Notes under the pieces: model-generated
Told to the model about the DNA's origin: nothing
What the model saw: the letters and a program-made list of their open reading frames with translations, nothing else
The model's database searches: none
In this document: piece after piece, positions 1 through 28,654 of the stretch
How the letters are laid out: each line of letters begins with the position of its first letter
How positions within the stretch are numbered: the first letter of the stretch is position 1
Made by a program: the position numbers and the translations under genes
Origin: a virus
Taxonomy: Duplodnaviria > Caudoviricetes
Virus record (IMG/VR): IMGVR_UViG_3300006055_000003
Location: 1 to 28,654 of that record
Length of the DNA stretch: 28,654 nucleotides
Direction: 5' to 3' (one strand)

Positions 1-591
1 ATGGCCGGTGCCCCCATTGTTATCCCCCCCGTCGCCGCCGCTATTTATGGTCGTGGCGAACGTGCCGGCGGAGCCGCCGCCATTGCCTCCGGCCCCGTTG
101 GCCGATGAAAGGCCATTGCCGGAAGCATACCCAGCGCCGCCAACGCCTAGCGGACCACCCGCGCCGCCGCCTGAACCGCCGCCTCCTCCTGACTGAGCGC
201 CGCCAGCGCCGCCGTCATGGGTCGTGGTCCCGGTTCCGGCCGTCCCGCCCCCACCCTGACCAGTCGTTGTCGCGCCCCCGCCTCCCTTGGCGACACAAAC
301 AGAGGTGGCGAAGGATGTATCTCCCCCGGTTGAACCATTGGGAAAGGCCAGGATTCCTCCCGCTCCCGCCGCGCCGACGTTGACCGCGATGGTTCCGTGG
401 GCGCTGAGGCCCGTCGTGATCGAGTATTCGCCACCGCCTCCCCCAAAGGCATTCCCAGTGGTGAAGGCGTTTCCATTGTAGCAGCCGCCTCCCCCGCCCG
501 CGATGCACTCGACCTGATAGGTCGCCCAATCGGAAGGGATGTTGACCGTTCCCGCTCCGGTCGTGGTGACGTATTGAGGGCCGGTGGGCAT
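1..591 (-). CDS. Glycine-rich tail/tail-fibre-associated protein (3' end beyond the window)
   Basis: Not in the ORF track. ATG at 591 overlaps the upstream stop (TAATG). Translates MPTGPQYVTTTGAGTVNIPSDWATYQVECIAGGGGG...GGGGGEYS..., open to position 1; VECxGGGGG/GGGGGxY pattern of phage Gly-rich virion proteins. Confidence 0.75.
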   Translation of the reverse strand, partial: MPTGPQYVTTTGAGTVNIPSDWATYQVECIAGGGGGCYNGNAFTTGNAFGGGGGEYSITTGLSAHGTIAVNVGAAGAGGILAFPNGSTGGDTSFATSVCVAKGGGGATTTGQGGGGTAGTGTTTHDGGAGGAQSGGGGGSGGGAGGPLGVGGAGYASGNGLSSANGAGGNGGGSAGTFATTINSGGDGGDNNGGTGH

Positions 592-1514
592 TAGGTCTTG
601 CTCACCGTGAGCGTGATGGTCAGGCGCTGGATGGACGTTACCGATGTAATGCTAAATTGCAGGCAGTCATTGGCGCTGATCGCCGTTGTCCAGCCTGTCA
701 GGGTGCTGTCCTGCGCTTTTTGGGCCGTCGAGATGGTCGGTGGAGCGGATGCGACGATGCTACTAACGGTGGGATAGGCCGAATACGCCCCCTTCTTGAT
801 ATCAACCACCACCGAGCCGGATTGATCGGCTAGCAACGTCGATACCGTGACGGTGCAACCGAATGGCACGAAAAGCTGCCCAGCAACCCCGGTGGGAATG
901 GTTGCTCCGCCCCCATCGACTACGTAGGTGATCGCCGCCGTGTTGGTCTTGTAGGAGCCATCCGCCGAAGCGCCGCCGGAGGTGAAGATTTGGCCCGCCG
1001 TGCCTGCGGCGGAGACCGCCAAGGCCGATGAGCCTTCACCTAGAACGACGCCATGAGCCGTGAATGAAGTCGTGCCGAGCGTTCCAGAGCCCGTGATGGT
1101 CCCACCGCCAAGCGGAACCGACAGGGACACACTAGTAACACCACTCCCCCCTGCATCCTGAAAGCTGGGGTCCGAGCTTGAGCCGTTCGAGACAAGCACC
1201 TGACCCGCCGTCCCGATGACACCATTGACCCCGCTGGCTCCATTACCGATGAGGACCTGGTGAGCGGTAAGGGTTGTTCGTCCGGTTCCGCCATCAGGAA
1301 CGGTCACGGGGATGGTCAGAGCAATCGTGCCAGTCGTGGTGATGGGGTCGGGGGTGGCTGTGATGCCTTCGCCCGCAACGATAGACGTGACGGTTCCGCT
1401 GCCCGGCAGGATATTGGCATCGGCGAACATCGTCCCGGTGCCAATGCGGTCGATCACAAAGGCGTCGGTTGAGACGAGGCTGTTGGCCTGAGGATATTGG
1501 CGAATATCGGGCAT
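591..1514 (-). CDS. Tail fibre-like virion protein
   Basis: G/T/S-rich with repeated GTVTS, GGTG and GTAGQVL fibre-shaft motifs, plus a beta-rich C-terminal domain; lies downstream of the capsid genes. Confidence 0.7.
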   Translation of the reverse strand: MPDIRQYPQANSLVSTDAFVIDRIGTGTMFADANILPGSGTVTSIVAGEGITATPDPITTTGTIALTIPVTVPDGGTGRTTLTAHQVLIGNGASGVNGVIGTAGQVLVSNGSSSDPSFQDAGGSGVTSVSLSVPLGGGTITGSGTLGTTSFTAHGVVLGEGSSALAVSAAGTAGQIFTSGGASADGSYKTNTAAITYVVDGGGATIPTGVAGQLFVPFGCTVTVSTLLADQSGSVVVDIKKGAYSAYPTVSSIVASAPPTISTAQKAQDSTLTGWTTAISANDCLQFSITSVTSIQRLTITLTVSKT

Positions 1515-2029
1515 CAGGGCGTATAGAACGGAGGCTGAGGATCATTCAGATCGGGAACAGGTCCAGGGCTCGGCGGGTGCGTAATGCTAGGCGCGGGAAC
1601 TGGTCCTGTCCGAAGCGTCACGTTATCGGCCACCAAGAGGCGCTTAGGCGTGTCGGCTGGGATCGCGTCCACAATGACCGACTGAGGCGAGATGGCTCCC
1701 AGCGGGCTTCTCTGGCCATTGGGAAGGATAGGATAGGTCCCCACCGTCGTCTTCATACCGCCAGCCACCGGATAGACATACGAATCATCCGTCAGGCGGT
1801 CTGGATTGTCCTGCGGTGGGCGAGCGTCGGTGAAGGGGATACCCTCGGGATAAACTTCAGGTGGAAACATCTGCGGCGGCCTCGGATCATTGCAGGCCCT
1901 ATCCACCTTCAGATTATCCCATCGCGTGAGCATTTGAGAGCGCCGCCAGCGTTGGCCACAAACATCGCAGACGAACCACCCTCCGCCGGGGTACATGTCC
2001 CATTTAAAGAGCGACGATCTCCCAATCAT
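1514..2029 (-). CDS. Phage protein with CxxC motif following the capsid gene
   Basis: CDVCG...WDNLKVDRACNDPRPPQ motif. Start moved to the ATG at 2029 to avoid overlap with the capsid gene. Confidence 0.6.
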   Translation of the reverse strand: MIGRSSLFKWDMYPGGGWFVCDVCGQRWRRSQMLTRWDNLKVDRACNDPRPPQMFPPEVYPEGIPFTDARPPQDNPDRLTDDSYVYPVAGGMKTTVGTYPILPNGQRSPLGAISPQSVIVDAIPADTPKRLLVADNVTLRTGPVPAPSITHPPSPGPVPDLNDPQPPFYTP

Positions 2030-2049
2030 GGCGACGCATGGCCCTATGC

Positions 2050-2973
2050 CTAGAGGCCGGCAGTTCCAAAGACGGCGCGCCAATCGGCGACCGTGGCTAC
2101 AAATCGGGCTGTGGATTTCGCCTTCGAATTTTCTGTGTCAAAGTCCGCGTCCCGCTCTAACTCAGGGTAACGACGCCAGATCGACAGAAGCCCCTTGTCC
2201 TTCGGAATGCCCGTTTTGAGATACCACGCCTGTGTGGTCTCGACGCCGAAGTAGGGGTTGACGATGGCTCCGCCGGGGATGAGCCCCATGTTCTTGATGG
2301 CGTTGATGTCGTTGTTCGCGGTGTTGGTGCGAAGCTGGGAGGCCAGAACGCGCTCAGCGTTGAACATATCGGCGGCCGAAACGACCACTTGATCGGGCTT
2401 CAGATTGATGGCGAGGCCGCGATTGTTCTGGGCGAGATAGACGCGCTTGATCATGTCCTCCAGAGAGGCTTCCGAGAAGTCGGCGTTGGTGGTGGGCAGG
2501 TTGGATTGATTGCCCGATTGCGTGGGGTGGGCGGCGCTGAAGAGCACGACGCCATCGCCGTAGGTCGGGCCGCCAGAGAAGCCGCCGGTGAAGATGCCCG
2601 CGTGGATCAGCTCGATTGTGGTCCGCATGGAAAAGGCGAGGGACTCGGCGCGGCGGGTGGAGACCTCCGCGTAAAGGTTGTCCTCATTCTCTTCCCGCGT
2701 CACCTGATAGCCGAGCGCGATGACGCTGGGGGTTGCCAGGGTGACGTAGCCTTCCGCGTCGGAGTCGTAGGTGACGTTGGAACCTTCCGACTTGCCTTGG
2801 GCAAGCCCAAAGCCGGTCGCTTCCACCAGTCGCTCGGTGGCCAGTTCGCCATCGACCTCATCGAAGAGTTGGGAGAAAATCTCCGGGAACTCGTCGTAGG
2901 TGAGGCCAAAGGCTTGCAGAATGCCCGGCCACAGGAAGTCGGGATGTGCTGAACGGGTGATGACAGCGGCCAT
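2050..2973 (-). CDS. Major capsid protein (Mu gpT-like, HK97 fold)
   Basis: 307 aa; LWPG..FG start, GxAxxKxEG, DGVxLFSxxHP, NNDIN and DWRAVFG motifs; follows scaffold and decoration genes. Confidence 0.85.
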   Translation of the reverse strand: MAAVITRSAHPDFLWPGILQAFGLTYDEFPEIFSQLFDEVDGELATERLVEATGFGLAQGKSEGSNVTYDSDAEGYVTLATPSVIALGYQVTREENEDNLYAEVSTRRAESLAFSMRTTIELIHAGIFTGGFSGGPTYGDGVVLFSAAHPTQSGNQSNLPTTNADFSEASLEDMIKRVYLAQNNRGLAINLKPDQVVVSAADMFNAERVLASQLRTNTANNDINAIKNMGLIPGGAIVNPYFGVETTQAWYLKTGIPKDKGLLSIWRRYPELERDADFDTENSKAKSTARFVATVADWRAVFGTAGL

Positions 2974-2995
2974 GGGAAGGCTCCGTTAGAGGTTG

Positions 2996-3661
2996 CTAGA
3001 TGCCGGTGAGAGCGTTGGTCTCGGTCGAGATGTTGTTGCGGACGACGATCTTTTGAAACTGAGCGAGCGCGGCGTTGTAGGGGTCCACATCGAATCCGAT
3101 GATGTTGACCTGAAAACCCACAGTCGTGGCCGGCGCGGTGTTGGCGTCGAGTTGCCAGCCGGAAAGGCCGCTGGTCGTGCTTCCGGTCCCGGCGACAAGG
3201 CAGGCGTTGAGGCCGATGTTGCTGAGAGGAATGGCGGTGCCGGCCACACCACCGAAGTTGTTGCTGGACTGAACAAGGAATTGCGCCTCGGGGTCGTCGC
3301 AAACGAGGGCGTAATAATCGAGCGCCGTGGTGGCAGGGCGGGAAATCATGCCTCCCGTGCCCCCCAGACCCCACAGGGAAGGCGTCTTGCCGCTCCCGGC
3401 GGTGCATGTACCCAAGAAGCCGACAATGGCCCCCGTGATCCGGTTGGTAGTCCCTCCGGTGGCCAGATCGACGGCCATGATGCCGTTGGTGTCGGCAGCG
3501 GCGTGAATCTTCACCACGGGATCGCCGACGAAAAGGGCGTTGGTTTGAGCCTGCGGGATGAAATATTTCCGCATCCGAAAGGATGTCACAGCCCCATCAA
3601 GGCGCGTGACGACACGAAGGCCGTAGGGAGTGTTCGGATTGATGACAGTCGAGACGGTCAT
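2996..3661 (-). CDS. Capsid decoration / minor head protein
   Basis: NxPYGLR start, LFVGDPV and VCDDPEAQF motifs; directly upstream of the capsid gene. Confidence 0.65.
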   Translation of the reverse strand: MTVSTVINPNTPYGLRVVTRLDGAVTSFRMRKYFIPQAQTNALFVGDPVVKIHAAADTNGIMAVDLATGGTTNRITGAIVGFLGTCTAGSGKTPSLWGLGGTGGMISRPATTALDYYALVCDDPEAQFLVQSSNNFGGVAGTAIPLSNIGLNACLVAGTGSTTSGLSGWQLDANTAPATTVGFQVNIIGFDVDPYNAALAQFQKIVVRNNISTETNALTGI

Positions 3662-3673
3662 TGTCTGGCGTCC

Positions 3674-4387
3674 TTATGCTGGGGGTGAAACCGGTCCACG
3701 CCGGCGCCCTGGAGAGCCAAGAGCGGCTCCTTCGGGAACGTAGAACTGGGATGTGTCGGCCTGGTCGGGGCCAATGGTCTTCACTTCGCCGCCGTCAACC
3801 ACACGGGCGGAAATGTCGGGCGTGTCGCCCTTGAGGACGCGGCGCTTCAAGGCGGCGTCCGAAGCCTCCATCTGGGCTCGGTTGTCCTCTTCCCAGAAAT
3901 CCTTGCGCTTGCGCAGAAGGTAGGAGTAGATCGGATTGCCGTTCTTTTTCTCACCGACGATCATGCGGACGCGCTCGCCGCCTTCCGAATCGCTCTCATC
4001 GTCAGGGTTGAAGCCGTCGATTTCCGACGCATCGACGTAATCGTAGTCGTCCATCTTCGTCACCATGCGGAGACGAGAGGCGTCATCGTTGACCCAGCGG
4101 TAGATGTAGTCGGGGTCAAGCTGCTCGGGGCTGAAAATGTCCAGCTTGTAGGACGCCATCCGATTGAGAGTGCCGGGCTTACGGCGGCGGCGCTCCGAAC
4201 TCGTAACCTCGGCCCGCGTCGGTCTTGCACGGAGTGGTGCTTGCTCTTGGGCCTTGCGCTGGCGCTCTAGAATGCGACCCGTGACCTCGCGCTCATGGCC
4301 CGCGTTGGCGTCGATCTGGCGTTGCTTGGCGGCTTGCGAGGCAGCGGCGCGGCGTTCGGGCGTCCAAGCCTTGGATTTGCCGGTCAT
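3674..4387 (-). CDS. Head-module protein of unknown function
   Basis: DPDYIYRWVND motif; ATG at 4387 overlaps the scaffold stop (TGATG). Confidence 0.6.
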   Translation of the reverse strand: MTGKSKAWTPERRAAASQAAKQRQIDANAGHEREVTGRILERQRKAQEQAPLRARPTRAEVTSSERRRRKPGTLNRMASYKLDIFSPEQLDPDYIYRWVNDDASRLRMVTKMDDYDYVDASEIDGFNPDDESDSEGGERVRMIVGEKKNGNPIYSYLLRKRKDFWEEDNRAQMEASDAALKRRVLKGDTPDISARVVDGGEVKTIGPDQADTSQFYVPEGAALGSPGRRRGPVSPPA

Positions 4388-5271
4388 CAGGCTTTCTCCG
4401 CCCAATAGGCTTTGGCGAGGAAGGAGCGCGATTGCTCTTCCGTCTGTCCCCGTCTCACAGCCTTGCGAACGAACTGGTCCATACTGCCTCTGACTTGCGC
4501 TGGAAGCTCGGCCCAGCCCCGTTCCTTGGTCGTCTTGCCAGTTCCCCCCCTTGATCCTCCTGCCACCATGGGCGGCGCGACCTGGGATAGTCTGGGCTCT
4601 CTCGCGGGCTCGGCTTGCACCTGATGGCCGTTGGAGAAGTATTGAGGAAAAAGCCGCTTGGCCGCTGTTTCAGCAGCCTGAAGGGCTTCAATCGGGGTTG
4701 CGCCTCGCGCTTCCGCCGACTGTATCGCTGCCACCGCGATGGACGTGGCCTCGTCTCTGGGGTCAATCTGCCCGTTGACGAGCCGGAACCAAGGATTACG
4801 CGACATCCAGGCGGCGGTTTCAGGTCTTGGGGCCTGGTGCTGCGCCAATCTAGCGGCGGCGGCTTGGGCCTCTTCCTTGTTTCCGCTGTCCACAGCCACG
4901 TTGAGCTGTTCGCGCGCTTCCCTCTGTCCTCGTTGCCGCGCATCCTCTGCCACGGCGTCGGCCATCTGGGTGGTGCGCCTTAGGCGCTCGCGGCTGTCCT
5001 GTAGAACATCAGGAAGCCGGTCGAGGAAGGTGCGAGCATCCTGCCAATCCTTGATCGGCTTGCCGTCGCGTTCCTTTTCCTCGCTCCAGCCCGCCCGCTT
5101 GGCAAGCGACTGGATGAAGTCCCCATCTTCGACGGGACCTGAACGCAATGTTTGGGCGTTTTCTTCGCCTTCGTCAATAGGGGGTGTTTGAACGCCTGAT
5201 TGATCTTCATCTTCAGGCTTGGGCGCAACGATAGCGGCTTCGCGCGCTTGAATGCGCTGGGGTCTTGGCAT
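4387..5271 (-). CDS. Putative scaffolding protein
   Basis: Acidic N-terminus, helical/coiled-coil middle with WMSRNPWF, basic C-terminus; lies between portal and capsid genes. Confidence 0.6.
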   Translation of the reverse strand: MPRPQRIQAREAAIVAPKPEDEDQSGVQTPPIDEGEENAQTLRSGPVEDGDFIQSLAKRAGWSEEKERDGKPIKDWQDARTFLDRLPDVLQDSRERLRRTTQMADAVAEDARQRGQREAREQLNVAVDSGNKEEAQAAAARLAQHQAPRPETAAWMSRNPWFRLVNGQIDPRDEATSIAVAAIQSAEARGATPIEALQAAETAAKRLFPQYFSNGHQVQAEPAREPRLSQVAPPMVAGGSRGGTGKTTKERGWAELPAQVRGSMDQFVRKAVRRGQTEEQSRSFLAKAYWAEKA

Positions 5272-5273
5272 TG

Positions 5274-5303
5274 GGTCATCCTTTTGTTATCCTTCGGATG
5301 ACC
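5274..5303 (-). promoter_or_regulatory. Hairpin covering the scaffold ribosome-binding site
   Basis: Minus strand GGTCATCC-GAAGGATAACAAAA-GGATGACC, 8-bp perfect stem ending 2 nt before the ATG. Confidence 0.55.
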
Positions 5304-5325
5304 TTGCGGGTCGAGACTTCCTGCG

Positions 5326-5360
5326 CCCCTCGCTGACACCATGCGGCGAGGGGTTTTTTT
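5326..5360 (+). terminator. Intrinsic terminator-like hairpin, antisense to the head operon
   Basis: CCCCTCGC...GCGAGGGG followed by TTTTTTT on the plus strand. Confidence 0.6.
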
Positions 5361-5362
5361 GC

Positions 5363-5806
5363 CTATTTGGCAGCCCTCTCGATAATGGCCCCGCAGTCTT
5401 TGTCCTTGACGATCCGGTAATCCTTGCCGTCACGCCCAACGAACACGCCGCCAGCGTATTTGGCAAACCACACGATATCGCCGACGCCGGGTTTCTGAGC
5501 ATCGTCGGGCCAAGTGTCGTAATTCCACGCAATCGGGCTCATGGCGATGATGCGGCCCATCTGCATCGCCATTTCAAGCCGTTCCTGCGACTCGTCGGGA
5601 AGGTGGATGCTGCCAATCTTATGCGGCCGGATGCTTGGCGCGACGATCACGTTGTATTCCACCGGCTCAAGGCCAGGATTGCAGTCGGCGACCGATGGCG
5701 TCTCGAAAGCGTCCACGTCCGCCACGCTGCCGAAGCTGGCGAGGGGATTACGGGCGCGGACAGGTCCGGTTCCAATACCTCTGGACAGCGATTGAGGTTC
5801 AGCCAT
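5363..5806 (-). CDS. groES: GroES/Cpn10-like co-chaperonin
   Basis: LEPVEYNVIV...GSIHLPD...GRIIAM...VGDIVWFAKYAG...DGKDYRIVKDKDCGAII matches the GroES pattern. Start moved to the ATG at 5806. Confidence 0.85.
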   Translation of the reverse strand: MAEPQSLSRGIGTGPVRARNPLASFGSVADVDAFETPSVADCNPGLEPVEYNVIVAPSIRPHKIGSIHLPDESQERLEMAMQMGRIIAMSPIAWNYDTWPDDAQKPGVGDIVWFAKYAGGVFVGRDGKDYRIVKDKDCGAIIERAAK

Positions 5807-6179
5807 TATCTTTGCTCCAAATGAAAGCGCCTCGCATGAAAAACCGATGGCGCGTGGTGTCACTCTCAAAAGCGCGCTCGCTTTCCCAAGTCGGCTCAAC
5901 GCGCCATATAAGGGTGTCAGCGCCTTTCCCGGCCGGGAGCGTTTCAGCTAGAGCCCGCTCTTCGATAGAGGCTCGCGCAGCCCCTGTGAGTGCGCCCGTG
6001 ACGATCGAATATCGAAGCTGCTCCCTGCTATCAGGATTTGGCCAGACGAAATTAAAGGCTCTGGGAATGGGTTCGTCGCTCGCGGGGCCTTTATCAAGCT
6101 CATAAGAGATTGCCGCCATATCCGCGACGTGAACGGTGCGCCCCGCCTCCATGAGCCCCTTTACACTATCCATTGCCAA
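5799..6179 (-). CDS. Hypothetical protein (LxWRxxP...MRxxF motif)
   Basis: Overlapping start/stop coupling within the operon; resembles 6528..6863. Confidence 0.55.
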   Translation of the reverse strand: MAMDSVKGLMEAGRTVHVADMAAISYELDKGPASDEPIPRAFNFVWPNPDSREQLRYSIVTGALTGAARASIEERALAETLPAGKGADTLIWRVEPTWESERAFESDTTRHRFFMRGAFIWSKDNG

Positions 6180-6528
6180 TCTCCTTCAAAGCGATTGTGT
6201 GGGCTTCCGGGTCAACATTCCTGAGGTGATCCAACCAATCGGCCTCTATGAAGGCGAGGAACGTCTCGGAGGCTTTGCGGAGGACTGCCAATTCAGTCTC
6301 ATCGGCCTTCCCGCTATACCATGTTGCCTTGACCCAGGCGCTCTTAGCCTCTTCAGCCATCTTGGCGTGAGAAGCGGCGACCCAGCGGGTTACGGCATCA
6401 CGGCACCAGACCTCAAACTCTTCCTGCGTGGGGTTGCCGGCGCGTGGATCGGCGGGGCGCGGGGTTTTGGCGTGAACGGCAGGAATGCGCGCTCGGTATG
6501 CCATCTCCTGAATGCTTTTGCGCGCCAT
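6166..6528 (-). CDS. Hypothetical protein
   Basis: TAATG coupling to the upstream gene; EFEVWCRDAVTRW motif. Confidence 0.6.
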   Translation of the reverse strand: MARKSIQEMAYRARIPAVHAKTPRPADPRAGNPTQEEFEVWCRDAVTRWVAASHAKMAEEAKSAWVKATWYSGKADETELAVLRKASETFLAFIEADWLDHLRNVDPEAHTIALKEIGNG

Positions 6529-6863
6529 TAGACGGCCTCAAAACAAAGACGCATCCAAAGCCCTTCTTTTTCATCAAAAGGTTTGGCTCGCCAACTCAGC
6601 CGAACGGGGCCATCAATGGCCAGCCGGAGAGACGCCGCCGTCCCAAATGAGTCCTGACACATGCGCTCCATGGTGTTAGGGAGACTTCTAGGTGCGCCCT
6701 CTTCCTTAAGGAAGCCGTTGCAGATCGTGCGGTGAGGGGTGCCGCTCGGAGTTTTTGCTGTGTCGCTCTCGACAACATCTTTTGCGAGCGCCTCAATCCT
6801 AAATGCCAATTCCCTAAGCAGCGGCGAGGGGGCTTGGCGTGGGTCCAGGGGTACTCGGGCCAT
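6528..6863 (-). CDS. Hypothetical protein (LxWRxxP...MRxxF motif)
   Basis: GAAGGA RBS; start lies within the portal 3' end; resembles 5799..6179. Confidence 0.55.
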   Translation of the reverse strand: MARVPLDPRQAPSPLLRELAFRIEALAKDVVESDTAKTPSGTPHRTICNGFLKEEGAPRSLPNTMERMCQDSFGTAASLRLAIDGPVRLSWRAKPFDEKEGLWMRLCFEAV

Positions 6864-9063
6864 TGGTTTTTCCTTCGGAGGCTTCGGATGGGGCTTCTTG
6901 GGGCTCGCCGGGCACGTTCATGCCCTCGGTCCCCACACGGTGGGCTTCCTGATGCAGTTTATGGGTCTGGACGCCGATATTGCCCATGACTTCCACGGTC
7001 TCGGCTCGAGTGAGGTTGGATTGGGCCTCGTCCTGCACCGATAGCGCGCCGGTATGTTGCGCCTGGGCATTCTTGAGGGCCGCCGATGCCGCCAATTCCT
7101 GAACCTTGGCGACCAATTCAGGGTTGGGAGGGACCGTAGCCATAAATTGCTCTGGCCGGTCATATTCAAGGGCCTCCAAGAACATGGTGGCTAGAGCCTG
7201 AGCTGGCCCCGCCTGCGTCATGCCGGCGGCCATGCCGAGGGGGCTTTCCGCGAACTGGATCGTGGCCTGCATCCGGCTGATCTTCTGCATCTTGGTGACG
7301 ACGGATGGGTCTGCGATGGGTTGAATGTCTGTTCCGTCGCCTGAGAAGTCCTGGTCGAAGTCACCGCCGGTCAGCTCGGTGTATTGGTGCCGGATTTCGT
7401 CCGTCGCCCACCGCTTGAGGCAGTGATACATGAGGCGGAACTCGTCTCGGAACCCGCGATAGAGGCGCTTGTAGATGGCGCTGAAGACCTGAAGAGCCTG
7501 GTTTTGGAGAGCCAGAGTCGTGCCCACCGGAGCCGTCGATGGCGCGTCTCCGCTGATAACGTCCTTGACGGAGGATATGTCCTTAGCAGCCGCCAACAGC
7601 ATCTCAAGCATCTGCATCGTGACGGGTGAGGGGCTGGGGACGGTGAACTCAAATAGCGCCTGCCGAAGATCACTGCCTCCCGTTGAAACCGTCTGCCACT
7701 CGCCCGGCTGTTTGTAGACCGTGCCTGATTGGCCGGAGCCTTGGAGCCTTACGTTGGCCCCAATAAATCCACCGCCAGCAATCTCAGCTGATCCCGCGTC
7801 AATGAGTTGATTAATCCCCGTGTCAACTGAGGCGGTGATAGCATCAAGGAGGCGAGCCAATCCGAGGCCGTAAAATCTGCCTCTTGGGTCGGGGAGAAAG
7901 AGGAATAGGGCGAATGGAACCCATCTCTCGATCCTGACGGCATTCGTCTTCTCCTTGTTCAACACCACGTCATCCATGGTGTAGGCCGCTTCGATGCGGA
8001 GCGTCTGCTTGGTCTCCACGTCCACAGTCACGATGTAAGGCTCGGCAACGCCGTCGTGGTCCAAATCCTCCAAGCGGTGCTGCTCGATGAAAACCCGTGG
8101 CTCCTCGGGGTCTTCAGCCTCCGTCACGATGTCGATATCGCGGTATTGACCCATCATGCGGCGCTGGGCGATCTCGTAGGGGTAGATGTCGAAGTCCTGC
8201 GTGATGCGAGGGCAGCGTGAGAGGCTCTTGGTGTCGTTGTGGACCGTCAGCCTAAGGGCAGATACGTAGTCGCTGGCGAGCCCGTCAGGCCCCATGTAGG
8301 GCTTCTTGAAGCCCACACCGGTCACAGGGCATTCCATGAGCAGGAGGTCTGTCTCGCCCTCCCAGTTGTCCATCTTGTAGAAGATGGTCCAGTTCATGAA
8401 GTGGGCGACACGCTGGGCTCGTGCGGCCTTGGCCTTCGCCAACATGTCAGCGTGGGCGGCGGCCTCTTGCTGCTGCATGGCCTGGGCTTGCATCGCTTGC
8501 GCCTGCTGCGGATTCTGAGGCGGGGGCGTGTCCTGCTGTTCGTCCTTGGTCGTGGGCTGTAGGGCCGGCGGATCGAATGTCTTGACGCCGACAACCTTGT
8601 CGCCCTTGATCAATTCTGGCGTGGCGCGAGCGTTGAATTGCGTGACGGCGGTCGTTAGGAGCGGATAGTGAATGTCCGCCGAGCCTTCCCAGACCCCATC
8701 GCGCCTGAAGTCCTCATCGTCATCGGTCTCTTGAACCGCGAGGGCTAGGCCGCGCTCGGCGGTGGCGATCCAGGTGGAGCGACTAGCCTTATCAATTTCC
8801 CATTCTCGAACCGCATCCAGTCCGATGGTATCGACGACTCCCGGAGCGAGGAGCGAACTAATATCTCCGCCGGCCGCTGCAATCCGATGCAGGAAGACGA
8901 GGCCGTCTGGTAGAGGCGGCGTTTCCGAAGTTGCGCCTTCAGGATCGCCTTGACCTTCTGAGGCGTCATTGACCGATGCTCCAGGGTTGCGGGTGTCGAT
9001 GTGGGCTTGAGGGCCATCGACGGGGTAGACCTGTCTCACACGAGTTTGAGCACCGCGAGGCAT
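6814..9063 (-). CDS. Portal protein (P22-like)
   Basis: 749 aa following terL; W.GSADIHYPLL..A..QFNARA..EL, FYGLGLARLL, INQLIDAG, APVGTTLAL and FSAIYKRLY motifs; helical C-terminal region. Confidence 0.85.
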   Translation of the reverse strand: MPRGAQTRVRQVYPVDGPQAHIDTRNPGASVNDASEGQGDPEGATSETPPLPDGLVFLHRIAAAGGDISSLLAPGVVDTIGLDAVREWEIDKASRSTWIATAERGLALAVQETDDDEDFRRDGVWEGSADIHYPLLTTAVTQFNARATPELIKGDKVVGVKTFDPPALQPTTKDEQQDTPPPQNPQQAQAMQAQAMQQQEAAAHADMLAKAKAARAQRVAHFMNWTIFYKMDNWEGETDLLLMECPVTGVGFKKPYMGPDGLASDYVSALRLTVHNDTKSLSRCPRITQDFDIYPYEIAQRRMMGQYRDIDIVTEAEDPEEPRVFIEQHRLEDLDHDGVAEPYIVTVDVETKQTLRIEAAYTMDDVVLNKEKTNAVRIERWVPFALFLFLPDPRGRFYGLGLARLLDAITASVDTGINQLIDAGSAEIAGGGFIGANVRLQGSGQSGTVYKQPGEWQTVSTGGSDLRQALFEFTVPSPSPVTMQMLEMLLAAAKDISSVKDVISGDAPSTAPVGTTLALQNQALQVFSAIYKRLYRGFRDEFRLMYHCLKRWATDEIRHQYTELTGGDFDQDFSGDGTDIQPIADPSVVTKMQKISRMQATIQFAESPLGMAAGMTQAGPAQALATMFLEALEYDRPEQFMATVPPNPELVAKVQELAASAALKNAQAQHTGALSVQDEAQSNLTRAETVEVMGNIGVQTHKLHQEAHRVGTEGMNVPGEPQEAPSEASEGKTNGPSTPGPTPSPLAAA

Positions 9064-9284
9064 TAGCGTTGGATGGTCTCGGCGTTCGGCGCGCTAAGAG
9101 AGCGCGCTTCGTTCATGCGAGCCTTGCCCAAGACGCCCCGCAATTCTCCGATAAACTGTTCCGCCTCTACACGGGACATTATTAGGTTGAAGCATTCTCC
9201 ATCTTTATCCGACATGGAGGCAATGATATCTGCCCCATGAGCCTCTACGGATAGCTCGGCGTGGGAAAACTGAAGCTCGCTCAA
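9063..9284 (-). CDS. Small hypothetical protein between terL and portal
   Basis: Coupled by overlaps at both ends. Confidence 0.5.
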   Translation of the reverse strand: MSELQFSHAELSVEAHGADIIASMSDKDGECFNLIMSRVEAEQFIGELRGVLGKARMNEARSLSAPNAETIQR

Positions 9285-10879
9285 TATCCCGTCCTCCGCT
9301 CGCGCCGCCTTGGTGCTGGGCGCGTCTGAGCCGATTGCAAGGGCAGAGAGTAGGGGATTGCGAAGGTCAGAGCAAGGGCGTCGCCAAGGTCAGGACTCTG
9401 CCCTCCCATCCGCATCTTGATCGCCGCTTTCTCCTCGATGATCAGCTCCTGCGACGAATTGTAGCGCGTGGCTCCCGGACCCCACTGAGCGGCGCAGAGG
9501 TCGCTCTGCAGGCTGTCATCGTCCGGTATCTGAACCGGCACGTCGCCATTGAACCACTGGCGCATGAGGTCGTGCATCTCGGCGCGGCGGTTGAAATAAA
9601 TGTCGTCGCCAGTTGGGCCGGTGCTGATCGGGTTGGAGCCGAAGTTGACCGCGTTCACCGGAAAACCACGCTCAAGGAGGATGTCATAGATCGTCGCTTC
9701 GGCTCCAACGTCGATGTTCACCATGTCGGGCTTGATCTTCAGGATGATGGAGGCGAGTTGATCGGCGACGTAGAGGCCAGAGCCGCCAGGGTCCATTCGC
9801 ACACTAATGCGCTCACCAGCACGACGGCCGCAACGGTCAATAATTCCCACCTGATCACCTGATCGGGCCGGATCAATGCCAAGGATGATAGGGCCAGTCC
9901 CGATGACAGGAGCCGAAGGCTTGCGAGCACGTAGGACGGCCGTGGCCGGAATGAATGAATTGCCACTGGATTGAAACGCCTCATCAAAGGTTGCGGGATA
10001 TTCCTGTTGAAACTTCCAGCACGGCATATCCAGGCTCGCGCTGATCGAATTGGCAAGCTCCCGGTTCTTCAGCCATGCCCAATATAGCTGCGGCCATTCG
10101 AGCTTGTGAGCCTGTGCGTAGGCTGTCCATTCCGGGCTTGGGCTGAAAGTGTCGGGACAGTCCTCAACCAAATCCTCGCCCCAGAACCAAGGGACGAAGA
10201 TGGCCTCAAACTCCGATTGCCCACGGATTGCGGCCTGAGCGTAGCGGTAGAAGAGGTTACCGACGCCGTTAGCGGTGGATTCAAGGATGATCTCCGTGCC
10301 CATCGCGTTTCCAACGGCCTGCAGCGCGCCAGTGACGTGATCCTCCGCGTTGGGCCAAAAGCCGACTTCGGAGCCGTGAAAGAGGTGAAAGGTGGCCGAG
10401 CGTCCCGTTTCCTTCGTGCCGGCCGTGCTGACCTGGTAGCCGGAATCGTTGCGCTCAAACAGCAACTCCTTGGCGTTGCCGCGCTTGAGAGCCGGCTTTC
10501 CAGTGGCTTCCGGCTGAAGATCGTAGAACCGTTGGGCCATGCCGAACAGCGTGTCGGTAGCCGGCTGCTCGTGAGTGAGGATGAAGGCGCGCAGGCTGCG
10601 AGCGGTGCGCCAGAGCTTGTGATAATACCGGCCCTGGACGTAGGTTGAGGCCCCGCGCTTGCGTCCCTTGACGATGATCTTGCGAACCCGTCCGGTGCGC
10701 CGTAGCTGGTCCTCCACGGCGTTGTGGATGTGGATTTGGGAGCGGTTGAGCAGCAGCGGGACGATTGCACCGCTGGCGCTGCTGATTCGCAGGGCGTCAC
10801 GGGAAAAGAGGGGGAGATTGTCCCGTAGGCGTCCTAGATATTCCGTCTCTTCAGGAGCGTAGGCGGCTAGGACGCTCAC
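9281..10879 (-). CDS. terL: Terminase large subunit
   Basis: Walker A-like KGRKRGAST, Walker B LFHGSEV, coupling motif ESTANG, RNase H-fold ILGIDPA and SPDLGDALAL. Confidence 0.92.
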   Translation of the reverse strand: MSVLAAYAPEETEYLGRLRDNLPLFSRDALRISSASGAIVPLLLNRSQIHIHNAVEDQLRRTGRVRKIIVKGRKRGASTYVQGRYYHKLWRTARSLRAFILTHEQPATDTLFGMAQRFYDLQPEATGKPALKRGNAKELLFERNDSGYQVSTAGTKETGRSATFHLFHGSEVGFWPNAEDHVTGALQAVGNAMGTEIILESTANGVGNLFYRYAQAAIRGQSEFEAIFVPWFWGEDLVEDCPDTFSPSPEWTAYAQAHKLEWPQLYWAWLKNRELANSISASLDMPCWKFQQEYPATFDEAFQSSGNSFIPATAVLRARKPSAPVIGTGPIILGIDPARSGDQVGIIDRCGRRAGERISVRMDPGGSGLYVADQLASIILKIKPDMVNIDVGAEATIYDILLERGFPVNAVNFGSNPISTGPTGDDIYFNRRAEMHDLMRQWFNGDVPVQIPDDDSLQSDLCAAQWGPGATRYNSSQELIIEEKAAIKMRMGGQSPDLGDALALTFAIPYSLPLQSAQTRPAPRRRERRTGY

Positions 10880-11040
10880 TCCTCGGCAGTCCTCTCAAGC
10901 GGGAGAATCGTCCAGTGGGCGCGAAATGCGCGTTGTACATCACTTTGTTCTGAAACGCGCACTGCCTCAGCCCAAAAGGCGGGATCGGGATCGTCCAAGA
11001 CGGCAACTTCCGTCACGTGTATTTGATTTTCGCTTGCCAT
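10876..11040 (-). CDS. Small hypothetical protein (54 aa)
   Basis: Not in the track. MASENQIHVTEVAVLDD...ERTAEE*; GTGA overlap with the terL start. Confidence 0.5.
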   Translation of the reverse strand: MASENQIHVTEVAVLDDPDPAFWAEAVRVSEQSDVQRAFRAHWTILPLERTAEE

Positions 11041-11041
11041 A

Positions 11042-11359
11042 TTACTTCGCCTTCAGCCTTGATCCGATTGGAGCGCGGTAGGGCTTGAGGCCGGAAGTCC
11101 CGACAATCATTTTGGGCCCCAGCTTTCCACGCTCCCGATCAGCTATGAGGGTGCGCGCTCGGTAGCTCTCAATGGTTTCGGAGCGCGACTCACGCGGGCC
11201 GAGATTGATAGGCTCTGGCGTTTCCTCCGCGTGTTTGGCCAACCGAATTGCAGCGCCGGCAACGAAGTCCTGCCGACTCATCAGGCCGCGAGCTTGGTCA
11301 ACCGTTTCGAGGTCGTCTGGCGTCATTTTGACGAGGAAGGCCACGCGAGGGATTTTCAT
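11042..11359 (-). CDS. Ribbon-helix-helix-like DNA-binding protein
   Basis: RVAFLVKMTPDDLETVDQARGLMSRQDFV fits the beta-alpha-alpha RHH pattern. Confidence 0.5.
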   Translation of the reverse strand: MKIPRVAFLVKMTPDDLETVDQARGLMSRQDFVAGAAIRLAKHAEETPEPINLGPRESRSETIESYRARTLIADRERGKLGPKMIVGTSGLKPYRAPIGSRLKAK

Positions 11360-11670
11360 TCTCGCGCCTGAGCCTGAGCCTTCGGAGGCATGTCCTCTAA
11401 GAAACTTTCCTTTCGGGCGCTCTCCACCGCTCTGAAAAGCGCGCTCGTTCTCTGCGCCTCTATACTATCAACGGCCACGATGGCCGCGCAAAGTATCTGG
11501 CGCTGGATTGGCCCGCAAAGCCATGCCTTTCGCCCTTCGGAGTCCTCAGCCGACGCCAACGCAATAAGGACCTGTTCGGTCCAACGAGCTAAATCATCGT
11601 CAATCTGATTGTCAATTCGCCTTCCGTCCTCGTCGGCCAAGCGATTGTCGCCCTCTAGATAGTTTTCCAT
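11356..11670 (-). CDS. Hypothetical protein
   Basis: ATGA coupling to the downstream gene; preceded by AT-rich repeats. Confidence 0.5.
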   Translation of the reverse strand: MENYLEGDNRLADEDGRRIDNQIDDDLARWTEQVLIALASAEDSEGRKAWLCGPIQRQILCAAIVAVDSIEAQRTSALFRAVESARKESFLEDMPPKAQAQARE

Positions 11671-11710
11671 ATATCTGGATATATACCGTTCCGAGCCGGG
11701 TGTATATATC
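11669..11710. promoter_or_regulatory. AT-rich ATATATC repeats forming inverted repeats (operator-like)
   Basis: ATATATC at 11669-75 and 11704-10, GATATAT at 11678-84; GATATATAC/GTATATATC 9-bp inverted repeat. Confidence 0.45.
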
Positions 11711-11973
11711 TATTCTCCCTTCCGTTTCGCCAGCTCGACGATGGCGTCGTGGACGTTGATGGTGGCGGCGAGGTTGATGTCCTTGGGCATGAGCTTGCCT
11801 ACGAGAGAGAGGAAAGCGGCTGGATTGGCTGTGGCCTGGGTGACGAAATAGTCCTTGCCCCCAATCTCAGAGAGAGCGCCCTCCAGCATTTCCTTCACCG
11901 AAGCGGTGAGTTTGTTGACGGAGCCCTTAGGGCGTCCTTGGCCGGATGTGCTGGTTTTCCCCATGGGACGCAC
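11710..11973 (-). CDS. terS: Terminase small subunit
   Basis: GRPKGSVNKLT...NPAAFLSLVGKLMP motif; upstream of terL. Confidence 0.7.
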   Translation of the reverse strand: MRPMGKTSTSGQGRPKGSVNKLTASVKEMLEGALSEIGGKDYFVTQATANPAAFLSLVGKLMPKDINLAATINVHDAIVELAKRKGE

Positions 11974-11997
11974 AAAATCGCACAGATTGCGCTAACG

Positions 11998-12192
11998 TCA
12001 AGGAGGAGCCTGACGCCAAGCGGTGAGGATGTGGTCATAGAGGCTTCGTTGAATGACCCCGTGCGCCGCATTGATCCTAACGACCGGGTGCGCATTCTCC
12101 AGACCCTCCCTTACCGCTGCGTCAACTTCGGTTTGGCGGAAGGTGAGCACCTCTTTGTCCAAGGCGGCTATCTCATCGGCGTGAAGCGTCAT
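11998..12192 (-). CDS. Small hypothetical protein
   Basis: GGAG RBS; ATGA coupling. Confidence 0.45.
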   Translation of the reverse strand: MTLHADEIAALDKEVLTFRQTEVDAAVREGLENAHPVVRINAAHGVIQRSLYDHILTAWRQAPP

Positions 12193-12314
12193 GTCGCCAT
12201 CTCCCTCAACCGCCTCTCCACGATCCTGCGGAGGTTGGCATTGCGCTCGCGTCGGGCGATCAGATGCTCTGCGAGGTGGTAGGCAATTACGATTAGGATG
12301 ATGGCGGGGATCAT
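12189..12314 (-). CDS. Small membrane-anchored protein (41 aa)
   Basis: Not in the track. MIPAIILIVIAYHLAEH...; ATGA overlaps at both ends. Confidence 0.5.
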   Translation of the reverse strand: MIPAIILIVIAYHLAEHLIARRERNANLRRIVERRLREMAT

Positions 12315-12502
12315 GTTGATTTCCTTGGCTTTATTGGCTGACGGCGGCATGGCGTGAGACCCACAACCAAATCATGAATCCAATCCTGCCGGCTGATCTC
12401 GTAAGGCTCGCCCTTGGCACGATAGAAGTCCACCGCTGCCATCTCATCCAGATCGAACCGTATGGTGCATGATATGCGGGGGGCGGAGCGTTTGGCAGAC
12501 AT
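12311..12502 (-). CDS. Ribbon-helix-helix-like protein (63 aa)
   Basis: PRISCTIRFDLDEMAAVD...ISRQDWI; start at the TAATG overlap at 12502. Confidence 0.5.
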   Translation of the reverse strand: MSAKRSAPRISCTIRFDLDEMAAVDFYRAKGEPYEISRQDWIHDLVVGLTPCRRQPIKPRKST

Positions 12503-12648
12503 TAACGAACGCCGTAGTAGGCGGCTTGGAGAAAGCGGCACGAGCGCGCGTTGGGGTTGGCCGTCTGATAGAGGCCGCCAGCATCGCGGAGGTCGTAGTT
12601 GTAGCCAGTGCCCCATCGTGTGATCCGAATCCAAAATGGCTTGTTCAT
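12502..12648 (-). CDS. Small hypothetical protein (48 aa)
   Basis: Not in the track. MNKPFWIRITRWGTG...; GGGAG RBS. Confidence 0.55.
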   Translation of the reverse strand: MNKPFWIRITRWGTGYNYDLRDAGGLYQTANPNARSCRFLQAAYYGVR

Positions 12649-12665
12649 GTCTCTCTCCCTGTCGA

Positions 12666-12701
12666 TTGACACTATGAAACATAGTCCTGTATCTCAGTCA
12701 A
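12666..12701. promoter_or_regulatory. Promoter/operator region with palindrome ACTATG-N3-CATAGT
   Basis: Palindrome at 12671-12685 lies between opposed TTGAC boxes (12666 plus, 12701 minus). Confidence 0.45.
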
Positions 12702-12733
12702 GGGGTTTGTTTTAGATGGGGTGGGGAGGGTGG

Positions 12734-13048
12734 TTACGACCAATCTTGCGGAAGGTCTCGCGCGCTCGGGCGACCGAAGCTGTCGGCCTTTTTGTCCGTC
12801 CCATTGAAGGGTTCGGGCTTGACGAGCGTTATGCCGAGTTCCTTCAGGGTCTTTCGGGCGTTGAAGTCGCCGTCGAGAGCATACCACGCCGTCACCGTCC
12901 TTGGCTCCAGATAGTTTCCAGACAGCTTCGCCCCCCATAGGTAGCTGTCGGCGAACGTCTCGCGAACCGCACTCGCCATGGCTTTCCATAGCACTTCGGG
13001 AACGGTGATTGGGAAGGCGGGCGCGGCGAGTTGGGGGGTGTCGGTCAT
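12734..13048 (-). CDS. Replication-associated protein, possibly DnaA N-terminal-domain-like
   Basis: LW..M...V.E.F.DSYL..A.L pattern; coupled to the initiator gene. Confidence 0.4.
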   Translation of the reverse strand: MTDTPQLAAPAFPITVPEVLWKAMASAVRETFADSYLWGAKLSGNYLEPRTVTAWYALDGDFNARKTLKELGITLVKPEPFNGTDKKADSFGRPSARDLPQDWS

Positions 13049-13554
13049 GCGAGGGCTTTCTGGTTGGCTTGGTTTAGAGGGTCGGCGGCGATGGCCGCCT
13101 TGATCTCTTCAAGCGTAAGCGCGCCGAGACCTTGGATCGAGCGCGCTTGCTTAGGTTCTCTTAATGGTTCTCTTAAAGGTTCCCCGGAACGTGGTTCCGG
13201 TATGTCGGTCGTCAGCTTCCGGTATGAACGCCGTGATTTTCCGCTACCCCCGGAACGTGGTTCCTCTATGGTGGCGGAAGCTAGTTCCGGTATGAAGGTC
13301 AGAACAATCCGGTCGCTAGTCCGCCCCGTTCCGTGGTATCTAGCCTGTCTGGTGAGGAGACCCTTTCGGGTTAGGCTGAGGAGAGCGCCCCGCACACACC
13401 GATCTGTCAGGGCGGTTCCCTTGGCGATGGTGTCCTGCGACGGGAAGCAGCACCCGTGCTGGTCGCAATAATTGGCGAGGACGAAAAGGACTAGCTTCTC
13501 GGTGGAGGAAACGTCCTCCAAGGCGATCACCGCACCGACAGCCAGCCCACTCAT
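13045..13554 (-). CDS. HTH_36 winged-helix replication initiator
   Basis: EKLVLFVLANYCD..G.CFPSQDTIAKGT.LT.R.VRGAL..L..KGLL; EPLREPLREP tail; internal repeats. Confidence 0.75.
   Translation of the reverse strand: MSGLAVGAVIALEDVSSTEKLVLFVLANYCDQHGCCFPSQDTIAKGTALTDRCVRGALLSLTRKGLLTRQARYHGTGRTSDRIVLTFIPELASATIEEPRSGGSGKSRRSYRKLTTDIPEPRSGEPLREPLREPKQARSIQGLGALTLEEIKAAIAADPLNQANQKALA
13151..13294. repeat. Iteron-like repeats and AT-rich tract (candidate origin)
   Basis: CCCCGGAACGTGGTTCC at 13182 and 13248; TTCCGGTATG at 13195, 13217 and 13285; GGTTCTCTTAA repeats at 13151-13180. Confidence 0.6.
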
Positions 13555-13829
13555 TCGGCTATCCGGCAAGCGTAAAGGACGAGCGTCCGGTGTCGGCCAA
13601 ACCATTTGCCGATCAACGCATGAGAGGCCGGTTCACCCCTTATTTTGATGCGGGAACGGGTTAGGCGTATGGCGTGATACCTGGCCGCTGTGACCTCTGG
13701 CGCGGTCTGCCGGCTAAGAATTTGCTCTGGCAAAACGTTGAAGCGCCGGGAAGCCACGTCGATGATATCGGCGACGGATGGTGGCATGGCACGGTTGCAA
13801 CCGAATAGCCGCTTCGGTATTGTGGTCAT
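13551..13829 (-). CDS. DnaA C-terminal (domain IV)-like HTH protein
   Basis: IIDVASRRFNV.PEQILS......VTAAR..AI.L...S...IGK.FGR.RT.VLYA matches the Bac_DnaA_C pattern. Confidence 0.75.
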   Translation of the reverse strand: MTTIPKRLFGCNRAMPPSVADIIDVASRRFNVLPEQILSRQTAPEVTAARYHAIRLTRSRIKIRGEPASHALIGKWFGRHRTLVLYACRIAE

Positions 13830-13920
13830 TGATCGAAGGCTCCGAAACAGCCGATGTGGTCACGGTGGCTCTGCCGGTCGCACGGCATCCACCACCCCAC
13901 TCTTCTACCTCGCCAAGCCC

Positions 13921-14427
13921 CTAGTCAACCATCCCGTTAACGGACAATCTCACGCCTTCAACCGGCCGGCGAACGCGAGGCTGTATCGGTGACCGCCCCT
14001 GGACGTTATGCGCCTCACACCATGACCCTCGCGTAACCGGAGCGCAGCACATCAGGTGAGCATCCGAATCGTCCACGATCCATGAGCACTCGTTCCAACG
14101 GCGATCAAGCAACGGCTTCGACTCGACCTGGGGGACGTGGACCTGTTCAACCGGGGGCTTGGGTGGCTTGACGTGACCCGCCTTCGTAAGCTTGATCTTG
14201 GGGCATCTCAGTTTCGGCACTCTGTGAGTGCGAGCCTGTTGCGGAGGCATTTTGATCCCAAGGCGTGACAGACGGCCTATAACACCGTTGCGGGTTGTGC
14301 CTCCCATGATCGTGGCGATCTGGGATGAGCTGTGACCAGCGGCGCGGAGGCTCTGAGCCTGTTGGTCGCGTTCCGTGGTCCAAAGTGTGCCACGGAGGTG
14401 CGAGCGCGTTGTAGGTGTTCCAGTCAT
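13921..14427 (-). CDS. gcrA: GcrA-like transcriptional regulator
   Basis: WT.ER....L...G.S.SQIA..MGG.TRN.VIG...RLG N-terminus; C.W.V.D....C......SWC..H C-terminus. Confidence 0.85.
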   Translation of the reverse strand: MTGTPTTRSHLRGTLWTTERDQQAQSLRAAGHSSSQIATIMGGTTRNGVIGRLSRLGIKMPPQQARTHRVPKLRCPKIKLTKAGHVKPPKPPVEQVHVPQVESKPLLDRRWNECSWIVDDSDAHLMCCAPVTRGSWCEAHNVQGRSPIQPRVRRPVEGVRLSVNGMVD

Positions 14428-14993
14428 GCGGCAAACAGGCTCCCGTCACGGCTTCCGGTCTGGTTTCCCCATGCCGTCCAGCCAGGCCACGACGTGCGGG
14501 CGAAGAGTTCGAGATACGGACCGCCGACCAGCGCCTCGATGCGCTCGTACTGGCGTTCAGGCTTGGCGCTGTGGGCTCCGCGCGGGCAGTGGATGATTTG
14601 CTCCACGCCCTTGCTCAAACGCTTGGGCGAGCCTCTGGTGAACAGCCAGCATTGTTCGGTCTGTTTGCGTGTCCAGTAGCCCATGCCGGGAACGGGGTCG
14701 TAGTGTTCGCGCGCCTTGGACCAGATGAAGGCTATGGTCTTGAACTCAAATCCCCACGCTTTGCCAAGCGCCAACGCCTCCTCTACGTGGGAGTCCATCA
14801 GCCACATGAATAGCGCGCAATCCTTTGCGGCTGAATCGGCGACGGGAATGGTGGCAAGGTCGACCGTGTCCGTGGTAACGTAGTGGGCTGATTTGGCGCT
14901 AGTGGCTAACTGACGGTCCCCGCCCCAAGCCCGGAACGCCCACGGCGGATCGGCCAAGATGCACCCAAACGGACCAGCGGGAAGCGGGGTCAC
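14424..14993 (-). CDS. MT-A70 family adenine methyltransferase
   Basis: ILADPPW, LFMW, WGF.FKT..F.W.K, G.GYWTR...E, HS.KP and LELFAR....GW..WGNQ motifs. Confidence 0.92.
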   Translation of the reverse strand: MTPLPAGPFGCILADPPWAFRAWGGDRQLATSAKSAHYVTTDTVDLATIPVADSAAKDCALFMWLMDSHVEEALALGKAWGFEFKTIAFIWSKAREHYDPVPGMGYWTRKQTEQCWLFTRGSPKRLSKGVEQIIHCPRGAHSAKPERQYERIEALVGGPYLELFARTSWPGWTAWGNQTGSRDGSLFAA

Positions 14994-15145
14994 AGCTTGG
15001 AAGCCTCTGATTGCCGACCAGCGACTTGCGGAATATCAAACCCTTGTGCCCGTAGAAGCTCACGCCACCTAGCGCGTTCTTCCCGATAAGCTTCCTGTTT
15101 AGCTGTTGCGGCCATGGTGAAGTGGAGGGGGACGGGTTGGGTCAT
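14990..15145 (-). CDS. Small hypothetical protein
   Basis: ATGA overlap with the VRR-NUC stop; start moved to 15145. Confidence 0.45.
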   Translation of the reverse strand: MTQPVPLHFTMAATAKQEAYREERARWRELLRAQGFDIPQVAGRQSEASKL

Positions 15146-15531
15146 GCTGCTTCGTTCCCAAAGACGCGCGACGGATGAACCTTTGTCGAGACGCCCCATC
15201 GTTCAAGGGTGGAGAGCAATTCGTCAAGGGAACGGATGATTTCAAAAAAGCCGTTTTGATTCGTGACGCGCCTGCTAAACTCTACCTGTGCGGCAGTCGC
15301 TTGACCCTTTCCGGCCTTCAACTCGATAGCTGCAAAGCGTCCATCGGGGAGGCAGAAAATCAGGTCACTTACGCCCGGCAAGACGCCCATGGCCTTGAAG
15401 AGATGGCCAGCGCGTTCCGAGCGCCAGCCGCCGTTAGCGGGGTGAAAGACGATCAGGTCCGGCGCGAGCCTTCGCAGAGCGTCGATGCACTCGATATGCA
15501 GTTTCTGCTCGGGATAGGTTCGCTTGGTCAC
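15142..15531 (-). CDS. VRR-NUC (PD-(D/E)xK) nuclease
   Basis: FHPANGG.R....G..FK.MGV..GVSDL...IELK..KG.....Q. Confidence 0.88.
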   Translation of the reverse strand: MTKRTYPEQKLHIECIDALRRLAPDLIVFHPANGGWRSERAGHLFKAMGVLPGVSDLIFCLPDGRFAAIELKAGKGQATAAQVEFSRRVTNQNGFFEIIRSLDELLSTLERWGVSTKVHPSRVFGNEAA

Positions 15532-15707
15532 TTCACCGCCGCCTTGAGAGACGCATGAACGTAATCCTGCTTCGCCGCCAACAGGTCCCTCACCGGTAGA
15601 TGTTTTGCCCGAGCATTTGCAATGGCGGCGTCTAGGTAGGCGAGGTGGGAGTCGGGTCGCGGGCCTAAACGCAAAAGGCCACGGAAGAAGTCGAGAAAGG
15701 CGGTCAT
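15528..15707 (-). CDS. Small hypothetical protein
   Basis: ATGA overlap with the Cro-like stop; start moved to 15707. Confidence 0.5.
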   Translation of the reverse strand: MTAFLDFFRGLLRLGPRPDSHLAYLDAAIANARAKHLPVRDLLAAKQDYVHASLKAAVK

Positions 15708-15892
15708 GCGGCGCGCTCGTATGTCGTGATGCGTTGAAGGCCGAGCGGGCGTAGGATAGAGCATCCAGGGTCGCGCCGGCCGTTCAGAACGTCGCTGACA
15801 TAACCAGGCGCGATGCCGTGTTCCTTAGCCCATGCAGCTTGGTTTCCGTTGGCGCGTTTTCGCAGCAGCTCGCGGACTTGATCAGCGGTCAT
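15704..15892 (-). CDS. Cro-like XRE HTH regulator (probably leaderless)
   Basis: NQAAWAKEHGIAPGYVSDVLNGRRDP; first gene of the leftward operon. Confidence 0.8.
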   Translation of the reverse strand: MTADQVRELLRKRANGNQAAWAKEHGIAPGYVSDVLNGRRDPGCSILRPLGLQRITTYERAA

Positions 15893-15898
15893 GGGCAG

Positions 15899-15926
15899 AC
15901 GATAGCGCAAAAAAATCGTTCGTCAA
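15899..15926 (-). promoter_or_regulatory. Leftward sigma70-type promoter
   Basis: TTGACG-N16-TATCGT, followed by 6 nt and then the ATG. Confidence 0.65.
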
Positions 15927-15940
15927 TGTGAAAATATGCG

Positions 15941-15968
15941 TTGACACGTTCGCGGCGATGCGTATTGT
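15941..15968 (+). promoter_or_regulatory. Rightward sigma70-type early promoter
   Basis: TTGACA-N16-TATTGT upstream of 15996. Confidence 0.65.
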
Positions 15969-15995
15969 CGGCCTCACACCAAGTGAGAGCCCGCC

Positions 15996-16226
15996 ATGCA
16001 AACCGCCGAACTCAACGCCCACGTTCATCCGATCTTCCGCCCACTTGTGACGCCGGAGGTTCTCGCGGCGGAATATACCAACGGCTCCAAGACGGTTCCG
16101 GCCACCCTGACCATCAACCGGATCGCGAACGGTCGCCGCACCTTCCAATCCGAGCACCGCGTTTCCGGCAAGCGCGAGGCCCGCATGATCGCTGGCCTGA
16201 TGAACGCCAAGCCGTGGAACTTCTAG
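15996..16226 (+). CDS. Early hypothetical protein
   Basis: First gene after the promoter; V.GKREAR..A....AKPWNF C-terminus. Confidence 0.65.
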   Translation: MQTAELNAHVHPIFRPLVTPEVLAAEYTNGSKTVPATLTINRIANGRRTFQSEHRVSGKREARMIAGLMNAKPWNF

Positions 16227-16228
16227 CC

Positions 16229-16435
16229 ATGGACCTCCACTCTCAACACCACTTCACCACGATCAAGACGGACGCTGGCGAGGGCCTAACGGTTTTCGCC
16301 GATCGTCCGTCCGACCCGCCGACATGCACTCTGCACCCGTTCAGCCACCACGATATCGTGCTCGACGAAGCGCAAGTCCGCCAGCTTCGGAACGGGCTCA
16401 GAGACTGGCTCGAAACATACGCCGAAGCCGCCTGA
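16229..16435 (+). CDS. Early hypothetical protein
   Basis: Start moved to the ATG at 16229. Confidence 0.55.
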   Translation: MDLHSQHHFTTIKTDAGEGLTVFADRPSDPPTCTLHPFSHHDIVLDEAQVRQLRNGLRDWLETYAEAA

Positions 16436-16462
16436 ACTCCCACCCCCTCAAGGAAGCCCGAA

Positions 16463-16840
16463 ATGGCATACGACACAACTGATCTGGCAGTCGATACGCA
16501 AGCCAAGGTGAACTTGATCCGGCTGCGGGACTTTCTGGCGACACTTGCCCCCGAACGGTTCAACATAACCCGGCTATACTATCCCAGCTCCGACGTTTTT
16601 GAGGAAACGAAGTGCGGAACGGCGGCTTGTATTGCTGGATGGGCTTGCACCATTCTTGGCGAGCCCCACGGCGCTCGATTTGAGGCTCAACGCGTCCTTG
16701 GGCTTAACGACGAGCAAGGCATAGCACTATTCTGCCCATACCACTACCAAGAAGAGCCGCATAAATACACCCTCCCGCGCGCCGTTGCCGTCCTAGATCA
16801 CCTAATCGCCACTGGCGAAGTCGATTGGTCGGTGGCGTGA
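16463..16840 (+). CDS. Early hypothetical protein (CGTAACIAGWA motif)
   Basis: AAGGA RBS; Cys-containing motif. Confidence 0.65.
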   Translation: MAYDTTDLAVDTQAKVNLIRLRDFLATLAPERFNITRLYYPSSDVFEETKCGTAACIAGWACTILGEPHGARFEAQRVLGLNDEQGIALFCPYHYQEEPHKYTLPRAVAVLDHLIATGEVDWSVA

Positions 16841-17151
16841 TGCCCAACCCCTTCGATGACTTCGCCGACTTGGGCGGTGTGGAATACATCGAGCCCTACA
16901 GCACTCACGGCGAGACGATCCTTCACGGCCTGCATCGCTTCCATGCGTGGCCAAAGGTCGTGTTCATCGGCCTCGAAGCCGTCCAGCCCGACGCCTACCA
17001 GCGGGCTTACGAAGCCGAGCAGGACGCCTTTACCCGTAGAGCCCTAGCGCCCCTGTGTGAGGCCCTGACGGCTGTTGGAAGGGCGTTGCTGGACCCTCGG
17101 GCTCGCCAAGCCCTCGCGCATGAGCAGATAGCTCGGGTGTGTGCGAGATGA
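16840..17151 (+). CDS. Early hypothetical protein
   Basis: TGATG coupling. Confidence 0.55.
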   Translation: MPNPFDDFADLGGVEYIEPYSTHGETILHGLHRFHAWPKVVFIGLEAVQPDAYQRAYEAEQDAFTRRALAPLCEALTAVGRALLDPRARQALAHEQIARVCAR

Positions 17152-17450
17152 GGTGGAACCTTACCACCTTGATGGCCAGCGCCAAGAACGTCGCGGCCAA
17201 TCGATCCAACGAACCGAGCGTTCGTGACCTTGAAAGCATGCTCGCCGCGTTTGAGTATTGGAAGGGACATTATGACGCCAGCGCCAAGAAGTATCGCGAA
17301 CGAGCCGCCAAGCTTGAGTTGATCGGCGACAGCGAGGCTTCGATGGTGCGTCGTCACCGCGATGGGGCCGAAGAAGATGTCGCCAAGTGCGATGTAGGAA
17401 TCCGCACTATGAAGTGGGCCATCGCAACAATCAAGGCGACGCAACCATGA
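17148..17450 (+). CDS. Early hypothetical coiled-coil protein
   Basis: ATGA coupling. Confidence 0.55.
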   Translation: MRWNLTTLMASAKNVAANRSNEPSVRDLESMLAAFEYWKGHYDASAKKYRERAAKLELIGDSEASMVRRHRDGAEEDVAKCDVGIRTMKWAIATIKATQP

Positions 17451-17551
17451 TCGGCTTCGTCCTCACCCTTCTCGCCATCCTCGCGATCCTGGGCGGTGTC
17501 CACCTGTGGGAATGGCTTAGTTCGGACGATGTGGAGGCGGTGGACTTCTGA
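17447..17551 (+). CDS. Small membrane peptide (34 aa)
   Basis: Not in the track. MIGFVLTLLAILAILGGVHLWEW...; coupled at both ends. Confidence 0.5.
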   Translation: MIGFVLTLLAILAILGGVHLWEWLSSDDVEAVDF

Positions 17552-17772
17552 TGGCCTGCGAATGCATGAAAATCATGGACGCTAAACTGGCCGAGTTTAA
17601 CAGCAAACTCCAGGTTTCTATAGTGTGGGGTCGGGGCACGTTAGAGGCGCGTCCATATATTGGCGTTGAGAAGATCAACCCGCGCAAAGTCAACAAGCGC
17701 GCGGTTATCGCGACATTCTGCCCGTTTTGTGGAGATGCCTACGAGGTTCGGTCTGGAGAGGTTTCAGCATGA
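17551..17772 (+). CDS. Small zinc-binding protein
   Basis: CxC...CPFCG; GGAGG RBS. Confidence 0.65.
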   Translation: MACECMKIMDAKLAEFNSKLQVSIVWGRGTLEARPYIGVEKINPRKVNKRAVIATFCPFCGDAYEVRSGEVSA

Positions 17773-17942
17773 CCCGCTCCTCCACCCGCCGCGAAGCCTT
17801 CACCCGCGCCTCCAAAGCCACCCAGGCAGACGTGGAGCGCCTCATGGCCACTGTCGTCTATCTGCGAGCCGAAGGGGCGAGGGACAAGGCTGACGAGCTG
17901 GCCGATATCGCGGGGCGGTTGCAGGCGTGGAGGCGGGCGTGA
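17769..17942 (+). CDS. Small hypothetical protein
   Basis: ATGA coupling; GGAG RBS. Confidence 0.5.
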   Translation: MTRSSTRREAFTRASKATQADVERLMATVVYLRAEGARDKADELADIAGRLQAWRRA

Positions 17943-17951
17943 GCAGCAACC

Positions 17952-18335
17952 ATGCAGTCTATTATCGAATATTGCTTCGCGCGGCGCAAAGACGGTTCGG
18001 TCGGTCGGCGCTACGAGATGCACGTCTACCGGTATTGCCCCGTCGCGGTCTGCGAAATGTGTGCTCGTCTCGGCGATCCCCGCTTCATCAAACGATGGTG
18101 GCTAATGCCATTCGAGGCCGGATGGGAATTAGACATTCAAGAGGCGGTCCTTTGCATGGGCTGCATGAACAAAATGCGTCCAATCTGGCAATCTATATCA
18201 GACATTGACCATTGCCGCTATCTCATAAACAGAATAAAAGAGGCGATAACCCGTGCAAGAAAAGATCGAAACAACCGCTCAGCTTCGCCGCTTTTTGGCC
18301 GACCTGTTGCAGAAGGTATCGAACGGCAACATTGA
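17952..18335 (+). CDS. Hypothetical protein with two CxxC motifs
   Basis: CEMC and CMGC. Confidence 0.5.
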   Translation: MQSIIEYCFARRKDGSVGRRYEMHVYRYCPVAVCEMCARLGDPRFIKRWWLMPFEAGWELDIQEAVLCMGCMNKMRPIWQSISDIDHCRYLINRIKEAITRARKDRNNRSASPLFGRPVAEGIERQH

Positions 18336-18525
18336 ACCGGAAACCGCGCGCGACTGTGTGAAGATCGCCCACGCGCTCAACGAGTCCTTCAACGTCGAGT
18401 TGAAGATGCGCCTCGTTGCCCAAAAGGTCGGCGATATCGTGCCACGGCTCGGCATGGTGCAACTCGGAGAGCCCGGCCCCGAAGGCCCGATACTCATCGA
18501 GGGTCAAAAGGCGGACGCCGCATGA
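18253..18525 (+). CDS. Hypothetical protein
   Basis: GAGG RBS before the GTG start; ATGA coupling downstream. Confidence 0.55.
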   Translation: MQEKIETTAQLRRFLADLLQKVSNGNIEPETARDCVKIAHALNESFNVELKMRLVAQKVGDIVPRLGMVQLGEPGPEGPILIEGQKADAA

Positions 18526-18746
18526 ACGCCCCCGTCATCCGCACCGTTCCTGTGGACGCCAATGTCCGCGAGCTTGCCTCCGGTATGATGGCCGACGCCC
18601 AGCGCCTATTTTCCATCTGTTCGGGAATGTGGACAACGCCTGAGCGCGCCAATTCCATCCTTCCCCTCGCAACAGCAATCAATGCTCAGAGCCGACAGTT
18701 GATGATGTTGGCGCATGTCCAAGTCGATCAAGATGGGGACGATTGA
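18522..18746 (+). CDS. Hypothetical protein
   Basis: Coupled overlaps. Confidence 0.5.
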   Translation: MNAPVIRTVPVDANVRELASGMMADAQRLFSICSGMWTTPERANSILPLATAINAQSRQLMMLAHVQVDQDGDD

Positions 18747-18895
18747 TGGGCAATATCCGCTGTGTCCGTTGCGAACGATACCGTGACCGCGCTGACTTCG
18801 ATCAGGAAGCCTCTGATTTGCTTGGCGAGATGGTCTGTGACGAGTGCGCCGAGGAAGTCATGGAAGAGAACGGACAATTTGGAGTAGGCGCATGA
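18746..18895 (+). CDS. Small zinc-finger-like protein (49 aa)
   Basis: Not in the track. MGNIRCVRC...VCDEC...NGQFGVGA*; coupled at both ends. Confidence 0.55.
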   Translation: MGNIRCVRCERYRDRADFDQEASDLLGEMVCDECAEEVMEENGQFGVGA

Positions 18896-19128
18896 CACGC
18901 CGCTTTGCCGCTCGATACGAGCCAGTTGAAGGCAAAATCCACTGGCGCGGAAGCGATGACCGCTGGGTTTACATGCCACGCTCCCAAGCGGTGAAAGTCG
19001 CCGCCGAGCTTCACGCCGTTATCACAGACACCGGCATTCCAGGGTGGGCTGCGACGGCACAACGCTTCGCCTCCGATCTGGACGAAGCCATAGCACAATT
19101 CGAGGCTGACCAACATGCCGACGCCTGA
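18892..19128 (+). CDS. Hypothetical protein
   Basis: GGAG RBS; start moved to 18892. Confidence 0.5.
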   Translation: MTRRFAARYEPVEGKIHWRGSDDRWVYMPRSQAVKVAAELHAVITDTGIPGWAATAQRFASDLDEAIAQFEADQHADA

Positions 19129-19879
19129 CATCTTCGCCCGTCTGTCCGCTCCCTTCCCGCCTGAAGCTATCTCATGGCGCGTGGGATCGACCAACATCGA
19201 CAAGCAGACCGGGAAGCCCCGCAACGCCTCACAAGAGCCTTCGGGGATCGCGCTGGCCTATCTGGACGCCCGCGACGTGATGGATCGCCTTGATGAAGTG
19301 TGCGGCCCCGCCGGTTGGCAATGCCGCTATCCCCACGTCGGAAGCACGACCGTCTGCGACATCGGCATTCTAGTCGATGATGCGTGGATTTGGAAGGCGG
19401 ACGGTGCGGGCGCGACCGATGTTGAAGCCGAGAAAGGGATGCTCTCCGATGCCCTGAAGCGCGCCGCCGTGCGCTGGGGGATAGGGCGCTACCTCTACGG
19501 CCTAGACAGCCCATGGGTTCCAATCGAGCCTATGGGCAAGTCGTGGAAGATTTCCAAGCGCGCCTATGTCGATTTGCGCCGACTCCTTGAAGGCAAAAAG
19601 CCCGTCACAGCCAACGCGGCGAAGAAGGAGGGCGGGGGCGAACGCTTCAACGAACTGAAGCACGAGATTGGCACTCTGGAAAGCCCAGCGGCTTGCTCAA
19701 CTTGGGCGAATGCTCGCGCCGACGAGATAACCGCCATGCCTACAAACTGGCGCACGATGCTGCGGGAAGCCCTAACCGAACAGCGCAAGCTCGTCACGCT
19801 CGCAGACGATGACTTTCCGGGCGACCGGCCCATGCAGGGAAGGGGTGCGGCTCAAGAAGCGGCCCCGGCCTTGGCATGA
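19115..19879 (+). CDS. Rad52/Rad22-family (Sak-like) single-strand annealing protein
   Basis: L.APF....I.WR, LAYLDAR.VMDRLD.V.G..GW and EKG..SDALKRAAV.WGIGRYLY motifs. Confidence 0.9.
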   Translation: MPTPDIFARLSAPFPPEAISWRVGSTNIDKQTGKPRNASQEPSGIALAYLDARDVMDRLDEVCGPAGWQCRYPHVGSTTVCDIGILVDDAWIWKADGAGATDVEAEKGMLSDALKRAAVRWGIGRYLYGLDSPWVPIEPMGKSWKISKRAYVDLRRLLEGKKPVTANAAKKEGGGERFNELKHEIGTLESPAACSTWANARADEITAMPTNWRTMLREALTEQRKLVTLADDDFPGDRPMQGRGAAQEAAPALA

Positions 19880-20019
19880 TCTTACAAGCCATCGGTAGCG
19901 TTCTCTTGACGGCAGGAGTGCTAATTATGAGCTATAGGCTGTCTTCAATCATCGCTCGTCTAGAGGTTCGTATCGCGACACTTGAGACAACCCTGCGCGC
20001 CAACGGTATCTATCTATGA
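19876..20019 (+). CDS. Small membrane protein (47 aa)
   Basis: Not in the track. MILQAIGSVLLTAGVLIMSY...; ATGA overlaps at both ends. Confidence 0.5.
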   Translation: MILQAIGSVLLTAGVLIMSYRLSSIIARLEVRIATLETTLRANGIYL

Positions 20020-20345
20020 GCACCCTTGTCACCGACAAAGACATTGAGGGCGCCTTGGCGATCCTCTCCGACGAAACCGGAGCCGCTGTCCGCGCCTCGC
20101 ACGACTTCATGACGGAGCTTTCCAAGTCCGTCCTCGCCAAGCTCAAGAGCGAGTGCAACGAAAAGACCGCAAGCGCTAAGGAGGATTGGGCGCGCTGTCA
20201 ACCGATGTACACGGACCATCTGAAGAAGGTCCAGCACTTCGCCGAAGAGTCCTACCGCTGGCGTCAACGCTATGCCGCCGCGTCTGCCAAGATCGAGCTC
20301 TATAGAACCCTGTCGGCCAACAATCGGAGGCTCGACAGGCTGTGA
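20016..20345 (+). CDS. Helical protein in the recombination module
   Basis: Coiled-coil character; IELYRTLSANNR C-terminus. Confidence 0.6.
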   Translation: MSTLVTDKDIEGALAILSDETGAAVRASHDFMTELSKSVLAKLKSECNEKTASAKEDWARCQPMYTDHLKKVQHFAEESYRWRQRYAAASAKIELYRTLSANNRRLDRL

Positions 20346-20764
20346 TCTCCACCCCAGAGGTTCGCCGAGCGCGCGAAGTGATCCGAGCCGACGCGAAGGC
20401 CAAGAAAGCCGCGCGTCCGGCGAAGGTGATGCCGACCGACCCGAAACAGCGGAGGGTGCGGCAGCGTGATCCGGGATTCCTCGCGTACCTGCGTCGGCAA
20501 GCATGTTCCGTGGCCGGACCCGACTGTTCAGGCCCAATCGAGGCTTGCCATATTCGCTATGCAACGCTACAGTATCCCAATCCCGGCTTGCAGTCAAAAA
20601 GTAGTGACCGGCGCGCGGTTTCGATGTGTACCGCCCATCACCGGCAGGGCCCCCGCGCGCAACACAGTATGAATGAGCGCCGTTTCTGGTCCCTGCACGG
20701 CAAAGACCCCGATAAGCTCGCCGAGACACTTTACGCCCAATATCTCAATGGAGTGAAGCCGTGA
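20342..20764 (+). CDS. DUF968-like HNH/zinc-binding nuclease
   Basis: LAYLRRQAC..G...EACHIR...SD...V.MC..HH...QH...E..FW. Confidence 0.7.
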   Translation: MISTPEVRRAREVIRADAKAKKAARPAKVMPTDPKQRRVRQRDPGFLAYLRRQACSVAGPDCSGPIEACHIRYATLQYPNPGLQSKSSDRRAVSMCTAHHRQGPRAQHSMNERRFWSLHGKDPDKLAETLYAQYLNGVKP

Positions 20765-20940
20765 AATTGAGCAATACGATGCGTGAGTGCTTGGCTATGC
20801 ACCCTGACGAATGGGAGCCGTTTCGCGGAGGCTTCTACATGCGGACGCGCCGCGCCCTTCAGAACCGTGGCCTCGTTGAGCGTAACCCGTGGGGTCAGGT
20901 CCGCAAGACCGAAGCTGGAAAGGCCGTGTTCCATGACTGA
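20761..20940 (+). CDS. Small winged-helix-like protein (59 aa)
   Basis: Not in the track. GTG start; ...TRRALQNRGLVE...KTEAGK; GGAG RBS. Confidence 0.45.
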   Translation: MKLSNTMRECLAMHPDEWEPFRGGFYMRTRRALQNRGLVERNPWGQVRKTEAGKAVFHD

Positions 20941-21262
20941 GGTAGAGAGATTGAGGGAAGCGTTGGCAGATATGGAAGCCGACCGCGATGAAGCCGTGAA
21001 TTGGTCTCACATTGTGGACCGTCACGGAACCGATGGCTTCGATGATTTGGCCGATCAGTGGCTTGAGCAGACAGCAATTCAACGTCTGGTGCAAGCGGTG
21101 GCGTCCGTCTTCTCAAAATGGGCCAACGAAGGTCTCATGGTGCGTTTTCGCGGGCAGATGGCAATGCTCACACATACCGCCTTTGTCGAGGGTTGCCTTG
21201 TTGGTGTTCGGGCTGAGATGGCGCGCGCCGCCAAAGTCTACGCGGAGACCAATCATGACTGA
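20933..21262 (+). CDS. Hypothetical protein
   Basis: Start moved to 20933 (MTEVERLREAL). Confidence 0.55.
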   Translation: MTEVERLREALADMEADRDEAVNWSHIVDRHGTDGFDDLADQWLEQTAIQRLVQAVASVFSKWANEGLMVRFRGQMAMLTHTAFVEGCLVGVRAEMARAAKVYAETNHD

Positions 21263-21599
21263 GCATACAAAAGGGCCATGGATTGCGGGCAAGTTTTCGT
21301 CCGTCGTGGGATGGCCCGTGGTTGGAAGCGGCGGACGCCTAATCTGCGACATGGCCTTTCCCCGCCATTTGGCCGGAGACGAAGCTCCCAAGGTTGTAGC
21401 CTTCAAGGCCGAAGTCGCAGCCAACGCCCGCTTGATAGCCGCCGCGCCGGATTTGCTGGAGGCTCTTCAAACGGTTGACCGGCAAGTGTTCTGCGACTGC
21501 TTCGAGGGAACAAACAGCCCAACCGAACATCAGCCAGGCTGTTTCGTCCCCATCCTGCGCGCCGCCATCGCCAAGGCCACTGGAGCCAATCATGACTAA
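21255..21599 (+). CDS. Phage early protein, HTxGPW...ANARLIAAAPDLL family
   Basis: Motif present; GGAG RBS. Confidence 0.7.
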   Translation: MTEHTKGPWIAGKFSSVVGWPVVGSGGRLICDMAFPRHLAGDEAPKVVAFKAEVAANARLIAAAPDLLEALQTVDRQVFCDCFEGTNSPTEHQPGCFVPILRAAIAKATGANHD

Positions 21600-21714
21600 G
21601 CCCGTAATGCCGGATTTGAGGTTGCGGGATTTTCACAACCGCCTTCGCATCTTGCTCAATATCGACATGAGCGAGCTTGTCGACGGAGGCGCGAAAGGAC
21701 AAGACGATGGCTGA
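21592..21714 (+). CDS. Small hypothetical protein (40 aa), possibly a remnant
   Basis: GGAG RBS; overlaps both neighbours. Confidence 0.4.
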   Translation: MTKPVMPDLRLRDFHNRLRILLNIDMSELVDGGAKGQDDG

Positions 21715-22075
21715 ACACACCCCCGGACCTTGGACGCTGGCTGATCGGACCATCGAAGAGGACGGTTCAATCTATCCGGCGCACATATTGGGTGGGGCTC
21801 GCGAGCTTGTCATCTGTAGTTTCAGCGCCTTTGAGAGCGACGCAATGTTTGAGGCCAAGGATGACTGCCGATCCAAGCGCGCCAATGCCGCCCTGATCTG
21901 TGCTTCTCCTGATCTTCTCGCCGCCTGCATCGACCTTGTTGGTCTGATAGCAGAAATCGCCCCCGCTTACGAGCAAAGCACCATGTGCGCCAATGCCCGC
22001 GCGGCCATCGAGAAGGCCGCCGGTCGCGCCTCCCCCGACCTGCCGAACTTTCCAAGGAGCAATCTCGATGGCTGA
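21707..22075 (+). CDS. Second HTPGPW...ANAALICASPDLL family protein
   Basis: Paralogue of 21255..21599; AAGGA RBS. Confidence 0.7.
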   Translation: MAEHTPGPWTLADRTIEEDGSIYPAHILGGARELVICSFSAFESDAMFEAKDDCRSKRANAALICASPDLLAACIDLVGLIAEIAPAYEQSTMCANARAAIEKAAGRASPDLPNFPRSNLDG

Positions 22076-22355
22076 CCCCCGGTCCATCGCCTTTGTCACC
22101 GACAAGCTGTCCGGACATCTCCGCAGAGGACGCAGCGCAACAGCGTTCGCGGAGTTGATCGTGGAGGGGCTGATACCGGAGGGGCGGGTTTTGGTTCCAG
22201 GTAATCCCACTCCGCCTATGTGGAATGCAGGGATTAAGGCGTTCCAGGCACTCATCCCCACCCACGCAGGCAAAGTGGTGGGAGCCATCTGGTCCGCCAT
22301 GCTTAGCGCCTCCCCCGACCTCCCCGGCTTCGATAGGAGAAACCAAGATGGATGA
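22068..22355 (+). CDS. Hypothetical protein (P..PT..M..AG...W.AML motif)
   Basis: AAGGAG RBS. Confidence 0.6.
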   Translation: MADPRSIAFVTDKLSGHLRRGRSATAFAELIVEGLIPEGRVLVPGNPTPPMWNAGIKAFQALIPTHAGKVVGAIWSAMLSASPDLPGFDRRNQDG

Positions 22356-22476
22356 GACAACTCTGATTGCAATTCGCGGGCTGACGTGGGCGATCTATGT
22401 TTGCAGCGTCGCTCTCGTAGGCTCTGCGTGGCTCCTCGGAGCCGCCATGTTCATGAGCAAACGCCATGACCACTGA
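22348..22476 (+). CDS. Small membrane protein (42 aa)
   Basis: AGGAG RBS; one hydrophobic segment. Confidence 0.5.
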   Translation: MDETTLIAIRGLTWAIYVCSVALVGSAWLLGAAMFMSKRHDH

Positions 22477-23050
22477 AACCCCTCCCACCACACCGTTAGC
22501 GGATGAGGCGATTGAGCGGGCTGACCGGCGCTCGTCTGACGATTTGATGGTTTTGGCGAACCGGGGGATTGGCTTTATCACCTCCCACGGTGGCCCGGCA
22601 GGGTCTACGCTAAAGGAAATCGCCGACACCTTCGATGAGGTCTTGCGCCGATATGCTGCACTAGAGGCCGCCGCCCTCTCAGCCTCCCCTCTCCCCACGC
22701 TGGAGAGGGAGAAGCCTTTGAGCGGTCGATACATGGTCGAGGCATTTGAAGACAGATGTCGGGTGGTGGGGCCGTTCTATAAAACCCTCAAGCCGGCGCA
22801 GCAGGAACGGGACATGCTCAACGCCCTCACCCCTCCCGCTACTGGGGATGAGCGGTTGAGGAAGGCGTTGAAGCGGGTGATAGAGGCGGCCGAGCGGGCC
22901 ATCGGCGATCATGTTGCGCCCGGCGACTGCTACGCGACAGGCCCCCTCACCGGCAACCCCTTCGCGGACCTTGTGGCCTGTCCAGGGTGCGTGGCCTTGA
23001 ACGAGATTGCCGATGCAAAAGCCGCTCTTTCCGGCGATGGAGGGAAGTGA
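22466..23050 (+). CDS. Hypothetical protein with C-terminal Cys/His motif
   Basis: H..P.DCYATGPLTG....DLV.CP.C. Confidence 0.6.
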   Translation: MTTETPPTTPLADEAIERADRRSSDDLMVLANRGIGFITSHGGPAGSTLKEIADTFDEVLRRYAALEAAALSASPLPTLEREKPLSGRYMVEAFEDRCRVVGPFYKTLKPAQQERDMLNALTPPATGDERLRKALKRVIEAAERAIGDHVAPGDCYATGPLTGNPFADLVACPGCVALNEIADAKAALSGDGGK

Positions 23051-23379
23051 TGGCGCGCGAGGCTGGGGTTCACCTACGGACCGGCGCGGGCGCGATTGCC
23101 TGTAATTGTGGCGTCCGTTGGTCATCGCGCATTATCACAAGCACTACATCAACTTATATCGTATCTTGTAAAGGGTGCCTCCGAACGAAGGCGTTTCGTG
23201 ATGCCGCTAACAATAGACCAAAAACCAAGGCAGAAATAGCCCTAATATCCGCGCTTAATAGGCTTGGGAGCATGGAGGCGTTTCATGTGGCGCGGGCCTT
23301 CTCCGAACCGCAGGACACCGAGTTATTGCTACGAATTAAATACGCCAGAAACGCTGTCTATAATTTTGGTGAACCATGA
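23050..23379 (+). CDS. Hypothetical protein with Cys motifs
   Basis: TGATG coupling; CNCG and VSCKGC. Confidence 0.5.
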   Translation: MAREAGVHLRTGAGAIACNCGVRWSSRIITSTTSTYIVSCKGCLRTKAFRDAANNRPKTKAEIALISALNRLGSMEAFHVARAFSEPQDTELLLRIKYARNAVYNFGEP

Positions 23380-23810
23380 CCCATCTTGGCGTTGAGCGAG
23401 AGGAGGCTCGGCACAAGGCTTCACATATCGGTGCGCCAGCCTGTTTCGTGCTTGAGTTAGCCTGCCAAAACCTTCACCGCGCGTTCTGCCGAGACCCGTC
23501 TGGCGGAGGCATCTATCTTGTCGGCTCGGCAGGGGAGCGAGCGGACTGGCGCGACGTGGACGTGCGGTTGATCCTTCCCGACGATGAGTTCGACTTGCTG
23601 TTCCCCTACTGCGGCGGCTCTAAGGCCGTCAGATGGGAGTTCGACCCCCGCTGGATCATCATGACGGCTGCCATTTCCGATCACCTGTCCCGACTGACCG
23701 GCCTACCAATCGACTTCCAATTCCAACCCCAAGGCCACGCGAATGAACGCCACAAGGGCCGTCGCAACGCGCTCGGCATGATCTTCGCTACGGAGACGCC
23801 CTATGAGTAA
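23376..23810 (+). CDS. Stand-alone Pol-beta-superfamily nucleotidyltransferase-like protein
   Basis: YLVGS-x8-DVDV signature (hGS...DhDh) plus a third Asp in LPIDFQ. Confidence 0.7.
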   Translation: MTHLGVEREEARHKASHIGAPACFVLELACQNLHRAFCRDPSGGGIYLVGSAGERADWRDVDVRLILPDDEFDLLFPYCGGSKAVRWEFDPRWIIMTAAISDHLSRLTGLPIDFQFQPQGHANERHKGRRNALGMIFATETPYE

Positions 23811-24105
23811 CCACCCCTCCCCCACTGGGGTTTCAGACGAGGCGACGCTGGACCGGGTGGTCGCAGCCTTTCGTGCCGACCTGTCCGAGCGCCGAATATA
23901 CCACGCGCTGATGACGGCGGACCTGAAAAACGCCATGCGCGCCGCTCTCTCCACAGCCTGTTCACCAGAGCTGGTGGCGCTAACTAGGGAGGCCGTGGCT
24001 TACGGAAACCTAGTCATTCAAAGGGCTGGATCGAAGGAGCAACTGTTTCCCCTGCATCAAGCCGCCGTCGCCTACGCCAGATCAATCCGAGATGATCATG
24101 GGTGA
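23803..24105 (+). CDS. Hypothetical protein
   Basis: GGAG RBS. Confidence 0.55.
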   Translation: MSNHPSPTGVSDEATLDRVVAAFRADLSERRIYHALMTADLKNAMRAALSTACSPELVALTREAVAYGNLVIQRAGSKEQLFPLHQAAVAYARSIRDDHG

Positions 24106-24298
24106 GCGACCTGAACACTGGACAGCGACAGAACACGTCATCGCCGACATGTATGAGGCGGGGATGTCCTTTGCCGAGATTAGAGAGGGTTTGCGACTAG
24201 CGGCGCAACAGGCAGCAAAGATAATCATAGATGACATGCACGCTGATGACGAGAGAAAAGCCCGCTCCGTCCCTCCAAACCAGCCGGGAGATAGCTGA
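24092..24298 (+). CDS. Hypothetical protein
   Basis: Coupled within the operon. Confidence 0.5.
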   Translation: MIMGERPEHWTATEHVIADMYEAGMSFAEIREGLRLAAQQAAKIIIDDMHADDERKARSVPPNQPGDS

Positions 24299-24552
24299 TG
24301 GCCATCTTGGCGATCAAGAGTCTACGTCTCACCGATGACTTTCAGCGGATGGCGCAGGCTGTCCAGGCCCCGCTCCCATGGACCGAGGATGAGAATTGCG
24401 CCGGCCGGATGCGCGATGCGAATGGCGAAGCGATCATCTGCATCATGGGCCGCAGCGACAAGGAAGCATCCGCGATGTGCGACCTGATCGCGCTGGCGAT
24501 GAACACATGCGGAGGGTTCAAAGCAACCCGCAAGCCGGGAGATAGCTGATGG
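24282..24552. repeat. 20-bp exact direct repeat bracketing one gene
   Basis: AGCCGGGAGATAGCTGATGG at 24282-24301 and 24533-24552. Confidence 0.9.
24298..24549 (+). CDS. Hypothetical protein (PLPW...DANG motif)
   Basis: GGAG RBS; TGATG coupling. Confidence 0.6.
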   Translation: MAILAIKSLRLTDDFQRMAQAVQAPLPWTEDENCAGRMRDANGEAIICIMGRSDKEASAMCDLIALAMNTCGGFKATRKPGDS

Positions 24553-24806
24553 GTGAGCAACCGTCTGCCGTTCATGTTCACGTTGGCCTGAAGGCTGACA
24601 TGGAGGAAATGGCAGCGTGGCTTCCTGATCGGAGCGCCGCTTTCTTGTCCGGTGTGGCCAAGGTGTTGGCGGCAGGCCAGCGAACCCACCACCACTGTTC
24701 CGCCGGCTGCGAGAAGGCCCAAGCCGAACGGAACGCCGACAACGAGTGGCGCTGTGCTAAGTGCGGAGCGCCTTGGATTGAGTGCTCGCCGGAAACGTGT
24801 GGGTAG
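24549..24806 (+). CDS. Hypothetical protein with C-terminal Cys-rich motif
   Basis: GGAG RBS; CSAGC...CAKCG. Confidence 0.55.
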   Translation: MGEQPSAVHVHVGLKADMEEMAAWLPDRSAAFLSGVAKVLAAGQRTHHHCSAGCEKAQAERNADNEWRCAKCGAPWIECSPETCG

Positions 24807-24807
24807 G

Positions 24808-24996
24808 GTGGAGGACTATCTAAACGACCCAGAATTTGTTTGGATCATCCATAAACATCGGGTGACAGGAGAACTTCTGGGTCCATCTGTGCCGTTCAGC
24901 ATTCCCACCCGTGTGGTTTACGCAATATTGTCAGATGTTGGTTGGCTTGAAGTGCCATATGACGAGAGGGATAAGTGCGGCGCTCTATCCCGCTGA
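24808..24996 (+). CDS. Last early-operon ORF (hypothetical)
   Basis: GTG start just after the upstream stop; 3' end runs antisense into the ncRNA. Confidence 0.4.
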   Translation: MEDYLNDPEFVWIIHKHRVTGELLGPSVPFSIPTRVVYAILSDVGWLEVPYDERDKCGALSR

Positions 24997-25113
24997 GCTA
25001 CCTTTGGTCCCCCTTGCAATCTGACGATCCACCGCCCTACCGTGCGCACGTCGGAACGATTTTGTGTCGGACCTCTTGGGGGAGGGTTGGATTCGAACCA
25101 ACGACCTCCGCGT
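24976..25113 (-). ncRNA. Circularly permuted tRNA-like RNA (T-arm, closed acceptor stem, D-arm; YrlA-like order)
   Basis: Minus strand: A-CGCGG-AGGTC-GTTGG-TTCGAAT-CCAAC-CCTCCCCC-[64 nt]-GGGGGA(CCAAA)GG-TA-GCTC-AGCGGGATA-GAGC-G-CCGCA. Confidence 0.75.
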
Positions 25114-25119
25114 AAAGAC

Positions 25120-25148
25120 AACCTATTCCACTCAATGCGGAAGCGCAA
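25120..25148 (-). promoter_or_regulatory. sigma70-type promoter for the tRNA-like RNA
   Basis: TTGCGC-N17-TAGGTT, then 6 nt, giving +1 at A 25113. Confidence 0.55.
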
Positions 25149-25168
25149 CCGCGAAAGCAGGGACGCGA

Positions 25169-26035
25169 CTAAGACGAAGGCACGTTCGCGGCGACGAAGG
25201 CTTGGAACTTGGCGACCGCCTCGGGGCCATCGACGAAGCTCTCGCCCTTGCCGGGGCTGTCGAAGATGCGGATGAGCTTGATCGCCGGGCAGAGCGTCCC
25301 GACGCTGGCCATGTCGGTGAAAAACGAGACCTGATTGACCGCGTAGGCTCCGGTCGCGGTGATGCCCATGGGAACGCCCATCTTGCCGTAGGTGGCGCAA
25401 GCTACGGCCACCACGCGGGCAAAGCCGCCGGGCTTGGCCGTGAGGTCGCGATCAAAGCGGTCGGCTGCGATCACATCCACGTTCGCGACGCCGGGGAAGT
25501 AGGGGAGCGAGTCCGCCCCTCCCCCGCTCGGAGCCCAGATGCGCGACACCCAAGGCGGCAGGCGAGCGAAGAGGTAGTTCCACGTCGCGACGTAATCGGC
25601 TGGCGTTCCACCGTTCGCCGTGGCCTTTGCCGGTAGGTTCATTTCCCAACAGAAGCGGACGAAGACGGGCTTGCCGTAGGCTTTGATCGACGAGGCGAAC
25701 GAAGCAATCCACGCGTCCGACGAACCGTCCGTGACGCTCGCCAATGTTGCCGGGCAATCGAGGTCGATCATCGGATAGCCGGGGCCGGTCAGGGTCGGGA
25801 ACTTGGAGCCGAACTTGACGTAGATGGGCGATATGCCGGGAGCGACATTCGAGAAGGGCGACGGAACACCGGGACCCGTCTGTGCGCCGATCAGGAGGCC
25901 GTGCGAGGGGATGGGGACCTTGCCGGGTGTCTTCGGCGCGGCGGGTGGCGTGACGGGCTGTGGCGCGTTCCCTGGGGGCGTAGTGGCTACGCAGGAGCCA
26001 AGGGTGAGGGCGGCTAGGAGGGTGGCGCGGATCAT
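25169..26035 (-). CDS. Lipoprotein with GH26-like TIM-barrel domain
   Basis: Signal peptide with lipobox LGSC, Pro-rich linker, GKPVFVRFCWEMN, YFPG...VDVIAAD. Confidence 0.75.
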   Translation of the reverse strand: MIRATLLAALTLGSCVATTPPGNAPQPVTPPAAPKTPGKVPIPSHGLLIGAQTGPGVPSPFSNVAPGISPIYVKFGSKFPTLTGPGYPMIDLDCPATLASVTDGSSDAWIASFASSIKAYGKPVFVRFCWEMNLPAKATANGGTPADYVATWNYLFARLPPWVSRIWAPSGGGADSLPYFPGVANVDVIAADRFDRDLTAKPGGFARVVAVACATYGKMGVPMGITATGAYAVNQVSFFTDMASVGTLCPAIKLIRIFDSPGKGESFVDGPEAVAKFQAFVAANVPSS

Positions 26036-26193
26036 GGGGCTTTGTCTCCACTGGAATGCTTCATACCGTCCAGAGAGATTGCCGCATGGGCCGCATTCAG
26101 AGCCGCTTGTGCAAACCGCATAGCGTCCCCTGAATCTTTGGCGTCTGCAGCCTTGGCAACAAGTGTTTCGATAGCTTTTTCAAGGTTATTCAT
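26032..26193 (-). CDS. Small helical protein (53 aa)
   Basis: Not in the track. MNNLEKAIETLVAKAADAKDSGDAMRFAQAALNAAH...; GGAG RBS; ATGA overlap. Confidence 0.65.
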   Translation of the reverse strand: MNNLEKAIETLVAKAADAKDSGDAMRFAQAALNAAHAAISLDGMKHSSGDKAP

Positions 26194-26258
26194 GGGTTCT
26201 AACTCCAAAGAATAATCGACACTGGTTTCAATCCGTTCAGCAGCGTGTCGGGGAACCG
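26194..26258 (-). promoter_or_regulatory. Structured 5' leader enclosing the RBS
   Basis: GGTTC/GAACC outer pair and CGACAC/GTGTCG inner stem flank GGAG. Confidence 0.45.
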
Positions 26259-26302
26259 CTAAACCTTCGTTAGTGCGAGCGTCGCCAGTAGCGCGAGGCG
26301 GA

Positions 26303-26512
26303 TCACCCCGTCGCGCCAGCCGCCGTCAGAGCCGCATCGGCCTTGGTCCAGTCCGCCATACGCTGCGAATCGAGCGTGTCGATCTGGGCTTTGAGCGCGG
26401 CGAGGGTTGCGGGGTCGGCTGTCCCGCTGGCCTTCAAGGTCTCGTATTCCTGAATGACGAGCGGGCCGAGCTGCATGAGCAAGGGGAGCAGGGAAGTGAG
26501 GATCGAAAGCAT
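26303..26512 (-). CDS. Small lysis-region protein (69 aa)
   Basis: AGGAG RBS; amphipathic N-terminus MLSILTSLLPLLMQL. Confidence 0.6.
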   Translation of the reverse strand: MLSILTSLLPLLMQLGPLVIQEYETLKASGTADPATLAALKAQIDTLDSQRMADWTKADAALTAAGATG

Positions 26513-26523
26513 GGGGGATGCTC

Positions 26524-26913
26524 CTACTTGGCGGCAACGGCGTCGTGGGCCGCTGCGAGGTTGGTGAGGGCCGTGGTGGCGAGCGCTGCGGCTTGCGTAA
26601 GGTTGCCGGACACATAGGCGCTGTGGGCGGCTCCTACGCCGCTGTTGGCGTCGTCCAGATACTTCTTGACGGTCGTAGCCTGAGCGGGCGTCAGATGGGG
26701 CGCGGCGACCGGAACGGCTACGTTGACGCCATCGGTCGCGGCCTCCGCCACGCTCATCGCCTGCGAGACGGTGAGCTGGACTTGCGGGCTCGGGGTCGTG
26801 CATCCGGCCACGGCGAGGATCAAAGCCCCCGCGCTAAGGCCGGCGAGGAAGGTGAGGTTTGGCTTTGTGGGCAACCGTCCGATTTTATCGGACATTTGAT
26901 TTAGATGGGTCAT
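26524..26913 (-). CDS. Lipoprotein, possible spanin component
   Basis: Lipobox VAGC, Ala-rich helices; follows the holin. Confidence 0.55.
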   Translation of the reverse strand: MTHLNQMSDKIGRLPTKPNLTFLAGLSAGALILAVAGCTTPSPQVQLTVSQAMSVAEAATDGVNVAVPVAAPHLTPAQATTVKKYLDDANSGVGAAHSAYVSGNLTQAAALATTALTNLAAAHDAVAAK

Positions 26914-27281
26914 ATTGTAGCTCCTTGGTGGACGGGTTGAGCGGCTTCGGGCAACGGAGTATCCGGGCTCTTCTTCGTTTCAGTGGTCACGGTTGTGACT
27001 GTCGGCGGGGTCGATGAAATCTGAGCGGCCATGGTGGCGATAGCTTCGTCCTTCGCACGAGCGCCAACGCTCGATGGAAAGTAGAAGGATATGGTTGCCC
27101 CCACCCAACCACCGATAGCGCCAACGAGGGCGGTGAACAGCGTCTGGTTTTCCTTCGGGACATGCACGAAGCCGATGATCATAACCACGAGAACGGCCAA
27201 CCCCAGAATGGCCACCGCCATGAGGAATTGCTGCGTGGTGGTGGTGATCATGGGCTTGCCGCCAGTGGGGTCTGCGCTCAT
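26910..27281 (-). CDS. Putative holin
   Basis: Two transmembrane segments and FYFxSSxGxxxKD motif; adjacent to the endolysin. Confidence 0.7.
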   Translation of the reverse strand: MSADPTGGKPMITTTTQQFLMAVAILGLAVLVVMIIGFVHVPKENQTLFTALVGAIGGWVGATISFYFPSSVGARAKDEAIATMAAQISSTPPTVTTVTTETKKSPDTPLPEAAQPVHQGATI

Positions 27282-27796
27282 GCCGTCACCATCGCCAAGG
27301 CTTCGTCTCTCGTCCGATCATTCCGCGTAAGCCACCCCTTGCCAAAATCCGGAAACCCAGAGAGCGCACGGTAGAAGGCTTCGTGCGCAGCATGGTAGGC
27401 ATTGATGAGGGTGGTGGTGTCGGTCTGGCCCACGGCGGCGAGCGTATGCGGGCCGAAGAGCCCATCGGCCACTACACCAACCGCCGCTTGAAGGAGCTTA
27501 ATCGCCCGTCCCGGCCCGCTGTTCACGGCGGTGTCAAACGTCATCAAGTCAAGGCCGTCAGGGAGTTGCGGGCAATGCGAGACGGCCCAATAGTCTTGCT
27601 CATAGATAGGCGCGGCGTCTTTAGCCGAGAGGTCTTGAACCTCCTCTATCGAGGCCGGTCTGCCAAGCCATCGTGATAGTGTGGCAATGGTAATTCCGAG
27701 ATTCGTGGGGCCGCCAGGGTCGCGCGGGTTGTTAACGTATCCGCCCTCACTCGCGAGGATGATTTTCAGACACGCGGGATAGTTGGCAGCGCCCAT
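27278..27796 (-). CDS. Endolysin, GH108 with PG_binding_3 domain
   Basis: EGGYVNNPRDPGGPTNLGIT, FDTAVNSG, DG.FGP.T and FGKGW..R motifs. Confidence 0.92.
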   Translation of the reverse strand: MGAANYPACLKIILASEGGYVNNPRDPGGPTNLGITIATLSRWLGRPASIEEVQDLSAKDAAPIYEQDYWAVSHCPQLPDGLDLMTFDTAVNSGPGRAIKLLQAAVGVVADGLFGPHTLAAVGQTDTTTLINAYHAAHEAFYRALSGFPDFGKGWLTRNDRTRDEALAMVTA

Positions 27797-27798
27797 GC

Positions 27799-27831
27799 GC
27801 GGAGGTTTACACGAAACCCCCGCTCATACAA
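27799..27831 (-). promoter_or_regulatory. Hairpin abutting the endolysin ATG, overlapping a candidate promoter
   Basis: GCGGGGGTTT-CGTGT-AAACCTCCGC stem ends 2 nt before the ATG; TTGTAT-N16-TAAACC. Confidence 0.5.
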
Positions 27832-27842
27832 GGGACCGAAAA

Positions 27843-27867
27843 TGAACCTTTATGGCTCATGATCGTT
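27843..27867 (+). promoter_or_regulatory. Candidate EcfG/SigT general-stress promoter
   Basis: TGAAC-N16-CGTT versus the consensus GGAAC-N16/17-CGTT. Confidence 0.4.
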
Positions 27868-27908
27868 GATTTCACCGGCGCGCTTATTGCGTCGAAGGAA
27901 ACCACGCT

Positions 27909-28058
27909 ATGAACCCCAACCCCAACACCGGACCCGATGGCAAGACCGACGCCCAGCGCGCCGAAGCCGCCAGGCTCGCCGCCCAGAACGCCCAGAACAA
28001 GGGCCAACCGGCGCAACCCGCGACGGACGCTAACGGTCGCCCGCTGCCTGTCCGCTAA
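27909..28058 (+). CDS. Small hydrophilic, disordered peptide (49 aa), opposite to the late genes
   Basis: Not in the track. AAGGA RBS; MNPNPNTGPDGKTDAQRAEAARLAAQNAQNKGQPAQPATDANGRPLPVR*. Confidence 0.6.
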   Translation: MNPNPNTGPDGKTDAQRAEAARLAAQNAQNKGQPAQPATDANGRPLPVR

Positions 28059-28174
28059 TAGGCAGTCAAGCTGCGCTCGCGTAGCCGAGCGGGTGGAAAG
28101 CCCGCACCATCATCACCACACATCAAAACGCCCTGCCAGCCGTGAAGCCGACAGGGCGCTTGATCGTCAATCCG

Positions 28175-28654
28175 TCAGAGCGCCGGGGAGGGAGTCGGCG
28201 TGAACGGCGAGGCGGGATTTGGGTTGTTTCCGGGGTTGACCGATCCGTCCGGATTGGTGGTGCCGGGAGTGAAAGAGCCATCAGGGCTGCGGAAGCCTTC
28301 CGGAGCGGCTGTCGGTCCATGGGGATTGAACGAACCGTCTGGGTTGGTGCCGCCGAGAGGCGTGACTGTCGCGCCGGCCACATCGGTAAAGCTGACCGCG
28401 AACGGGGCCGATACGATGGGCGTCGGGCTGGAATCCGTGGCCGTCACGTTGGCGTTGCCGACTCCGAAGGTTCCGCTGAAAACGCCATTCGCGTCCATGG
28501 AGATTCCTGACGGGAGCGTGTCGGCGGTGAACGTGACCGTTCCAACGCCACCGGTCGAAGTCATCTGTCCGGTGAAGGGCTGACCAACGGTTCCGGTGAA
28601 AGGACCGCCAGCCACGGTGATGACGGCGGGACCTTGCGTGTTGGCCGTCACAGC
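28175..28654 (-). CDS. C-terminal part of an Ig-like (He_PIG-type) domain protein with PDGS repeats (5' end beyond the window)
   Basis: GTVGQPF...TGG.G..TF....LP.GIS....GVFSGT; frame open at the window edge. Confidence 0.65.
   Translation of the reverse strand, partial: AVTANTQGPAVITVAGGPFTGTVGQPFTGQMTSTGGVGTVTFTADTLPSGISMDANGVFSGTFGVGNANVTATDSSPTPIVSAPFAVSFTDVAGATVTPLGGTNPDGSFNPHGPTAAPEGFRSPDGSFTPGTTNPDGSVNPGNNPNPASPFTPTPSPAL

Follow-up and report, generated by a model that had tools for sequence, protein, structure and literature searches.

The locus and its genomic setting

The window, i.e. the whole stretch of 28,654 nt analysed here, is the linear phage contig IMGVR_UViG_3300006055_000003, for which CheckV estimates a completeness of 59%. 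Among its 57 scanned ORFs are genes for a terminase, a portal and a capsid protein, an Erf/Rad52 annealing protein, a GcrA-like regulator, an MT-A70 methyltransferase and a GH108 endolysin. The presence of GcrA points to an alphaproteobacterial host, and so does the gene upstream of the element, which has its nearest relative in a metagenome-assembled genome (MAG) of the Caulobacterales.

The element occupies a gap of 172 nt, on which the lysis-side genes of the minus strand (last stop at 25169) and the early arm of the plus strand converge; 3.5 kb of contig lie upstream of it and 25 kb downstream. The last early gene (24808-24996, plus strand) encodes 62 amino acids and has the homolog P0135, with 26 of 39 residues identical (67%). 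Its frame is the only one of the six that is free of stops and scores best among them, the codon score being slightly negative. Since the final seven codons of this gene are antisense to the D-arm and the anticodon strand of the RNA (an overlap of 21 nt), the 3' flank of the RNA is probably protein-coding on the opposite strand.

On the other side, the lysis-side arm ends with a gene (25169-26035, minus strand) whose product resembles beta-mannanases distantly. It has one close relative (64%), the gene in the Caulobacterales MAG (L002, 9926-10753), which is located at the end of a phage-like region beside a tRNA-Val gene and has no such RNA behind it, and a search of viral contigs with the upstream protein gave no viral locus. 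This gene is probably not a partner of the RNA. None of 16 neighbouring proteins matches a defence gene in PADLOC.

Some other features of the window deserve mention. A phage protein of 144 amino acids (23376-23810, plus strand), encoded 1.2 kb from the RNA and shared with neither of the phages G152 and G153 introduced below, contains the motif GS..DxD, and its predicted fold is nucleotidyltransferase-like (Atlas; the family is below the naming bar). A GroES-like gene (5363-5899, minus strand) lies within the head-gene cluster, and G153 has one too. Where the two arms diverge, promoter-like sites TTGACA/TTGACG stand back to back (15926-15941).

Structure of the element

On the minus strand, between 25113 and 24976, a T-arm is located 5' of a D-arm and all tRNA elbow contacts are present. 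The element starts with A38, the 3' strand of the anticodon stem (25112-25108) and the variable loop AGGUC (25107-25103). The T-arm (25102-25086) follows, with five of five Watson-Crick pairs in its stem (25102-25098 with 25090-25086) and the loop UUCGAAU; the stem sequence GUUGG/CCAAC is identical in the other permuted RNAs L287, L299, L295 and L325. After the acceptor 3' strand (25085-25078) there is no CCA. The acceptor end is closed by an insert of 64 nt (25077-25014), which forms an irregular hairpin and holds the 8-mer GUAGGGCG at 25040-25033. The acceptor 5' strand (25013-25001) has a 5-nt bulge (25007-25003), for which a 4-nt bulge is found at the same place in the relative L151. The eight acceptor pairs can be drawn as 2+6 or, in a slipped register, as 3+5; three contiguous pairs stand next to the T-arm before the bulge. 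The last part (25000-24976) comprises U8 and A9 (25000-24999), a D-stem with four of four pairs (24998-24995 with 24985-24982) and the loop AGCGGGAUA (A14, G15, G18, G19, A20), G26 (24981) and the anticodon-stem 5' strand (24980-24977), and it includes the predicted 3' end of the folded core. The anticodon stem consists of four pairs, A31-C39 being mismatched, and there is no anticodon loop.

The preliminary description had reported swapped tRNA halves without an anticodon loop on the minus strand, and we could confirm every helix that it named, including the eight acceptor pairs around the 5-nt bulge and the CCGC/GCGG anticodon stem. The nucleotides that it had assigned to the tertiary core (U8, A14, G15:C48, G18, G19, G26 and the T-loop), as well as A9 and A20, are also present, and those for the contacts of U8, A9, A14, G15:C48, G18, G19 and the T-loop are kept in L151. 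The insert proposed to close the acceptor end exists as an irregular hairpin, but it is not stable beyond expectation: the acceptor arm of the window folds no better than shuffles (z -0.69), and the z-value for the insert of L151 is 0.8. The folding energy of the element is ordinary (z 0.08), and energy minimisation does not give the tRNA-like fold as its optimum, the free minimum being lower by 2.6 kcal/mol. The T-loop motif and the full D-arm motif each occur only once in the contig, and the order T-arm then D-arm was found in none of 300 Markov-random windows. ARAGORN detected neither a tRNA gene nor a tmRNA in the window.

A relative in a second phage

Metagenomes were scanned for a D-arm with A20 that follows a T-loop at a distance of 65-95 nt. 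The 44 loci obtained are the window, 42 tandem tRNAs (in 34 of them both genes were called, in eight only one, its partner being cut or uncalled) and L151. The sequence of L151 recurs in a provirus record (L195/L292, G152), and the two were treated as one. With a model derived solely from the window, L151 reaches a score of 60.5 bits, as opposed to at most 40.4 bits for other permuted RNAs and tandem tRNAs (24 sources). The permuted order, the bulged acceptor and an insert of approximately 65 nt are all kept in L151, while the phage is otherwise dissimilar. In the alignment of the two sequences, which was fitted to the proposed structure, 49 of 50 cells are paired and five of 25 pairs are changed on both sides. 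Two of these changes concern the four pairs of the anticodon stem, two the five pairs of the T-stem (GUUGG/CCAAC in the window, GGCGG/CCGCC in L151) and one the far end of the acceptor. The permuted order is thus retained with compensatory changes, but the covariation is modest, as 11 of 500 shuffles reach the same level (n=2). Beyond the search pattern, both RNAs agree in the variable loop, in CCUCCC with GGGA-bulge-GG and in the 8-mer of the insert. The Rfam YrlA score of L151 is 26.0 bits.

The phage G152 is 62% complete and has a terminase of another kind, the nearest ones belonging to Ralstonia and Burkholderia phages (62%). Since the GH108 endolysin is the sole gene common to both phages, which have other flanks and other genes around the RNA, there is no conserved partner gene in linkage with it. 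For the gene upstream of the L151 RNA, neither 251 genomes nor cultured phages yielded a match. A 5' hairpin (L151 2775-2820) stands ahead of the relative's RNA, and an element of about 45 nt occurs twice (3064-3105 and ~3350-3395) downstream of the terminator, in a long gene-free stretch before HNH and terminase genes.

These comparisons bear on the question whether the element might have no present function, being either an attachment site or what is left of two decaying tRNA genes in tandem. Tandem tRNA pairs do show the same order of T-arm and D-arm, as they account for 42 of the 44 metagenome matches, and the relative of the upstream gene stands at the end of a phage-like region beside tRNA-Val. 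However, the halves pair with each other (eight acceptor and four anticodon-stem pairs) and co-vary in L151, and the missing halves, which the preliminary description had considered as a possible sign of two ordinary tRNA genes, are absent from the contig. Among 201 alphaproteobacterial genomes, the best matches are confined to the T-arm, with 24 identical nt, and the whole acceptor strand is not covered by any of them, and no integrase is present among the 57 ORFs scanned in the 59%-complete contig. We therefore consider such an origin without function very improbable. A specific parent tRNA was sought and dropped as a candidate, because the T-arm matches tRNAs of many kinds and only the D-loop with A20 points to tRNA-Arg.

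A different reading concerns the acceptor end. The element might be a tether RNA with a moved handle, in which the bulged acceptor arm and a conserved motif of the insert would hold a protein of phage or host origin and the elbow would bring in a tRNA-binding effector. Y RNAs are portrayed as two-module tethers in 10.1101/312249, and both phages keep the position of the bulge, the length of the acceptor arm (85 nt in the window, 80 nt in L151) and the 8-mer GUAGGGCG exactly 32 nt before U8 (in-register p 0.004). Furthermore, both contigs are incomplete (59% and 62%). On the other hand, the whole inserts are no more alike in local alignment than shuffles (p 0.57) and, as mentioned above, fold no better; apart from the endolysin there is no common neighbour gene, and L035, an RNA of the phage G153, does with an arm of 25 nt. 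We regard the moved handle as possible, though rather unlikely.

Relationship to YrlA and other permuted RNAs

With Rfam (E ≤ 5), the sole match in the window is YrlA (RF02553) over the T- and D-arms with 25.7 bits and an E-value of 0.15, the cut-off being 69, so that this check for a known class gave no strong YrlA match. YrlA and the element have in common the order of T-arm, closed acceptor arm and D-arm, the absence of an anticodon loop, the nucleotides of elbow and Levitt pair, the D-stem GCUC/GAGC, a variable and sometimes long acceptor arm, and the occurrence in phages. YrlA domains of this order are described as folding into the L-shape of tRNA and as being modified by TruB and DusA (PMC4201824; 10.1101/312249). 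In contrast to YrlA, the window lacks the GNCGAAN0-1G motif, its outer stem does not exceed chance, and the 59%-complete contig contains no Ro60 gene; its acceptor is broken by a bulge after three pairs (4-5 nt in window and L151), its D-loop has A20, and its score is 25.7 bits versus 69. The T-stem GUUGG/CCAAC also differs from the published GCGGG/CCCG, but the Ro60-linked RNAs L325 and L299 have the T-stem of the window. Judged from its sequence, the core of the element is that of YrlA; we do not file it as YrlA, since neither the motif nor the gene related to Ro60 was found.

The preliminary statement that no Ro60/Rsr gene lies in the window held true. In the contig, which is 59% complete, there was no TROVE domain by Pfam and no tblastn match with eight diverged Ro60 queries that match three control loci, no unassigned frame is long enough for Ro60, and no Ro60/Rsr gene was found within 4 kb on the same strand as the element. 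Pfam likewise detected no TROVE domain in the L151 record (62% complete). The GNCGAAN0-1G motif has no match within 90 nt upstream of the element in the window or in L151, the nearest sequence being GUGGAA in the window, but this test is strict, as the exact motif is likewise missing from several of the RNAs that we found beside Ro60 genes. In addition, six handle motifs of Ro60-linked or handle-bearing RNAs were not found within 90 nt upstream in the window, L151 and L035.

The extra domain at the acceptor end had been taken as the mark that sets the RNA apart from YrlA, and a new Y-RNA-like class had been suggested. As marks of novelty, neither the extra domain nor the weak YrlA score is supported by our results. 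In the alphaproteobacterial genome locus L325, a YrlA directly upstream of a Ro60 gene has the T-stem of the window, an acceptor arm of 54 nt and an Rfam score of 32.3 bits, below the cut-off of 69, and long acceptor arms have been described for YrlA (PMC4201824; 10.1101/312249). Therefore, a long arm and a weak score do not mark a new class.

The weaker bulged outer stem of the preliminary description does exist, with 11 pairs between 25133-25121 and a 3' strand at 24976-24964, but it is not above chance (p 0.15 and 0.55 in one shuffling test, 0.11-0.17 in another) and is probably incidental. Its 5' strand GUGGAA differs from GNCGAA by a single base, the conserved C being missing, with UUAC 10 nt later. 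An interpretation of this stem as a Ro60 handle was dropped after the shuffles and the discovery of the antisense gene. In L151, by contrast, the long stem found at the anticodon position is significant (p 0.0075) and a promoter is missing from the corresponding register, and the handle-less form is therefore not common to the pair. Further candidates were rejected as well: the upstream flank has no match to the ACAGCAA-type handle of other phage RNAs, a long-range stem of 25150-25143 with 24915-24923 was not above shuffles (p 0.17), and the insert as a second D-arm, pairing with a 7-nt-loop hairpin at 24957-24943 (by eye, in both relatives, with registers that differ by 2 nt), was abandoned.

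These data also allow us to weigh whether the element is a true Y RNA with a diverged handle, of which a longer transcript would form the outer stem and bind a host Ro60 or an unsequenced one, thereby sequestering or redirecting Ro60. The 11 possible pairs, GUGGAA with UUAC in the spacing of the published alignment, the long outer stem in L151 and the long acceptor arm of the Ro60-linked L325 would fit, and some of the sampled Caulobacterales and other Alphaproteobacteria carry Ro60 together with YrlA. Against it stand the chance level of the outer stem in the window, the overlap of its 5' strand with the candidate promoter and of its 3' strand with coding sequence on the other strand, the missing C and the absence of such a motif from L151, and a T-stem that is not the published one. 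Taken together, we consider a diverged Y RNA unlikely.

Further permuted RNAs were obtained by a scan for a T-arm with CCUCCC, which gave 20 viral loci: five ordinary tRNAs, one RNA of normal order, L292 and 13 permuted loci, which represent eight distinct RNAs with short unbroken acceptors. The undescribed phage permuted RNAs seen in this analysis (L035, L287, L288, L289, L295, L296, L299 and L026) have the same core as the window, and several of them the same T-stem and a CCUCCC/GGGAGG acceptor. Unlike the window, most of them possess an outer handle and a short unbroken acceptor, and some are found in records with Ro60; only L035 is handle-less with a 3-pair acceptor. A TROVE domain is present in six of the 24 records tested. 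Next to the T-arm, three contiguous acceptor pairs are found in the window, L151 and L035, for all of which no Ro60 was found, whereas the numbers for nine hand-picked handle-bearing RNAs are 7, 8, 8, 8, 9, 9, 4, 5 and 7. L035 belongs to the complete 44.7-kb phage G153, which is without TROVE and whose portal and capsid are related to those of the window.

Several additional observations were made on this wider family. Permuted tRNA modules with a handle of the ACAGCAA/ACCGCAA type occur in L295, L296, L303, L287 and L026. A second handle type, GGUGGUGAAG or GAAGCG ... UACUUC, is carried by permuted RNAs beside diverged Ro60 genes, all below the Rfam YrlA cut-off, namely L168, L170-L172, L177, L180, L187, L188 and L192 from Caulobacterales and L288, L289 and L299 from phages. 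Of the records with modules of the ACAGCAA/ACCGCAA type, the two complete jumbo records G608 and G609 gave no match in the TROVE search, which can miss diverged Ro60 proteins and did so for that of G013. Finally, L197 (~3001-3090), in a record with TROVE, has a tRNA-like RNA of normal order, in which an extension of about 40 nt replaces the anticodon arm and which ARAGORN misses.

The element can also be compared to RNAs outside the Y RNA family. In permuted two-piece tmRNA (Rfam RF04321 and its clan), T-arm and acceptor 3' strand come before the 5' strand and an intervening segment lies at the acceptor end. The window shares the leading T-arm and acceptor 3' strand as well as the segment at the acceptor end, but it has no Rfam tmRNA match and no ARAGORN tmRNA, and it possesses a full D-stem and no CCA.

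Permuted tRNA genes, which 10.1101/312249 discusses for algae and one archaeon, likewise have the 3' half first, a loop-closed acceptor and ends that meet at the anticodon stem. One could assume that the element is such a gene, whose product would be cleaved and rejoined to give a functional tRNA, as happens in some algae and archaea, since the order is that of permuted pre-tRNAs (10.1101/312249) and C32 and U33 follow the 5' half in the window. However, the element lacks a workable anticodon loop and a 7-pair acceptor. The in-silico re-ordering of the halves, a check already envisaged in the preliminary description, resulted in no ARAGORN gene at the default (100%) or 90% threshold for either the window or L151, while L325 passes; at the 80% threshold there was one marginal call (80.2) for the window. 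The acceptor is bulged and without CCA, and the would-be anticodon loops of the two phages differ wholly. According to 10.1101/312249, splicing endonucleases equivalent to those acting on permuted tRNAs are not on record for bacteria. A permuted tRNA gene thus appears extremely improbable.

Candidate promoter and transcript ends

A candidate sigma-70 promoter (25148-25120, minus strand) consists of TTGCGC (25148-25143), a spacer of 17 nt and TAGGTT (25125-25120), with a predicted start at A 25113. Of the promoter originally proposed, the hexamers are at their places, but they match the E. coli consensus in only six of 12 positions, and a consensus promoter scan did not list the site. The hexamers keep the TTG of the -35 region and -12T, -11A and -7T. 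In PMC8407463, the TTG of the -35 region is described as conserved in most phyla and most alphaproteobacterial promoters as doing even without -7T. Sites of the form TTG-N16-18-TA...T occur 18 times in 57,308 positions, the candidate among them, and simple arithmetic from this density gives a chance of approximately 0.002 for such a site in register with the first base of the fold.

TAGGTT ends 12 nt before the variable loop in the window, and TAGAAT does likewise in L035, which is also located at the junction of early and lysis arms, behind a terminator, with a weak -35. By eye, L035 (2439-2630; G153:C1 ~8600-8790) shows a terminator, TAGAAT, a core of 84 nt and then a GC-rich hairpin with a T run. 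This layout supports the arrangement of promoter and then element suggested for the window. L151 has no -10 at the register of the window, a candidate promoter being located about 85 nt upstream (by eye) and a terminator downstream. An own promoter of the element is plausible on these grounds. A scan found no terminator after the RNA in the window.

It could be argued that the element is a cis-acting structure, placed where the late transcript ends or lying antisense to the early arm, which would process, stabilise or insulate RNA where transcription units collide. Its location where the convergent arms meet, the missing terminator of its own, the antisense overlap with the last early gene and the same slot of L035 are in line with this. 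Yet L035 has a terminator that shields it from transcription coming from upstream and lies on the strand of the other arm, L151 is found in a different slot with a terminator downstream, and the full set of elbow contacts exceeds the needs of an insulator. A role in cis is consequently doubtful in our view.

Distribution of the element

The BLAST search with the element gave only short T-arm matches in cultured phages, and that with the L151 element one short match each in phages and plasmids. Strict patterns retrieved 0, 1 (an ordinary tRNA-Met) and 0 loci from viral contigs, and there was no close relative among at least 119 stretches (estimated 280) with the YUAY pattern. The element was not found by pattern in 401 alphaproteobacterial genomes, nor by a model search of 151 Caulobacterales, the nine matches of which are eight tandem tRNA pairs and one short YrlA-type RNA. 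A model search of 50 terminase-related records was weak, since G153's short RNA escapes that tool, and was replaced by a pattern search of 47 such phage records, which detected the element in none of them (0/47) and recovered three of three positive controls. The two-sequence model R2 separates the subfamily poorly, giving short phage permuted RNAs 53-61 bits and a tandem tRNA-Arg pair 54.7 bits. Since the element is absent from the 47 terminase-related records in which the controls were found, it seems to behave as an accessory module, and its patchy presence fits this. Our search of the open-access literature did not turn up a paper on permuted tRNA mimics of phages that lack Ro60.

Possible function

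The best explanation that we can offer, although we hold it tentatively and at somewhat less than even chances, is that this permuted tRNA of the YrlA type without Ro60 motif would serve as a stand-alone, non-chargeable decoy, whose elbow is presented to a host protein that recognises the shape of tRNA. An RNA freely presenting its elbow is favoured because it is the elbow that has been conserved, and not anticodon, CCA, handle or gene context. The element would be transcribed from its own promoter, starting at 25113, to an RNA of approximately 140 nt, whose 3' end near 24976 might be set by trimming, because no terminator follows. The RNA would fold into a tRNA elbow and could neither be charged nor read codons. 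As its acceptor is broken after three pairs, it might also escape processing by RNase P and the synthetases. Such a resistance is a reasonable inference, because in Chen et al. 2014 (PMC4201824) cleavage by RNase P is reported only for YrlA with a 7-pair acceptor; with only three contiguous acceptor pairs, the earlier idea of an RNase P substrate is weakened. The elbow might then compete for a tRNA-binding protein of the host, most plausibly a defence nuclease, a toxin or a sensor. With regard to origin, the element has likely arisen from a tandem tRNA pair or from an existing YrlA and moved between phages as an accessory module.

Several points count against the decoy. L151 with its long stem and without a promoter at this register does not share the handle-less form, the promoter match is imperfect, a terminator is missing, and the tRNA-like fold is not the energy minimum. 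The bulge, the length of the insert and the 8-mer are conserved and would not be needed by a plain elbow decoy. Moreover, there is only one true relative (n=2), and the 59%-complete contig may miss a partner gene. It is also conceivable, although we would put only limited trust in it, that small phages possess a class of Ro60-independent anti-defence RNAs with minimal elbows, an own promoter and an acceptor that is broken after three pairs and thereby evades RNase P and the synthetases. Such RNAs would titrate tRNA-targeting defence proteins, and the present subfamily would carry a second, conserved protein-binding site at the acceptor end.

RNAs of this kind are invisible to ARAGORN and far below the Rfam cut-off, and are therefore missed in phage annotation. 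The elbow-binding effector for YrlA's tRNA-like domain is expected by Wang et al. 2018 (10.1101/312249) and described there as still unknown. An elbow that occurs without the Ro60 motif and without the gene suggests an ability of the elbow to act by itself, and the element represents a minimal bait for finding the factor that binds the elbow of YrlA. If the decoy is true, the element would be an RNA-only counter-defence of phages against tRNA-targeting systems.
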